DNA of 64,000 nucleotides from the IMG/VR virus record IMGVR_UViG_3300030032_000362. One strand, given 5' to 3'. The notes beneath the pieces were generated by a model that made no database searches, had not been told where the DNA came from, and worked only from the letters and a program-made list of their open reading frames with translations. Both the position numbers and the translations under genes were made by a program. Position 1 is the first letter of the stretch; every line of letters starts with the position of its first letter. The stretch comes from a virus. Its lineage: Duplodnaviria > Heunggongvirae > Uroviricota > Caudoviricetes. Below are positions 1 through 64,000 of this stretch, one piece after another.

Positions 1-417
1 GGACGAATTAGATGGGGTCTGCGATGTTGCCGGAGTTTTCTTTTCTTCTAGCGTACATACAATTGATGGGGCCGGAGAGTCGCTGGAAATATTAAACACA
101 GAAGCGCAGGTAACATTGTAATTTTTATCCGGATTATCAATTACCCGATAATTTCCATACGGAATTTCATATCTGCCCTCAAACTGATTAGACTGACTTA
201 ATGGGAAACGATATATTTTTCCGGCATCAATCTCTTGGATAAAAACATAGACACCATTTCCATCTTCTGACTCCATGCATTTTTTCAATGTGTTCTGGTC
301 ATATTTTTGTAACACAATTCCAATCGAGCCGGTATTTTCTGCTGCAGATGCTACAGAAACCGTTATTGGAAACATGAACAATGATAAAATTAACAATAAT
401 ATACTTACCTTTTTCAT
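1..417 (-). CDS. Secreted protein, partial; its C-terminus runs off the window start
   Basis: ATG at 415-417 overlaps the stop of the upstream gene (ATGA). The translation begins MKKVSILLLILSLFMFPITVSVASAAE, a typical signal peptide, and the frame stays open to position 1. It is absent from the ORF track because no stop codon lies inside the window. Confidence 0.5.
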   Translation of the reverse strand, partial: MKKVSILLLILSLFMFPITVSVASAAENTGSIGIVLQKYDQNTLKKCMESEDGNGVYVFIQEIDAGKIYRFPLSQSNQFEGRYEIPYGNYRVIDNPDKNYNVTCASVFNISSDSPAPSIVCTLEEKKTPATSQTPSNSS

Positions 418-1034
418 AAATAGCTCCTTCCTTGTGTAAATTTAGGGCCAAATTCAGCTTCATAAGCATCTCGTTTTCTTTTCTTTTCTTCTTCCCGCTC
501 GTAAAAAGCTTCTTGACGCTCTCTTGCTTTTATTTCTGCAACAATTGCATTGTAATTTAAGTCATGATTTTGAAATCCTAAAATATCATCAACCATGAAG
601 GTAATGCGGACCCTGGTTGGAAGTTCTTTTAAATTGTCGGAACATAATTCCCACGCAATAGGATTTGCCATTACAACATGATATTTTCCTTTTAATTCAA
701 TTGGAATAAATGAAAATTGAATTGTCGGATAAACATCGCTTTTTTCATTAAGCTGCTGTAACTTTTGTGTATTCTCTTGCAATAATTGATAGCATCGCAA
801 TAAGTTAGAATCGTTTGCGTTTTGAAAATATATGTCCACGGTTAATACATCTCCATATCTCTCAAACTTAAAATTAGCTCTCATAAAAGTGGCTTTTGTA
901 TCCAGCTGAATTGCTGTATCTTCTTTACATTCACCGGTAGAAATAATAACAGCAGTATTTGCTGTATGTTGATTATTTTCTTTTAAACAACACGCTGCTA
1001 ATATTTCTATAACAGAAAGTTCCTGTTCTGGCAT
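414..1034 (-). CDS. Hypothetical protein; start corrected from 1172 to the internal ATG at 1032-1034
   Basis: The ORF track extends to 1172, but the conserved promoter motif (1067-1080) and an AGGAGG RBS lie inside that extension. AGGAGG sits 8 nt before the ATG encoding MPEQELSV. Confidence 0.5.
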   Translation of the reverse strand: MPEQELSVIEILAACCLKENNQHTANTAVIISTGECKEDTAIQLDTKATFMRANFKFERYGDVLTVDIYFQNANDSNLLRCYQLLQENTQKLQQLNEKSDVYPTIQFSFIPIELKGKYHVVMANPIAWELCSDNLKELPTRVRITFMVDDILGFQNHDLNYNAIVAEIKARERQEAFYEREEEKKRKRDAYEAEFGPKFTQGRSYL

Positions 1035-1066
1035 AATAACGCCTCCTTTCAAAAAATCTTCTAAGT

Positions 1067-1080
1067 TTAATATGTCTGTC
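1067..1080 (-). promoter_or_regulatory. Conserved promoter-associated motif TTAATATGTCTGTC (functional orientation GACAGACATATTAA)
   Basis: One of at least 25 near-identical copies in the window. It lies 33 bp upstream of the ATG at 1034. Confidence 0.6.
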
Positions 1081-1154
1081 CGAAAGAGAAAATTCATACA
1101 AACATAAGTCTTCCTAGAAACAGTAATTAGTAGCTGCTCCTTGTGTCCCTCAGG

Positions 1155-1205
1155 TCTACAATACCTATACATATAGTCTGTGAAAAAATGAGGGTGGTAA
1201 TGAAA
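1155..1205 (-). promoter_or_regulatory. Long variant element (B-type), copy 1 of 3
   Basis: About 50 bp, CCCTCAGgtCTAcaATACCTATACATATAGTCTGTgAAAAAATGAGGGTGGTAA. It is nearly identical to the copies at 12395-12455 and 44005-44060 and contains AACAGACTATATG, which is related to the core motif. Confidence 0.5.
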
Positions 1206-1308
1206 TATATCATTTTTATCTTAAAATCAACGAGTTTTCGCCATTTTAAGGTTTATGTTGAAAAGAAAACAAAAATATTTTATAATAAAAAAGAAGGGAG
1301 GAATAAAA

Positions 1309-1656
1309 ATGACAATTAAAGAGGTAATCGCAAGGGAAAATGTTATTATAACCTTAGACGATGGCACGGAAATGGATTCAGAAAAAACTCCGGAAGAATT
1401 GCTGTTTATTCTTTCAAAAGGAAACACAATTAAAGATTTAGACCACGATGAATTAACAAAAGCTTTTGTTGATGGCTGTGAGAAAGACATGATGAAAGCA
1501 TTCGTTCAAAACTATGACTTTTGGTTAGGGCGATACGAAAGTGGTTATTGGGACAAAGAAACATTTGAAAAACGATTGGGTAAAACAAAAGACCATCCTT
1601 TCCGAAGAATTTCTGATGGAGAGGAAATGTGGGAAACATTAAAAAAGAGTTTATAA
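1309..1656 (+). CDS. Hypothetical small protein (115 aa), one of the few plus-strand genes
   Basis: GGAGG RBS then ATG at 1309 (MTIKEVIARENV). The track ORF 1255..1656 has been trimmed to this start. Confidence 0.5.
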   Translation: MTIKEVIARENVIITLDDGTEMDSEKTPEELLFILSKGNTIKDLDHDELTKAFVDGCEKDMMKAFVQNYDFWLGRYESGYWDKETFEKRLGKTKDHPFRRISDGEEMWETLKKSL

Positions 1657-1664
1657 CAAAAAAG

Positions 1665-1695
1665 AGTAGACATTATGCCTACTCTTTTCTTATTA
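1665..1695. terminator. Bidirectional rho-independent terminator
   Basis: AAAAGAGTAGacattatgCCTACTCTTTTCTT, a 7-bp stem flanked by an A-run and a T-run. It sits between convergent genes 1309..1656 (+) and 1706..2164 (-). Confidence 0.5.
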
Positions 1696-1705
1696 TGAGA
1701 AAAAT

Positions 1706-2164
1706 TTATTTTTCGCTCGGATATGCAGTTAGAATCTTCCAACCTCTTTCCGAATTGTCTTTGGCTAAAACAATGCTGGCATCCTCTACCATCATTGTTT
1801 TCCCACTTCTGAGCATCAATTTACCGGTAATTTCTTCACATTCTTCTGGCAAATTAAGTACCAGTTTAGTTCTTACTGGGCTCAACAACCATTCTGAAAT
1901 ATCACTTTGGTTTAACTCATCAGAAAGAACCATTGAAACATAGTTTTCAGCATCTTCTAAGGTGTAAAATGTAGATGCCATATTAACATCTCCATAAGAT
2001 AACCTCGCTGATAACTGCGCTTCACTCAAACCTACATGACACCATAAAGCATGACCATTATTGCTTTCTGCTTCTGCTAAAAACAATCCAACGGTCGACC
2101 TGATGTATGGTACTACATATTTTACTCTGTGTTCCTCGATTCTTGAATATATTGATTTTGACAT
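1706..2164 (-). CDS. Hypothetical protein (152 aa)
   Basis: Complete ORF with an RBS; no motif recognised. Confidence 0.45.
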   Translation of the reverse strand: MSKSIYSRIEEHRVKYVVPYIRSTVGLFLAEAESNNGHALWCHVGLSEAQLSARLSYGDVNMASTFYTLEDAENYVSMVLSDELNQSDISEWLLSPVRTKLVLNLPEECEEITGKLMLRSGKTMMVEDASIVLAKDNSERGWKILTAYPSEK

Positions 2165-2187
2165 AATTTGTGTCCTCCTTTAAATTT

Positions 2188-2601
2188 TTAATACTGTTTA
2201 ATTTTTCTTATCTCGTTTGCAGCAACTATATTGTAATTGCCGGCTCCTTTTGGGGAAAAACGATAATATATATTACCGTCAGTACCTTTTAATACTTCCG
2301 TAATCATGCCCTTAGAGCCTTTTTTGCTTCCAAGAGCTGCATATTCCCCTAAATCAGCAATAATTTGAACAAAATCACCTTTTTTAAACTTTTTCATTCG
2401 CTTAAAAAGATTAAAACTTGCGTCAATCAGGACATGCGCGCAAACTGTCCCACATAACACAATGTAAAAGAATCCAAACCCATGAAAAACACACTCTTCA
2501 TGAGCCGAATGAATAAGAAATGTCCAAATAAATGCGATAATCATACCGCAAACTAACGAAATACCTACAGTTACCACCTTTTTTGAATTAAATTTTGACA
2601 T
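2188..2601 (-). CDS. Small membrane protein (two N-terminal TM helices)
   Basis: Hydrophobic N-terminal segments VVTVGISLVCGMIIAFIWTFLI and FFYIVLCGTVCAHVLI. GGAGG RBS. Confidence 0.45.
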   Translation of the reverse strand: MSKFNSKKVVTVGISLVCGMIIAFIWTFLIHSAHEECVFHGFGFFYIVLCGTVCAHVLIDASFNLFKRMKKFKKGDFVQIIADLGEYAALGSKKGSKGMITEVLKGTDGNIYYRFSPKGAGNYNIVAANEIRKIKQY

Positions 2602-2629
2602 AATTTGTGTCCTCCTTTTAAATATTTAT

Positions 2630-3007
2630 TTAATTTTCATACCAGAGCTGTTTTGAGGCTTCATCCTCAAAATAAAGTTTACCAGACACTTTATTTGTAA
2701 AATAAGCCTTTACAAAATAATCCGGATACATCTCATTAGACATAGATGAAAATGCACGAATTGAGACATCATATCCTTTTTCAAGTAACAAATCAATTAT
2801 TTCATCACAAGGCTTTTCATCTGTTGTAATATAGCAACTTGTATTTCCGGATGAAATAGATTGGTTTACCTTTTCAATTGCCTTACGAATCTGTTCTGGC
2901 TTCATTGCTTTATATGCCTCTTTCGCTGGCAATAAGTCCATAGCAAGAAGTTCCTCCTGCTTAACTTCAATTATTTCTGTTCTTTTTGCTCTTTTAAATA
3001 ATTTCAT
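2630..3007 (-). CDS. Hypothetical protein (125 aa)
   Basis: Complete ORF; GGAGGACAC RBS upstream. Confidence 0.45.
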   Translation of the reverse strand: MKLFKRAKRTEIIEVKQEELLAMDLLPAKEAYKAMKPEQIRKAIEKVNQSISSGNTSCYITTDEKPCDEIIDLLLEKGYDVSIRAFSSMSNEMYPDYFVKAYFTNKVSGKLYFEDEASKQLWYEN

Positions 3008-3029
3008 AATTGTGTCCTCCTAAAAATTT

Positions 3030-3344
3030 TTACATGTTTCCAACCATATAATTACGGCTGGAATATTTTCTTTTCACTTTCTTTACCACTTCCGGACGCT
3101 CTGCCTGAGCTTTTGATAAAATTGGCATTGAAAGTTTGTTTTTCCTTTCTTCGCGAAGATTATAAGCTTCTACCACCTTCTGGTGATAGAGATTACCCGG
3201 AATCTCCTGTTCAAAAGAAATTGTAGCTTCCTTTTCGCCAATTTCAACGGAATAACAAATTGGTTCTCCGTCAAAACGGCTGCGATTCAACACCTCGCAG
3301 AGATACGGAATCATTTTTTTCTTTGTTTTGAATTTTTTTCTCAT
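3030..3344 (-). CDS. Hypothetical small protein, paralog of 9659..9895
   Basis: Both share the N-terminal pattern K-IPYL-VL-R---DG--I. AAGGAGGG RBS. Core promoter motif 34 bp upstream. Confidence 0.45.
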   Translation of the reverse strand: MRKKFKTKKKMIPYLCEVLNRSRFDGEPICYSVEIGEKEATISFEQEIPGNLYHQKVVEAYNLREERKNKLSMPILSKAQAERPEVVKKVKRKYSSRNYMVGNM

Positions 3345-3377
3345 TTTGTGCCCTCCTTATTGTTATAAATGATATTA

Positions 3378-3390
3378 TTAATATGTCTGC
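3378..3390 (-). promoter_or_regulatory. Conserved promoter motif copy (TTAATATGTCTGC)
   Basis: Lies upstream of the 3030..3344 operon, immediately after the VirB4 terminator. Confidence 0.6.
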
Positions 3391-3400
3391 TGAACTATAG

Positions 3401-3432
3401 CGACAAAAAAAAGAAGCCCCGAAGGGCCTCTC
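3401..3432 (-). terminator. Rho-independent terminator downstream of the VirB4 gene
   Basis: Minus-strand reading GAGAGGCCCTTCGGGGCTTCTTTTTTTT. Confidence 0.6.
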
Positions 3433-5853
3433 TTAATGTAAATCTGCTACAAAATCTTCCGGCTTTGTAGTCATTGCTTTATATAATTTCGTGTCTGACG
3501 GAAATTCATCAATAAATGGAATCATATTCTTTCCATCATAAATCAATCCTTGTCCATAACCACCATTTGTGATATACGAAAGCTGATTGTCGGAAATTGA
3601 ATAAATTTCCTGTAGTGTATCACGGTTAATCGGTGATTGTGATAATAAATATACAAAGGTGCAGTTATTAATTAATGCACGTGCTTTTTCGCTTGCTAAA
3701 AGGTCTTCCACATCTTGCGTAATACCGGTTGGAAGAGCTCCGTATTTACGTGCCATTTTGTACACTTTTTTTGTAAATTCAGCCGTACTGTCCAAATGTG
3801 TCAACAAATGGAATTCGTCCAAATAAATCCATGTTCGAATACCCTTTTTGTGATTTTCAATAATCTGGTTCCATAAGTTGTTAAAGCAAATAGTTAATCC
3901 CCATTCACGCATGTTGTCGCCGATGCCGGCAATATTATAACTTACAATACGCGAATTTGTATTTACGTTCGTCCGATGAGAAAACTTATCAAAGCTCGTA
4001 ATATACAATTCGAGAGCCGTTGCAATTTCCGTTGCTTCCATCTCTTCCTGCCCCATTAATATTTCATATAAATCTTGCAGCGTAGGCATTGCGTCTCTAT
4101 CAATTGTGATAGATGGGTCTTTTGCCCGTAGCTCCGTGATATGTTTCATATAATCACGATATACTAAACGTACACATCGGTTAATGATAGTTTTCTGAAT
4201 CGGGCTTAACCCATACATACCGCCTAGTGCAATTTCACAAATACTGCATATGTAATCTGATTTTACTGTAATCGGGTCGCCTTTTTCAGAATAACCTAAA
4301 TCCATATCCATTGGATTAAGATAATTGTCTTCATTAATATCAATCTTAACCTCTTCACCGCCAAGCAACTTCATCATTGGCGAGTACTCACCCTGCGGGT
4401 CAACGACATAAATACAATCATTTGTATTAAGTGCAACCTGATACATTTCTCGTTTAGCAGAAAAAGATTTACCGGTTCCCGGCATACCTAAAATAATGCC
4501 ATTACCATTAACCGAGAATTTACGATTATGGAAAATCATATTTCTGCTGACAGCATGTAAGCCATAATAAAATCCATCTTTTTGCATCAATTCTCGTGTT
4601 GAATATGGAACGAACGCACTGGTTTCTTCTGTCGTTGAAAGTTTGCTCATTTCGCTTGTGGACATAACGCATAACGGCAGAGAATCTTTAAAACCAAGTT
4701 CCTGTAAGGCATTCATGATACGAAACTTACATAAATGCTTTTCAACTACAGATTGAATTGTTTTAGTTTGTGAATCCAATTCCTCTTTTGAATCCGCATA
4801 GTGCATAACCAAAACATTTGTTAAAAACATTTTTTGGTCTTCTTCGGTGATGTCCGCCAACAAAAGGTCTGCATCTTTATATGCCTTTTTCACTTTTTCC
4901 GGAATTAATTCAGCAGAATAATTTCCTTTCACCGCCGTTTTTTGTGCTTCCATTACATCTTTTTTTGTTTTTGTCAATTGCCGCTCAACTAACTTTGTGG
5001 ACATTGCCGGGTCAAGAGGCTCAATATTGATTGTAGTAATCATATTAATCGGCAAATCCGTAATGTCCGAAATAATTTCCGGTGATAAACGAGTAACTGT
5101 TTCATAACGCAGTTTTAAAACACAGGCATATTTTTCATCCATTCTTATATAAGATGGGCGGAAAGAGAAAGACATTGGACCAATTAAGTCTTTCGTAGAA
5201 AGTCCATGCTTTTTCATATTCATATAATTAAATGTTTCTGCTTCTTTTCCATCAATATTTGCTCTGCGATAGAAATTACCCTCATCCCGATTCATAATGC
5301 TGTATAACAATTCAAGCCGTTCAATCAATGATAATTCAATCGTATCTTCATTTGATACATTCTTAATAGTCTTATTGATATTCGCTTTTAATGTATTAAA
5401 TCGAGATATAGCATCTTCTACGTTTTCTGCTTCAACGCTTAATGTCAAATATTTCAAATGCTGAATATTAGAACGTCCTTCTTTTGATTTTTCAATCAAA
5501 ATCTGATTATGTTCTTCACGATATTCGTCCAATGTATCGCCTTTCATCCGGCATAAAATATTTTTTTCAAATGTTTTTTTGCCCACTCGTTTATTATCAA
5601 TTGTTATCTGCATCAACATAGATGGGTCTAACAAATTAACTAAATCACGAAACATTTCCAAAATCTGTTCTGCATCTTCATCGGACGAAGTTTTCAAGTC
5701 AATATCTGTCAACCGAAAAGTTTTTGTAAAATATCCTTCCTCTGTTTCGATAATACCATCTTTATAAGCCCCTATATATGGTATTGTTTCCTGAACTGTT
5801 CGGCTGATTTTAAACTTTTTAGGACGTTTTTTTGTTACATTTTTCTGTTTCAT
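3433..5853 (-). CDS. virB4: Type IV secretion ATPase, VirB4 family (TcpF / Tn916 Orf16 / PrgJ-like)
   Basis: 806 aa. Walker A GILGMPGTGKSF. The N-terminus (ETIPYIGAYKDGIIETEEGYFTKTF) and overall length are typical of Gram-positive VirB4 homologs. Confidence 0.85.
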   Translation of the reverse strand: MKQKNVTKKRPKKFKISRTVQETIPYIGAYKDGIIETEEGYFTKTFRLTDIDLKTSSDEDAEQILEMFRDLVNLLDPSMLMQITIDNKRVGKKTFEKNILCRMKGDTLDEYREEHNQILIEKSKEGRSNIQHLKYLTLSVEAENVEDAISRFNTLKANINKTIKNVSNEDTIELSLIERLELLYSIMNRDEGNFYRRANIDGKEAETFNYMNMKKHGLSTKDLIGPMSFSFRPSYIRMDEKYACVLKLRYETVTRLSPEIISDITDLPINMITTINIEPLDPAMSTKLVERQLTKTKKDVMEAQKTAVKGNYSAELIPEKVKKAYKDADLLLADITEEDQKMFLTNVLVMHYADSKEELDSQTKTIQSVVEKHLCKFRIMNALQELGFKDSLPLCVMSTSEMSKLSTTEETSAFVPYSTRELMQKDGFYYGLHAVSRNMIFHNRKFSVNGNGIILGMPGTGKSFSAKREMYQVALNTNDCIYVVDPQGEYSPMMKLLGGEEVKIDINEDNYLNPMDMDLGYSEKGDPITVKSDYICSICEIALGGMYGLSPIQKTIINRCVRLVYRDYMKHITELRAKDPSITIDRDAMPTLQDLYEILMGQEEMEATEIATALELYITSFDKFSHRTNVNTNSRIVSYNIAGIGDNMREWGLTICFNNLWNQIIENHKKGIRTWIYLDEFHLLTHLDSTAEFTKKVYKMARKYGALPTGITQDVEDLLASEKARALINNCTFVYLLSQSPINRDTLQEIYSISDNQLSYITNGGYGQGLIYDGKNMIPFIDEFPSDTKLYKAMTTKPEDFVADLH

Positions 5854-5867
5854 AATAATACCCCTCC

Positions 5868-6236
5868 TTATTTAAAACGTTGCATTTCTTTGTCTTTTGA
5901 TTTTTTGGTTTTGATTACTTTTTTCTTGATTTTATAGCCGCACTTGTAAGTTCTTACTTTAGGCGATAACAAAGTTGGCAAAGCGCATTTTGCAAACTTT
6001 TCAATATGCATCCCATAAAATTTCCCCCAGCCAACAATAACAAAAGGAATCATTACAGCAATTAAAAGAAAGCCATTTTGGTCAGACATCATTTCAATAT
6101 CCGCAAAAAATATTGCTTTAATCAAATAAAAACACAAAAAACCTACGACAAGGCAGAATGCTTCTCGTGTAGAAAAAGGTCCAACTAATTTTTCTTTATA
6201 CTTGCGAACATCTCTATTTATATTTATCTTTTTCAT
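5868..6236 (-). CDS. Small T4SS membrane protein (VirB3 / PrgI / Orf17-like by position)
   Basis: 122 aa with two TM helices, immediately upstream of VirB4. That is the conserved position of VirB3-like genes in Firmicutes T4SS loci. Confidence 0.45.
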   Translation of the reverse strand: MKKININRDVRKYKEKLVGPFSTREAFCLVVGFLCFYLIKAIFFADIEMMSDQNGFLLIAVMIPFVIVGWGKFYGMHIEKFAKCALPTLLSPKVRTYKCGYKIKKKVIKTKKSKDKEMQRFK

Positions 6237-6275
6237 AAAAACTCCTTTCTTCCCCTGCCTAAACAGGGAACAATA

Positions 6276-7304
6276 CTATACTCCTGCAATGTCGTTCGCC
6301 AAACCTTGCGATTTCAATATCAACATCACTTCAGTAAAAATAACAATTAAGCAGGTAAATCCGGCGCCAATCATCGGTCCAATAACACTAGAACCATCTG
6401 TTCCGATTCCGTTTAATGCACCGCCAACAAGATTCGAGCAAACCATGCTGCCGGCATTTAAGATTCCGATAATTACAGCTCCTTGAATACAAGAGGCAAA
6501 AAATTTCTTTACATAAACCAATCCTCGGCCGGAAAATCCTTCTTGAACCATACTGATGCATCCAATAGGGGCCCATCCGCCGCGAACCATAATGTCAATA
6601 ATTCTTCCGTAGCATGTAGCATAAATAACTAGATTCAAAATTCGCGCAATAACATATGGGAAGAATGCTAAAAAAGTAATAACCCAGTCTGTAAGAGTGC
6701 CGGAATCCGACAAAACATAACCTAGCTTATTTAAGAAATCTATAATTCCTTTTGGGGCTGGAGCCGCGCTAACCGAGTCTGCTAAGGCATTTCCGATAGC
6801 AACAATTGCCTTTAAAATGTTATAACCGTTATCCATTAATGTTTTTGCGATAAAGAATTTAATTAAAAGACGAATTACTTGTTCAAAATCAAATCCATTG
6901 CGAGTTGCCTTGTCCAACAAATCCATTAAAAACATAACAACTAAAAGGGCTTCGCCCGCTAAAGCAACTGTGTCATAAGTTGTTTTTATCTGGTCATTGA
7001 TAGAGTTAATAAAATCACTTCCAGTTAAAGCGCTTTTCATATCATCCACTACACCATTCGCCACAATATACTTAAAAAAATCATATGGCGTTGTTTCACA
7101 GGCAGCATCAACACCGGTAGGATATTGACCATCCTGCTTGTAATTATCCGCTGTAACAGCCGGCTCCTTCATGTACTTTTCATACTCTTCATCAGCCGCA
7201 AATGCATGATTAACGGTTAATCCCGATAAAAAAATCGTATATATAAGAAAAGTCAGAAAAAACATTTTTATCTTTTTTCGTTGTTTACACATGCATAAAA
7301 ACAC
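6276..7304 (-). CDS. Polytopic membrane protein with signal peptide (VirB6 / PrgH / TcpH-like by position)
   Basis: 342 aa. N-terminal signal sequence then several TM segments. It occupies the VirB6-like slot upstream of VirB3/VirB4. Confidence 0.4.
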   Translation of the reverse strand: MFLCMCKQRKKIKMFFLTFLIYTIFLSGLTVNHAFAADEEYEKYMKEPAVTADNYKQDGQYPTGVDAACETTPYDFFKYIVANGVVDDMKSALTGSDFINSINDQIKTTYDTVALAGEALLVVMFLMDLLDKATRNGFDFEQVIRLLIKFFIAKTLMDNGYNILKAIVAIGNALADSVSAAPAPKGIIDFLNKLGYVLSDSGTLTDWVITFLAFFPYVIARILNLVIYATCYGRIIDIMVRGGWAPIGCISMVQEGFSGRGLVYVKKFFASCIQGAVIIGILNAGSMVCSNLVGGALNGIGTDGSSVIGPMIGAGFTCLIVIFTEVMLILKSQGLANDIAGV

Positions 7305-7316
7305 CTTCCTTTCTTG

Positions 7317-7826
7317 TTACGTTACTTTTACCCATTTCAAAATAGTTGTTACGCTAAAAGCAATTGCTCCGCCAAATAGCAGTTTGAGTCCTTTACTAAT
7401 TCCATCTGAGTTATCCTGCGCAAAGCCGAGGCCTGTAGAAAGACCACCATAAAGCGCAATAACAGCACCGATTACCTGTATAACAGATTCAATTGTTTTT
7501 AAAACATCTTTGAGCTGTGTTGAATCACCCATAAAAGTTCTTATATTTGCTAAAACCGCCCCTGCCGCTAATTCAGCAATGCCTTTTGAAAGCTGCTCTG
7601 CCTGGTCAGATGTCATAGCGATACCAAATTTCCATACACCAAGAACTAAAAAAACATCTCCAATCGTTTCTACGACTGGATATAAGTATTTGTTGCTCAA
7701 TACGCCAATTTTAGCGGCCGCTACTGCGCTGTCGGCGTAACCAACAGTAATGGATAAGGTTAAAATCGTAATCAAAAGAAGAAAAGAGAAAAAAAATTGT
7801 TTTTTTTGTTCATATGTTAATTTCAT
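7317..7826 (-). CDS. Pilin-like small membrane protein (VirB2/TrbC-like), paralog A
   Basis: Signal peptide plus two hydrophobic helices. The C-terminal half (IGAVIALYGGLSTGLGFAQDNSDGISKGLKLLFGGAIAFSVTTILKW) is about 70% identical to the neighbouring gene. Confidence 0.4.
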   Translation of the reverse strand: MKLTYEQKKQFFFSFLLLITILTLSITVGYADSAVAAAKIGVLSNKYLYPVVETIGDVFLVLGVWKFGIAMTSDQAEQLSKGIAELAAGAVLANIRTFMGDSTQLKDVLKTIESVIQVIGAVIALYGGLSTGLGFAQDNSDGISKGLKLLFGGAIAFSVTTILKWVKVT

Positions 7827-7892
7827 TCAATTTCCCCTTTCTATTGGGCGAAACTAATTTCCCGCCCAATAAGTTATTTTTTTAATAATTTT

Positions 7893-8285
7893 TTAGCCTT
7901 TAAAAGCAATCCATTTCAGAATGGTCGTGGTGCTAAACGCAATCGCTCCACCAATCAAAAATTTAAGTCCACGACTTTGTCCATCCGGATTATCTTGTGC
8001 ATACCCTAATCCTGCCGTTCCGCCGCCAAATAAGGCAACAACAGCGCCAATTACCTGAACAACAGTAGCTGCTATTTTAGGAAATTCATCAAGCCCAGTA
8101 ACTTTACTTTTTTCATTGATTTTTGTTACATTAATCGCTTCAGCACCGGATATTGATGATGCAACCATAAGCCCAACCATCATACAAAAAAGAGCTAAGC
8201 TGATTCCGTTTCTTTTGAACCATTCTTTTGCTCTTGTTTTGAATGGCTTTTTTTCTGTTACTTTTTGTTTACATGGTATTTTCAT
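7893..8285 (-). CDS. Pilin-like small membrane protein, paralog B
   Basis: The track ORF starts at TTG 8318. A better start is ATG 8283-8285 (MKIPCKQK), preceded by a GAGGA RBS. It has a long basic signal-peptide n-region and the conserved C-terminal block shared with 7317..7826. Confidence 0.4.
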   Translation of the reverse strand: MKIPCKQKVTEKKPFKTRAKEWFKRNGISLALFCMMVGLMVASSISGAEAINVTKINEKSKVTGLDEFPKIAATVVQVIGAVVALFGGGTAGLGYAQDNPDGQSRGLKFLIGGAIAFSTTTILKWIAFKG

Positions 8286-8332
8286 ATAAAAATTCCTCAC
8301 TTTCTCCCCGAAGGGCAATATTTTTTACAGAT

Positions 8333-8346
8333 TTAATATGTCTGTT
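8333..8346 (-). promoter_or_regulatory. Conserved promoter motif copy
   Basis: TTAATATGTCTGTT, about 48 bp upstream of ATG 8285. Confidence 0.6.
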
Positions 8347-8414
8347 TCGATAAGGAATTTTTAAATAACAAAAAAAAGACCCGGAAAACCGAGTCTCTTT
8401 CTGAGTATATTATA

Positions 8415-9344
8415 CTAATTATCCTTTGTTACAATAGAATTTGCGCCCTGAACCGTAATCCAACCATGAGATTTTCTAGCCTGTGCCAGCTCATAATCAA
8501 TCAGTTCTTTTGTCAAACTGTTAGAAATCTTTTTGTTCGCATTTGCTTCTGCATTGGACGAAATTTCCTTTGCTTTGGCATCTGCTTCTGCCTGCCGCTG
8601 CTTTACTTTGGCATCTGCTTCTGCTTTTTCAACAGATTTTTTGTTGTTAATCTGCTGCGTCTCGTATTCAATCTGCGCCTGCTGCTTTTTCGAAATGCGT
8701 TTATCATATTCTTTGTCAAATCCAATCTGGCTGATAACTACTTTGTTAATCTTAATTGTGTTTTCGCCGTATTTCCCATCAATAGACTCCTGCAATACTT
8801 TTAAAGTTTTTGGCTCAATCACGCTTCGATTTGTTACATCAACTGGATTTAATGTTTTAGATGCAGACTTAACAGCAGACGCTACTAACGTTTCCGGAAT
8901 CAAATTATCCGCATTTGTTACATTTGCGTAAATCCATGCAGAACGCTCCGGTAAAATCTGACAAGTTACGGTAATATCCGAAAACTGTACTGTGTTTCGT
9001 TCACTTGTTTCTGATTCAATAAGTGAATCTTCATAATATTTAACATCCTGCTGCTTGTTGTTAATCAATTCAATATGTTGCACAAAAGGCATTTTAAAAT
9101 TCAATCCATTCGATAATGGACGGTTATCAATCTGTCCAAATTTGGACGACACTCCGGTATAACCGGTTGGAATAATGGTAAATGACTGTCCGAGAACAAT
9201 AACTAAAATGCCTAATACAATTAAACTTGCCGGAATTGATTTTTTTACTTCTTCCTCTTCATAAGCTTTGTACATTATGTACCCAATTGAACTAAGTGCA
9301 ATCAGCACTCCAATAATAGTTACTACAATTTCCATTTCATTCAT
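8415..9344 (-). CDS. SPFH/band-7 family membrane protein with C-terminal coiled coil
   Basis: N-terminal TM helix. GYTGVSSKFGQIDNRPLSNGLNFKMPFVQ fits the prohibitin/stomatin core. The C-terminus is K/E/A-rich (AEADAKVKQRQAEADAKAKE). Confidence 0.5.
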   Translation of the reverse strand: MNEMEIVVTIIGVLIALSSIGYIMYKAYEEEEVKKSIPASLIVLGILVIVLGQSFTIIPTGYTGVSSKFGQIDNRPLSNGLNFKMPFVQHIELINNKQQDVKYYEDSLIESETSERNTVQFSDITVTCQILPERSAWIYANVTNADNLIPETLVASAVKSASKTLNPVDVTNRSVIEPKTLKVLQESIDGKYGENTIKINKVVISQIGFDKEYDKRISKKQQAQIEYETQQINNKKSVEKAEADAKVKQRQAEADAKAKEISSNAEANANKKISNSLTKELIDYELAQARKSHGWITVQGANSIVTKDN

Positions 9345-9549
9345 CCTTTCTTATTCATTTAACTTTACAGTTTCCTATTTTTCTTCTACATAATAATCTC
9401 CTTTCTACTAATCCCTGACGCACAAGGCCCAACGCAGTAATAGCAATTTAGTCAGGGAGTGCTGCGTTTTTTTCGAATCTCTTCGATTTGCTAACCTATC
9501 CATCCGCAGATGTAATAGGACCATATATGAATTAACTCTCTCTACATAC

Positions 9550-9614
9550 TTAATATGTCTGTTTTAAAATCAAATGAAAACCATATTATAAAGAAAATTT
9601 TCCTTACACATGTC
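9550..9614 (-). promoter_or_regulatory. Extended promoter/operator element (core motif plus inverted partner), copy 1 of 5
   Basis: TTAATATGTCTG then about 27 bp then CATATTATaAAG. It continues as AAAATTTTCCTTACACATGTC, which is shared with the 41499 copy. About 200 bp of structured leader separates it from the 8415..9344 start. Confidence 0.55.
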
Positions 9615-9658
9615 AAAAAGACAAAAGAAAAAGCCCCGGTTCTCCGAGGCTCTTTTCC

Positions 9659-9895
9659 TTATTTTTCAAAAATAACATCTTTCTTTTGTCTTTCTAACGC
9701 TTTCTTATATAAGCGATACGTAAAATTACCGACCATTTTCTGGTCATAAGTTACGATGGCAATTCCATCTTGTAAAGTAATTTTACAGTTTATAGATTTG
9801 CCATCATAGGTAGCTCTTTCCAATACCTTTGTCAAATACGGTACGAGAGTGCGCTTGTAATAAAAAGTCTTTCCATTATTTGTCTTTTTTTTCAT
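9659..9895 (-). CDS. Hypothetical small protein, paralog of 3030..3344
   Basis: Shares the N-terminal pattern with 3030..3344. Confidence 0.45.
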   Translation of the reverse strand: MKKKTNNGKTFYYKRTLVPYLTKVLERATYDGKSINCKITLQDGIAIVTYDQKMVGNFTYRLYKKALERQKKDVIFEK

Positions 9896-9898
9896 ACA

Positions 9899-10786
9899 CT
9901 ATTCTCCTTTTTCTTTTTTTAGAGTTTCAATGATTTCTTCAATTGTACTATATTTTTTCTTTGCGTGCATACGACTATACATTTTTTTTACATCAACACC
10001 ATAAGCATCGGCAATGGACTTAATTGTTGGATATTCTTTGTCATCCACAATATAATAATACGGTCTTTTTCCTAACATTCTTAAAACCACATCATCTAGA
10101 GATTTTTCCGGGTCTTTTATCAAATTTTCTTTTAACGTTGCCTCGGATAAATCATATTCTGCACATAACGCAGTTAAATTCTTCCATTTCTTACCTAAGC
10201 AATAAAAAGAAAAATCATATCTGGACTTTACCAGAGCAAACACGGCCTCTTCAATTGTCATGCCAGAATGCTTTACTCTGTATTGCAATGTTTGGCGAGA
10301 AATATTAAACACTTTAGATACCTCACCTAAACCATAATATTTTTTGCCTTGAATGGAATAAATTTCGGTTTTGTCCTTTTGGCGCACCGGAGTATTAATA
10401 ATTCTCTCAACGCTCCATTTACGGGTCAGCCTTTTTGTTACAAGGCTTTTTGAAAGCCCGGTCATTTTCACGATTTCCTCAATTGTAATAAATTTTCCTT
10501 TATAAGTTAAATCATATTTAAGAAAACTTTTTACAACTCCAGTAATTACTTTTTCTGATTTGCGCTTCTTTGTGTTAACCGCTTCTACCAACTGTTCATA
10601 ATTGATATTAAAATGGTCGGCCACTTCACGAAGCGTATTATAGCCTTTTCTAAAAGCTATCCATTTGTAAAAACTTAATGGCTGCTCATCCAAAGAAATT
10701 GGTGTTACTTTTGAATTTTTGTTCTGTCCCATCTGTTCAACATTGCATTGTTTATTAGACAATACAAATGGCCTTCCATCAGACAA
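9899..10786 (-). CDS. DNA-binding protein made of tandem helix-turn-helix-like repeats
   Basis: At least three roughly 45-aa repeats (e.g. ...GLSKSLVTKRLTRKWSVERII... and ...ISRQTLQYRVKHSGMTIEEAV...). They are homologous to 13766..14233. The annotated start is TTG; the true start may be the internal Met. Confidence 0.45.
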   Translation of the reverse strand: MSDGRPFVLSNKQCNVEQMGQNKNSKVTPISLDEQPLSFYKWIAFRKGYNTLREVADHFNINYEQLVEAVNTKKRKSEKVITGVVKSFLKYDLTYKGKFITIEEIVKMTGLSKSLVTKRLTRKWSVERIINTPVRQKDKTEIYSIQGKKYYGLGEVSKVFNISRQTLQYRVKHSGMTIEEAVFALVKSRYDFSFYCLGKKWKNLTALCAEYDLSEATLKENLIKDPEKSLDDVVLRMLGKRPYYYIVDDKEYPTIKSIADAYGVDVKKMYSRMHAKKKYSTIEEIIETLKKEKGE

Positions 10787-10875
10787 CTATAAAAACTACC
10801 TGTCTTTACAGTAAAATGTCTTTAGAAGACCTTTCTCCTTATTTTTATTTATTGCATAAAGCAAATTGTTATTAT

Positions 10876-10890
10876 TAATATGTCTGCTTA
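10876..10890 (-). promoter_or_regulatory. Conserved promoter motif copy (TTAATATGTCTGCTT)
   Basis: Upstream of 9899..10786 and adjacent to a hairpin terminator at about 10900-10935. Confidence 0.55.
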
Positions 10891-11305
10891 ACTATGATGA
10901 TAAAAAAAGAAGCCCTAATTTCTTAGGACTTCTTTGCTTTTTATAAATATGTATGATTTTATGGTTGAATCCCATCAGCTAAAGCTAATGGGATTTCTGA
11001 CTAATTATTTAAAGGAGAAAAAGAACTTAATGTTCTTGCTGTTGAAAACGATATTCAACCAAGTCTCCTCTGCAATTGGAAGAAAGAAAAGGGCAAGCAT
11101 TTCCGCAACACATCATCAGTGTGTCCATTTTTCGCTTTGCCCTTAATACCTTTTTCTGTGCCTTTCTCATTCACTCCGCAAAGTGCGAGCTTTCATCTTT
11201 TATAACTTCCCCAAATTTGAGGTTGCTATGGCTGTCCGCAAACACCGAAGGGCATTCTCATATCAGATAAATTTTTATAAAATTTATTAGGAAATATTGA
11301 TAATA

Positions 11306-11752
11306 TCATTTTGAAGCCTCCAATCTGCCAATCTGCCTATTGATTTTGAAATCCATTCTTCTCTCAACCACATCTTCGACTTGAAAAAGTAATTCCATCT
11401 GGCGGCACATGATTTTTACATCTGCCAATTCATCAATAATGTCCTCTCTTGCTTTATTTAAATTGATGATTTCAGATGTAGAATTTACATTTTCGCCTTT
11501 AGCAAGAGCAGATTTTCTCCTGTATTTAAGCAATGCTTTTGTCAGTTCTGACATCTCCTCGATGCACATATCGACCTGAGCCGGAGCCCCATATTCACAA
11601 ATACATCTTTTAAGTACATCATCTCTTTTGTTCGCATTATCCAATCTTTCTGCTGCTTCTTCTAATATTTCTACCGTTCCTTCAACTTCTCTTCCGAACG
11701 GTGGCGTTTTGTATGTATCAGCATATGCTCTAAGTTTTTCTGATATATTCAT
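11306..11752 (-). CDS. MazG-like nucleotide pyrophosphohydrolase (all-alpha NTP-PPase fold)
   Basis: EILEEAAERLDN and IIDELADVKIM resemble the paired EExxE/D metal-binding helices of MazG/HisE-type NTP-PPases. Confidence 0.45.
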   Translation of the reverse strand: MNISEKLRAYADTYKTPPFGREVEGTVEILEEAAERLDNANKRDDVLKRCICEYGAPAQVDMCIEEMSELTKALLKYRRKSALAKGENVNSTSEIINLNKAREDIIDELADVKIMCRQMELLFQVEDVVERRMDFKINRQIGRLEASK

Positions 11753-11772
11753 ATTTATTCCTCCTAATATTT

Positions 11773-12105
11773 CTAGTCTTGTTGTAACTGCTTCTTCACT
11801 TTAATCTCGTTAAAACCAGTTTCTGCCCGTCCAATAAAAAGCATGTCTTGCTGAATAAGCGGTATTGGTTTTTCAGAGATTTTCCCTACTCTTTTGCAAA
11901 AAGCTAAATATTCCGTTATTGTTGAACGAAAATCTGCTTCTGCTTTCTTTTTGGTATAGCCCATAATCGGCAAATAGTCTTGCTCAATGTTTATATGTCC
12001 TAAAAACACTTTGTCTTCCGCAGACCAATGAATTGCCGCTTTATACCCTTTGTATGGGCCTAATACTATCTGTTCAGTCATTTTCAATTTCCTTTCTTTA
12101 CGCAA
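11773..12105 (-). CDS. Hypothetical; possibly HicB-like antitoxin fold
   Basis: IEQDYLPIMGYTKKKAEADFRSTITEYL loosely fits HicB/UPF0150. No HicA partner was recognised. Confidence 0.3.
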   Translation of the reverse strand: MRKERKLKMTEQIVLGPYKGYKAAIHWSAEDKVFLGHINIEQDYLPIMGYTKKKAEADFRSTITEYLAFCKRVGKISEKPIPLIQQDMLFIGRAETGFNEIKVKKQLQQD

Positions 12106-12184
12106 ATATACAAGATATACTTACTATTTTTTGTCACCCTCCATATTTACCACCTCCTTTTGTTTTAAATTCTACTCTCTACAC

Positions 12185-12228
12185 TTAATATGTCTGTTTG
12201 AAATGAAAATCAAAATCATATTATGAAC
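12185..12228 (-). promoter_or_regulatory. Extended promoter/operator element, copy 2 of 5
   Basis: TTAATATGTCTGTTTGAAATGAAAATCAAAATCATATTATGAAC. Confidence 0.55.
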
Positions 12229-12394
12229 AAAAAATGTATAAGTAATGCTTGTAAGTCATAAATCAGTATGTTAAAATATTGATGACTAGGTTGCAGAAAC
12301 TTGTGATGCCTGTGACCGGAAGGGAGACCTAAGGGCCTCTCTTTTTTGTTCCCAAATGGGTAGTAGAAATAAAAGTTATATCTGCATCTCCTGT

Positions 12395-12455
12395 CCCCTC
12401 AGCCTTACACTACCTATACATATAGTCTGTTAAAAAAATGAGGGTGGTAAGAAAA
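12395..12455 (-). promoter_or_regulatory. Long variant element (B-type), copy 2 of 3
   Basis: CCCTCAGCCTTACACTACCTATACATATAGTCTGTTAAAAAAATGAGGGTGGTAA. Confidence 0.5.
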
Positions 12456-12578
12456 TGTATTGCTTTAGTCCCAAAGCCTACGTATTTTCGCTGTTTTTCT
12501 TTCTTGATTTTTCTTGTTTTTCAAAAATAGACAACTTTTTCCATTTGTGGTACAATAGAAAGAAAAAAGGGGGTTATT

Positions 12579-13088
12579 ATGGAAACTCAAAATTCAAATT
12601 TGGTTCAATCGAATAATATTTTCGAAAATGCTGAACCGTCCGACTTAAAATTTTTTGTCGTTACAACATTTTTGCCTTTCAGTCAATTCTTAGTCTCACA
12701 TCTTATGGAAAAATCATCTGAAATGAATAGTCTGAAAGAATGTAAAAAGGCGTTAAAGATTTACGCCATTGCCACTATTGTTATATTATCTCTTATAATA
12801 GGGATTGTTAGTGCAGTAACTAGTCCACCCGATTCATTAACTTCAAGATTTAAAACATCTTTAGAAATGAAAGTAGGTTATAGCGAAACACCTCTTCCAC
12901 GAATCAATGTACCAATACAAAAAGTGTATGCAGAAAATCCATCACTTATTGATATTGAAGAAAATGGGAGAATTACTGCAAAAAAGGCAGGAAGTACAAC
13001 TGTCACTTATCTTATTGATGGAAAAAAATTAACAACAGATGTTACGATAACAAAGGTAAAAAAGAAGAAAGGGAAAAAGAAAAAATGA
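12579..13088 (+). CDS. Membrane-anchored protein with C-terminal bacterial Ig-like (Big_2) domain and a lysine tail
   Basis: A TM helix (IYAIATIVILSLIIGIVSAV). IDIEENGRITAKKAGSTTVTYLIDGKKLTTDVTI is a Big_2-type strand pattern. The C-terminus is KKKKGKKKK. Confidence 0.45.
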   Translation: METQNSNLVQSNNIFENAEPSDLKFFVVTTFLPFSQFLVSHLMEKSSEMNSLKECKKALKIYAIATIVILSLIIGIVSAVTSPPDSLTSRFKTSLEMKVGYSETPLPRINVPIQKVYAENPSLIDIEENGRITAKKAGSTTVTYLIDGKKLTTDVTITKVKKKKGKKKK

Positions 13089-13741
13089 TGGATAAATCAA
13101 AATTAATGCAGGAGCGCGTTGTTTATCAAAGCAAAACAAGCAATATGCCATTGTTATATCAAATATTAGGCATTACTGGACGCGCCATATGGCCTGTAAT
13201 TTTTTATATTGCTATTTATTTTATCTGGACCCGCGTTTTTAATATCCGTTATATGCATCCGGATGATGTAAAAGCTGTTAAAGTGGTTGCAATTGTTCTT
13301 CTTGTTGGAGTTATATATTTAGTAATAAAACAAATAATTGTGGCATTGGATACCGTATCTTCATACCAACGATTTGATTTTATAATTACTACCAGCCGTA
13401 TAATCTTTTTTGATATAGATAGAATGCAAGAACAAAATCTTGACATTCAAAAGATATCAAATGTTGCAATTAATGCTTCCAGCCGGCAATATAATTATGC
13501 GACTATTTGTTTCTCCGTTGGAAGTGAAGAATACAATATATATGATGTTTTAGACCCGCAGTATGTAGTGGATATTTTCTACAAGGTAAAAGGAAAAGTC
13601 AAATTGGGCGACCAATTGCAAAACGCATATATAAATGATGTACTTACTCATCAGTCAGAAACAAACCAAGCAATCCTAAAAATGGGCGAGGCGATGGAGA
13701 AAATTGCAGCAACACAACAAAAGATACTGGAATCTAAATAA
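13085..13741 (+). CDS. Membrane protein (two TM helices, possible bPH-like domain)
   Basis: Overlaps the previous gene by 4 bp (ATGA). Two TM helices followed by a soluble domain. Confidence 0.4.
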   Translation: MMDKSKLMQERVVYQSKTSNMPLLYQILGITGRAIWPVIFYIAIYFIWTRVFNIRYMHPDDVKAVKVVAIVLLVGVIYLVIKQIIVALDTVSSYQRFDFIITTSRIIFFDIDRMQEQNLDIQKISNVAINASSRQYNYATICFSVGSEEYNIYDVLDPQYVVDIFYKVKGKVKLGDQLQNAYINDVLTHQSETNQAILKMGEAMEKIAATQQKILESK

Positions 13742-13785
13742 AAAAAGGCTTTGGGCTGAGATAGCTCAAAGCTTTTTGCTTTTAT
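13741..13785. terminator. Bidirectional terminator between convergent genes
   Basis: AAAAAAGGCTTTGGGCTGAGATAGCTCAAAGCTTTTTGCTTTT. It overlaps the 3' end of 13766..14233. Confidence 0.55.
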
Positions 13786-14233
13786 TATATTTCTCCATGT
13801 GAATTGCCTGCTCCGGAGTTAATCCTTTTTTCCTAACACGATATAAAAGTGTGCTAGTCGGCATATTATAATCTTTAGCAGCCTTTTGTAAACTATCATA
13901 CTCTTTCCCATCCACAGTAAAAGATTCCGTCTTTTCCATAGAGCGAATTGGTGTATCAATAATTCGACTTACTGGCCATTTTCGAGCAAGTCTTTTTTCT
14001 ATAATACTCTTTGATAGCCCTGACATATCCATAATTTGTTGTATCGTCAACACTTCTCCTTGATATGAGGAATCATACTTACGCATTTTCTTTATAATAC
14101 TGGTAAGATTTTTTTCGTTCTTTCGGGGAGTAATCTCGATATTTTTCTGTAATTCTTTTAAATTAAGTTTAAAATGTTCTGCTATTTGCTGTAAATCAGC
14201 ATATTCCTTATTATATACAATCCAATTTTCCAT
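13766..14233 (-). CDS. HTH-repeat DNA-binding protein (single-module paralog of 9899..10786)
   Basis: MDMSGLSKSIIEKRLARKWPVSRII and KEYDSLQKAAKDYNMPTSTLLYRVRKKGLTPEQA match the repeat units of 9899..10786. Confidence 0.45.
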   Translation of the reverse strand: MENWIVYNKEYADLQQIAEHFKLNLKELQKNIEITPRKNEKNLTSIIKKMRKYDSSYQGEVLTIQQIMDMSGLSKSIIEKRLARKWPVSRIIDTPIRSMEKTESFTVDGKEYDSLQKAAKDYNMPTSTLLYRVRKKGLTPEQAIHMEKYNKSKKL

Positions 14234-14374
14234 ATTTGTTCTCCATAATTTTTATATATTATAAGTATAGCCTATTTATTGAATAAATACAAGAAAAAGC
14301 CCATATTTCTGTATAGAACGTGAACTACTCGGATACAAGTAACCGAAAATCCCCGCCCTAAATACTTAAATTTC

Positions 14375-14581
14375 TCATTTATCGCTCTTTTTCGCTATTA
14401 CATATTTAAACTCTGTATTGCTAATATATTGAATTCCGGGAAGAGGCAGGCTATATTTGCCAATTAAATGATTGTATGTCTTTTTTATCAAAAAATAGTC
14501 TTCTCCCTGTGCGGCCATGGTTTCTATAATTTGAATTAGGCTTTTAGCCAGTTCCAATTTTTGTATTATTTCGGTGTTCAT
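14375..14581 (-). CDS. Hypothetical small protein (68 aa)
   Basis: Complete ORF with a GGAGAT RBS. Confidence 0.3.
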   Translation of the reverse strand: MNTEIIQKLELAKSLIQIIETMAAQGEDYFLIKKTYNHLIGKYSLPLPGIQYISNTEFKYVIAKKSDK

Positions 14582-14688
14582 ATTGATATCTCCTATTATG
14601 AAAATATTCTTATGATACCAAAAATACTGAATTTTATACTAAAAAAAAGAGCTAAAGCACAATAGTTTAGCTCTCTTTTCTTACAATA

Positions 14689-15045
14689 TTATTCAATTGG
14701 AACACTTAAATCTAAATAAAGTTTGTGAACGCTGCTTGGCTCTCCTTGCAAAACTCGCTGTAAATATGCTTTATATCCTATCATGTCTAGTTTTCCTGTA
14801 ACAAGCAATTTATCAATAACCATATCTAAAATAGCTAATGTATTTTCATCATATTGATGCGGCTTTTCAGAAAATGTAAAACAGCCACCTTTACCAAGAA
14901 CTTTATATTTTTTATCATATGGTGCATCAGAAAATTCATGCTGTAAAGTCGCTCGTTTTGATATTAACTCTCTTGTTTGCAAATCCACAACTTCCCATTG
15001 ACGAGGTCTAAAGATATAATATTCACCTAAAGAATTTTTTCCCAA
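14689..15045 (-). CDS. Hypothetical protein (118 aa), translationally coupled to the transglutaminase-like gene
   Basis: Overlaps 15027..15977 by 19 nt. Confidence 0.4.
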   Translation of the reverse strand: MGKNSLGEYYIFRPRQWEVVDLQTRELISKRATLQHEFSDAPYDKKYKVLGKGGCFTFSEKPHQYDENTLAILDMVIDKLLVTGKLDMIGYKAYLQRVLQGEPSSVHKLYLDLSVPIE

Positions 15046-15977
15046 AAGCTAGGAATGACAAATTGAGCAAGAAAATATTTTCCGTTTTCTTGATAAATTA
15101 CCGGCTTTGATACACCATTTTTTTCTATCCAGCAAGGGAAATTTCTTTTTGCTATATTAGGATATTCATTAAATATCTCTTTCTTTGATGCAGAAGTGGT
15201 ATCATAGCATAATTTTTCTATAGTATATTTATTTTGTATCGTCTCTTCGCCCTGTAAAAAATGAAGAAGCTTCTTTTTCTTTCCTAATTCAAATGGAGTT
15301 GCGTCCAATAAATACCATTTGCCATTGATTTGAACTTCATTCCACATATGGTCTTCGCTACAAACAATTACACATGGGATTTCATAATGATTACACAAAA
15401 CTTTAATTAAACTCGCTATCCCGGCGCAGCAGCCTTCTTTATGAGATAGAACATATCCAACATTTTGAGTTTCGCCTATGTCCTTTGCTTTATCAATATA
15501 ACTCCAACTTCGATATACAAATGTTCTTAATATAAATACAGTAATAGCGTAAATTTTGTATTGCGCCGGATAAGGTTCAATATATTTCAATTTTTCAAGT
15601 ATTTCATTATAACTTCTTTTGTATTCGAGTGCATCAGCATTAAAAATAACAGGATTATATAATTCATCTACATGCACTTCTATCATATATTTTCCATCTT
15701 CTTGTTTACTTAAAAGTCCTTGAAATTCTGCCCAAAAAATTTCAGGATGTTCAAGGGACAAAGTAATGCTCGCCCGATAAAGATTTTCTATTGTCATACA
15801 ATCCTTGCTCACAAGTATAATTGATTCTGTATTACATACCACATTTTCTATATCAAAGCAATATGTATGATATAATGTTGTATAAATTTGTTTCTCAATT
15901 TTTGTTAATTGCTTATAATAAAAATTGTTTGGTTCTTCTAAAACTGATTCCTTTAATTCTACATATTTGCTTGACAT
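15027..15977 (-). CDS. Cytoplasmic transglutaminase-like cysteine-protease-fold protein
   Basis: Cys-His-Asp core: HKEGCCAGIASLIKVLCNHYEIPCVIVCSEDHMWNEVQINGKWYLLDAT. No signal peptide. The whole protein is homologous to residues about 880-1180 of the 1312-aa surface protein. Confidence 0.6.
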   Translation of the reverse strand: MSSKYVELKESVLEEPNNFYYKQLTKIEKQIYTTLYHTYCFDIENVVCNTESIILVSKDCMTIENLYRASITLSLEHPEIFWAEFQGLLSKQEDGKYMIEVHVDELYNPVIFNADALEYKRSYNEILEKLKYIEPYPAQYKIYAITVFILRTFVYRSWSYIDKAKDIGETQNVGYVLSHKEGCCAGIASLIKVLCNHYEIPCVIVCSEDHMWNEVQINGKWYLLDATPFELGKKKKLLHFLQGEETIQNKYTIEKLCYDTTSASKKEIFNEYPNIAKRNFPCWIEKNGVSKPVIYQENGKYFLAQFVIPSFWEKIL

Positions 15978-16006
15978 ATCATTTCTCCTTCCAAAATTCT
16001 ATATTT

Positions 16007-16019
16007 TTAATATGTCTGC
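16007..16019 (-). promoter_or_regulatory. Conserved promoter motif copy (TTAATATGTCTGC)
   Basis: About 30 bp upstream of the ATG at 15977. Confidence 0.55.
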
Positions 16020-16212
16020 ACAAAAAGAAAAATTGAAATTAAACAGAGGATTCATTGACATTATGCTAAGTTTTTCGTACAATGATATTGAACCACTGAA
16101 CCCGCGAATGCGATGTAGGTGGTGTTTTTTTCTTAAATTACTTATAATAAAAAGGAAGACCTGAAATATTTTCAAGCCTTCCTAAACGAACATATTGATA
16201 ATTTTTCATTTT

Positions 16213-16629
16213 TTAAGCAGATTCTTCTTCCGCATTGCTTTCAGGTAATTCATCTATGTCATCTTGTAGTCCCATACACAAACCCATATATAATCTTGCA
16301 TCAACATCATCTAATACTTCTTTTGGTAATTTTCCTGCGCACCAAACTCCTTGTCTTTTAAATAATGATTTCAAAATAGTATATGGTTGTGCGCATATTA
16401 TGTATGATTCTTTCTCTAATTTCGTTGTTCCTAACTCAATAGTAACATTTGTTTCAAAATCTTTGCTTTCCGGGTCTGACGTTATCAGAAGAACTGTAAC
16501 GGCATCATAATTTTCAAAAATTGCACCCTCTTGTAATACTACTACAAATTTCCTTTTCCCCCTTGGAAAGTTTACATCAAAGGTATAAGGAAAATGTATA
16601 TAATAAATTTGCCCTCTTTCAAAATTCAT
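16213..16629 (-). CDS. mazF: MazF/PemK-family type II toxin (mRNA interferase fold)
   Basis: RGQIYYIHFPY...GKRKFVVVLQ...VLLITSDPESKDFE...SYIICAQPYTILKSLFKR follows the PemK/MazF pattern (RGdi--v-f-...RPvvVls...vvp-Ts...). Confidence 0.55.
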   Translation of the reverse strand: MNFERGQIYYIHFPYTFDVNFPRGKRKFVVVLQEGAIFENYDAVTVLLITSDPESKDFETNVTIELGTTKLEKESYIICAQPYTILKSLFKRQGVWCAGKLPKEVLDDVDARLYMGLCMGLQDDIDELPESNAEEESA

Positions 16630-16645
16630 AAATTAACCTTCTTTC

Positions 16646-16897
16646 TCACTTAATAGTTTTTTGCTGATGGATATGTAAGAGTTTTGTGTTTTCTGAACAT
16701 TTTTTGATATCATGTTCATTTGGTAAATGTCTTAAATTTTCATCCTTTAACACTTTACTGGCTCTTGTTTTTAATAATTCCATTTTTAATTTTATATTAC
16801 TTTGGGCTAAAACAGCTTGCATACCATCATCTCCTTTCGTTTTATCTTTTTTTCCCTTAAATAATTTAAACATAGAAAAACTCCTTTCATATTGCAA
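16646..16897 (-). CDS. Putative antitoxin partner of MazF (small, basic)
   Basis: Small ORF immediately upstream of the toxin with a 16-bp gap. The real start is probably an internal Met (MFKLFKGKKDK). Confidence 0.3.
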   Translation of the reverse strand: MQYERSFSMFKLFKGKKDKTKGDDGMQAVLAQSNIKLKMELLKTRASKVLKDENLRHLPNEHDIKKCSENTKLLHIHQQKTIK

Positions 16898-17036
16898 ATA
16901 TACAATACAAAAAGTGCAAAATTTGTAATTTTATATTTAAATCAATGGGATAATATTATTTTTTCTATATTATACAACAAAATTAGAGTAAAATCAACAA
17001 AGAAAAAAAAGAGGGAACTTATCGTCCCCTCTCTTA

Positions 17037-20000
17037 TCATTTCTTCACTTTCATTGTTTTCACAAATCCGGTCTTTTTCTTCTGAATCAGCTTTTTGTAC
17101 TTCTTCAACTGTTTCTTTGGCACCTTGAATGTAGCTTTCTTATAAATTCCTTTGAAAGCATTCTTTCCGATGCTCTTCAGCTTTGCTGCCTTAATAGTTA
17201 CTTTCTTCAGCTTCTTGCAGCCTTTGAAAGCATTTTTCGCAATCGAAGTTACGGTATACGTCTTTTTGCCAATCTTTACTTTATTCAAGATGGTAACGCT
17301 TTTCACTTTCTTCGATGTGCATTTCTTGACAACCGCATACTTTCCGGAAATAGCATATACCACTTTTCCTTTCGTTGCAGAAGTTACGGTTACTGCTTTT
17401 GGCTGCGCAGGTATAGGTTTTACGTTTGGCTGCGTAGGCATAGGCTTTACGTTTGGCTGCGGAACTGTTGGCTCTACATAATCATCATCAGACAACACCG
17501 GAACAGGATAGTCTGTTTCAATTTTATGATGTTCGTCTGTGACCGATTTTGCGCCCTTTAAAAAGTAATCATATCGAATCGGTTCTGTGTCATCCCATGT
17601 TGCATCTAGCAAATACCATTTTCCGTCAACCTGAATCTCATTCCACATATGGTCTACGCTGGACACGTTAATGCAAGGAATTTCATAATAATCGCATAAA
17701 ACTTTTATCATTTTTGCGTAAGATACGCAACATCCTTCTCCGTGTGTCATCATATAACCAATAGAACGAGTTTCATCCGTGCATACAGCGCCTAAAATAT
17801 TGGTTGAATTTCGATAACTATATGTGTTTACTACATAATCATGAATTAATTGTACTTTCCCTTTGATTGATGCTTGCTGAATTCCGGATTTGTCTAATGA
17901 TGAAATAATTCCATTAAAAAATCCTTTATATTCAAGAGCGTCTGCCTTAAAAGCAGTTTCATTATAAGCAGCTAAAGGCAAAACACCACTGGCATATCTT
18001 CCATCTACTTCTTTTACTCCGGAACCGTAAAAATAGAAAATCCAAAATATGGATGGATTATCCAAATATACGGCATAACTTGCATGCATCACATTTTTAT
18101 TTGTGATTTTATCAGTAGCGTAAAACATAATTTTTTTCATTTTACACTCGCCTTTATCCATGTCAAATTTATAATAATTATAAATTGTCGTATAGATTTT
18201 CTTCTCAACATCTGTGAGCTGGTTGTAATACCATTGATTGCTTTCCATCGGCTTTTCAGCATAAGGAATTTCTGTTTCAGTCCCATCAAGAGCCATTATT
18301 TGATTCGTTGGTCGTATCGTGTTGTTTGGATTCCACAAAGCCTTTAAATGGTAATCTGTAGCATTTTGAGGATTAATAATATCAACATAACCGTTTAGCT
18401 CCTCGCAGTACCATCCGGCAAAGGAATAGCCCTCTTTTGTCATGTATCTTGGTAAATCAATCGGGTCATCCTTATACTTATACTCTTTCGGGATTTCTGT
18501 TCCCTTCGGAAGAGTACCTCCATTTAAGTCAACAGAAATACGATAGGTTGTTCCTTCATATACCGCTTCCAAGGTCAAAGGACCGGAGGTATCTGCATCA
18601 ATTTTAGTAATAATCTTGTTGTTCAAGGTATTACGCCATCCGCAGACATAAAATCCCTTTCTCTTTACATTGGTCGGCAGGTCAAATTCATCACCGTAGG
18701 AGTAAGTTTTCGGGTATTCTCCAACAAACTCACCGCCAAGAGTATCATAAGTGATGCCGTAAATGCGGTTTGCTGCTTCCACATAGACTTTTAAGTTGTT
18801 CTTCAATGCATAATTGGACGGGAAAGGAATGGTTACGGTCGAATTCTTGTCTTCACAAGTTCCGGCACTTACCTCTGTTCCGTCTGCTGTTTCTACACGG
18901 TAGCTCTGAATATAACGGTTTGTATTGCACTTCATAATCAATGAATTGATTTTTTCGCCATACTCATACGTTACTTCGTTTGTTTTGTCCAGCTCACGGT
19001 CGCCAAGAAAAGCGGTTGTGTCACTGTACTTTGTACTGAATGTTACCGATGGCTTTTTATACCATGCGGCATAAAGCGTGGTGTCTTTTGCAATATCCCA
19101 CTTATTCTTTCCGGAACTGTAGTTGATTACAGCCGTTTCACGTTCCGTTACCGGAATCGTTTTTGTCCGGTCTGTTACCCATCCGGCAAAGTCATAAAAT
19201 TTGGAATACAGATATGGGAAGTCTTCCCATGCATCATAAGTAAACTCGTACTCTGTTTTCGACTGTGAATTCGTCACAAACGTTACTTTGTACGTGTTTG
19301 GTTTCCAAATAGCATATACAATTACAGTATCTACCTTTCCACTCAAATCGTCTACTACATCTCCATCTTTTGCATACGACCATCCGGTAAAGGAATAGCC
19401 GGTCTTCTCAAAACGGCATGTTGGATTGGCTTTTGTGTCATAGGTTACATCCAAGTCATCCATACTGCCGGAAGTGGCACCGTTCCCATCGAATACTACT
19501 TTGTGGGTTCTTGCCGTCCAATGTGCATAGAGCGTGTGGTTTTCCGCGCGGGTCATCTGTGTATCTTCCGTTACTTTTGTTCCACCTTTTTTTGCCGTGT
19601 ACCATCCGTCAAAGGTGTAACCGTATCGGGATGCCGTTGTTAAGGAATAATCCTTATCGAACGTGTTTGGCAATTCAGCGTCTTTCACTTCTCCTCCGTT
19701 AGCATCAAAAGATACTGTATAGGTGATTGGTTCCAGAATTGCCTTGAAAATAGAGTTGCAATCTACCGTCATGGTAGTTTCCGGTTCTAATTTCTCCGGC
19801 TCTCCTACTGCTTCTCCGTCTGCATTCATTGAATACTTTTCCCAACGAATCAGCTTATACCCTACGCTCGGATAAAAGTTTTCCGGCAGATTTGGTGAAA
19901 AAACTTCCTGATAGGAATGTTCTTCGTTCTGCACGTTGGTATTCTGATTGTTTCGGAAAGAAATCTGATAGACTTCCGGTGTCCATTTGGCATAGACATC

Positions 20001-20975
20001 TGTTCCATCCGGAACTTTCAATAAAACGCCGTCTTTGTCGAAAATCTGAGTGTTTTTCTCAAAATATCCTTCAAATACATAGTGGTCTTTCTTTGGTGGG
20101 TAGATGTTGCCGAAACTACGGCTTTTCTCATCCTCTTTACCCTCAAACACATATACCGAGTCATATTTCAGACCACTGCCCCCGCGGTTTACTTCACCGC
20201 CATCCGGAGCATCTGCATGAAGCGTAACTTCTTTTGCGGCCGCACCAATGTAAGGGAACTTGTCCGGGTCTTTTAAGATGGCCGGGATATTGGTTTTGTA
20301 CTTCGTTTTGTAAACAGTTTTTAATGTGTTTTCCGGAGTAGTTACTGGTCCGCGGAATACGAAACCGCTAGACGTATTATCTGTTCCGTCCAATGTAATA
20401 TTTGGAGAGTTGCAATAGACAAGATTTTGGTTAAAGCAGTTTTGTCCAATTTTTTCTAAAGAATCTGGCAAATAAATAGTTACATCTCCTCTATATCCTT
20501 CATCCTTGCTTCCATAACCATCCTGACTAAACGCCCAATCATTAACCGTTTTCAGCCCCGTACAAGCCGTGGCGTCAACGACAATGCCTGAACTGGTGAC
20601 GTTGAAGGAGCCGAGAAAAAACGAATCCTTGTTTTTCGCGTCTGCATCTCCTAATGATTCCACCTTGTGATAGGCGATGATTTTTCCATCTTCATTACAT
20701 TCCGGTACTTTATCCGGAATAATGATGTCTTTGGTGATTTTTTTTGAGAATTTTCCGTCCTGATATACTCCAATTATATGAACATTACGAGCTGCGCTGC
20801 TTTCATCGCCCGATACTGCATCATATTCCCAGATAATATCTCCCTGTTCTGTCCCTGCGTACCCACTCACCGCATTCTGTTTTCCCTCTTTAATATAACA
20901 AGAACCGACTAACAGGCCGGCAACAAACAATGTGCAGATAGCAAAGGATATAATATTTCTTTTTCTTGCTTTCAT
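17037..20975 (-). CDS. Giant secreted surface protein (1312 aa) with Listeria-Bacteroides repeats, a transglutaminase-like domain, a Pro-rich linker and a Lys-rich LRR-like C-terminal tail
   Basis: Signal peptide MKARKRNIISFAICTLFVAGLLVGSCY. Several GY-F-GW...LYA-W repeats. Cys-His-Asp core THGEGCCVSYAKMIKVLCDYYEIPCINVSSVDHMWNEIQVDGKWYLLDAT. Linker PTVPQPNVKPMPTQPNVKPIPAQP. The last roughly 110 aa are about 65% identical to the tail of the 1896-aa protein. Confidence 0.75.
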   Translation of the reverse strand: MKARKRNIISFAICTLFVAGLLVGSCYIKEGKQNAVSGYAGTEQGDIIWEYDAVSGDESSAARNVHIIGVYQDGKFSKKITKDIIIPDKVPECNEDGKIIAYHKVESLGDADAKNKDSFFLGSFNVTSSGIVVDATACTGLKTVNDWAFSQDGYGSKDEGYRGDVTIYLPDSLEKIGQNCFNQNLVYCNSPNITLDGTDNTSSGFVFRGPVTTPENTLKTVYKTKYKTNIPAILKDPDKFPYIGAAAKEVTLHADAPDGGEVNRGGSGLKYDSVYVFEGKEDEKSRSFGNIYPPKKDHYVFEGYFEKNTQIFDKDGVLLKVPDGTDVYAKWTPEVYQISFRNNQNTNVQNEEHSYQEVFSPNLPENFYPSVGYKLIRWEKYSMNADGEAVGEPEKLEPETTMTVDCNSIFKAILEPITYTVSFDANGGEVKDAELPNTFDKDYSLTTASRYGYTFDGWYTAKKGGTKVTEDTQMTRAENHTLYAHWTARTHKVVFDGNGATSGSMDDLDVTYDTKANPTCRFEKTGYSFTGWSYAKDGDVVDDLSGKVDTVIVYAIWKPNTYKVTFVTNSQSKTEYEFTYDAWEDFPYLYSKFYDFAGWVTDRTKTIPVTERETAVINYSSGKNKWDIAKDTTLYAAWYKKPSVTFSTKYSDTTAFLGDRELDKTNEVTYEYGEKINSLIMKCNTNRYIQSYRVETADGTEVSAGTCEDKNSTVTIPFPSNYALKNNLKVYVEAANRIYGITYDTLGGEFVGEYPKTYSYGDEFDLPTNVKRKGFYVCGWRNTLNNKIITKIDADTSGPLTLEAVYEGTTYRISVDLNGGTLPKGTEIPKEYKYKDDPIDLPRYMTKEGYSFAGWYCEELNGYVDIINPQNATDYHLKALWNPNNTIRPTNQIMALDGTETEIPYAEKPMESNQWYYNQLTDVEKKIYTTIYNYYKFDMDKGECKMKKIMFYATDKITNKNVMHASYAVYLDNPSIFWIFYFYGSGVKEVDGRYASGVLPLAAYNETAFKADALEYKGFFNGIISSLDKSGIQQASIKGKVQLIHDYVVNTYSYRNSTNILGAVCTDETRSIGYMMTHGEGCCVSYAKMIKVLCDYYEIPCINVSSVDHMWNEIQVDGKWYLLDATWDDTEPIRYDYFLKGAKSVTDEHHKIETDYPVPVLSDDDYVEPTVPQPNVKPMPTQPNVKPIPAQPKAVTVTSATKGKVVYAISGKYAVVKKCTSKKVKSVTILNKVKIGKKTYTVTSIAKNAFKGCKKLKKVTIKAAKLKSIGKNAFKGIYKKATFKVPKKQLKKYKKLIQKKKTGFVKTMKVKK

Positions 20976-21053
20976 AAATAATCTCCTTTCTTAAAGCGAT
21001 TCAGTTGTACGGCAGTTAGTTACTACCGGACTCCTGTTGTTTTTAGTATAGTA

Positions 21054-21067
21054 TTAATATGTCTGTT
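21054..21067 (-). promoter_or_regulatory. Conserved promoter motif copy
   Basis: TTAATATGTCTGTT upstream of the 17037..20975 gene. Confidence 0.6.
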
Positions 21068-21127
21068 AAGTAATTGATACAACTTAACATATGAAGGAGA
21101 AAGAGATAGCCCTCTATGAGATAGGGA

Positions 21128-21688
21128 CTATCCCTGTACGGTATCTTTTAAACTTATTTCAGATGGCTCCTTTATAGTATCTTTTATGTTTTGCCATTTA
21201 TCTGATATATCATCTGTTTGTTCTTCTTCTAATTTTTCATTAACATTATGTAGCATTGGATACATTCTAATATCATATTTTTGAATATTTTTCACAATAG
21301 CAACTGCGCTTTCATCTTCTTGTGGATTAAATAAGTACTTTGCTATAATTTCAGGCAACTTCAATAACGAAATTATAATTGTCCCAAAAGATGACACAAG
21401 CGGTGTTAACGTTGCGGTAATCATATTAAATGAAACATGATTTGATTTTATCATATTTTGTATCATACTGATTGTGTATGTAATTGTATAATGAAATGTA
21501 TACACCAATCCACTTAATATAAACATAACAATAGCAAAAAACAACATCTTCATTATAAACTTTGCCCATGTATTTCGCCGTATTCCATTTACATAATTGT
21601 CAATTAATTTTGTATATCCATCAGAACGAGCTTCATGTCCTTCTTTCTTTGAATCTTTAATCGTTATCATCGCAAAGTACTTCTCCAA
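21128..21688 (-). CDS. Membrane protein (186 aa)
   Basis: Hydrophobic segments (FFAIVMFILSGLVYTF; LTPLVSSFGTIIISLL). Overlaps the upstream peptidase gene by about 30 nt. Confidence 0.4.
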   Translation of the reverse strand: MEKYFAMITIKDSKKEGHEARSDGYTKLIDNYVNGIRRNTWAKFIMKMLFFAIVMFILSGLVYTFHYTITYTISMIQNMIKSNHVSFNMITATLTPLVSSFGTIIISLLKLPEIIAKYLFNPQEDESAVAIVKNIQKYDIRMYPMLHNVNEKLEEEQTDDISDKWQNIKDTIKEPSEISLKDTVQG

Positions 21689-22358
21689 TTCTTTTTATTA
21701 TAGATGATTTTTTTACCTTAAAGTATCTTGCAAGATATTCAATTACAAAAATTTGGCTTCCATCCGGATTATATCTTTTATCACAACAAGCATCTATGTA
21801 TTGTTTCATAAATAATTCACGTGGCATAAGCAATTCAGCTGCGAAACGGTCTGCCCGTATTTCTTTTTCAGAACAATGATTGTTTTTGGGATAAGTTTCC
21901 GTAAATAAATGATTTTTATTCCGATATTTAGGATTTCCCAAACAATCAAATAAATAATGACCAAGTTCATGAGCTGCTACAAAACGTTGATGTTCAAATG
22001 GTTCATTTTTATCTGTTGCAATTACTTTGTCATAATCAAGACATTTTTCTGTTGTTCCGTGAACATAAATTACACCAGATATTTTTTTTCTTAATTTTGA
22101 CACACCAAACACTTTTAAACCAAAAGCCTCTATTATTGGTTCAATTGGCGTTTCTCCACGATAATTATAACCAAGACATTTTGATATATCTAATATCTCA
22201 TGTGCAATTTCAGCCGCCTGCTTTGGCGTAAGATTTTGCAAAGACTCGCCTGGTTCTTTCGTGAGACGATTAATTAAATTTTCAAAGTCCTTTCGTGCTT
22301 TCATTGTCTTATCCTTTTCTTTTTGGTTTATCTTATTAAATCTGATTATATTTCCCAT
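21657..22358 (-). CDS. ImmA/IrrE-family zinc metallopeptidase (DUF955/COG2856)
   Basis: HEXXH motif AHELGHYLFDCLG. The start was moved to ATG 22356-22358 (MGNIIRF), which has an AAAGGGGG RBS; the track ORF extends to 22442. Confidence 0.55.
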   Translation of the reverse strand: MGNIIRFNKINQKEKDKTMKARKDFENLINRLTKEPGESLQNLTPKQAAEIAHEILDISKCLGYNYRGETPIEPIIEAFGLKVFGVSKLRKKISGVIYVHGTTEKCLDYDKVIATDKNEPFEHQRFVAAHELGHYLFDCLGNPKYRNKNHLFTETYPKNNHCSEKEIRADRFAAELLMPRELFMKQYIDACCDKRYNPDGSQIFVIEYLARYFKVKKSSIIKRIGEVLCDDND

Positions 22359-22569
22359 AGTACAACCCCCTTTTCTGTTACTGTAGTGTATCAGATAAGT
22401 TGTAGCTTGTCCCATGAAATTTGTCGAATAGATATTATTCATCTATTTGACACTTTTATTATAACAAAAAACTAATTATTTGACAAGTTTTGCAAATTAT
22501 ATTTTTGTCAATCATGTGAATGATTGAAAGTCACTGTATTATCTTTATAATAAAATCTTTCCCCATCTG

Positions 22570-23133
22570 TCATCTATTATATACCTCTGAAATACGCCTT
22601 TTAGCCGCAAGAAGAGGCACCCTAAAAATTTGTGATAGCATACTAATTATCATTTCCGGGTCACCAATTCGTTTAAACAATCCTTCATAAACATTTTTAA
22701 AATGTTCAGCAGGCATCAAGATGCAAGTAGCAAAATAATCCGCTTCTTGTTCTTCTTCTGATTTATCCTTATGAAAATCCACATGCAAAAAAGCAGTTTT
22801 TTTATTTATTCTGTTTTCATCATAATGTAATGCAAAATGTCCGAGTTCGTGTGCAACAATAAATCTTTGTTGGTAATCATCAAGGTTATCTTCAAATAAA
22901 ATTTCTTTTATTATAGTATCATTTTCTTTTCGGATTATAATTCCTCCATCTACATTTTCTTCATGAAAAGTAGCAGATGAGACTTCGAATCCTTTAGCTC
23001 TCGCTAAAATAATAGTATCAATAATTTCATTATCCATTCCCTGTCTAAACTTTTCCGCTTTTTGTTCAATTTCTTTTTTTCGTTCTAGTGTTAAGCGCAT
23101 ATATACCATACCCTCTATATTTGTTTTTTTCAT
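22570..23133 (-). CDS. ImmA/IrrE-family zinc metallopeptidase, second copy
   Basis: HEXXH motif VAHELGHFALHYDENR. 187 aa. Confidence 0.55.
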   Translation of the reverse strand: MKKTNIEGMVYMRLTLERKKEIEQKAEKFRQGMDNEIIDTIILARAKGFEVSSATFHEENVDGGIIIRKENDTIIKEILFEDNLDDYQQRFIVAHELGHFALHYDENRINKKTAFLHVDFHKDKSEEEQEADYFATCILMPAEHFKNVYEGLFKRIGDPEMIISMLSQIFRVPLLAAKRRISEVYNR

Positions 23134-23282
23134 GTAACTATCTCCTATTTTATCAATATATATTTCCTCTTGTCAACTATTATTATGCTCAAATAATAAG
23201 AAAATCCAATACACTATAATAGTAGTATTGTTTTCTAGCACCATATTGTTACAAAAGAATTGTTAAAATTACATTTCCCTTT

Positions 23283-23296
23283 TTAATATGTCTGTT
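23283..23296 (-). promoter_or_regulatory. Conserved promoter motif copy
   Basis: TTAATATGTCTGTT upstream of 22570..23133. Confidence 0.55.
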
Positions 23297-23603
23297 TGGC
23301 ATTAATTTAAATGCTCTATTGACAAAATTAGTGTTTAATCTCTATAATTTATGTATATTCTTAAGAAAGGAACGATATACAGTTGAACGATACATCAAAA
23401 TATGTCACATTATGTCACAACTTAATAGCAGAATACTTAGAAGACGATACCCCTAAGACGTTTAAGAATTATAAGCTGATAGTGAACTACTCGGAAATAA
23501 GTTACCGAGCTACTTGCTTCAACCACTGCTGCTTGGCTAATACGAAACAGTATATTAAAAAAAATAAGAGGGAGCATTTGCCCCCTCTTTTCTATTCCAG
23601 ATT

Positions 23604-26600
23604 TCATTTTCTGACTTTCATCGTCTTAACGAATCCGGTTTTCTTTGTGAACAGTTTCTTGTATTTCTTCAAATACTTCTTAGGCGCTTTAATCTTAGCC
23701 TTTTTACTGATACCCTTAATCGCGTTCTTTCCAATCTTTTTCAAGGAAACACTCTTAACGGTAATCGTTTTCAGTTTCTTGCAGCCCTTAAAGGCGTTTT
23801 TAGCGATTGCGGTTACTTTGTACTTTTTGCCGTTAATAGTTACTGTTTTCTGAATTGTTACCTTTTTCAGCTTTTTACTTGTAACCTTTTTAACGAAAGC
23901 ACTTTTACCGCTAACCTGGTATACTACCTTGCCTTTTGTTACCGTCTTAGCTTTTGTAGCAATCGTTTTTGATGGATTAAGCGATGGCGTCTGAATCGGT
24001 GATGGGTCTGAGCTCGGGCTAGGTGTTGGGTTTGGTTCCGGTCTAGGTGTTGGATTTGGCACCGGACTAGGAACAACAGGGTCAACAACATTACCCTTTG
24101 TTTTCCATACAGCATATACATCTGCGCCATTCACGCCCATAGTAACCTCTGTTACAATATCGCCATCTGTACCATCAGGCTCTTCCGCCCAACCAACGAA
24201 AGTATAACCAACACGTTCCGGCATTCGCATATTCAACACTGCTTTAGAACCCCAAATAAAGGTATCTTCGCTTTCCGTAAAGTCCGGTGCTCCTGCATAA
24301 TTCTGATGGAATCTTACTTTACCGTAGTCGCGGTCTAAGATAATCGTAAATGCAGCACCATCTTCTACTTTGTGTTTCAAAACAGAATCCGGATTTACAT
24401 GATAACCGTCCGGTACATGGAAGTCATAATTTGCTTCCAGTTTGAGGTCAGTGCCCTGTACAGCAGAGCCGGTAGCAACCGTTACTTCATATGTTTCGTC
24501 TGCTTTTTGAGTCTTTGTGGTGATTGTGTAACTTGTATCACCGGCAGTACCCCATACAGCATATAAAGTAATGCTTTCCTCTAAATCCGAAATCACATCA
24601 CCGGCTTTGTATTCCGGTTCTGTTGCCCCCTGAATGGTGGACCAACCAAGGAATACTCTTCCATCACGAGTTGTCTCGAATCCCGGCAAAGTAATTGTAT
24701 GACCCTCATAAACTGTCAACGTAGTAGCATCTGTTGTTCCACCATTGCCATTAAAAGCAATTTGATTTCCCTTTTGGTCATCGTCAACAGCCCAGATTGC
24801 ATACAAGTGAATCGTTTCTCCGGCAGATGCCAGATTGGTCGCTTTGTATTTATCATAATACTCAGCATTTGTTGCTTTTGCATCGCGGTTCCATCCAAGG
24901 AATTTGTAACCGGTACGTGTGAACGCGTTGGCGCTTAACTCCTGCTTAATATCAGAAGATAAAGTCTGTACATCCATCGTTCCGTTACCACCGTTTGCAT
25001 GATATGTGATAAAGTAATTTGCCGGTTTCCAAACAGCATACAAAGTTACTGTCTGATTCTTGCCCGCAAGGTCTTTTACGGTATCTTTGTCCGTATACAT
25101 TGCTTTCGTAGCATTTCTGTCGGTAGACCAACCGAGGAACTGATAACCTTTTCGGCCAAAAGCATTTTTCGTCAAATTGACGTTTGCTTTTGTATCAAAG
25201 GCATCTGCTTTCATAACGCCTTCTGTTGCTCCGTTGCCATTATAAGCAACTGTATACTGGTCATGTTTCCAAACAGCATACAAAGTAAGATTCATGGTTC
25301 CGTCCCATATTTTTGTAGACTTTCCGTTTTCGTCAAAGTATTGAACTCCGCCATTTTCGGAACTGAAATATCCTACAAAACTATAATCTTCTTTTTCCGG
25401 AATTACAATCGGAGGAATCGGTTTGCCGTTTACAACGTAAACTTTTTCATCTCCGTTAATACCGCCCATTGTGTTCAATTGAACAACATAAGCCGGTTTT
25501 CCGTAAGAAGTACAGGACTTATTCAAGTACGTCTGCGAATAAATATCCGCTGTAGAGTTGGTGTATCCTTTGATTTCTGCTTCATTCGGAACTAATGGAC
25601 CGGCCGGGAATTTACAATTTGGATTTTCTACACCCAAAACGTTAAGCATAGAATCTGCAAAAGCATTTTCCCCAAAGCTGATTAAGCTATCGCCGGTTGT
25701 GAACTCAGTAAGAGCGGTTCCGGCAAAAGCATTTTCACCAATTGTTTCAAACTGGTCCGTATCTTTTAAGGTTGTAAGAGAACTACAACCGTTAAATGCA
25801 TTGTTCGGGACATTCATTACTCCGCCAAAGGAAACACTGACTAAGCTTTCCGCTTCTTCAAATGCTCCTTCGCCCAATGTAATCCCCGTCTTTGGCAATT
25901 CAATTGCGGTAAGTCCAGAATTTGCAAATGCGCTTTCTCCGATTTCAGCCAAAATAGCTTCTTCATCGAACGAAATTGTTGTTAAATTCTTGCAGCCTTT
26001 AAAAGCGCCTGCATTGATTTTCTTTAACAACGGTCCAACGGTTACTTCAACAAGATGAGCCGGAGAATCCTGTACATAAGAATACTCTTCTGTCTTGTCT
26101 TTTTCATACCCAACCATAAGAGAAATCGGATATTCATGTGCCATAGCGAAGTCGTATGCTTTACTCTTGTAATAGCATTTAACAACTGTGCTGTTCGGGA
26201 ACACGGCGCTGATTTCATCATAAGTAAGGTTTGTACTCATTCCTTCAAAAGTTACTTCATTGAGAGTGAAACATCCATTAAATGCTCCTTTTCCAACTAA
26301 GACAACAGATTCCGGAATGGAAACTTCCGTTACGTTTGCCTTTGCAAAAGCAAATGCTCCAATATTAGATAAAACACTTTGGTCTTCAAATTCAATGGTC
26401 TCTAAAGCGGCAATACTGGAGAAAGCACGTTCTCCGATTGACTGTACTGTATTTGGAATTTCCAACTCAGCAATCTTTGTGTTATTGAATGCATAAGAAC
26501 CAATTGTCTGAACACGGCCCAGTGTAATATCTTTTAAGTTTACGCAGCTATCAAAAGCATTGTTTCCAATACTTGTGATATTAACCGGAATATCAAACGA

Positions 26601-29294
26601 TTCCATAGTTACTTCATCTTTGAAGAAATCATCCGGAATCGTTGTGAGAATTTCATAAGATTCACGGTTTGCGTTCTGGCAATAGCTTGCCACGCTTGAC
26701 CCCTGAAATCCAACCAATTTCTCTGTTGTATTCGGAATGGAATCTTTCTCCAAAGTAGTTCCCGGATTTTTCACCGTTACAGAATGTAAGTTTGTGTCAG
26801 CGAAAGCGTTTTTCTCAACCGTTTCTACCGAATACGGAATTGCTACATTTTTAACTGTGCAGCCGGCAAAAGCATTTGCCTGAATTGTTTCGCATACTTT
26901 GCTGATTTCCGGATTATCACTGTGCTTTTTCGGGCAGTAAACCAAAATGGATTTATCTTTATTGTAAAGCAATCCACCTTCTGATGCATAATCAGCATCT
27001 TTTGAGTTTACCGTAATGGATTCCAAGTTTGCAAATTTACTAAAATTCATGTCCGCAATATTATCTACATCAACGGCAAATGCAATTTTTTTAGCGTTTG
27101 CACATTCTGCATAAATAATAGAGCGAGTATTTTCTGAATTTTTGTAAATTGTTACGGTATCATCCGAAGTGTTGTAATCGTAAATATGAGTATAATTGGC
27201 TACATAATTGCGATTTCCAACAGAACCTTTTGTAATTACGACATCTTTTTCCGGAGTGTCACCGTTGCTGCCGGTCCATCCGTCAAATACATATCCCTGC
27301 TTTGTTGGTGTATTCAGATGAATATCATCATCCTCTACTGTATAATTGCTAACATTTGCAGCAGTTCCACCATTCAAATCATAAATGATTGAATAAGTGT
27401 TTTTGTCATAGACAGCAGACAATGATTTTGTTTCATTGATGGTATATGTTCCATTAAATCCATCCCAAGAAGAGAATGTATAACCTTTCTTTTCCGGAAC
27501 AGGCAAATTAATGGTTGTTCCACCGACTTTTACAATTGAAAAATCAGTTTCATAAATAGCTCCATCATAAGTTACTTTTCCACCATTTGAAGAGAGTTTT
27601 GTTTGATAACAAACAATTTTTTTAGCAGCGGATACATTTCCTGCGCTGTCTTTAGCGAAAAAGTAATAAGTTCCTGCAGCAGAAATTGTTTTATCTACCG
27701 AAAATGATTTTGTGGAAGCCACTTTGGTATAAGCAGAACTTACTGGACTAGCCGAAGTTCCAAAATAATAAGAAGTAACTCCTACATTATCACTAGCCTC
27801 TAACGTCACAGACTGATTTTTGCCCGCCGTAATATTAGAAGTAATACTTCCTTCCGGAGCAGTTTTATCCACAATTGCAAATATTTTTGTAACTGAACCG
27901 GAATAATTTCCTGTACCATTTATTACGGCAACGGCAGTTCCAACATTTGTATTGCTGCTGTAAGATACTGTATAGTCTCGTCCAAGCACCAAGGCCTTTT
28001 TAGTATAAGGATTTTTTGCCGTTACGCTATTGGTGATTGCACTTCCGATGTAAGGAACAGACGAATTCATCAAAGCAACCGAACAATCTGTTATCGGGCA
28101 TTTATCAACCATTAAAGTCCCCTCTATGAGGTTACTGTTTTTGGTTGATTTAATTGCCTTTGTATAATTGCCGGCATCCAAAACATCATCTTTTGTGTAG
28201 CCGGATAAGCCACTACCCATTGCATACCGTAAAGACTGATTTGCATTTGGCGCAACGAAATAATATCCTTTAGATGTTTGTTTCGTGTAATTGTAGCCAA
28301 CAAACCCACTTTCTGTCATAGCAGAATCAAGAGCGTCTGAAACAGTCTGTCCATAAGTAATAGATGATGCAATTGACTGATAATCACCATTTGCCTTCTT
28401 GTAAGATACATTTTTGGTAGTATCTAATGCTGCCTTGTAAATATTTAATGAAGCAGAGTTCGATGCATCAAGATAATTAAGGCAACATCCTGTTTCTGCA
28501 GAAGTATAGATTTTATCTTTTGCTGCGCTGTTTTCTCCATAGACAGTAAGCCATAACTTATCACTTTCGTCACAATCTGAACCCGTCTTATTAAAGGTCT
28601 TGTCATCTAACGAAATACTTGATGCAATGTTTCCAAACAGCAAATAACCATGTAAACTTGTGCAGTTATCAAATGCTGCTTGTAAATCACAAACATCATG
28701 ATTTGCGTCTCCCATTGGACACCAAATATGCTCTAATTTTCCACAATTCTGAAAAATACCTTTTGCATACTCTACCGGCGGAAGACGAAATACTTCAACC
28801 AAATTTACACAATTAGCAAAAGCATATTCCAAAACGCCATCTCCGTCCAATTTCATGCCGGAATTCAGCCCACCAATAACATACTTGATTTTCTTTTTAG
28901 CAGCAGTTGACATGTTAGTCAAACAATTGCCCATAACATAATAACCGGCATCATCCATTTTCGCAGACGGACGGTTATTTTCCATCTTGTAAAAAGCAAA
29001 AACGCCATTTTTATCAATGCCCCAATAGGTAATTAATGCGTTATTCACATAAGAATAACCAGCGGTTCCACTTTCAACAATGGAGTTGACATCAAAAGAG
29101 ACATTCGAAAGATTGCGTTTTTCTGCGCTTTCTTCATATTCGGCAACAGACCCGGTTGCTACACTTTGCACAGCGGCTTTGCTTCGGATTGAACCGATAT
29201 TACCGCTTAAAAGCATTGCTAAAGCCAAAACTCCGGCTACCGAACGTTTAAAGATTTTTCTTTTTCTCATGAAAATAAAATCTCTCCTTTCCAA
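23604..29294 (-). CDS. Giant secreted surface protein (1896 aa) with BspA-type leucine-rich repeats, Listeria-Bacteroides repeats, Ig-like regions, a Pro-rich linker and a Lys-rich LRR-like C-terminal tail
   Basis: Signal peptide (KRSVAGVLALAMLLSGNIGSIRSKAA). Many NAF-GC--L--V-IP-SV--IG--AF units. GY-F-GW...LYAVW repeats. Linker PVVPSPVPNPTPRPEPNPTPSPSSDPSP. The tail KGKVVYQVSGKSAFVKK...GFVKTMKVRK is shared with 17037..20975. Confidence 0.8.
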   Translation of the reverse strand: MERRDFIFMRKRKIFKRSVAGVLALAMLLSGNIGSIRSKAAVQSVATGSVAEYEESAEKRNLSNVSFDVNSIVESGTAGYSYVNNALITYWGIDKNGVFAFYKMENNRPSAKMDDAGYYVMGNCLTNMSTAAKKKIKYVIGGLNSGMKLDGDGVLEYAFANCVNLVEVFRLPPVEYAKGIFQNCGKLEHIWCPMGDANHDVCDLQAAFDNCTSLHGYLLFGNIASSISLDDKTFNKTGSDCDESDKLWLTVYGENSAAKDKIYTSAETGCCLNYLDASNSASLNIYKAALDTTKNVSYKKANGDYQSIASSITYGQTVSDALDSAMTESGFVGYNYTKQTSKGYYFVAPNANQSLRYAMGSGLSGYTKDDVLDAGNYTKAIKSTKNSNLIEGTLMVDKCPITDCSVALMNSSVPYIGSAITNSVTAKNPYTKKALVLGRDYTVSYSSNTNVGTAVAVINGTGNYSGSVTKIFAIVDKTAPEGSITSNITAGKNQSVTLEASDNVGVTSYYFGTSASPVSSAYTKVASTKSFSVDKTISAAGTYYFFAKDSAGNVSAAKKIVCYQTKLSSNGGKVTYDGAIYETDFSIVKVGGTTINLPVPEKKGYTFSSWDGFNGTYTINETKSLSAVYDKNTYSIIYDLNGGTAANVSNYTVEDDDIHLNTPTKQGYVFDGWTGSNGDTPEKDVVITKGSVGNRNYVANYTHIYDYNTSDDTVTIYKNSENTRSIIYAECANAKKIAFAVDVDNIADMNFSKFANLESITVNSKDADYASEGGLLYNKDKSILVYCPKKHSDNPEISKVCETIQANAFAGCTVKNVAIPYSVETVEKNAFADTNLHSVTVKNPGTTLEKDSIPNTTEKLVGFQGSSVASYCQNANRESYEILTTIPDDFFKDEVTMESFDIPVNITSIGNNAFDSCVNLKDITLGRVQTIGSYAFNNTKIAELEIPNTVQSIGERAFSSIAALETIEFEDQSVLSNIGAFAFAKANVTEVSIPESVVLVGKGAFNGCFTLNEVTFEGMSTNLTYDEISAVFPNSTVVKCYYKSKAYDFAMAHEYPISLMVGYEKDKTEEYSYVQDSPAHLVEVTVGPLLKKINAGAFKGCKNLTTISFDEEAILAEIGESAFANSGLTAIELPKTGITLGEGAFEEAESLVSVSFGGVMNVPNNAFNGCSSLTTLKDTDQFETIGENAFAGTALTEFTTGDSLISFGENAFADSMLNVLGVENPNCKFPAGPLVPNEAEIKGYTNSTADIYSQTYLNKSCTSYGKPAYVVQLNTMGGINGDEKVYVVNGKPIPPIVIPEKEDYSFVGYFSSENGGVQYFDENGKSTKIWDGTMNLTLYAVWKHDQYTVAYNGNGATEGVMKADAFDTKANVNLTKNAFGRKGYQFLGWSTDRNATKAMYTDKDTVKDLAGKNQTVTLYAVWKPANYFITYHANGGNGTMDVQTLSSDIKQELSANAFTRTGYKFLGWNRDAKATNAEYYDKYKATNLASAGETIHLYAIWAVDDDQKGNQIAFNGNGGTTDATTLTVYEGHTITLPGFETTRDGRVFLGWSTIQGATEPEYKAGDVISDLEESITLYAVWGTAGDTSYTITTKTQKADETYEVTVATGSAVQGTDLKLEANYDFHVPDGYHVNPDSVLKHKVEDGAAFTIILDRDYGKVRFHQNYAGAPDFTESEDTFIWGSKAVLNMRMPERVGYTFVGWAEEPDGTDGDIVTEVTMGVNGADVYAVWKTKGNVVDPVVPSPVPNPTPRPEPNPTPSPSSDPSPIQTPSLNPSKTIATKAKTVTKGKVVYQVSGKSAFVKKVTSKKLKKVTIQKTVTINGKKYKVTAIAKNAFKGCKKLKTITVKSVSLKKIGKNAIKGISKKAKIKAPKKYLKKYKKLFTKKTGFVKTMKVRK

Positions 29295-29346
29295 TAAAAA
29301 AATTAACAGTTACTCATGTAATGCTCTCTTCTCCATTACACTTATA

Positions 29347-29360
29347 TTAATATGTCTGTT
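29347..29360 (-). promoter_or_regulatory. Conserved promoter motif copy
   Basis: TTAATATGTCTGTT 27 bp upstream of the 23604..29294 start region. Confidence 0.6.
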
Positions 29361-29415
29361 AGCCCACCCTAAAAACAAACAAGAAAAAAAGAGCCCTTTT
29401 CAGGCTCTTTACATT

Positions 29416-30402
29416 TTATAATTCTATATCATCATCTTGCGGTATTATCTTATTTTCCAATTCAATATTTTTTAAATATTCTGGATAAATCATTTTATCA
29501 AAACGAGTTTCTACACTTTCCATTATATATTGTTTTCTTTCTTTTGAACATATCTCCCAATCTCCTACCTTCTCTGGAATAGCAGAAATAAATTGTCTAA
29601 TATCTGGCAATTTCTCTTTTATAATAGGCGACAAACGCTTTATTGCTTCCTTTAACTCTAAATCATCATATTGAATCATTTTTTTTGCCGAAAGTATATG
29701 CCCATCTACTTCATAAGCAGTACGAGACCCAATATATAAATCACTTTTATTTTTATCATGTATTATTTTATTTATCCTTTCGTCACTCGATTTATTAGAA
29801 AAAGAATTGCCATTATCATATACCGGAGCAACATTATATGTTTTATTCTTTTCATTATATAAGAGTCCCCAATTGCCGTTATTTCTATCTGTATTATCAA
29901 TAAGTATATCAACAACCACCATATTCCAAAATCTTGAAATTGCGTCAGGACATTTTTTTACAATAGGATTATATTGTAAATGCAATAATAATTCTTTGAG
30001 ATTGACTCTATCTCCTGTTCCAGAATAATGCATTTGTTCATCTAATGTTTTTGACAATTCTTTATTTGCTGCATTTTTTAAGCTTCTCATTTCCATAAGA
30101 GAGCCTCTTGTTTTGCAAAAATCTTTACAAGCAACTACTACTTTATTGTTTCTAACTCCAAGTGCCGTTTCGTGAACAGGAATACCTAACATATCATATA
30201 TATGGCTTCCAACAAATTCAGATAATGGAGAGGTTGTATAAGACATGCCTAAAGGTGTTTTAAACGCTCGTTCTGTTTTAGGATATTTTATAATCCAATA
30301 ACTATTTCCCATCATAATACCATCTTTGTCCCCAGCCATGCCAGCATAAGAACCATGCCGGTCACTATATTCACAATTTTCAAAATTATAAATATTAATC
30401 AT
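29416..30402 (-). CDS. HipA-like serine/threonine kinase domain protein
   Basis: VVVDILIDNTDRNNGNWGLL and NVAPVYDNGNSF resemble the HipA C-terminal catalytic-loop and activation segments (D-H-KN-S...aP-YD). Confidence 0.45.
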   Translation of the reverse strand: MINIYNFENCEYSDRHGSYAGMAGDKDGIMMGNSYWIIKYPKTERAFKTPLGMSYTTSPLSEFVGSHIYDMLGIPVHETALGVRNNKVVVACKDFCKTRGSLMEMRSLKNAANKELSKTLDEQMHYSGTGDRVNLKELLLHLQYNPIVKKCPDAISRFWNMVVVDILIDNTDRNNGNWGLLYNEKNKTYNVAPVYDNGNSFSNKSSDERINKIIHDKNKSDLYIGSRTAYEVDGHILSAKKMIQYDDLELKEAIKRLSPIIKEKLPDIRQFISAIPEKVGDWEICSKERKQYIMESVETRFDKMIYPEYLKNIELENKIIPQDDDIEL

Positions 30403-30406
30403 ATTA

Positions 30407-30697
30407 TCAATCCTTTCCGTTCACCGAATATTTCCATGTAACAATATCCCATTGTTCCATTGTCATTACTCCACTGGCAACATAATTTTTACACAAAACA
30501 TCTATTGCATCTGCAACACACATGTACTCGATATTATTTTTTCTATCCAGCTCTTCCGCTTCTTCTATTGTGTTTTGCAACAATTTAGGAAGTGGGAAAT
30601 CTATTACCACATCTTCACGTATAAAATTAAATGTTTCTTTTTTTTCCATAATTATTTTCCTCCTCATAAAAACACATAGTACGCAGAGGCCCACCAT
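30407..30697 (-). CDS. Small hypothetical protein upstream of the HipA-like gene (possible partner)
   Basis: 4-bp gap to the kinase gene. The likely start is the internal MEKKETF. No HTH recognised. Confidence 0.35.
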   Translation of the reverse strand: MVGLCVLCVFMRRKIIMEKKETFNFIREDVVIDFPLPKLLQNTIEEAEELDRKNNIEYMCVADAIDVLCKNYVASGVMTMEQWDIVTWKYSVNGKD

Positions 30698-30780
30698 TTT
30701 AGTGGTGGGCTATTGAAAATGTCACCCCTTTAAAAAATATTGTATATTTTTTCTTTATTATAGCATATCCTGATGTATTT

Positions 30781-33069
30781 TTACAGCATAATGTCCCACA
30801 AATTTGCATCCTGTTCCTGCATAGCAATTTTAAGTTTCTCTGATTTTTCTTTTTCTTCTTTTGCTATCTTCTTTTCAGTTTCCGTTTTCGCAACCTTTTC
30901 GTTTTCATGTTCCAATTCCAAACATTCTTTTAATTGCTCCGGATTTCCATTACAGACCTTGTTCAAAATTGACTCAGTTTCATAACTAGGCCCATTAATT
31001 ACTTTTTTCTCATCTCGCGCAATTTCTTTCTTGTAGCGAGCAACCTTATCATCATGTGATTGTTTTTTGTCTATCTTAGAATCAATTACACGTTGACTAT
31101 TATATGGAATTTCATAACGAAGTGCTTTATCAGCGTCCCCAGTTAAATGATATTTTGGATGTTCTGTGTAATTGTATTTTGTTGTATAAAAAGGTTTTTC
31201 TCCTCGAATAAATACAATACAATCATTATCCGCCATTTCACGAATCTGGTTAAAATCTAACAAATCCGTTCCAGTATAATTATAAGACTCGTTTCCTCCG
31301 CCTTTTCCACCAATAGAAGTTCCCTGCTGACGTTTCGTTGTTTTACCAAGCATAGCCTGAATATATTCAATCATGTCTTTTTCCTGACTGCCAAGGAAAA
31401 TCATAGTATCGCAGTTTCCAATAATAGTACTCATATCATCATCCCACATTTTTTTCAACTGACTTTGATTCTGCAAGATAATGGTACACCACATTTTATA
31501 AGAACGCATCGTTGCAATTTTTTCAACAAATCCGGGAATTTTACCAACATTCGCAAATTCGTCCAATAGAAAACGTATATTATATGGTAACGTTCGGTCG
31601 CCGGGAACAATTTTTCCTCCGGCATTGGCTAAAAACCATTCTGCTGCTTTCTTATTAAGGAAGCGTTCAATAAAAATATCTTCTTTACTGACAATTTCAT
31701 AATGATTTTCTTTTTCGACAATCTTTGCGCTCTGAAGCATTTTCTTCTTTGCTTTTACTTCTTCAATCGTTTCACCCCATAAGAAAGTTTCCGTCAATCC
31801 ATTTACTTCCTTTTGTAAAAAATAACTATGAGGATATATATTTTCTACTAAATAATACAAATATTCAAACAACTGCGTATACAAACAAGCAGCAATAAAG
31901 TTAAATGCCTTATCCGCAGTAGGAATAATAATAAACAAAACCTGTTTTTTTCTTCCCAATTCTTCTAAATGCAATTCATCTCTTTTTAATAAACTAGCTA
32001 CATTGCTATAATCAAATGCGCTCAATCGAGTCATTGTTGTAATCAACACAGATTTCAATGTCTTACCGGATGCAATACGAAATTCCTTATAACATTTCGT
32101 TGCCATACTTTCCGGGTTACCGGCTTCTTTATTTGCTTTTTCGTAATTATCAAACAATATATCCAATTCGGATTTCGCAGAGGAATTATTTTCATCCACC
32201 TCTGCCAAACGAATCAATTTCATCGCTGTCGATAAATTACACTCTTCTTTTGGCAGCTTTTCCATCATGTAAAAAGAAATTGCCTGTAATAATACCGTCA
32301 TGGAATCATCCCATATCTGGTCTCCTCCGGAAGTGCCTTCTTTTCGTGTATTTTCTACAATACAATTTACCATAGAGCGAACACCATTTTCATCTCGAAT
32401 ATAAGCATACGGGTTATAGCATAGAGAATCTGACATTTTACTAAGGTTAAAAATTTTAATTTCATAACCGGCATCTTCCAATGGTCCAGCTAAAGCTTCC
32501 GTTAATTCTCCTTTTGGGTCAGTAAATACATAGGAGCTATTCATCTGCAACCCATTTGGCTTAACAAGCGAAAATGATTTGCCAGTACCGGACCCTCCGA
32601 AAACAATCTGATGGCAGTTTCTTCGTGTTTTACTACCATTCATGGACATATACAAATCTTTTGCCAAAATTATATTATCTGCTCCATTTGTTTTAATCGA
32701 ACGAAATGGCGTATTATACTTTTTGTTATATGCCTTCATATCCGTATTCCACTTAGCAGAACCTCCGGCATCCTTATCTGTATCTCTTCTTATTACCATT
32801 AAATACGCATATAACATTATAATACCAAAGATACAAGTCCCAACCATTGGATAAACAAATGAATATGACGTAAATGGCAAAATAGCAAGCGGCTTTTCCT
32901 GTATGTGTTCCATTGCTAATTGCATAATCTTTATCGGATTGTTTTCATACTCCGGTTTGATACAACCCATATGTAAGGTGAATAATAAAAGCAATAAATA
33001 AAGGATTCCTCCGCAAAATATAAACATTTTCCGGATTCCGCGTAATCTTTCTTCCTTATTATTAGGCAT
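30781..33069 (-). CDS. virD4: Type IV coupling protein, VirD4/TraG family
   Basis: 762 aa. N-terminal TM helices. Walker A VFGGSGTGKSF and TDPKGE motif as in TraG/VirD4 T4CPs. Confidence 0.85.
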   Translation of the reverse strand: MPNNKEERLRGIRKMFIFCGGILYLLLLLFTLHMGCIKPEYENNPIKIMQLAMEHIQEKPLAILPFTSYSFVYPMVGTCIFGIIMLYAYLMVIRRDTDKDAGGSAKWNTDMKAYNKKYNTPFRSIKTNGADNIILAKDLYMSMNGSKTRRNCHQIVFGGSGTGKSFSLVKPNGLQMNSSYVFTDPKGELTEALAGPLEDAGYEIKIFNLSKMSDSLCYNPYAYIRDENGVRSMVNCIVENTRKEGTSGGDQIWDDSMTVLLQAISFYMMEKLPKEECNLSTAMKLIRLAEVDENNSSAKSELDILFDNYEKANKEAGNPESMATKCYKEFRIASGKTLKSVLITTMTRLSAFDYSNVASLLKRDELHLEELGRKKQVLFIIIPTADKAFNFIAACLYTQLFEYLYYLVENIYPHSYFLQKEVNGLTETFLWGETIEEVKAKKKMLQSAKIVEKENHYEIVSKEDIFIERFLNKKAAEWFLANAGGKIVPGDRTLPYNIRFLLDEFANVGKIPGFVEKIATMRSYKMWCTIILQNQSQLKKMWDDDMSTIIGNCDTMIFLGSQEKDMIEYIQAMLGKTTKRQQGTSIGGKGGGNESYNYTGTDLLDFNQIREMADNDCIVFIRGEKPFYTTKYNYTEHPKYHLTGDADKALRYEIPYNSQRVIDSKIDKKQSHDDKVARYKKEIARDEKKVINGPSYETESILNKVCNGNPEQLKECLELEHENEKVAKTETEKKIAKEEKEKSEKLKIAMQEQDANLWDIML

Positions 33070-33071
33070 GA

Positions 33072-34520
33072 TTAATCACCCACTTCCGGCTCAGCTTCAG
33101 GCAATGCATGTGTTGCATTTGTTGTCTGAATATCATTCAGCATATCATCAAGACTTGCTTTGTAATCAAGGTCTTCAATGTCTACTTCTTTATCAATAAT
33201 CTGTTCCGTAACATGCTCATAACGTTCAATATATCCTTTAATCAAATCAGCTGCTTGACTTTTTTCTTCCTCGCTCCATTTTGCGATATCTGCATCTGGG
33301 TCTGTATTTGTCCCTGAAACTAAATAATTCTCTAATGTCATATCACCATTCATGACATCCTGCAGCATCATTTTATCCACGATGGCATCATATGGCTGCA
33401 CTAATTGCGTCATAGATACTTTTCGTATATAAGCATTTTTTACTTCTTTTTCAAATAAAATCTGCGCCTTTTCTTCCAGACTGGCATACATCGGGAACTT
33501 TCTTTTTCCCTGCACTAATTTTTCTAACGCTTCTTTGTCATCTTTAACAGCTTCGTATTCGTCCTTCTCCAAAACAACCGGAGCCCTCATAGAAGACACT
33601 TCCTGTTTATATACTCTAGCAAGATTGCTGAAATCTTCCTGCCCTTTAACTTTTCTCATAATTTGCGGAGTACCATCTTTTCGAATCGTTTGATGATTTA
33701 AATTATCTCCGCTTACTTCAATTACATTGCTGGTGCACGTGCCGGATACAACATAAAAATTTCGAGTAGCCTTATTAGCCCCAATATAATTCATTGATTT
33801 TGTAATGGCATCTACTTCATTTTGACGAATCATATGCTGCCGTGTTCCGGAAATTCCATCAAATTCGACCTCTGTTCTTGCCAGACAAGATTCAACTTTT
33901 TTACGGTCTTTCGGGTTGCAGTAAAAAGCCTGCCTTGTTTCACCGGCATCTCCTTCCTGCTCTACTTTGCTGAACATAACACCATTTACTCTAAATTGCT
34001 CTGACAACATGTTCGCCTTTACTTCATCCATCGCCGGCAATTGCATAAGTGTTGGATATCCATTTTTGCTTGCGCTGTATTTTAACGTAGGAAGGCTAAC
34101 TTCAACCGAATTTGACAAAACATTTCCTAATTCATCCATTCGCGTCTGTCCAATAGAAAGCGCCCTTTCCTTTGCAATCTGTGCTAAAAGCATATCTTCT
34201 TCTCGTACAAAAGCTACAACCGTACCGGTGTACGGCCCTTTTACAACTCGACCGGAAACCATGCCTTTTCCGCCCAATGCATGAAATTCATCTTCGAAAT
34301 CTTTGAGTGCGAAATCTTTTGGTACAAAACATGGCGGCAGATAGTTCGGGTTATCTACTAAATGTTCATTCATAGATTTCATTAATGCATGATAATCTGC
34401 TTTTTGTCCCCATTTTTGAGACACAGACTGCAAGATTTCTCCAAATACTTTTGGCATATCGGTAGCTATATCTGCAAATCGGGCAAAACCTTGTAATGTA
34501 TCTTGTTCTACAGTTCCCAT
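33072..34520 (-). CDS. Hypothetical acidic protein co-transcribed with the coupling protein (conjugation accessory candidate)
   Basis: 482 aa. The stop overlaps the VirD4 start region (2-bp gap). No catalytic motif recognised. It occupies the position of PcfB-like accessory genes in Firmicutes transfer loci. Confidence 0.4.
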   Translation of the reverse strand: MGTVEQDTLQGFARFADIATDMPKVFGEILQSVSQKWGQKADYHALMKSMNEHLVDNPNYLPPCFVPKDFALKDFEDEFHALGGKGMVSGRVVKGPYTGTVVAFVREEDMLLAQIAKERALSIGQTRMDELGNVLSNSVEVSLPTLKYSASKNGYPTLMQLPAMDEVKANMLSEQFRVNGVMFSKVEQEGDAGETRQAFYCNPKDRKKVESCLARTEVEFDGISGTRQHMIRQNEVDAITKSMNYIGANKATRNFYVVSGTCTSNVIEVSGDNLNHQTIRKDGTPQIMRKVKGQEDFSNLARVYKQEVSSMRAPVVLEKDEYEAVKDDKEALEKLVQGKRKFPMYASLEEKAQILFEKEVKNAYIRKVSMTQLVQPYDAIVDKMMLQDVMNGDMTLENYLVSGTNTDPDADIAKWSEEEKSQAADLIKGYIERYEHVTEQIIDKEVDIEDLDYKASLDDMLNDIQTTNATHALPEAEPEVGD

Positions 34521-34551
34521 TCTTCATCATCCTTTCTTATTAATTCTTTCT

Positions 34552-34565
34552 TTTAATATGTCTGT
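34552..34565 (-). promoter_or_regulatory. Conserved promoter motif copy
   Basis: TTAATATGTCTGTT about 32 bp upstream of ATG 34520. Confidence 0.6.
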
Positions 34566-34638
34566 TTGCCTTTGTTTTTTTCTGCTATAACAAAAAAGAC
34601 ATATTATAAATATCAATCAAATAAAAGGAGGGTTAGAT

Positions 34639-35340
34639 ATGGCATACTTCAATCGTGACAAAATTTACGAAACATTGGACGGGATAACCGTTGCAGAAAA
34701 GCTTGGCCTTGATGTTTCAAATCATGGCCGGCTTGAAATTTTGTGTACAAATTTAGACCATGATGACACACACAAAAATAACTGTGTTTTAAACAAAAGA
34801 GGACATTATTGTTTTGTGTGTGACCGGCAGACCAACTTAGAGGGCATGGTAATGAATGTTTGCGGAATTGATTATCAAAAAGCCCTTGAAACACTCGCCG
34901 GATGGGCCGGCATTGCTCCGGAGAAAAAGGCTACTGATATTAAGCCTGTAAACAAACCGCCTTTATCCCAAAAAGAGATTGAGGAATTAAATCTTGACCT
35001 TGAAACGCCTCATGCCGTAGCAGATATTACTTCTTATGGAAATTATCGGACAAAAGAAACACGAGAACGTGATATCGCCGGTTATTATCTGAATGGCGAA
35101 AATCGTAACTTTTCCTTAAAACGACTATGGGAAGAAGACCCGGATACTTACCGGGTTATCATGAACGGGAAAATTATGGAACGGCTACATGCAATTGTAG
35201 AAAGCGGTTATTTGTATTCTTCCAAAGAAGGAAAAGAATTTTTGAAAATGACCGGAACCAGTTATTCAGCAATGAAACGTGTATTAAATCAAGAAGCGGC
35301 TCAGCTAATTGCAGCTAGGAAAAAATTGTATGCTATGTAA
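34639..35340 (+). CDS. CHC2-type zinc-finger protein (DNA-primase N-terminal-like)
   Basis: CTNLDHDDTHKNNCVLNKRGHYCFVCDRQTNLEGMVMNVCGIDYQKALETLAGWAGI matches the DnaG/TraC zf-CHC2 pattern (C--H--TPSF-V....YHCFGCG-GG-VI-FV). No TOPRIM domain. Confidence 0.5.
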   Translation: MAYFNRDKIYETLDGITVAEKLGLDVSNHGRLEILCTNLDHDDTHKNNCVLNKRGHYCFVCDRQTNLEGMVMNVCGIDYQKALETLAGWAGIAPEKKATDIKPVNKPPLSQKEIEELNLDLETPHAVADITSYGNYRTKETRERDIAGYYLNGENRNFSLKRLWEEDPDTYRVIMNGKIMERLHAIVESGYLYSSKEGKEFLKMTGTSYSAMKRVLNQEAAQLIAARKKLYAM

Positions 35341-35442
35341 AAAAAAGGTCACTCGGCGTTAAAACCGAGTGATTTTTTTCTTTTCTCTAGAAATATAAGA
35401 TTTTTTGTGATACTAGAAGTTGCCATGCGAACACCTCTTTAG

Positions 35443-36405
35443 CTATTGCTCGTATAAGTACTGGTCTTTATCATCTTTTGTAACAAGAAAACCATTTTCT
35501 TCCTTTTTAAAGTATCTTTTGTTGTAATCAATTTTAGTTATATCAATGTCTTTTGAATATGGACGGTCAATATAACGAAACAGTCCGCTGTTTTCCACTT
35601 TATAATATCCAGAAATAAAGGATTTCGAAGTAGTTATTTCAGCAAATCCGGACTGATACTGGATTGTTTTCGTCCAATAATTCTCAATATTGCTAAATAC
35701 ACGCACATCTGCTTTGGTCTTAATTGTATAGGGGGTTGTGCCAGCATAAATTTGAACCTTTAATTCTGTATCTGTATTAAGATTCTTAATGCAGCCGTTT
35801 TCTCCTAAATCTTTTTGAGAAAGTTTCTTTCCGTTAATGGAATCAATTGTAAATGTTTGGTAATATTCATTATCGGTTTCCTCAACACGATGCATTACTT
35901 TGTCAAATGGACCATTTTCCAAAAGATTGGCTATATAATTTGATGTAATCAACTTACCGTTTTCTGATAAATTAATTCCTCGTAGACCGATTGTATAACC
36001 ATCATCTGAAAATCGTTCCCATTCAAATACATTGTTAATTGTTTCTGATGTTTTGTATACAATACTGTCATCTTGATACATGGTAGGAATGATTAACTCA
36101 TCTTTTCCCTTTTTGTAAAACCAGTTTCTTGTTGGCTCCGGTTCATCATCTTGCGCCAAAACATACTCTGCATCTGTTTCTTCATTTTTATAGAAACTTT
36201 GCTCCCCGTATGGGATTTCGTAAAATTCATCACCATGCTTAATATAATAGCAGTCATCCTGTAAATCATCTTTTGTATGAATCTGTATCGCATAAGGGTC
36301 CGGGGTATTGGACGGCGTATCAATAAATGGATTTTCGCAGCCGGTATTCGTCAGCATAACAACACAAACCATAGTTACCGCTAGTATTTTCTTAATAACT
36401 TTCAT
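35443..36405 (-). CDS. Lipoprotein (320 aa)
   Basis: Signal peptide with lipobox (MLTNTGC). Tyr- and Asp-rich soluble domain. Confidence 0.45.
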   Translation of the reverse strand: MKVIKKILAVTMVCVVMLTNTGCENPFIDTPSNTPDPYAIQIHTKDDLQDDCYYIKHGDEFYEIPYGEQSFYKNEETDAEYVLAQDDEPEPTRNWFYKKGKDELIIPTMYQDDSIVYKTSETINNVFEWERFSDDGYTIGLRGINLSENGKLITSNYIANLLENGPFDKVMHRVEETDNEYYQTFTIDSINGKKLSQKDLGENGCIKNLNTDTELKVQIYAGTTPYTIKTKADVRVFSNIENYWTKTIQYQSGFAEITTSKSFISGYYKVENSGLFRYIDRPYSKDIDITKIDYNKRYFKKEENGFLVTKDDKDQYLYEQ

Positions 36406-36427
36406 AACAATCTCCTTTCTACTACTT

Positions 36428-36441
36428 TTAATATGTCTGTT
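36428..36441 (-). promoter_or_regulatory. Conserved promoter motif copy
   Basis: TTAATATGTCTGTT 23 bp upstream of ATG 36405. Confidence 0.6.
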
Positions 36442-36657
36442 ATATCTCTTTTTCTTCTACAAAATCCTGACAATTTGTTCGCGCAGGCAAATAGAAAAAA
36501 AAGAAGCCTTAGCCTCTCTTTAATTAAATACTTGTAATTTTTTGTGCTTATATTTCACGAAACATAAGCTTTAGCGAGTAGTATAACACCCTCACCATTC
36601 GACTGCAAAATCAACCGTTACCGGTAGCAGGCTTAAAGCCTGTATATATGCCGTTTT

Positions 36658-37122
36658 TTATTCCGGATAAGATATATCATATGTATCAATTACAGTTCCT
36701 TTAGGAACATACAATTCCGCGCTATCAATCGAGCCACCTCTTTTTTTAATAATTATATGAGGTGTTTCTGATTTACTTAATGTATCGTAAACTGTAGCCC
36801 ACTGCATAGGAACACGGTCAATAGATTTCCCGCCCTTTTTGTTGATTCGGTAAAAGTAATAATAATCATCTTTTTCTGCTCCACCGGTTCCTAAAAAGAA
36901 ACAAGAAGAATATTCTGATTGAGTTTTCACACTACATATATCATATTTTTCTGTTGATGTCGTCAACGATGACATCAATAAAGCTACAAGTAAAGCAATA
37001 AAGCCACTAATAACAAAAATCATTCCAACTTCGCTTTCTAAAGGGAAAGATATAAATAAACCAACTAGTACTAAAGCAGCTCCGACTATTGAAATTATTG
37101 TTGATATTGTTCCTAAATCCAT
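36658..37122 (-). CDS. Membrane-anchored protein (154 aa)
   Basis: Two N-terminal TM helices, then a soluble domain. Confidence 0.4.
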   Translation of the reverse strand: MDLGTISTIISIVGAALVLVGLFISFPLESEVGMIFVISGFIALLVALLMSSLTTSTEKYDICSVKTQSEYSSCFFLGTGGAEKDDYYYFYRINKKGGKSIDRVPMQWATVYDTLSKSETPHIIIKKRGGSIDSAELYVPKGTVIDTYDISYPE

Positions 37123-37871
37123 TTCTCATTCCTTCTATCTCATATTCTTCTATTAATAACTCTACATTGACGTAATCATAGCTATAATCCAAAATACTTT
37201 AGCACTTTAGTTATTAAAAAAATAATAAATATTGCTAATATAGTAATTTGATTTATTTTAACGGCTTTTTCTGCGTCTCCGTGTCGTATAATTATATTGT
37301 ATCCATAAATGGCACAAACACCAAAAACACAATAGGGAATTATTGTACTTATCATTGGCTCACATCCTCTCGTTCCCTCTTAAAAGAGAATTAACATGCT
37401 GAATTCATACAATCGTATTCAAAGGAATTCATGTTGTCATCCCAACTGCTAATTTCGAAAATTTTTATTGCAACTTTTACATTGCTTTTCATAAATACAC
37501 AAAAGCTAAAAGAATTAAAGCACTTACTATTTTTACGGCGGGGCTTGTAAATGCATGTAATTCGCCACTATCAATTTTATATGAATAAAGATTCAAGGAA
37601 CAAAAAACCAAAAAAATAACAAATAATGCATTCCTTATAATAATTAGTGCCATTATCGCATCCTCCTTTTCCCCTCCTAAGCAGGAATTAGCATACTTTT
37701 TTAATGTCTCTTGAAAACTGCTCGCATCCGGTCACCAGATGCTTTGTCCTATTACTCCGAGACATGCAACTGCCTATATGCCTTACTCGTAATTATCATA
37801 TAGTTAGTCACAGTTACAGTTTTTCCAACTATTCATCGTACGAGATTACCAAAATAGTCTAAGCAGAAAAA

Positions 37872-37944
37872 TGAAAGAGTCCGGAATCGAACCGAAACTA
37901 CAGTGTGGCCGACTGTTGTGCTTAACCTTTACACTACTCTTTCA
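37872..37944 (-). tRNA. tRNA-like element with non-canonical anticodon loop (reads as GCC/Gly but lacks U33)
   Basis: Acceptor GAAAGAG/CTCTTTC. D-arm GTGT-AAAGGTTAA-GCAC. T-arm TTCGG-TTCGATT-CCGGA. The anticodon loop is CGGCCAC (G at position 33) and the variable loop is only 3 nt. Possibly a pseudo-tRNA. Confidence 0.35.
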
Positions 37945-37949
37945 AAAAA

Positions 37950-38025
37950 GGGCGTTGGCCGGACTCGAACCGGCACCTCTTAATGTATTTCACTAAGCGA
38001 GCTACCAATCGCTCTCCACCGCCAC
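37950..38025 (-). tRNA. tRNA-like element; anticodon arm is aberrant
   Basis: Good D-arm (GAGC-GATTGGTA-GCTC) and T-arm (GCCGG-TTCGAGT-CCGGC). The acceptor has one mismatch and there is an extra nucleotide before the anticodon stem. The loop is GAAATAC (A33). Confidence 0.3.
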
Positions 38026-38219
38026 GCCTGTCACGTATTGCATATGCAAGGTTGAATTTCACATTCGTTCATTAATCTATGAACGATAATAAAGACATTT
38101 ATCTACAAATTAAGCTTTTTCCTTTATACATCCACGCGCGTTAAGTAACGCTTTACAAAAAATTATTTCATATTTTTACATTTTAGTCTCGTCTCTAATC
38201 CGATTCATACAATCACCTC

Positions 38220-39317
38220 CTATCTTGAAATATCTTCATTTAACTCAGACGATGTTTTTGCGTTTGACTCAGCAGCCTTTAATGTGATTTCATTAGTTTC
38301 TAAATCATATACGCAAGAATCTTTTTCTAATTTCTCATTTGCTTTCGCCTGAATCCGGCTTTCTCTCAGCTGTTCTCTTGATACATCAGACGTTTTCTGC
38401 TCTGCCGTACCAAGCATATCTCCTAAAATACCCATAGAAGCGATGCTTTGGCTTAAATCTGTCGGGATAAAGATTTTTGTAGCCTGTCCATCCGCAACAT
38501 CTTTCATTGCTTCAATGGATTTCAAACGCAGCACGTTGTCATTCATCTGCGAATTAGCCAACATGCGAATACCATCTGCCTCTGCCTCATACACAAGCTT
38601 AATTGACTTGGCCTTGCCTTCTGCCAGTGCAATTGCGGCATCCTTTTCCGCCTCCGCAGCTAACACTTTAGCCTGACGGTCTCCTTCTGCCATTGCCACT
38701 ACAGATTCTTTGTGTGCCTGAGCCTGAAGCAATGTCTCTCTTCGCTCGCGTTCTGCACGCATCTGTTTTGTCATAACTTCTTCGATTTCAGCCGGAGGAA
38801 TAATATTTTTGATTTCTACACGACTGACGCGAATTCCCCAAGCATCTGTTGCTTCATCCAAAATCTTCTGCATTTTAGCGTTAATAACTTCTCTGGACGA
38901 GAGCGTTTCGTCCAATTCCATTTCTCCGATAATGCTTCGGAGTGTTGTTGCCGTCAGATTTCGTAATCCGGAAGATGGGTCTTCTGCACCATATGTAAAT
39001 TTCTTAGGGTCAAAAATAGTTGCATAAACAACCGAATCAATCTGCATCGTTACATTATCTTTTGTGATAACATTCTGCGGCGGATAATCCAAAACCTGCT
39101 CTTTTAAGGTAATATACCGCACTACGTTATCAATAAATGGGACTTTTACATGAAGTCCGGCCTGCCAAGTTGCCTTATATTTTCCTAATCGTTCAATAAT
39201 CCGACAGGAAGATTGAGGAACCACCTGCACATTTTTTGCAATAATACCGATTACAACCAAAACAATAACTGCTAAAATAATCATACCGATACTAATACTT
39301 ACATCCATAATAATCAC
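38220..39317 (-). CDS. SPFH/band-7 (stomatin/QmcA-YqiK-like) membrane protein
   Basis: N-terminal TM helix then QVVPQSSCRIIERLGKYKATWQAGLHVKVPFIDNVVRYITLKEQVLD and the A/E-rich coiled coil QAKVLAAEAEKDAAIALAEGKAKSIKLVYEAEADG. Confidence 0.75.
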   Translation of the reverse strand: MIIMDVSISIGMIILAVIVLVVIGIIAKNVQVVPQSSCRIIERLGKYKATWQAGLHVKVPFIDNVVRYITLKEQVLDYPPQNVITKDNVTMQIDSVVYATIFDPKKFTYGAEDPSSGLRNLTATTLRSIIGEMELDETLSSREVINAKMQKILDEATDAWGIRVSRVEIKNIIPPAEIEEVMTKQMRAERERRETLLQAQAHKESVVAMAEGDRQAKVLAAEAEKDAAIALAEGKAKSIKLVYEAEADGIRMLANSQMNDNVLRLKSIEAMKDVADGQATKIFIPTDLSQSIASMGILGDMLGTAEQKTSDVSREQLRESRIQAKANEKLEKDSCVYDLETNEITLKAAESNAKTSSELNEDISR

Positions 39318-39419
39318 CTTTTTGCGAAAACTTTTTCGCTATCCTTTCTTAAAATTCATTGTTGCTTTGTCCATTTTATTATTGGACGAACAAAACCTTT
39401 GACCTCCTTTTCGCTATTG

Positions 39420-39700
39420 TTTCCTACGGTTTCCCGCGTTGGATATTCTTCCAACGCAGGCATTTTAATTATTTCAGCAGGGACTACCGTAACGCCTGCC
39501 TTATCCGGTAATGAACCGGAATCTTGATGTGGAGAGGAATCGAACCTCACATGATGCCTTTGTCCATATCCTTTCGGCTCACTTTGGCATCGTACTTGTG
39601 GTTTCCTGCGTCTCCCTTTCCGCCACACATCAACTTGTTATTGGATGGATTCAGAGAGACCTTACGCTTCCGGAAGCGCCCCTTGCTCTAAACTAAGTTC
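39420..39700 (-). ncRNA. Structured non-coding region (unidentified RNA; several long inverted repeats and a tRNA-like T-arm)
   Basis: GCGTTGGA-tattct-TCCAACGC (8-bp stem) and GCAGGC...GCCTGC. GAGGTTCGATTCCTC is a T-arm-like motif but no acceptor stem follows it. The region carries no convincing protein-coding signal. Confidence 0.2.
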
Positions 39701-39778
39701 TGGTAAAACAACCAAATTATTACAATCTTTATCCATCTAAGATTAAAACGGTCTATTACATCACTATTGTGATGCAAA

Positions 39779-39867
39779 CGCAGACAATAGGATTTGAACC
39801 TATACACCGTTGCCAGTTACTAACGCTTTAGCAAAGCGCCGCCTTACCAATTAGGCTTATATCTGCA
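39779..39867 (-). tRNA. tRNA-Ser(GCT)
   Basis: Acceptor GCAGATA/TGTCTGC. 3-bp D-stem. Anticodon loop TTGCTAA. Long variable arm. T-arm ATAGG-TTCAAAT-CCTAT. Confidence 0.7.
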
Positions 39868-40432
39868 AAAAATAAACATGATTAAGGTTTCCCTTTATCC
39901 ATTATAAACTCAGTCATATTCGGCCACCGTGATGATAAGTCTGAGCGTTCAGGAGCGACCCTTGGCTTCTTACCACTGTCTAAGCACGAGTGGGAATGAT
40001 GCCCACAAATTTCACGGTTCTTTCAGAGAATGTTATATTTTCTATTTGCTCCGCAAAGCAAAAGATAATTTTAATTATAATTCTGCCATACCGCTACTTT
40101 AACGAATTTCTTGTGTTATACCCTGATTTCTCAGGTTTAAGGCAAACTGACTTGTTGAGATTTCCGTTTAGTCCGTGGTCTCTCACACCTCTCACATCAA
40201 CGGATTATTCCCGAACATCGGGCGTCTATTATGTCAGCCACAAGGATTCTGCTTTTGACCTCTTTATAATGATACACCACACAGCGTTGTTGACAGTTTC
40301 TGTCTTCATATCAAGAATCACTTCTTAATAAAAGTTGTTAATCAATTCAATATCTCATAATTGATTCAACTCATTACCATGCGTCTCAGCAGGATTGAAA
40401 ACTCCTTCTTCACTGAGGTAATCATGTTTAAA

Positions 40433-40503
40433 TGACGGCTGCGGGACTCGAACCCACACTTATAGGATGAAAACCTATTGTCTTACCTTTTGACTAAGCC
40501 GCC
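40433..40503 (-). tRNA. tRNA-Glu(TTC)
   Basis: Acceptor GGCGGCT/AGCCGTC. Anticodon stem ATAGG/CCTAT with loop TTTTCAT. T-arm GTGGG-TTCGAGT-CCCGC. 71 nt. Confidence 0.75.
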
Positions 40504-40774
40504 ATTCCCCTCTCTCGCAAAAAGAGAGGAGGCCAACCCAAAAAATAAAGAAAACCATAACATCTTTGAAACTCCCCGACTTGCTTTTTGCAAGTTCTCA
40601 TAACTACTAAAGATGTCTATAACTGCCAGCAAAAACCTGGTCGCAATATCTTTGTTTTGCTCTCTACAGTTACAGTTTTTTGCCAAGACCCAACCTGCGA
40701 CTGGTTAAGCCATTTTGGCTTCAGGAAGTTTGTCCTATGCGTTCCTATCCTCCCTCGCTAGAGAAAGTGAAACG

Positions 40775-40903
40775 CAAATCTGACGGTAAGGATTCGAACC
40801 TTACAAATTCGGGCAGTTCATGAAGAAAGTTTCAAATGGGAAAAAAACAAACTCTTGCAACTTATTCTTCTCGCCCGATGCATTTCCATAAATGCTAACG
40901 TCA
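40775..40903 (-). tRNA. tRNA-like gene whose anticodon stem is interrupted by about 60 nt (intron-like insertion or disrupted tRNA)
   Basis: 5' acceptor CTGACGT, D-arm GCAT-TTATGGAA-ATGC, 5' anticodon stem TCGGG; then about 60 nt; then CCCGA, ATTTG, T-arm TAAGG-TTCGAAT-CCTTA, and 3' acceptor CCGTCAG-A. Confidence 0.3.
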
Positions 40904-40950
40904 GAGCCAAGGTTCACATATGTCAAAATTTTGTCCATTATCATGGACAG

Positions 40951-41022
40951 CAGCGGTAGCAGGATTCGAACCTGCGAATACAGGAGTCAAAGTCCTGTGC
41001 CTTACCACTTGGCGATACCGCT
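40951..41022 (-). tRNA. tRNA-Gln(TTG)
   Basis: Acceptor AGCGGTA/TACCGCT. D-arm GCC-AAGTGGTAA-GGC. Anticodon loop CTTTGAC. T-arm GCAGG-TTCGAAT-CCTGC. Confidence 0.75.
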
Positions 41023-41157
41023 AGGTTTTGTCAAGGTGCTTGCTTTTCCGCCTTGACATAACAGAATAAACTATCCGAAAGAGGTGGATTATTAGTTCCA
41101 AACGCATATCATGATACATTGGAAAAATGTTTCACGATACATGCAAGCATTAAGGAG

Positions 41158-41229
41158 AGGAAGATATGGGATTTGAACCCATGACCATTCGGTTAACAGC
41201 CGAACGCTCTGCCGCTGAGCTAATCTTCC
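41158..41229 (-). tRNA. tRNA-Asn(GTT)
   Basis: Acceptor GGAAGAT/ATCTTCC. D-arm GCTC-AGCGGCA-GAGC. Anticodon loop CTGTTAA. T-arm ATGGG-TTCAAAT-CCCAT. Confidence 0.75.
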
Positions 41230-41325
41230 TTTTGCCCGAAGCGTTTGCGGTTATCACTCCGGACTTTGGGGGATTTTCTATAAATTCGATACATACGAAA
41301 AAGGTTTTCCGCAAACTTTAAGAAA

Positions 41326-41399
41326 TGGGGAGCGTGGGACTCGAACCCACGACCAACTGTGTATAAGACAGACACTCTAACCAACTGAGTTAGCTCCCT
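41326..41399 (-). tRNA. tRNA-Ile-like with UAU anticodon (reads AUA)
   Basis: D-arm ACTC-AGTTGGTTA-GAGT. Anticodon stem CTGT/ACAG with loop CTTATAC. T-arm GTGGG-TTCGAGT-CCCAC. The acceptor has 6 bp plus one A-C mismatch. Confidence 0.5.
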
Positions 41400-41498
41400 A
41401 TTTTATTGGCTGTGTTCTCCAAAAATGTGTTCTCCGCTATGTGCCCTCCTTTAATGTGTTCTCCATGTAAGAATGTTTTTTTAATCATCCTTACACTA

Positions 41499-41573
41499 CT
41501 AATATGTCTGTTTTGAATTGAAATGAAAACGATATTATGAGCAAAATTTTCCTTACACATGTCGTTACTCATT
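41499..41573 (-). promoter_or_regulatory. Extended promoter/operator element, copy 3 of 5
   Basis: CTAATATGTCTGTTTTGAATTGAAATGAAAACGATATTATGAGCAAAATTTTCCTTACACATGTC. Confidence 0.55.
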
Positions 41574-41586
41574 TGTTCTCACATTC

Positions 41587-41600
41587 TTAATATGTCTGTT
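41587..41600 (-). promoter_or_regulatory. Conserved promoter motif copy
   Basis: TTAATATGTCTGTT, followed by a GCTCCCCGAAGGGAGC hairpin terminator at about 41610-41640. Confidence 0.55.
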
Positions 41601-41657
41601 CAGAATTAAAAAATCATACAAAAAAGCTCCCCGAAGGGAGCCTTTTACAAAATCAAA

Positions 41658-42014
41658 TTAAAAATTATTTTCCCAACGCCAATTATGTTCCGGGTCCTCG
41701 TCCAATTCCTTGATTCGCTGAATTAGCGTTTCGATGCTATAACCACATGCTCCTATAAGCATATTGTTGGCAATCTGGAACTCTTTTTCTGTTTCGCAAT
41801 CAGAAAAGGCATATAAAATACCTCTCGCCATATCAATGGTAAGATTATCATCTTCCTGAATAGCGTCATAAAAATTCTCGCCCAATTTGTCCTCAAAGTT
41901 TTCAATTTCTTTTTTTGCATTTGCAATAATATTATTTTTCTTCTGCATATTATCAGCATTTAAATATTTTGACAAGATTTTCTTTTGCTTATCCGTCATA
42001 ACTATCTTACTCAT
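41658..42014 (-). CDS. Hypothetical protein (118 aa)
   Basis: Complete ORF with RBS AAGGAGGA. Confidence 0.45.
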   Translation of the reverse strand: MSKIVMTDKQKKILSKYLNADNMQKKNNIIANAKKEIENFEDKLGENFYDAIQEDDNLTIDMARGILYAFSDCETEKEFQIANNMLIGACGYSIETLIQRIKELDEDPEHNWRWENNF

Positions 42015-42038
42015 AATTAGTCCTCCTTGTTATTTAAT

Positions 42039-42338
42039 TTATTTACTGCATTTTTCATTATTTGCATACCAATTGCGTAGATTGCGGTTTATTGCATCAA
42101 TCTCATTCATTCTTTTGTTTTCGTCCACAGATGTTTTTCTTACACCATTTTCTGTGTACGCAAATTCTACTGGCAATTTGTTTTTTGTCATATGTCGGAT
42201 TCTATCTGCGTTAGTAAATTCCTTCTCTTCCTCCTTAGCCATTGTTTCTTCCTCTTTACGTCTTTTTTCTAACTCTAGCTCCTCTTCTTCTAATATTTGA
42301 GCAAAACAGAAGTAATTCTGTATAAACTGTCTACCCAT
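42039..42338 (-). CDS. Hypothetical K/E-rich protein (99 aa)
   Basis: Complete ORF. Confidence 0.4.
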   Translation of the reverse strand: MGRQFIQNYFCFAQILEEEELELEKRRKEEETMAKEEEKEFTNADRIRHMTKNKLPVEFAYTENGVRKTSVDENKRMNEIDAINRNLRNWYANNEKCSK

Positions 42339-42353
42339 TTGTATTCTCCTTTC

Positions 42354-42632
42354 TTATCTTAAAATAACCCCGCGTCTTTTCAACTCTTTTTCCATTGCCT
42401 TGATATTGGCATAACGCCAACTGTTGTCTCCGGAAACGTTATTTTGTTTTTTTAAGAATTTAATTGTGTTATCCAAATGAAGCGTAGTCATATCTTTTAT
42501 AGCAATCACTTTTCCATTCCACGTTTTCCAATGAGTTATTGGACGGGATGGACGAGAATCATACGCCTCATGCGGCTCATCGCCTAAGTATTCATCAGGC
42601 ATCGCAGCCATCATTTCAAATCCTAACGACAT
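42354..42632 (-). CDS. Hypothetical protein (92 aa)
   Basis: Complete ORF with RBS GAAGGAGG. Confidence 0.4.
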   Translation of the reverse strand: MSLGFEMMAAMPDEYLGDEPHEAYDSRPSRPITHWKTWNGKVIAIKDMTTLHLDNTIKFLKKQNNVSGDNSWRYANIKAMEKELKRRGVILR

Positions 42633-42716
42633 TTTAATTACCTCCTTCTAAGTATTCCTTTTTTCTTTTGAACTGAATCGTTCAAGATTAATTGGATATT
42701 ATCTAAGGACAAGATG

Positions 42717-43096
42717 ATTTAGCAAAAATCACTTTCATCCATACCATAATACTGTTGCGCATCAATATAATATTGGTCATCATGTAATGGAGTTCTCTTA
42801 GCTCTTTCAAAATACTTGCCAATATCTAACCAACATTGATGTTTCGTAAGAGGTTGAATATCCATGTCTAAGTGATTGTTGATGAATAATATTGTCTTTT
42901 CCTGTTTTTTCGTTGGTTTATATTTCTCAGGAATCTTCCATTCATCATCTAAATATGTAATTTTACAGGACTTACAAACAAATTTTTTATGTTCAACTTT
43001 CTGATAATAAGTCTATTCATCTTCCCAATGATAAAACCCTTCCATTTTGCAATAGGTTTTATTATCCATTTCTTTATTGCAATTAGGGCACTTCAT
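42717..43096 (-). pseudogene. Zinc-ribbon protein gene interrupted by a single in-frame TAG (nonsense pseudogene or stop-codon readthrough)
   Basis: AGGAGG RBS, then ATG at 43094-43096. The translation MKCPNCNKEMDNKTYCKMEGFYHWEDE reaches TAG at 43013-43015. The same frame stays open for another 98 codons (TYYQKVEHKKFVCKSCKITYLDDEW... to TAA 42717). The two CxxC pairs lie on opposite sides of the TAG. Confidence 0.5.
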
Positions 43097-43262
43097 ATTC
43101 TCGCCTCCTAAAAAATCAATACCTTTCTCACTATCGTTTGTAAAACATTAATATCTGTAATCTGCTTTACCATTTTAAGCTGTACGCTCATATCATCTTC
43201 CTTTTTAATTTCTTTTATCAATCTATCTGCTTGTTTATTTATTTCTATTGTTTTTGTAAAAC

Positions 43263-43859
43263 TCATACTTCATTGCCTCCTTTATCATCCAATTGTTTCT
43301 TTGCCAGTTTAAATGCAAACATGTAAATATCAAGAATATCGGTTTCTTCCCGACCAATATTTTTTACAATTTCATACGCATCCTCTTCTAGTGCGGCTAA
43401 TGAATCATATCCTTTATTTCCGATGCCTTTTCCGTCATCAAAATCTATTAAGATATTATCCATAACAACATCAAGTTCATTTGAATCAACGCATAAATAA
43501 CCCAACCAATCATTTTTTTCTGCCAGTTCTTTCAACTGTTCTTTGGCTTTTTCCATATCATAATTGTAAATCGGCCTGCTGTGACAAAGTATCTTTTCCT
43601 TAAAATAGTCGATGTTATTTACATAATCAGAAAATTTGTCAAAGGTCATATTATCAAAATTTGCAGCAATTAACTCGCCTAAATCCCCACTAATATGCAA
43701 TCGGCAATAATCTTCTTCAAAAAGAAACCGAATTCGATAAATATTTGTATCCGGCGCTTTAAAGTCCAATACTTTAATGTTTCCATAGTCAGCAAAAGCT
43801 GCTACATGGTTTTCAAAAATTTCCTTCCATAATTCTGAATTGAATTTTCTTTTATGCAT
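43263..43859 (-). CDS. Hypothetical protein (198 aa)
   Basis: Complete ORF with RBS AAGGAGGAAT. Confidence 0.45.
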   Translation of the reverse strand: MHKRKFNSELWKEIFENHVAAFADYGNIKVLDFKAPDTNIYRIRFLFEEDYCRLHISGDLGELIAANFDNMTFDKFSDYVNNIDYFKEKILCHSRPIYNYDMEKAKEQLKELAEKNDWLGYLCVDSNELDVVMDNILIDFDDGKGIGNKGYDSLAALEEDAYEIVKNIGREETDILDIYMFAFKLAKKQLDDKGGNEV

Positions 43860-43916
43860 AGAATTCCTCCTTTTTTAATTTGATTGTTAATACCTCCATG
43901 ATGTTTGCTGTATAAT

Positions 43917-43930
43917 AATAATATGTCTGT
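43917..43930 (-). promoter_or_regulatory. Conserved promoter motif copy (ATAATATGTCTGTT)
   Basis: About 58 bp upstream of ATG 43859. Confidence 0.55.
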
Positions 43931-44004
43931 TTATCCGGCAAGATAAAATCCCAATATAAAGAAAACTGGTAGGGAAACCAGAAATTGTAACTGTAAGCAG
44001 CTAA

Positions 44005-44060
44005 CCCTCAGCTCTATATTACCTATACATATAGTCTGTGAAAAAAATGAGGGTAGTAAT
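44005..44060 (-). promoter_or_regulatory. Long variant element (B-type), copy 3 of 3
   Basis: CCCTCAGCTCTATATTACCTATACATATAGTCTGTGAAAAAAATGAGGGTAGTAA. Confidence 0.5.
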
Positions 44061-44157
44061 ATTATATATTAAACACTCTCTGTAACATACCATTTTCCGT
44101 TGTTTTTCACAAAAAAAAGACTTCCTAAATTATAGAAAGCCTCTTTTCGTACTTAAA

Positions 44158-44697
44158 TCAATCAAGTGGTAGATTTTTTATCTGCTTTTCCGTCATGACT
44201 TTGTATTTTAGCAAAAGATTTACCATAATCTCTGCATCATTATCACAAAGGTCATGTTTTGGATGATAAGCCATCGCATCTGCGATTTCCTGCATTCCTT
44301 CTTTAACAGAAATATGTTTGTTTCCGTCATAATCAATAAATCTCTTATTGGACACAACATCAAGCACTTCATCAAGCTTAACGCTATGCGTCCACGTTGC
44401 AATTGCTGAAAATTCTTCATCGGTCAAAGTATCTTCGTCAGTCTCTAATGCTTGAATATCGACTAACTCGATGTATTCTACGGAATCTTCATCACAGTTA
44501 AATTCCGGACACAAAGAACACCAAAGTTCTTCTAAGTCGGATAAATTAATTGCATCCAGTTCTGTTTCGTCCAATGTATCATCCTTATTGATAAATCCGA
44601 TTCGATAAACATGAGTTGAATCGGAACCAGACGGAATAACAACATTTTTCCCTGCTTCTAAAATTGTCATATAACTTCCTCCTAATCTACAAACCAC
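44158..44697 (-). CDS. Hypothetical acidic protein (179 aa)
   Basis: Complete ORF. Confidence 0.4.
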   Translation of the reverse strand: MVCRLGGSYMTILEAGKNVVIPSGSDSTHVYRIGFINKDDTLDETELDAINLSDLEELWCSLCPEFNCDEDSVEYIELVDIQALETDEDTLTDEEFSAIATWTHSVKLDEVLDVVSNKRFIDYDGNKHISVKEGMQEIADAMAYHPKHDLCDNDAEIMVNLLLKYKVMTEKQIKNLPLD

Positions 44698-44860
44698 TCA
44701 CCGACTTTATTACCGTTGATGTCCATAATGCTGCCATTATTACGACCATCAGCAAGGTCTCTTGAAATTTCGGTAAGATTTCTCTGCAATTCACAGCGTC
44801 CGGCAAATGTAAGTCCATCACCGTCATTATATGCGGCTCCGCCTGTTTTAATCTTAATGT

Positions 44861-45133
44861 CTAACATAATTTAACCTCCCTTTCAATTGTGAGTTTGGTA
44901 TTTCCTGGGTAAGTTTCATAAAGCGATTTACACCACGCCTCATCATAAATTTTCTCCTCCAAGAATAAAATATCCTGAGCACGATGAGTTGTCTTAAAAT
45001 AAAATGTTTTACGCCCATCTTCAGAATCTTTTGCATCATTTTTCCATTTGGCAATAATTACAATAAGACTTTTTTCGTCTTCTTTTGTCATTTCTCCGGC
45101 TAAAAAACCGGTATATAATTTGTAATTACTCAT
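44861..45133 (-). CDS. Hypothetical protein (90 aa)
   Basis: Complete ORF with RBS AGGAGG. Confidence 0.4.
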   Translation of the reverse strand: MSNYKLYTGFLAGEMTKEDEKSLIVIIAKWKNDAKDSEDGRKTFYFKTTHRAQDILFLEEKIYDEAWCKSLYETYPGNTKLTIEREVKLC

Positions 45134-45331
45134 TTTTTTACCTCCTTAATTCCCTAAGCAGGAATTTTTTCTCTCCATTTTCTGATTCGAACAGGATATG
45201 TTACATTTTCTCTGTATGTTTTTAACTGTACTTTTGCATCTGCAAGGTTTTCACAGTTAACTTCAATATCCCATCCATAGCCACAATTTCCTTCGATTAC
45301 ATAGCAATCTTTTGTCTTTCTCTTATACATA

Positions 45332-45574
45332 TTAATTCTCCTTTCCGTTAAGCCGGAACCAAAGGGCTCCCTGCATGAACTGCACCAATCCTTCTACACT
45401 TTTACTATGACAAAGCATATTTTCAAATGTCATTGGACGGTCAGCCTTGTAAATGTAATAACCATCCGGTGCTTTATAAAAAGAAACCGGAGTTACACAG
45501 TTTTCAAAACCAATTAACACCCCTTTTCCAATGGGGTTACTTGTGATTTTTTCTCTGATTTTAGTTTCTGTCAT
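45332..45574 (-). CDS. Hypothetical protein (80 aa)
   Basis: Complete ORF with RBS AGGAGGAC. Confidence 0.4.
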   Translation of the reverse strand: MTETKIREKITSNPIGKGVLIGFENCVTPVSFYKAPDGYYIYKADRPMTFENMLCHSKSVEGLVQFMQGALWFRLNGKEN

Positions 45575-45592
45575 AATATTGTCCTCCTTAAA

Positions 45593-45928
45593 TTAGCTTG
45601 CCATACTTAAAGATTTCCACCAAGCCTTGCCACCGCCGGGAATATCATAGAATCTCAAAAATGCGTTAATATGGCGCATTGTAGTTGCGCTATACTCATC
45701 CCACAGTTTCTCAAATTTACCATTTCGAATTCGGCAAACGGTTGTAGCGTAACTCATTAATTCCACATCTCCGTTGTCGTATTCCGTTACAATAGCTTTG
45801 TTGTAAAAACTTTTTCTTGCATCGCCGATTGCCGGCAGTTCAAATCTCTTCATATCCATACCTCCTTGATTTTTACGTCTCCGTATTGTTTTATTGATAC
45901 TATTAATATGTCTGTCAGATAGGCGCAT
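45593..45928 (-). CDS. Hypothetical protein (about 90-111 aa)
   Basis: Complete ORF. The likely start is internal (MDMKRFEL), preceded by GGAGG. Confidence 0.4.
   Translation of the reverse strand: MRLSDRHINSINKTIRRRKNQGGMDMKRFELPAIGDARKSFYNKAIVTEYDNGDVELMSYATTVCRIRNGKFEKLWDEYSATTMRHINAFLRFYDIPGGGKAWWKSLSMAS
45903..45916 (-). promoter_or_regulatory. Conserved promoter motif copy (TTAATATGTCTGTC)
   Basis: Upstream of the 45593..45928 coding start; it overlaps only the annotated N-terminal extension. Confidence 0.5.
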
Positions 45929-45970
45929 AAAAAAAAGACTCTCCGAAGAGAGCCTTATTAAATAACAAAA

Positions 45971-46606
45971 TTAGCATACTTTTTTCCAGTTAATAGTTTG
46001 TATGTAGCCATCTGCCTGATAAATATGAAGTTCTTCATCGGCCGGAATATCATACTCTTTTCTACAATATTCTTCCAGACCGGACTGTGATGCCTTCCAT
46101 AAAGTGTCATCTGTAATTACATCATCATAAGATTCTGTGTCTGTAACAATTGTAACGCAAGACACTCTGTTGAAATAAAAAGCTTCAAGCAGCTTTACAT
46201 CAACATCTCCTTTAATAATATAATTTTGCCATTCACGCTGACAAGCACCCCGGATAGTGCCGGTAGTAAATGTATCTTTCGGATATAATACACGAAGTAC
46301 AGCCATAAAAATATCCTCTGTGCATCTGCAATTCTCATACAATTCTTTAAGTTTTGCATTTGCTTCATCGGATAAATCTTCTGGATATTCACCCCAAGCA
46401 TCAATATCATCCAAAACTTCTTTTGTTCTTTGATACCATGATGCCTCTGAGAAATTGTTGTAATCCCGATTTCCAGTTAATACAACTTCTTCATCAAAAT
46501 TTTCACAATCAACATAATCTCTCCACATAGCACTTTTGGTATATAAATAATCTGTGCTACTTCCAGTGTTATCAATTCTAATTTCTGTCATAATATTATC
46601 CTCCAA
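45971..46606 (-). CDS. Hypothetical acidic protein (211 aa)
   Basis: Complete ORF with RBS GGAGGA. A hairpin terminator (GGCTCTCTTCGGAGAGTCTTTTTTTT, minus-strand reading) follows at about 45930-45965. Confidence 0.45.
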   Translation of the reverse strand: MEDNIMTEIRIDNTGSSTDYLYTKSAMWRDYVDCENFDEEVVLTGNRDYNNFSEASWYQRTKEVLDDIDAWGEYPEDLSDEANAKLKELYENCRCTEDIFMAVLRVLYPKDTFTTGTIRGACQREWQNYIIKGDVDVKLLEAFYFNRVSCVTIVTDTESYDDVITDDTLWKASQSGLEEYCRKEYDIPADEELHIYQADGYIQTINWKKVC

Positions 46607-46950
46607 TCTTTTAAGTAAATTATTGTTTCACTACTTGCTATCCTAAAGAAATACCACCTGGAAACCTATACAGTGGAAGTGGTTCTTCGCCTTGATTCGT
46701 TTTTTGCACTCCGCATAAAACACCTTTGTATTCACCATGCCAAACTTCTAATTTCCAGTTATACTTCTTTGCTATTTTTTTCAGTTCTTCATTCATTTTA
46801 ATTTCCTCCATTTCTTTGTTTAATTATTTCAACATGTGCATCTCCACGACCAATGGCCGCGCCAAAATACTTTTTCATAATACTTGCAGCCTTTACAGCC
46901 AACATTTTTTCTTTTAGATTTACTAGTCTTTCTTTTGCAAAAAAATGCCA

Positions 46951-47550
46951 TTATTTTGCCTCCAATTCTTTTAAAATTTTTATAACCTCTTTATCTCGCT
47001 CATTTAATTCAAGCCCTTTTTCTACATGATTTAACCAATTTGCCAAAGGGCTAATAGATTCAAGTTCAAGATAATATCCAACAAACTCTTCTATATTTGC
47101 AGTCTTAGTAAATAATACTGATGCATCAAATCTAGGGTCTTTACTTCCATCACTGGACACTTCATCAAAACATTTTTTCCATCTTTCATTATATCTCGCA
47201 ATATAATACTGTTTTGTTTTCATGTAGTCCTCACATAATTCTTTATAGGCTTTTTTAGCAGCTTCTTTTAACTTTGCTTCCCAATCGTTGTCCGCAAAAT
47301 CAATTTCATATTCGTACCATTCCTGGTCATCATCATGTTGCCAACAACCTTCCTTATTTTTTAATAAGCCATAAAAGGCGCTACAATATATCGTTTTTTC
47401 TGTTGTATTATCAATACAAATATTGTACTCAACCGCTCGTTCATCGTTTCCATACTGGACTTCTCCCCATGAATCATAACATTCATGGTTTTGAATCGCT
47501 TTTAAAATTTTGTCTTTTCTCACATTACTTATATAAATAAATTTGCTCAT
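46951..47550 (-). CDS. Hypothetical protein (199 aa)
   Basis: Complete ORF with RBS GGAGGAAAAT. Confidence 0.45.
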   Translation of the reverse strand: MSKFIYISNVRKDKILKAIQNHECYDSWGEVQYGNDERAVEYNICIDNTTEKTIYCSAFYGLLKNKEGCWQHDDDQEWYEYEIDFADNDWEAKLKEAAKKAYKELCEDYMKTKQYYIARYNERWKKCFDEVSSDGSKDPRFDASVLFTKTANIEEFVGYYLELESISPLANWLNHVEKGLELNERDKEVIKILKELEAK

Positions 47551-47573
47551 ATATTTTCCTCCATTTCTTTTTC

Positions 47574-47900
47574 TTAAACCATAAATTCTCCTGCAATATA
47601 CAGTCTGGCAAGATTCAGTCCCTCTTTTAAATATCTTGAAGTCATGTGCGTGATATTCGTAAATTCATCATCTTTGTTTCGAATATAAATTTCAGGAATT
47701 TCTTTCTCTACATTCCATGCATACCGGTTACTAAATGCCATAAGTGAGTTTGTGTAAACAACACAATCTTTTTGCCTCTCCAACAACTCATCAAGAAAAG
47801 CAATATTGGACGAAACGCCACTGGCGGCGTCAACAATATAATAAAAGCTTTCCTTTAGTTTCGGTGTTCTTAGGCAGGAATCTTCAAAATATATTTTCAT
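47574..47900 (-). CDS. Hypothetical protein (108 aa)
   Basis: Complete ORF with RBS AAAGGAGAT. Confidence 0.4.
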   Translation of the reverse strand: MKIYFEDSCLRTPKLKESFYYIVDAASGVSSNIAFLDELLERQKDCVVYTNSLMAFSNRYAWNVEKEIPEIYIRNKDDEFTNITHMTSRYLKEGLNLARLYIAGEFMV

Positions 47901-47962
47901 AAACTATATCTCCTTTCCTTTTTTGTTATTTAATTTCAACTCCTCTTGTTTTTAATATAGTA

Positions 47963-47976
47963 TTAATATGTCTGTT
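47963..47976 (-). promoter_or_regulatory. Conserved promoter motif copy
   Basis: TTAATATGTCTGTT, followed by the GCCCCCGAAGGGGC hairpin terminator (about 47995-48020) of the upstream unit. Confidence 0.55.
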
Positions 47977-48019
47977 TTAAGAAATAAACAAAAGAAAAAG
48001 CCCCCGAAGGGGCTTCATG

Positions 48020-48561
48020 GAATTACAATAAATTTTGAACTGCACCAACAAGATTAAAATATTCCATACCGTATAATCTAGCAACATTTCCGCCATCATA
48101 GCGGGATTCCTGTTCTTCCTTGTCGGAACACGGGATATCAATGCCCTTTTCGTCCAATAATTCCTCAAACAACTCTACAATTTCTGTTGCATGAGCATTT
48201 TTTGTGCTTCAACATCATCACAATTTTTAACTCCCGGAAAATTGAGAGCCTCGTCAGGCAATTGAGGCAATGGCATCCAAAATAATACTTCTTTTGTTAC
48301 ATCAGCTTCTGCTTTTGAGTCAACGTATTTTCCTAAACACCATATTTTTTCTGGTTCGATAAATCGTGCTTTCCTTGTGTAAATTTCATCAAACTTAGGT
48401 AAATATTCTCCCTTTGACTTGCGGTGTTCGATGATTAGATAATAACCACTTTCTGATGGAGATTTTAATGCCGCCGGAATCCATGTCCGAGCAGCATTAT
48501 AACCATCATGAAAACCATTCTCATAGGTTGATTTCATAAAAAGTCCTCCTTTTAGCAGCAA
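48020..48561 (-). pseudogene. DUF551-like protein gene split by a frameshift at an A-run near 48170-48180
   Basis: The 128-aa ORF (48175..48561) ends ...VLFWMPLPQLPDEALNF...MLMQQKL*. A shift of 1 nt at GCACAAAAAATGC opens a clean extension (...ATEIVELFEELLDEKGIDIPCSDKEEQESRYDGGNVARLYGMEYFNLVGAVQNLL*) that runs to about 48020. Confidence 0.45.
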
Positions 48562-48833
48562 ACGCCAAGCCAGCCGTGATATTCTTCTTTAATATATTTG
48601 TTATATAAGAAGTCACACGCCTTTTCTCTGGCTTCCTTATTGATTTTCCATGAATTGCAAACGCAGATTTTATGTACCAATCTCTGCAACAACATAATTG
48701 GACATGCCGTTTTTCTTAATCTCTGCAATTCGTCTCCGAAAACCTCTTCTACTTTTGCTGCCACGATTTTTTCTGCTGAATTTTTACTCATATCTGTCCT
48801 CCTGTTTGTTTTAATCTTTTTTGTTACATTCAA
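48552..48833 (-). CDS. Hypothetical protein (about 79-93 aa)
   Basis: Complete ORF; overlaps the downstream gene by 10 nt. Confidence 0.35.
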   Translation of the reverse strand: MNVTKKIKTNRRTDMSKNSAEKIVAAKVEEVFGDELQRLRKTACPIMLLQRLVHKICVCNSWKINKEAREKACDFLYNKYIKEEYHGWLGVCC

Positions 48834-48906
48834 TTTTTTTAAAAAATGTGTTCAAAATCTTCTGGTATTCCCATAATATTCTCCTTTCTTGTTAATAAAA
48901 TCATTT

Positions 48907-48920
48907 TTAATATGTCTGTT
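48907..48920 (-). promoter_or_regulatory. Conserved promoter motif copy
   Basis: TTAATATGTCTGTT. Confidence 0.55.
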
Positions 48921-48981
48921 TTCTTTATATACAAAAAACCACCATGATAAATCATGATGGCTTTTGTGAGAGCAAAAAGTA

Positions 48982-49566
48982 TTAATTGTCTAATTCCTGC
49001 CAAGGTCCATAAAATCCGTATTCTCCAAAACCTTGAACAACTTCGTCATCTTCGTCTGCTTTAACGCCATACCATGGAAGAATTGCAACAACCGGTTCTG
49101 GGTTGGTGCTCCAAGGGGAGCGTTCTGTCTCATCCAAAATACGTATATCTTTTTGTGTATACGCAATGCCGGCTTCGGCTTTTTTCATTGCATCTTCTAA
49201 AGAATAAGCTGTCTCGCTTCCGGTTCCAGTTCCAAAATCTACTGTATAACGGCCTTCAGCAAAATCAAATCCAAATTTTTCTAACAAGTTTCCATTTTCA
49301 TCAACATCAAGAGCTTCAATAAACCATTCTTTTACTTTAACAGTTCCATCATCTTGATGAATTGCGGAACAAAATTTTTCATCCAATTTTTTTGCTTTAT
49401 CCACAAATTCTGTGTAAGTTGCAAAATCATTTTCGTCCCATATTTCTACACATTTTATGGTATTTGGAAAATCAAATGCCCCACAAATTGTATCACCCTT
49501 TTGAAAATTTGAGTATTCTGCCTCCGGCATAATCTTTTCTGCATATCCAAATCTACATAACTGCAT
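48982..49566 (-). CDS. Hypothetical acidic protein (194 aa)
   Basis: Complete ORF with RBS AAGGAGGAT. Confidence 0.45.
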   Translation of the reverse strand: MQLCRFGYAEKIMPEAEYSNFQKGDTICGAFDFPNTIKCVEIWDENDFATYTEFVDKAKKLDEKFCSAIHQDDGTVKVKEWFIEALDVDENGNLLEKFGFDFAEGRYTVDFGTGTGSETAYSLEDAMKKAEAGIAYTQKDIRILDETERSPWSTNPEPVVAILPWYGVKADEDDEVVQGFGEYGFYGPWQELDN

Positions 49567-49578
49567 ATTAAATCCTCC

Positions 49579-49788
49579 TTATCTTAAATACCAATCTGCG
49601 GCTTTGCATTCAAAACCAACAATATTGTTAGAATTGAAGCGGGTTTTCTTTTTTCCCTGATAAACCTCAACGTACTTATCGCCGTCATTATCAGCCTGAA
49701 AACGAATTTTTGTTACTCCGCGTAATGTTTTTACATCTCCATTTGTAATAATAATAATCTGATTCATAATAATCCTCCTTTTACACAT
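49579..49788 (-). CDS. Hypothetical small protein (about 63-69 aa)
   Basis: Complete ORF with RBS AAGGAGGAT. Confidence 0.35.
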   Translation of the reverse strand: MCKRRIIMNQIIIITNGDVKTLRGVTKIRFQADNDGDKYVEVYQGKKKTRFNSNNIVGFECKAADWYLR

Positions 49789-49987
49789 ATGCTTTTCTTA
49801 CAAGTTCTCCGTTTTCTGTCACTTGCATAAATTCGTCATCACCAGACCATAGCAGTAATTCTCTTTTTTGAGAAACGGTTAGTTCATCATGCATTCGAAG
49901 CAATTCGCTCATACAAATATCATTTCTCATGTATTGCTTTTTTACTATGGTTACAAAATCTAAACTAGTGAAAAAATATTTACTCAT
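49781..49987 (-). CDS. Hypothetical small protein (68 aa)
   Basis: Complete ORF with RBS AGGAGG. Confidence 0.35.
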   Translation of the reverse strand: MSKYFFTSLDFVTIVKKQYMRNDICMSELLRMHDELTVSQKRELLLWSGDDEFMQVTENGELVRKAYV

Positions 49988-50204
49988 AATAACAACCTCC
50001 TATGGATATACACAGCCGATGTTAAAATTTTCTTCAAACCAACAATGGTCTGACACTTCCGGAACATCCACAATGATATGGTCATCATGCACTTCTGTTA
50101 CTGTGCCGGAATAGAATTTTTCGTCCAATCGGCAATCTACTTTTTGCCCTACATGAAATAAATTTTTAATCATGCCCTACCTCCTAATGTTTTTTTAGAT
50201 ACAT

Positions 50205-50218
50205 TTAATATGTCTGTT
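50205..50218 (-). promoter_or_regulatory. Conserved promoter motif copy
   Basis: TTAATATGTCTGTT, 32 bp upstream of a 58-aa ORF (about 49996-50172) that is too short for the track. Confidence 0.5.
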
Positions 50219-50519
50219 GATTAAACTTCTTAATTAATGCGTAATTACGGCAGCCTTTTTACTTTTAAGTTATTATTATTTGAAAGCTAATTAGCGCTTG
50301 AAAAATACAAAATCCACCTACTCCAATAACAACAAAGCCAAAATATACAAATACAAATTTATCCAGAAACAAAGAGAAATAAAGAATTATAATTCCAACT
50401 ATTACTAAAATAATTCCAATTATTAAAAGTATCATTCCTAAATCCATATCTAAATCCTCCTTTATTAAATTTCACAAACGGCCATGTTTTCAATATGCAA
50501 CCATAATTTCATTTCTCCC

Positions 50520-50715
50520 CCAAACTTTAGCCTAAGTCTTTAATTAAGGTCGGTTTTCCAACATACTTGTTAGATGCAAATATATCATAGACATATCTTT
50601 GGACTTATACCAACTTTCCGTATCTGTTACCTTAATTTAGCCTGTGCTTTTATTCCACATGTGTGCAGTGCTTTCTTGAGAACTAGTTTTTCATCCTAGC
50701 GACTTAGGCTTAACG
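50520..50715. repeat. About 180-bp non-coding segment bounded by 12-bp inverted repeats (TTAGCCTAAGTC ... GACTTAGGCTAA)
   Basis: TTAGCCTAAGTC at about 50527-50538 and its reverse complement at about 50700-50712. A third partial copy (TAATTTAGCCTG) lies at about 50636. Confidence 0.3.
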
Positions 50716-50765
50716 CGAAGTGGTGGAATTGAACCACGCTTAGTATAAAAGACACCTACTTGTCT
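50690..50765 (-). ncRNA. Truncated tRNA-like element (acceptor, D-arm and T-arm present; anticodon arm replaced by about 12 nt)
   Basis: Reverse complement reads GCGGAGT-TA-AGAC-AAGTAGGT-GTCT-TTTTATACTAAG-CGTGG-TTCAATT-CCACC-ACTTCGC-G. Total length about 60 nt. Confidence 0.25.
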
Positions 50766-50814
50766 TAACTCCGCCAAATTACTATATTCAACTCCTTAAC
50801 AAATCTTCTATTCT

Positions 50815-51294
50815 CTACAATAATATTTGCAATTCAATTAACGCATGAAAAACACAAAGCGTACCAACCATGCAAAGGCCCCAGCCAATCATTGGCTTTT
50901 TTAAACTTTCCGCCTCAAAAAACCAATAAAGAATCTTAACCCCTATAAAAATGCAAATAATTCCAACAATTGCATATATAATTCCCGGCAAATTCCATAT
51001 AGGTGCATTTAATTTGTGTGAATCACGGTGCGCCTTTTCAGCTCTCCATTCTTGAAACCCTGCTTCCTTGTGGTAATCTTCTTGTGCCTTTTGATACCCC
51101 TGTTCTTCTGCCCGCTGAATAGGGTCTGCTGTTGCAGATGGATAAGAGGTGTCATAATTTTGGTGATTATCATTGCAACAGCAACATGCTTTTGCTGACA
51201 TTGGAATAGTTGCACCTAATACAGTACATAAAAGCAATGTTAAAAATAATATCTTTTTCATGTCTAACCCCTCCCTAATATCGAACTTTTCCAA
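50815..51294 (-). CDS. Secreted or membrane protein with Cys cluster (signal peptide, two C-terminal TM helices)
   Basis: MKKILFLTLLLCTVLGATIPMSAKACCCCND... Two C-terminal hydrophobic helices. Confidence 0.4.
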   Translation of the reverse strand: MEKFDIREGLDMKKILFLTLLLCTVLGATIPMSAKACCCCNDNHQNYDTSYPSATADPIQRAEEQGYQKAQEDYHKEAGFQEWRAEKAHRDSHKLNAPIWNLPGIIYAIVGIICIFIGVKILYWFFEAESLKKPMIGWGLCMVGTLCVFHALIELQILL

Positions 51295-51910
51295 TCCATT
51301 CTTCTATTTCTTTTTTAAGAGCTGACATATCTTCTTTCGAAATCATTCGTCTTTTTAGTGATAGGTGGTTATTAATGTATACATTACTCATACAATTAAT
51401 TGTGTCTTTATATCTTTGAGCACGAGTATTCGTAAATAGCGGCTCTCCTGCTGCTTTATTAGATATAAAATAGAGCACTCCAATAAGTAACATAATGCAT
51501 GAAGGCACGGTAACAATAAAGCGTATAAAATCGTTCATAAAGAGAAATGGGGAAATCAGTAATAATGCAGAAGCAATAACAAGTCCCCAATATATGTATG
51601 TAACGGCATTAAGCATTTTTTGTTTTGGATGCCCTAAACAAGTAGCGCCATCAATATACCATTTTTCTGGACTCTTTTTGCATGATGAATATTTGAATTC
51701 CACATTTATCGGAGCATCTTTATCCAAAATGCTAATAAGCTTCTTTTTGATTAAATATAGGCCGACGTAAAATCCGATAACAATAAGTACCGGTCCAATA
51801 ACCAATCCAATCAATTGCAGGATTAGCGACAAACAAGCGAAATAATCAGTTGTTACACTTTTGCGCTGTAACTGGTTTACAATATTAGTTAATTTTTCTA
51901 CTGGAAACAT
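51275..51910 (-). CDS. Polytopic membrane protein (211 aa)
   Basis: About four TM helices. Confidence 0.4.
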   Translation of the reverse strand: MFPVEKLTNIVNQLQRKSVTTDYFACLSLILQLIGLVIGPVLIVIGFYVGLYLIKKKLISILDKDAPINVEFKYSSCKKSPEKWYIDGATCLGHPKQKMLNAVTYIYWGLVIASALLLISPFLFMNDFIRFIVTVPSCIMLLIGVLYFISNKAAGEPLFTNTRAQRYKDTINCMSNVYINNHLSLKRRMISKEDMSALKKEIEEWIGKVRY

Positions 51911-52012
51911 ATCAATTCCTCCTTATTTATTATCAATAAAAAATTACAAACCAAAGAAGAACAAGCACTAAAAGAGTTAAAAATACTATAATAATTGACA
52001 TAAGCAAATCGT

Positions 52013-52264
52013 TTACAGCTTCTTCTGCTTCTTCTGCTTCTTTTTTCTTTTTTTCTTCTGTTCTTTTTTAAAGCGCTTATATGCTCTTTCCTCTGCTTCT
52101 TTAAGAATATCCGGCGTTGCCGTTGGACCGGCGGTGATTAAAGCGCTTTGATTTTGACATTGTTCACAGGTACACTCTTTCGCAGATACTATAGAAGCAC
52201 TGCACATCATAAGACAAATAGCGGTAACGCTAAATAAAATTGCCTTCTTTACTTTTTTCAACAT
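52013..52264 (-). CDS. Small secreted Cys-rich protein with lysine-rich tail
   Basis: Signal peptide, then CTCEQCQ, then KKEQKKKRKKKQKKQKKL. Confidence 0.35.
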   Translation of the reverse strand: MLKKVKKAILFSVTAICLMMCSASIVSAKECTCEQCQNQSALITAGPTATPDILKEAEERAYKRFKKEQKKKRKKKQKKQKKL

Positions 52265-52328
52265 AATAATATCCTTCCTTTCTCTTTTTTAGCAATGTGC
52301 TCTCCGTTATTGTGTTCTCCTTATATAT

Positions 52329-52372
52329 CTAATATGTCTGTTTTGAATTAAAACGAAAATCATATTATGAGC
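52329..52372 (-). promoter_or_regulatory. Extended promoter/operator element, copy 4 of 5
   Basis: CTAATATGTCTGTTTTGAATTAAAACGAAAATCATATTATGAGC. Confidence 0.55.
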
Positions 52373-52462
52373 GTTTTTTTGAAATAAGATTTCTTGAAAT
52401 GTTTGATGGAGTATGTTAAGATGCCGATATACGATAGCAATTAGTAAAAGAAAGGAAATATT

Positions 52463-52651
52463 ATGTTTGTAAAACCGATAAAAATTGAGTTGATTACATC
52501 GGACGATTCAAAAGTTGTTATAAGCCTGCATCCTAGTCAAAAATGGGAATTAACAAGAAAAGATTCCTATTTTATAGTATCACGAAAGAATATTATGCTT
52601 TTTCTAACGGAAGAAGAATTTCATAAATCTTTTCAAGAAAAAAGACCGTAG
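52463..52651 (+). CDS. Small plus-strand ORF (62 aa), hypothetical
   Basis: AAAGGAAAT RBS and ATG at 52463, followed by a bidirectional hairpin terminator (AGACCGTAGGAATTATCCTATCGGTCTCTTTCTTTTT) at about 52640-52680. Confidence 0.3.
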   Translation: MFVKPIKIELITSDDSKVVISLHPSQKWELTRKDSYFIVSRKNIMLFLTEEEFHKSFQEKRP

Positions 52652-52680
52652 GAATTATCCTATCGGTCTCTTTCTTTTTA

Positions 52681-53163
52681 TTATGAAAAAATATTTGGTT
52701 CGTGTTCTCTCATTGAAAAATATGGATGTGAATTATCTCCAATCACAATATGGTCTTCTAACTTAATATCCATAACTTTCCCGGCTTCAATAAGTCGATT
52801 GGTTATTTCATAATCAGCATTGGACGGAATTGGATTACCGCTTGGATGATTATGTACGATTACAAAATGATTTCCTCCGGATAGTAATAATCTGGTAAAA
52901 ATTTCCTGTATCCCGATTAAAGATTGGTTTATTTTCCCATGGCTTACTTCAAATATCCCCTTTGGTTTTAATTTAGTGTTCATGGAGATAAGCCATGCTC
53001 GTTCTTCCGCGAGCCGGTCCGCATGAAAAACTTCGCTCATCATTTTATAGATACTCTCTGGGTCCGGATGCATTACAACATAATCACACATGAACTCCTT
53101 TACAAGCATTGGTTTTCTCTCTTCATCCAATTCTAAGTTATACGAAATAATTTTCATGTTCAT
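52681..53163 (-). CDS. radC: RadC-like JAB/MPN-domain protein (DUF2466)
   Basis: The HNHPSGNPIPSNADYEITNRL motif (HNHPSG...PS--D) is diagnostic of RadC-type JAB domains. Confidence 0.7.
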   Translation of the reverse strand: MNMKIISYNLELDEERKPMLVKEFMCDYVVMHPDPESIYKMMSEVFHADRLAEERAWLISMNTKLKPKGIFEVSHGKINQSLIGIQEIFTRLLLSGGNHFVIVHNHPSGNPIPSNADYEITNRLIEAGKVMDIKLEDHIVIGDNSHPYFSMREHEPNIFS

Positions 53164-53684
53164 TCCTCCTTTCCGGCAGCAGTTTCTTCTTTCGGAACGG
53201 AAGGAAGTATTGGGTCAAGCCATTTTTTAGGATAAAAAATATCCTTACATCCTTTAAGATAATAATATTTTTTGGAATTAAGGGAAAAACTGCCTTCTAT
53301 AATGTCTTCTTTATTTACCTGTTTTTTCATCTCTGAAAGCAATATTTCTGTTGGAAGTGATTTTTTCTTTCTGAGTTTCTTAATTATTCCTTCTCGGAGT
53401 CGTACTTTGTCACCGACTTCAAATTTTATTACTTTTTTGAGTGGGACTGTCTTTTGAGGATTTATTGAGTACATTGGTGTCCTCGTCATTGTCCCAGCAG
53501 CGGGTAATAGTTCAATTGCTTTTGTCTGGTAGCAAAATTCTTCTACATCATTAAACCGAGTTGGCTCGTTAAGGGTCCCGGCCCATATATAACCGGCTTT
53601 CTCCGCTAGTTCCATCAGAAGCCAATACTCTCCAACGTTTTTGATTTCTATTTCTGTGGTTTTTCTTAGTCTTTTTAATCTCAT
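53160..53684 (-). CDS. Hypothetical protein (174 aa), translationally coupled to radC-like
   Basis: 4-bp overlap (ATGA) with the downstream gene. Confidence 0.4.
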   Translation of the reverse strand: MRLKRLRKTTEIEIKNVGEYWLLMELAEKAGYIWAGTLNEPTRFNDVEEFCYQTKAIELLPAAGTMTRTPMYSINPQKTVPLKKVIKFEVGDKVRLREGIIKKLRKKKSLPTEILLSEMKKQVNKEDIIEGSFSLNSKKYYYLKGCKDIFYPKKWLDPILPSVPKEETAAGKEE

Positions 53685-53695
53685 ATTTATTCCTC

Positions 53696-54016
53696 CTATT
53701 TTTTAATCTCTTTCCAACCGGATATATCTCGATAGTAAAATCGAGTACCGTTTTTTCGTTCAATAGCAACAACATCACTGACGGATAATGTATGCCCGCT
53801 TCGATTTTGCGGTTTACTAAATCGGGCAGCTACATCTTCTAATATCGCTAAATCATCCTGATTTATTAATGTTATTTCTTTACAATATTGAATTTCATCA
53901 ATGATTACTTCGCAATACACCGCCCGGTAATCATTTAATGAGTAATTGTTTTTTGCTATCTCCCATGGGGCGGAATAATACTCCGCATTTGTTTGAAAAA
54001 TAATAAATCTACTCAT
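53696..54016 (-). CDS. Hypothetical protein (106 aa)
   Basis: Complete ORF with RBS AGGAG. Confidence 0.4.
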   Translation of the reverse strand: MSRFIIFQTNAEYYSAPWEIAKNNYSLNDYRAVYCEVIIDEIQYCKEITLINQDDLAILEDVAARFSKPQNRSGHTLSVSDVVAIERKNGTRFYYRDISGWKEIKK

Positions 54017-54491
54017 TCTTCGTCTCCTAATTTTAATTTCTTAAGTGCGCATATAGCCATTGCTCTATATTTCAATTTCTTTATTTTAGCAGCTTTGACA
54101 TTTTCTTCACATGTTGGCAGACGACATATCATTCTGTCTCTTTTATTTTCTGTTTTAAGAAATTCTATTGCATCAGATATTTCATCTGTGTTGTAAAACT
54201 TTTTCTTTGCATCTTTCATTATTGCTCTTCCTTTCCATGCTCGCCCATGAGATAACCCACGGGCGAGATGCTTTTACTGTAAGCTATACAAGCCTGACCT
54301 CCGAAAAGTATCTGCTTTAACTTCTCCGCTTACATTATCACAGCCTCCATATATTGTATTACAACGATATGGATAAGCGGTTACGCTTTCTCCGTTATGG
54401 TCTTCTTTGATGCCATACATTACCATGTTGTTTTCTACGTATACTTCATAGCCTTTTAGTATATGCCATCCATCTTTCATATTCATACCTC

Positions 54492-55037
54492 CTACATAAT
54501 GTTAAAATCATCGAGCGAGAAATATATATTTCCGCCGTCTGCCTCTGCCATAATCTGCTCTTTTGAATAATTTGGCGGATAGGCAAAGATTTGATTTCCT
54601 TCTACACTTATTGCGACATATCCTTTTTTCGAAAATTTTTTGAACTGCTTTTCTGCATCAAATAATTTAAGAAAATCAGAGACGATATATACAATGGAAT
54701 TGGACGCCATAGTCTCCTTGGTGATGTCCTCTTCCGGAATGTATGGATGGGTTTTACGAAACCATTCACATTCTTTTTTGTATTGCTCCGGACGTTCCTG
54801 ATACAAATTTATAACAAATTCGTTCGGAACTTTCTTTGCATAGGCAATAATAGTTTTCATCATTGCTTCTTCCGCTTCTTTGGAAATATATTCAACATCT
54901 TCCGGACCACCATCTGCATAATCCGCATAAGTACCAATACGTTTTCCATCTAAGTAAAGACTGGCTGTGCAGCCATATCCTTCTCTTCCGGTCAATCTTT
55001 TAATATTCTTCATTTGAAAATTCATAATTTTAGCCAT
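54492..55037 (-). CDS. Hypothetical protein (181 aa)
   Basis: Complete ORF with RBS GGAGG. Confidence 0.4.
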   Translation of the reverse strand: MAKIMNFQMKNIKRLTGREGYGCTASLYLDGKRIGTYADYADGGPEDVEYISKEAEEAMMKTIIAYAKKVPNEFVINLYQERPEQYKKECEWFRKTHPYIPEEDITKETMASNSIVYIVSDFLKLFDAEKQFKKFSKKGYVAISVEGNQIFAYPPNYSKEQIMAEADGGNIYFSLDDFNIM

Positions 55038-55046
55038 AATTACCTC

Positions 55047-55358
55047 CTATTCCGGCAGCAGTTGGATAATGCATCCATACTCACCTGCTCGATACACGTT
55101 AATTTTTTCTGCGTAATATTTTTTACACAATCCATCATCATCATAAACCTCCATCCATTTACAAAATTCAGTTATTTTCTTATAATGATTTGGAATCTCA
55201 ACTTCCGGGTCGTCTACAATGTACGCACTGTAACAACCATCTTCGCCAAAGTTAAGAATCTGTGCACGAAGTCCTTCTTTTGGTTTTGGTCCTATAAGCG
55301 CTAAAGCGGCTACATCTGACGAACCAATATCTTCTTTTCGGTCTTTGTAAAATTTCAT
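55047..55358 (-). CDS. Hypothetical protein (103 aa)
   Basis: Complete ORF with RBS AGGAGG. Confidence 0.4.
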   Translation of the reverse strand: MKFYKDRKEDIGSSDVAALALIGPKPKEGLRAQILNFGEDGCYSAYIVDDPEVEIPNHYKKITEFCKWMEVYDDDGLCKKYYAEKINVYRAGEYGCIIQLLPE

Positions 55359-55389
55359 AACGAATTACCTCCTTGATTAAAATAAATTT

Positions 55390-55857
55390 TTACTGACAGC
55401 GAATAATTCCGCCACAAGTTTCCATTACTCCAATTTCGCCGATTTCCTGTTCTCCGGTTGTGAGATTGCAGCAGTTAGATAAGACATAATAAACACCGTT
55501 GTTTACATACATAGGCATCGCTTCATTTCCCGGCAAGTCTTCTTCTGATACAAACAGCAAATCTGCTAATGTTCCGAAAGTTGTCTCTGAAACAACAACG
55601 TGATACACATGACAGTTATAAGCTTCTTCTGTCTCCTTTATCAGACGTTCAATATCATCACCACTTGAAAACTCCGACAAATGATATACAACTCCAATTG
55701 CTGAAGTTCCTCCAACATATTGAGGAACAAGAGCTCTCCTTTTAGACAAAAGAATTTCTCCCGGCTCTATTTGCAAAAAATCAGAAAAATTTACGCCTAT
55801 TTTTGCTAATCGCCGTTCTCCTATTTTTGTAAGTTCTTCATAAACTTCTTTTTTCAT
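55390..55857 (-). CDS. Hypothetical protein (155 aa)
   Basis: Complete ORF; a promoter motif at 55888-55900 is about 30 bp upstream. Confidence 0.4.
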   Translation of the reverse strand: MKKEVYEELTKIGERRLAKIGVNFSDFLQIEPGEILLSKRRALVPQYVGGTSAIGVVYHLSEFSSGDDIERLIKETEEAYNCHVYHVVVSETTFGTLADLLFVSEEDLPGNEAMPMYVNNGVYYVLSNCCNLTTGEQEIGEIGVMETCGGIIRCQ

Positions 55858-55887
55858 AAAATCTTCCTTTTATTATTTTTGATATTA

Positions 55888-55900
55888 TTAATATGTCTGT
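55888..55900 (-). promoter_or_regulatory. Conserved promoter motif copy (TTAATATGTCTGT)
   Basis: Upstream of the 55390..55857 operon. Confidence 0.55.
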
Positions 55901-56328
55901 AATAATGAGCAATAAAAAAACAGCCTTGTATATAAGACTGTTTTTTGTCCTGCGAAAATTCCCATCCAAAATTCTTAAATTTCAAATAATTCATTGCCCG
56001 AAAAGTTGCTCATGTCTTGTAATACTGCATGAGCAAATTCCTTTGAGTAGTTATTCCACAATTCGTCTTGTAATTTTTCGGAATCATGAATGTGTTCTAA
56101 CTCATTGTCTTTTATAAATTTTTTCATTAAATTTTTCATTCTGTATTCATAATTTTCTTCAATTGTTGGTATGTACATAGTTATCACTCCTTATTATTAT
56201 GCAATATTTCTTTTAGCTTAGGTTTAATATACTCATCAAAAATGTACCATCGCCGATAAGATTATCTTCTTTTTGATAATACCATCCGTAGATATTATTG
56301 TCAATGTATGCTAACACTTTATACCTCC

Positions 56329-56790
56329 TCAACTATGTAGACTATTTTGCTGCCTTTTCGGTAATATTGTGCGTGATTCTTTCGTAGGATATGGTTCTGA
56401 TAGTGGCTGCCATGCCGTTACAATTCCATATTCCAGTGGCACTCTTACAACTTTCGGAATATCTCCTCTTTCCATATCAATTTCGCTTTCCAGATATCTT
56501 GCAGTCATATACCATACCAAAACAAACCAACTATCGTAATCCGGGTTAAACCACCCGACCGTCTGTCCGTATATCGTTATAACATGATATCTAGGGCAGA
56601 TACTTCCTTTATGCTCCGCATTATCTGGCAACCTCTCACCGCATGGAATCCAACCGTTGTTGTATTCTTCTGCTACTTTCTGCACGATTGAATATGCTCT
56701 ATTGATTCCATTGTTGTACTCCTCCGGAGTAGGTTTTCCTGCAATTTCTCTTTCCAATCGCTCCAAAATCTTCTTAAATGCTTTTTTCAT
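56329..56790 (-). CDS. DUF551-like protein (paralog of the frameshifted 48020..48561 gene)
   Basis: GWIPCGERLP ... VVRVPLEYGIVTAWQPLSEPY. The W-P--ERLP and aW-PLPePY blocks are shared with 48175..48561 (TWIPAALKSP ... VLFWMPLPQLP). Confidence 0.4.
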   Translation of the reverse strand: MKKAFKKILERLEREIAGKPTPEEYNNGINRAYSIVQKVAEEYNNGWIPCGERLPDNAEHKGSICPRYHVITIYGQTVGWFNPDYDSWFVLVWYMTARYLESEIDMERGDIPKVVRVPLEYGIVTAWQPLSEPYPTKESRTILPKRQQNSLHS

Positions 56791-56877
56791 TTTGATTCAC
56801 CTTCCTTTAACCGTTTCAACTTTTCCAATGCTTCTATTCGATAATTTCCCTTTACAATTCATCTGCATCAATCAATC

Positions 56878-57267
56878 TCATTCTTCATCACTCCAATCAA
56901 ACTTGCATCCGCAATTGCTGCAATAATTCGGTGCATCGTTGTTATCAAGAACCCCTGGGTCGTGACTTACTAACATCACTTTACCACAAGAACAATGATA
57001 TTTACTTACCTCATCGCCAAAATTAAGCTCAAATATAGGTTTTACTAATCTGGCCTCCTTTTCTGCTCTTTTGCCCTCTTGTTCCATTCCATTTTCTTTT
57101 ACTATTTCGATTGCTCGCTCTATCATTCTTCTTTGGGTGCAATCACGGCATGGGATATCTCCAACAGGACAATTATCAAAGTCACACGCATCAAGTTCGC
57201 ACAGTTCTTTCAACTGTTCCAAGATTGACATATCAGATGCTTTTTTGTTGTTTGTTAATCTCTCCAT
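56878..57267 (-). CDS. Cys-rich putative zinc-binding protein (129 aa)
   Basis: CDFDNCPVGDIPCRDCTQRR and YHCSCGKV...YCSNCGCKF provide several CxxC pairs. Confidence 0.35.
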   Translation of the reverse strand: MERLTNNKKASDMSILEQLKELCELDACDFDNCPVGDIPCRDCTQRRMIERAIEIVKENGMEQEGKRAEKEARLVKPIFELNFGDEVSKYHCSCGKVMLVSHDPGVLDNNDAPNYCSNCGCKFDWSDEE

Positions 57268-57303
57268 TTCTACTTTCCTCCTTATTGTTTATATATTATA
57301 TTC

Positions 57304-57317
57304 TTAATATGTCTGTT
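57304..57317 (-). promoter_or_regulatory. Conserved promoter motif copy
   Basis: TTAATATGTCTGTT about 37 bp upstream of ATG 57267. Confidence 0.55.
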
Positions 57318-57402
57318 TTACACAAAAACTGAATCGTCATTATAAGAAAAAATATTTTATTTTGGTATAAAAAAGCCTAACCGTTTGGTCAGGCTTTCTT
57401 CG

Positions 57403-58380
57403 TTACTGTACAGAAGCATTATCTTCTTGCAGTTTTTTCATTAAACGATAACCGATATCCGCTATTTTATACGCCCATGTATCACCTACACAATACATAG
57501 TATTGATACCGACAAGGCTTGGGCCGTTATCATATCTGGCTCCTTTGGTAAGATATTTGGAGCGGATATGTTTTGCTGTCATCAAAAGGTTCTCCTCTCC
57601 ACTGGCAGCGTTAATACCCTCTGCTTCATCGGAATATACACCAAAGCCGGTGTAGTTATGGTCTTCTTTTGCGCGCTTAGAAGTTCCCCATCCGCTTTCT
57701 AATGCAGAAAGTGCACATATGGCAATTGCGTTAATATGTAATTCTCTTTCGATTTTTACATAAACCGGAGCAAACTCCTGCAAGTCGGTATCCTGCAAAA
57801 TCTGCCGCATCTGTTTAACTGAAATATTGCTGACTTCCGTAACATCATTCGGATTGAATACAACGCCATCAAGAGAATTCAATTCTCGCAAGTCAATCTT
57901 CATCTGAGAAAGTATCTGTTTTTCCATATCGACATTCTGGCTTAATTTTTTCTTTTCAGCCTCTAATGTTTTAATCCGTTCACTAATCTTCTTTTCTTTT
58001 AAGATTTTCTTAACAGCATTTGTGTCAATTTCTCGATATGCGAAATTCTGCGTTTCCCATAGTCCATCTTGCAAATTATCAACAAATGGTGATTTTCGCT
58101 CTTCCATTAGCTGATTTTGCACATTTGCATCTTTTTGAGATTTCTGTAATTTAATCTCAGATGCAACATCTCTCTTTTTTTCTCTAAATGTTTTTACCAC
58201 TTTGGACTGACGCTTCATATCCTCTTTAAGCTCTTCTACTTTTGAAGTGACCTCTGGAGAAACATATACGACTCGCTTCATTTCAACCTCTTTAACGTCC
58301 TTTTCTACGGCTGATGCATTATGAAACATTCCACCAACAATACTTAATGTAGCTGCTACTGCAATAATCATTCTTTTCAT
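57403..58380 (-). CDS. Secreted peptidoglycan hydrolase with glucosaminidase (FlgJ-like) domain and N-terminal coiled coil
   Basis: Signal peptide. A long K/E-rich coiled coil. C-terminal AICALSALESGWGTSKRAKEDHNYTGFGVY matches the mannosyl-glycoprotein endo-beta-N-acetylglucosaminidase signature (AALESGWG-S). VirB1-like role in a T4SS context. Confidence 0.6.
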   Translation of the reverse strand: MKRMIIAVAATLSIVGGMFHNASAVEKDVKEVEMKRVVYVSPEVTSKVEELKEDMKRQSKVVKTFREKKRDVASEIKLQKSQKDANVQNQLMEERKSPFVDNLQDGLWETQNFAYREIDTNAVKKILKEKKISERIKTLEAEKKKLSQNVDMEKQILSQMKIDLRELNSLDGVVFNPNDVTEVSNISVKQMRQILQDTDLQEFAPVYVKIERELHINAIAICALSALESGWGTSKRAKEDHNYTGFGVYSDEAEGINAASGEENLLMTAKHIRSKYLTKGARYDNGPSLVGINTMYCVGDTWAYKIADIGYRLMKKLQEDNASVQ

Positions 58381-58426
58381 ATGAAAATTCCTCCTTATTA
58401 TTTAATGATTACATTCTTAATATGTC

Positions 58427-58439
58427 TGTAAGGCAAAGC
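58427..58439 (-). promoter_or_regulatory. Conserved promoter motif copy (TTAATATGTCTGT)
   Basis: About 47 bp upstream of ATG 58380. Confidence 0.55.
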
Positions 58440-58459
58440 ATTTTGAAAAGAGCAGCTAT

Positions 58460-58830
58460 ATTACCCCACCATAATGGTTATATATAAATTTGTTATATAT
58501 GAAATCTATCCCGCTATGATGATATAAAAATTAAAAACTATTCCCACTATGATGTTTATTGTTATTCCCGACATACTGGGTATTTTTTGTCATATATGAA
58601 AACGTATTATAATGTTTTTGCTATTAAAAAGGGGAATGTCCCCACCATAGAGGAATCCCCACTGTTCCACTATACAGAGAAAGTTTATTTTCCCCACTAT
58701 AGAGTGGTTCATCTTCAAAGCGGGTACCGGAATTCTAATTTCCTTACCCCACCATAGCGGTATTACATCGTTTCCCACCATGACGGCAGTTCCGATTACG
58801 ATTTACCGTCTACATAGAGGGATGATTTAT
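58460..58830. repeat. Iteron array: about 10 copies of an imperfectly palindromic 14-16-bp motif (consensus tCCCCACyATAGAGG)
   Basis: Copies at about 58463, 58508, 58542, 58565, 58638, 58656, 58691, 58746, 58771 and 58805 (the last reversed). Examples: CCCCACCATAGAGG, CCCCACTATAGAGTGG, CCCCACCATAGCGG, TCCCACCATGACGG. The array is flanked by two copies of TTTTTGTCATATAT-GAAAAC-ATTATA (58584 and 58866). It sits in an 860-bp gap with no ORF. Confidence 0.6.
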
Positions 58831-59244
58831 TATCGTGGGAGGGCAATCCAATACAAGGAAATATTTTTTTGTCATATATAGAAAAACATTATATCAATTA
58901 TTTCACAAAGAGTTTAAGCCGGTCTTCCTCGTCCAATGATTTTATTTATTCCTACTACATCTCCGGATACTCTTCTTCCTTAGTGGCAGCAGTTATTTCT
59001 TATGCGAGTACATCTGATTATGGTATAATTTGATGTGAGAAAATAGGTTAAGTATAAACCTAATATACAATTGCGTAGAAAGTATATATACTTTTTTCTT
59101 TTTGAACAGGAAAAAATAATACTATATAACACAAAAGACGCCTGCTTAATGCAAGCGTCTTCGCTACTCTTTCTTCCTATAAATGGTAGACGAGCTATAA
59201 TATCACTAATTATAATTTCGTATTTTATACTCCAATCATTTCCA

Positions 59245-61113
59245 TCACTCCTTTTCGTTTAAAAGTGCTTTGTTTGTAATTTGCTTATCCATAACAGTGG
59301 CCAATTCAGTTACAAATCTTGATTCTCGCATCTTCTTTCCTCTTGAACGGTTTGTATACGAGATATGTAAAAAATCTTTTGCCCTTGTCATAGCTACATA
59401 GAACATCCGGCGTTCCTCTTCAATGTCATTAATCTCGCCCTTGTGTGAATATGGCGTAAAACCTTCATTAGCGTTAATAATGAATACATGTTTAAATTCT
59501 AAACCTTTAGAGCCATGCATTGTCATCAAATAGATGCCCTCTTTTGTCTCGTCAATACTCTTTTTTAGAGTAAACGTATAATCTTTTGCATATTCAACCC
59601 ATTCATCGAAAGAATCAAATGTTTTTGATGTATCAACAATCTCATCCAGAATATCAATTAATTCCTGAGGATTCATCCTGTTGTAATCCGCAAAATCAAG
59701 CAAGGCCTTTTTATAATCCATGTGATTGATTAAATAATCCAAAAAGCTTTGTAATTTCATACGGCTCATGGTTTTTATATCCTGTTTAAACCGAAAAATA
59801 TTTCTTGCAATGTATGGTTTACGATGCATAACGCCCCATTCAACTAAATCATCTAAGCTCTTGCTCTGCTGCAAGGCTTCATTAGGAATATATCGCGTTG
59901 GACGCTTTAAAGCTTTTTTGATTTCACCAAACGGAGCAGTATTTATACTTTTTCCGAGTTCATGAAAGCGAACAATGTCTTTAAAAATCCAATGTTCAAA
60001 CAAATTGACAACACCTTCTGTTTTTGCGACAAACGGAATGTCAGCATCCATTAAAACAGATGCGATTTTAGGGCATTCTTTATTTGTGCGATAGATAATA
60101 GCAATATCGTCTAGTGAGGTGCCTTTATTAAGCAGTTTTTTAATATCGCCTATAACGCCTATAGCTTGGAGTTCCGGCGTGCGGTATGGCTTAATCTCAA
60201 TAGAACCCTTTTCACGAACTGATTTGAAATCTTTATCAAATCGCTTCGAATTTGATTTAATGAATTCAGAAGCAGCACTTACAATTTTTTCTCCGGAACG
60301 ATAATTCGTATCAAGTGTAATCCTTTTTGCATTTGCTTTTTTTTCAAATGCTAACATAATTTCCGGTTTTGCTCCTCTGAACTGATAAAGTGATTGGTCA
60401 TCATCTCCAACAATACATAAATTATTGCGAGGGTTCGCTAATAATTCGATTAATTCCATTTGTGTATGACATACATCTTGACACTCATCTACCTGGATGT
60501 ATTGATATCGGTCACGCCAACAATCCAATATGTCCTTATTTTTTTTTAGTAGTTTTAAGCATTCAATCTGCATATCATCATAATCAATTTTTTTATTTTG
60601 CTTACAATAATTACAGTACTCATTGAAAATCAACTGTAATTGCTCTTCCCGGCAACCGCATTCGATGTCATAGGGCGGTTTAAGCATTCCGGATTTAATA
60701 TTACTGATAGCGCTTACCAAATCCTTGATTAAAGTATTAATGTCTTCTGTGTAAATTTTGTTGTTCTTTATGATTTCGCGCAAAACATTCCATTCATCTC
60801 TTTCTGTTAACACATTCTCATATGTATAATCAAAAGAAGTTGTTAATATAGCCAATGCAACAGAATGAATTGTGCCAAAAGTAACACCCGGTGTCTCGCA
60901 TTGAGTTAAAGCCTCATATCTCATCTGCATTTCTTTAGCAGCAGCTTTTGTAAATGTAATGACCAATATGTTGTATGGATTTACACCTTTTTCAATTAAT
61001 TTAGCCGTTCGATTTACTACAACTGTGGTTTTTCCAGAACCCGGTCCGGCCACTACAATTAACGGGCCATCTTTATGATTGATAGCCGCTTTTTGTTCTT
61101 TATTAAAACTCAT
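59245..61113 (-). CDS. UvrD/Rep/PcrA-family superfamily-1 DNA helicase
   Basis: 622 aa. Walker A AGPGSGKTT. TIHSVA. DExx block QVDECQDV. IVGDDDQSLYQFRGA. TNYRSG. MTMHGSKGLEFKHVFI. YVAMTRAK. Confidence 0.85.
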   Translation of the reverse strand: MSFNKEQKAAINHKDGPLIVVAGPGSGKTTVVVNRTAKLIEKGVNPYNILVITFTKAAAKEMQMRYEALTQCETPGVTFGTIHSVALAILTTSFDYTYENVLTERDEWNVLREIIKNNKIYTEDINTLIKDLVSAISNIKSGMLKPPYDIECGCREEQLQLIFNEYCNYCKQNKKIDYDDMQIECLKLLKKNKDILDCWRDRYQYIQVDECQDVCHTQMELIELLANPRNNLCIVGDDDQSLYQFRGAKPEIMLAFEKKANAKRITLDTNYRSGEKIVSAASEFIKSNSKRFDKDFKSVREKGSIEIKPYRTPELQAIGVIGDIKKLLNKGTSLDDIAIIYRTNKECPKIASVLMDADIPFVAKTEGVVNLFEHWIFKDIVRFHELGKSINTAPFGEIKKALKRPTRYIPNEALQQSKSLDDLVEWGVMHRKPYIARNIFRFKQDIKTMSRMKLQSFLDYLINHMDYKKALLDFADYNRMNPQELIDILDEIVDTSKTFDSFDEWVEYAKDYTFTLKKSIDETKEGIYLMTMHGSKGLEFKHVFIINANEGFTPYSHKGEINDIEEERRMFYVAMTRAKDFLHISYTNRSRGKKMRESRFVTELATVMDKQITNKALLNEKE

Positions 61114-61120
61114 ATTTTAC

Positions 61121-61423
61121 CTACTTTCTTTTTTTGATTTTGTTGTTTTTAATCACAATAGCTGCCAACGCAACAAATAAAACAATAAGAACTAATGCAT
61201 TATATTTATTGTTTTTTGCCACATCAGTCCCAATTTCTTTAAATTCTTCTTCAGGACTTAAAGTTGCTTTTGGCGTTGGGCTCGCAATCGTTGCGGCACT
61301 ATTTGTTGCGCTTTCAACATTGTATTCATATTGACTTGCAGGTTGCATTGTAGTTTCTGCCTTTGCATAATTAAATGGCAATGCCATAATTACAAGAGCT
61401 ATCATTAAAATATATTTTTTCAT
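61121..61423 (-). CDS. Small secreted/membrane-anchored protein (signal peptide plus C-terminal TM)
   Basis: MKKYILMIALVIMALPFNYAKAE and a C-terminal LVLIVLFVALAAIVI. Stop and start are 7 bp from the helicase gene. Confidence 0.4.
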   Translation of the reverse strand: MKKYILMIALVIMALPFNYAKAETTMQPASQYEYNVESATNSAATIASPTPKATLSPEEEFKEIGTDVAKNNKYNALVLIVLFVALAAIVIKNNKIKKRK

Positions 61424-61484
61424 AAAAATCCTCCTTTTGTTATTGTGATATTATTAATAGTCTCCTTTTATTATCGTGACACTA

Positions 61485-61528
61485 TTAATATGTCTGTTTT
61501 TAGATGAAATAAAAATCATATTATGAGA
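61485..61528 (-). promoter_or_regulatory. Extended promoter/operator element, copy 5 of 5 (plus a degenerate core copy at about 61451-61464)
   Basis: TTAATATGTCTGTTTTTAGATGAAATAAAAATCATATTATGAGA. Confidence 0.55.
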
Positions 61529-61552
61529 AAAAAGGCTTCATTAGAAGCCTCT

Positions 61553-62146
61553 TTAACAACATTCAGTTAATATATCAACTGCAACTTGGTTCAGCCCTTT
61601 ATCCGACTTCATAATTTTAAGAGCTTCTTCTTTTGACCGTTTTTTATGATATACGCGGTCTGCGGTCAACGCTTCATAGACATCAGCTACGCTCACTATT
61701 TGAGTTAATATATCAATTTTATGTCCTCGTAATTTTTGTGGATATCCACTTCCATCTAGCCGTTCATGATGATGATATACAATATCTACAACTGTACGAT
61801 TAAAATCCAATTGCTTTAATACCCAAAAGCCGTACTGGGGATGACACTCAATTAAGGTTCTATCATCCTGAGTTAATTTTTTGGCTTTATTAAGCACGTC
61901 TTGATTTACATAAGATTTTCCAATATCATGTAATAAAGCTCCTACTGCTAAATCAATTTTTTGTTGCAAATTAAATCCATACACTTCGGCTATTTGCAAA
62001 GCAATATCACACGTCCGGCTGCAATGCTCAAATACATCTTCACCTAATGAATATTGAAAATCTTTTGTATATTTATCCTTAATAATATTTAATGCAATAT
62101 CTTTAATATTTTTCATGCATAATTTGCACCTCCTTAACATAATCAT
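61553..62146 (-). CDS. HD-GYP domain protein (putative c-di-GMP phosphodiesterase or signalling HD hydrolase)
   Basis: HDIGK then HHHERLDGSGYPQ: the HD plus GYP signature. Confidence 0.65.
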   Translation of the reverse strand: MIMLRRCKLCMKNIKDIALNIIKDKYTKDFQYSLGEDVFEHCSRTCDIALQIAEVYGFNLQQKIDLAVGALLHDIGKSYVNQDVLNKAKKLTQDDRTLIECHPQYGFWVLKQLDFNRTVVDIVYHHHERLDGSGYPQKLRGHKIDILTQIVSVADVYEALTADRVYHKKRSKEEALKIMKSDKGLNQVAVDILTECC

Positions 62147-62147
62147 T

Positions 62148-62161
62148 TTTAATATGTCTGT
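62148..62161 (-). promoter_or_regulatory. Conserved promoter motif copy
   Basis: TTAATATGTCTGTT upstream of 61553..62146. A related TTAATATGATGC lies at about 62189. Confidence 0.5.
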
Positions 62162-62175
62162 TAAAACCTAAAAAA

Positions 62176-62751
62176 TTATATAAGAATACTTAATATGATG
62201 CAGCAGCTAATATATAAATAGGGAATTAGGGCCTTAGATTTGTCACTTTTCCTCATATAACAAACAATACTATATAAGAAAAAACAAACACACGCTGTCA
62301 ATATAGTTATAAGCAATATAAAATAATAAATTTTACCAAAGACCGCCAAATAATGAATAGCAACCCCTACACAAAGGAATGAGGCTTTTTTATTCCATTT
62401 TCGAAATCGGCCTAGAAGCATAATGCCTAAAAAGAAAAATACCATGGAAAAAGTTTCTTCTTGCACATCCGCAAAAGATGTCTTCATCACAATAATTCGA
62501 ATTGTGTATAAAATAATGCCTATGCAAATAAATAAAATTCCTTGCCAATTTGCAATTTCTTTCTTATACACATCTTTTATTGATGCATAAATTAAAAACC
62601 CAAAGATTGAAATTATTGGACAAATCAATAGCATTTTTGTTACTAAAGGCATACTAATTGGAAGTATATGTATACCTATACTAATCAGGCTAATTAAACA
62701 TAAACATACTGAAAATATAAAATATCGACTATTTTTTTTTATAAATATCAT
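62176..62751 (-). CDS. Polytopic membrane protein (191 aa)
   Basis: About five TM helices. Confidence 0.4.
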   Translation of the reverse strand: MIFIKKNSRYFIFSVCLCLISLISIGIHILPISMPLVTKMLLICPIISIFGFLIYASIKDVYKKEIANWQGILFICIGIILYTIRIIVMKTSFADVQEETFSMVFFFLGIMLLGRFRKWNKKASFLCVGVAIHYLAVFGKIYYFILLITILTACVCFFLYSIVCYMRKSDKSKALIPYLYISCCIILSILI

Positions 62752-62806
62752 ACATTGTTCCTCTCTTTCTTGATTAACTTTATATACCTATTTTGAACAT
62801 TTATTT

Positions 62807-64000
62807 TCACGACCGGCACTTATCAGCATAATTATCATATCGTTTTGCTATATAATAATAATACAAACCTCTGAGTCCGAAATCAATTGTGCAGGCAAGT
62901 CCAAAACCAATTAAACTAAATCCGCATTTCCACATCACAAATGTAACCGGGACGCGAATAAAAATGCCAATAACACCGCCATACCGTAAATATTCTGTTC
63001 GTCCATAACAACTAAGAACTGACTTGTACACCTCATAGAATAACAGACTAATACAATCTGTCATATACACGGCTAACCATATCAAACAGTTCAATAACGG
63101 TACCGCGCCATGATAAAATAGTAAAAGCACATATGCAAAACTGTATTCAATCCCTAATAACAGTAATCCATATTTCTTTATTAAAATTTTTGCACCTGTT
63201 ATTAGCTTTCGGTTCATCAATTTCAACCGAGCCAAACAATACACACCAAAATTATTTGTAAATTCTTCGCTATTACAAATAATGCCATATACAACACAGT
63301 GAATGGCATATAATCGTGTATCTAACCTTGCAGCCATCGCTCCATATGACAGAGTAGCAACTTTACCCATCAATCGGTCAATCACAATATCCTTCCCCTT
63401 TGAAAATGCCTCTTTCATAAATCCTATATTAACTTTTTTGTGTAATATTCGAGAACGATATAATAAAAACGCATCATAAACAAAATAAGCAATTCCGGTT
63501 GTTATGACCAAATAATATACTGGGTATCTATTGACGTAGACTAACACATCTAACGTAATTGCAATTATCCAATACATAATATCTGCAATAAATACCGCTT
63601 TGTTCTCAAACTGATACATTAAATAAGTATTTAAATAATCACCAATCTGCCGAAACGGTATTGTGAACAAATAACACAACATCAATTTATTAAAAATATC
63701 TATTTGTGGAACCGTTAGATGATAAATGATATGTATACTACGATAAATTAACAATCCAAGTATCAACATGAAAATACTGGACAAAAATCCAAGCAGCATA
63801 CAAGTCTTTTCCTCTTTTTGTGTATTTATATACGCATATTTACCAATGTTGTAAACGCTTTGAAACGCCCAAATCATCGGAATATAACTACCATAAGCAA
63901 TGACAGAATCAATGCTAACTTTATTAGCAAATCCATCATCAATAACATTTGCTAATATCGTATACACTGCTTGAAATACAAAAAATAAAAACTGTCTCAT
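62807..64000 (-). CDS. Polytopic membrane protein (at least 397 aa); may extend beyond the window end
   Basis: About 10-12 TM helices, a polysaccharide-flippase/MATE-like architecture with no firm motif. ATG falls exactly at the window edge (63998-64000), so the true 5' end is uncertain. Confidence 0.4.
   Translation of the reverse strand: MRQFLFFVFQAVYTILANVIDDGFANKVSIDSVIAYGSYIPMIWAFQSVYNIGKYAYINTQKEEKTCMLLGFLSSIFMLILGLLIYRSIHIIYHLTVPQIDIFNKLMLCYLFTIPFRQIGDYLNTYLMYQFENKAVFIADIMYWIIAITLDVLVYVNRYPVYYLVITTGIAYFVYDAFLLYRSRILHKKVNIGFMKEAFSKGKDIVIDRLMGKVATLSYGAMAARLDTRLYAIHCVVYGIICNSEEFTNNFGVYCLARLKLMNRKLITGAKILIKKYGLLLLGIEYSFAYVLLLFYHGAVPLLNCLIWLAVYMTDCISLLFYEVYKSVLSCYGRTEYLRYGGVIGIFIRVPVTFVMWKCGFSLIGFGLACTIDFGLRGLYYYYIAKRYDNYADKCRS

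Follow-up and report, generated by a model that had tools for sequence, protein, structure and literature searches.

The window analyzed here is a stretch of 64,000 nucleotides from an IMG/VR virus record (IMGVR_UViG_3300030032_000362), and the zinc-ribbon gene on which we focused lies on its minus strand, reading from 43096 down to 42719, with an internal TAG at codon 28. The intact form of this gene encodes a protein of 125 amino acids. Related loci are designated below by L numbers and protein products by P numbers. The parts of the locus are as follows.

42719 to 43096, minus strand: whole zinc-ribbon gene, 126 codons counting the internal TAG and the terminal TAA
43104 to 43109, minus strand: Shine–Dalgarno sequence AGGAGG, with a 7-nt spacer to the ATG, read directly from the sequence
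43096 to 43094, minus strand: ATG start codon of the zinc-ribbon gene
43013 to 43096, minus strand: truncated frame of 27 codons plus TAG, holding the first CxxC knuckle only
43079 to 43090, minus strand: first zinc knuckle, CPNC, codons 3 to 6; C3 and C6 are invariant (alignments A1 and A2)
43013 to 43015, minus strand: in-frame TAG, codon 28, whose first base is 43015
42965 to 42976, minus strand: second zinc knuckle, CKSC, codons 41 to 44, located 3′ of the TAG; C41 and C44 are invariant
42722 to 43012, minus strand: 97 open codons after the TAG, matching the intact alleles
42719 to 42721, minus strand: TAA terminator of the zinc-ribbon gene, which is TAT in the TAG carrier L001

The 27 sense codons ahead of the TAG encode MKCPNCNKEMDNKTYCKMEGFYHWEDE, and the 97 codons behind it, which start TYYQKVEHKKFVCKSCKITYLDDEW and end DESDFC, cover the remaining zinc ribbon and the helical C-terminal domain (residues 63–124 of the structural model described below). 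A preliminary description of this DNA had reported a strong ribosome-binding site and an ATG followed by 27 codons and a TAG, with CPNC before the stop and CKSC after it, and the AGGAGG, its spacer, and the positions of the two knuckles bear this out. The same description left the strand unstated and set the low coordinate at 42717, which is 2 nt too far; its count of 98 further codons is right only if the TAA is included, the sense codons numbering 97. No ATG, GTG, or TTG occurs within 49 codons 3′ of the TAG; the first is an ATG at 42865, and no Shine–Dalgarno sequence lies ahead of it.

We searched the merged product, with the TAG position masked, against 5.8 billion clustered proteins and obtained 65 homologues (best E = 8.6e-75), most of which are exactly 125 amino acids long. 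This arrangement is therefore not a chance pattern of ORFs, and the merged frame is a real gene. Residues C3, C6, C41, and C44 are invariant in alignments of 45 to 49 sequences, and the close relatives have Glu at position 28 (consensus HWEDEE). An AlphaFold2 prediction that used the alignment and took the intact orthologue P0001 as its target reached a pLDDT of 90.8 and consists of a beta zinc ribbon at approximately residues 1–55 followed by four helices at 63–124; the beta strands of the model fall at residues 15–54, with pLDDT above 90. Alignment and model together indicate a zinc ribbon predicted to carry two CxxC knuckles, with four conserved Cys, on a beta-hairpin scaffold. Judged against the model, the stop at codon 28 spares one knuckle and one strand, and the truncated product is without two of the four invariant cysteines (C41 and C44) and without the entire helical domain. 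The protein found no family match in Pfam, PHROG, NCBIfam, or PADLOC; the Pfam zinc-ribbon models score below threshold on it, which places it outside every curated family, and a structural search with the model returned no significant neighbor. A distant homologue (37% identity) is present on a 125-kb contig (L032, JAZQNA010000029.1) binned as Candidatus Absconditabacterales, an alternative-genetic-code lineage, and could be either a mis-binned mobile element or a true occurrence.

The identical TAG is found in more than 20 independent gut-metagenome assemblies (from ENA and Logan), including contigs of 143 to 215 kb, and its carriers stem from different samples, studies, and assemblers. We located carriers through the downstream 48-aa ORF, which the index of the assembly collection lists in 57 blocks, fetched L002–L007 and added L001; all six fetched loci and L001 carry the TAG, and L040–L047 are eight further carriers. 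Over the gene, L002–L007 and L040–L047 show 0 nt differences from the window and L001 shows 2. One of them, L002 (ERZ918343 k127_114927, human gut, 143,839 bp), is 100% identical to the window across 6.1 kb, and the remaining TAG carriers are 99.6 to 99.9% identical, with flanks at 99.6 to 100%. A concern about read support at 43013–43015 is answered by this replication, which establishes the TAG as a real allele and excludes sequencing error. On these identities, the TAG carriers are a near-clonal, widespread lineage, and for that reason their conserved downstream codons carry no information.

Whether orthologues keep the TAG or have a sense codon in its place had been posed as a check on the preliminary description, and the answer is a sense codon for Glu, GAG or GAA. 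GAG occupies codon 28 in L008–L024 (L009–L024 being the close relatives fetched from IMG/VR) and in L048–L052, the latter differing from the window gene by 1 to 2 nt; GAA is found in L025/L026 and in L031, the cultured isolate Clostridium sp. AF37-5 (WP_118443401.1), which has 6 nt differences in the gene. In L038, L039, and about 8 similar contigs, codon 28 is CAG (Gln), and this is the sole difference from the window gene. Exact look-ups of the residues one substitution away from TAG found E28 and Q28, with K, Y, W, L, and S absent. Read from these relatives, the ancestral codon 28 is known to be GAG (Glu), from which TAG would arise by one transversion (G-to-T). As GAG, TAG, and CAG all occur on one gene background, nucleotide 43015 is tri-allelic (G, T, C). 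Among the contigs read, those with this gene haplotype comprise about 38 with TAG, about 10 with CAG, and 7 with GAG, so that TAG is the commonest form.

Some database records of this locus depend on the gene caller. On L040–L047, which are short contigs, the TAG was read as Gln (code 15), giving a 125-aa "Q28" protein (P0067), and the 52-aa gene upstream, itself terminated by TAG, was called there as 57 aa; the identifier P0067 also spans contigs with a genuine CAG (L038 and L039). The TAG of the upstream 52-aa gene (43110..43108, minus strand) overlaps the zinc-ribbon Shine–Dalgarno sequence (T-AGGAGG). At its position L031 has GAG and L048 has GGG, which lengthens the upstream protein by 5 codons and makes it overlap with the zinc-ribbon start.

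The region is a mosaic: in the GAG carriers, the two genes upstream differ from the window by 3 to 11%, and the zinc-ribbon gene differs at 1 to 2 sites. Recombination breakpoints lie near 43109 and 42716, which are the borders of the zinc-ribbon gene (L047, L048, and L049), and their position suggests shuffling of gene-sized modules in this accessory region. The TAG is found on three downstream haplotypes (window-type, L043-type, and L047-type), meaning that it has persisted through recombination, with no further decay except in one carrier. CAG is found on the L043-type haplotype and, within ~1.1 kb, differs from L043 only at 43015 and 43376. We tried to order the alleles by parsimony on the local haplotypes, and because of recombination the paths GAG to TAG to CAG and GAG to CAG to TAG are inseparable. 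Two mutations have struck the single nucleotide 43015, and the other 377 positions have changed at most once each. We infer that selection is an easier explanation of this double hit than chance, acting perhaps through reversion of a null allele or through escape variants at or through residue 28. As a source of the variation, a diversity-generating retroelement or hypermutation seems unlikely, as there is a single variable site and the ancestral base is G, not A.

The gene has also been disrupted elsewhere in the family. In L025/L026, a lineage with 64% protein identity, a TAG interrupts the gene (3001–3378 of these loci) at codon 104 (3310–3312), where relatives have TTA (Leu), and the truncated 103-aa product (P0032) occurs on 7 contigs. 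Two loci from independent samples, L034 (217–600) and L036 (185–568), have a 1-nt deletion in common (−1 frameshift), L037 (1501–1880) has a 1-nt insertion in an A-run (+1 frameshift), and several more database members of the zinc-ribbon family are truncated or frameshifted. We asked whether it counts as evidence of suppression that both nonsense events produced TAG; some 30% of random nonsense mutations in this gene would give TAG, so the chance probability for two of two is about 0.09, and we regard the coincidence as uninformative. A suppressor cannot rescue frameshifts, so the simplest common explanation of all these disruptions is dispensability. L001, alone among the TAG carriers, has decayed further, having lost both the last conserved Cys (C125F) and the TAA.

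Aside from the stop, the changes unique to the lineage are 2 nonsynonymous and 1 synonymous, too few to give dN/dS any power. An apparent signal of relaxed selection, 5 nonsynonymous changes to 1 synonymous, was discarded: it included M113A and E115Q, and the intact L031 shares A113 and Q115. Two TAG carriers have split neighbors, a 170-aa gene called as 47 + 101 aa in L003 (1287–1710) and a 99-aa gene called as 47 + 50 aa in L004 (3528–3827), which suggests that genes in this accessory region are frequently disrupted.

The window had been taken as a phage-like setting. This does not fit its gene content, which includes conjugation genes.

30781 to 33069, minus strand: VirD4-like coupling protein of the CD1115 family (Pfam), ~40% identical to Firmicutes conjugative-plasmid proteins
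3433 to 5853, minus strand: VirB4-like ATPase (Pfam)
17037 to 20975, minus strand: 1,312-aa surface protein with Listeria-Bacteroides repeats

A UvrD helicase and an SPFH protein are encoded as well. PHROG scans detected no phage structural proteins in the window, the INPHARED phages gave no DNA or protein match, and the PLSDB plasmids gave no match for the zinc-ribbon gene. We rejected a classical phage identity on the lack of structural hits and the presence instead of the VirD4-like and VirB4-like conjugation proteins; from its genes, the element is probably a conjugative plasmid or ICE, or a phage–plasmid hybrid. The relatives of the window are catalogued as viral in IMG/VR (UViGs of 105 to 190 kb). 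The element is roughly 144 kb long, with a GC content of about 35%, and its hosts are human-gut Clostridium/Clostridia; contigs that contain it span 143 to 215 kb, and one copy, with the CAG allele, sits within a 967-kb scaffold (ERZ28615267 scaffold_1). The relatives carry PcfJ, Thg1, Tad4, SSB, YopX, and SPbeta-like genes.

The zinc-ribbon gene itself sits among small same-strand genes and adjoins a tRNA array, with a tRNA-Gln(UUG) 1.7 kb downstream. Rfam confirms six of the seven window tRNAs and gives no further tRNA-like matches. ARAGORN called a tRNA-Ile(AAU), and also a tRNA-Ile with an unusual UAU, at 37950–38023 and 41325–41400 (both minus strand); the tRNA-Ile(AAU) is unsupported by Rfam and missing from the L031 array, and the call may be false or the gene degenerate. 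Between the tRNA-Ser and tRNA-Glu of the array lies a full-length ROOL RNA (RF03087; 39864–40441, minus strand), matching model positions 1–574 of 574 with 368 bits against a gathering score of 99. ROOL is known near tRNAs and in prophages (PMC5737381); compared with the known prophage setting, the one here is in a conjugative element.

We next consider whether TAG is read as a sense codon in this element. TAG ends 25 of the 110 greedy ORFs in the window and 18 of its 78 long minus-strand ORFs. When eight TAG terminators were aligned to the ~94%-identical L031, six were TAG there, one was TAA, and one was GAG with a 5-codon extension; none of the eight became CAG. By this comparison, TAG is a normal, conserved terminator in the element. 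Coding density, taken from a proxy ORF caller and not from Prodigal, was 0.868 under code 11, compared with 0.885 when TAG was read as sense and 0.886 in the control that reads TGA as sense. The gain with TAG as sense (+1.7 points) thus equals that of the TGA control and is far under the published criterion for recoding, a gain in coding density of more than 5 to 10% (Borges et al., bioRxiv 10.1101/2021.08.26.457843), and the extra length comes mainly from fusions of neighbors that have their own Shine–Dalgarno sequence and ATG.

No other amber-interrupted gene was found in the 64-kb window. Several candidates were inspected and dismissed: at 9659–11306, mixed stops crowd the region upstream of the TAG; the pairs at 55047, 6276, and 9899 come with a Shine–Dalgarno sequence and ATG of their own; and at 48561–47977 (candidate 48175), where there is no Shine–Dalgarno sequence and the TAG is conserved in L031, the true downstream gene is in another frame, at 48023–48172. 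In this last region (48023–48561, minus strand), TAG closes a 128-aa ORF; the ORF that next looks coding (49 aa, TTG start, "MFEELLDEKGIDIP…") lies in another frame, open already upstream ("…TEIVELFEEL…"), and the arrangement could reflect an overlap, a noncanonical start, or a frameshifted gene. Global recoding of TAG was rejected, given that TAG is a frequent terminator, that there is no density gain specific to code 15, and that a single gene is interrupted.

As the preliminary description had noted for the local array, ARAGORN finds no tRNA with a CUA anticodon among the seven window tRNAs. None was detected in 20 kb of the L031 isolate scaffold, in ~9 kb past the high end of the window (two contigs, one of them a TAG carrier) or ~3 kb past its low end, or in the CAG and GAG loci (the flank and locus scans being of L038, L048, L053, L055, and L056), nor was there any Pyl-like tRNA in the scanned DNA. 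These scans covered ~76 kb of the roughly 144-kb element, the host chromosome lying outside them. Over 111 nt around the stop, the RNA folds at −17.2 kcal/mol compared with a shuffle mean of −15.8 (z = −0.5), no more stably than shuffled sequence; an A comes directly after the stop, where we recognized none of the known bacterial readthrough motifs. The stop is not conserved in orthologues, being confined to one near-clonal lineage, with GAG or CAG in the sister alleles. One of the two readings that had been offered for the locus, programmed readthrough or conditional expression, is unsupported by any of this: the stop is unconserved, and RNA structure, suppressor tRNA, and signs of recoding are absent from the scanned DNA.

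The other of the two readings, a fresh nonsense pseudogene, is supported, in that the orthologues have Glu, a near-identical GAG allele circulates, and two of the four cysteines are lost. We consider it likely that the TAG is a nonsense allele that inactivates a small accessory gene, one carried on a conjugative element of human-gut Clostridia. A single G-to-T change would have converted GAG (Glu28) into TAG in a near-clonal, widespread lineage of the element; ribosomes would start at the strong Shine–Dalgarno sequence and ATG, make a 27-residue, one-knuckle peptide, and terminate; and the 97 codons after the TAG would be intact only because the mutation is recent. Since other lineages have knocked out the gene independently, the gene would be dispensable, or its loss would sometimes be favored. 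We infer that the full-length protein is not made and that the gene is dispensable. The allele is real, its ancestral codon is known, recoding signals are absent in the scanned data, and independent disruptions exist. Two observations run counter to the null reading: the TAG is the majority form, present on three haplotypes and undecayed in all but one carrier, and a CAG allele cocirculates, which is also what decoding of TAG as Gln predicts.

Loss of the gene could have been adaptive if the protein is a liability in some hosts, as when a host defense system senses it; E28*, L104*, the frameshifts, and E28Q would then have escaped this pressure, and reversion would occasionally follow a shift in selection. 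The four independent disruptions in different lineages and the high frequency of the null allele favor such a scenario, as do the two hits on one nucleotide, against at most one at any of the other 377 positions, which are hard to explain neutrally. The breakpoints at the gene borders, the small, shuffled accessory genes around it, and the Tad4 and Thg1 genes nearby in relatives point the same way. However, hitchhiking in a successful clone can give high frequency, parsimony does not separate the possible orders of the three alleles, the split neighbors in L003 and L004 suggest that the region is decaying generally, and neither the family models (Pfam, PHROG, NCBIfam, and PADLOC) nor the structural search points to a function. 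We therefore regard adaptive loss as unlikely. Two further accounts of the interrupted frame can be given less weight still. Two separate products, the 27-aa N-terminal peptide and a 48-aa ORF restarted at Met78 (42865..42719), would accord with the gene callers, which annotate the 48-aa ORF in many assemblies; this is very improbable, given that there is no Shine–Dalgarno sequence at 42865 and no start in the 49 codons after the TAG, that Met78 falls past the first helix of the modeled helical domain, and that no homologue is naturally built so. Sequencing or assembly error at 43015 has next to no probability, being already refuted by the identical TAG in more than 20 independent contigs from several assemblers.

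The remaining alternative is that the TAG is decoded fully or in part, most plausibly as Gln, so that expression is conditional or reduced and yields the same Q28 protein as the CAG allele. The Gln would come from a suppressor tRNA encoded at another place in the element or by the host, or from the near-cognate tRNA-Gln(UUG), of which the element has its own copy 1.7 kb downstream. In support, the CAG allele and a TAG allele (L043) are near-identical over ~1.1 kb apart from the stop base, and interchange of TAG and CAG is typical of genomes in which TAG encodes Gln (Borges et al., bioRxiv 10.1101/2021.08.26.457843). The TAG allele is also frequent and mostly undecayed, and the second in-frame stop in the family, at codon 104, is again TAG. 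Suppressor tRNAs are found in only 35 to 40% of recoded phages (Borges et al., bioRxiv 10.1101/2021.08.26.457843), which makes their absence weak evidence. Against these points, the ancestor is GAG and not CAG; TAG is a normal conserved terminator, one TAG stop being swapped for TAA in L031; the +1.7-point density gain is no more than that of the TGA control; and this is the sole interrupted gene in 64 kb. Moreover, there is no CUA tRNA in the ~76 kb scanned and no stimulatory RNA structure, two of two nonsense events being TAG has the chance probability of about 0.09 given above, and the gene is also frameshifted, which is beyond rescue by a suppressor. We judge decoding of the TAG to be quite improbable. 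A specific form of it, in which the stop is a leaky attenuator and Gln inserted at UAG would yield, at a low level or conditionally, the same Q28 protein as the CAG allele makes constitutively, has only a slim chance of being correct; if it were, TAG would be an "off/low" allele, CAG "on, Q28," and GAG "on, E28," with dosage under fluctuating selection. The slight residual probability that we leave to some form of Gln insertion at the TAG reflects the TAG/CAG pair together with the DNA beyond the tRNA scans, about half of the element and the host genome.

On the loss-of-function reading, this locus illustrates cleanly a nonsense polymorphism in a gene that a gut mobile element can do without, and as such it has little weight for genome biology; the tri-allelic site and the repeated inactivation are no more than a modest curiosity. 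Public metagenomes contain all three alleles on near-identical backgrounds, with GAG as the ancestor, TAG as the null, and CAG as a possible pseudo-revertant, and this amounts to a small natural experiment on the loss and regain of an accessory gene. The zinc-ribbon protein itself falls in no curated family and has no significant structural match. There are also two practical consequences for annotation. Alternative-code gene callers create database proteins (P0067 on L040–L047) that are nonexistent under the host code and that mimic the CAG allele, and "viral" entries in IMG/VR can be conjugative elements, so that a prior of the kind "phage with tRNAs, so maybe recoded" needs checking.

Programmed readthrough, as in the Q-beta A1 protein and retroviral gag-pol, involves a conserved stop, a functional short product, and a defined context or RNA structure that promotes readthrough. 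The locus resembles these systems in having an in-frame stop between an upstream segment and a same-frame continuation, but here the stop is lineage-specific, the product is a 27-aa peptide with half a zinc site, and no structure follows. Code 15, in which TAG encodes Gln, is used by gut crAss-like and Lak phages (Borges et al., bioRxiv 10.1101/2021.08.26.457843; Peters et al., PMC9523058), and the element shares with them its human-gut mobile DNA, low GC, tRNAs, an in-frame TAG in a conserved gene, and alternation of TAG and CAG. Unlike in those phages, a single gene in 64 kb is affected, TAG is a frequent, conserved terminator, and there is no density gain specific to code 15; the ancestral residue is Glu, no suppressor tRNA is present in the scanned DNA, and the setting is a conjugative element and not a lytic phage with late genes. 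The likeness to code-15 recoding is superficial, three of its four defining features (coding density, many in-frame TAG codons, and TAG as a nonterminator) having failed. The nearest known counterpart of the locus is an ordinary nonsense polymorphism in a mobile-element accessory gene. As in other ordinary nonsense alleles or young pseudogenes, a one-base change from a conserved sense codon removes invariant residues, there is no restart signal, the frame is otherwise intact, independent disruptions occur, and one carrier has decayed further. The locus differs from them in that the null allele is the majority of its haplotype and occurs on several recombinant backgrounds, and in the third allele, CAG, at the same base, which would be either a pseudo-reversion or part of a two-step path.
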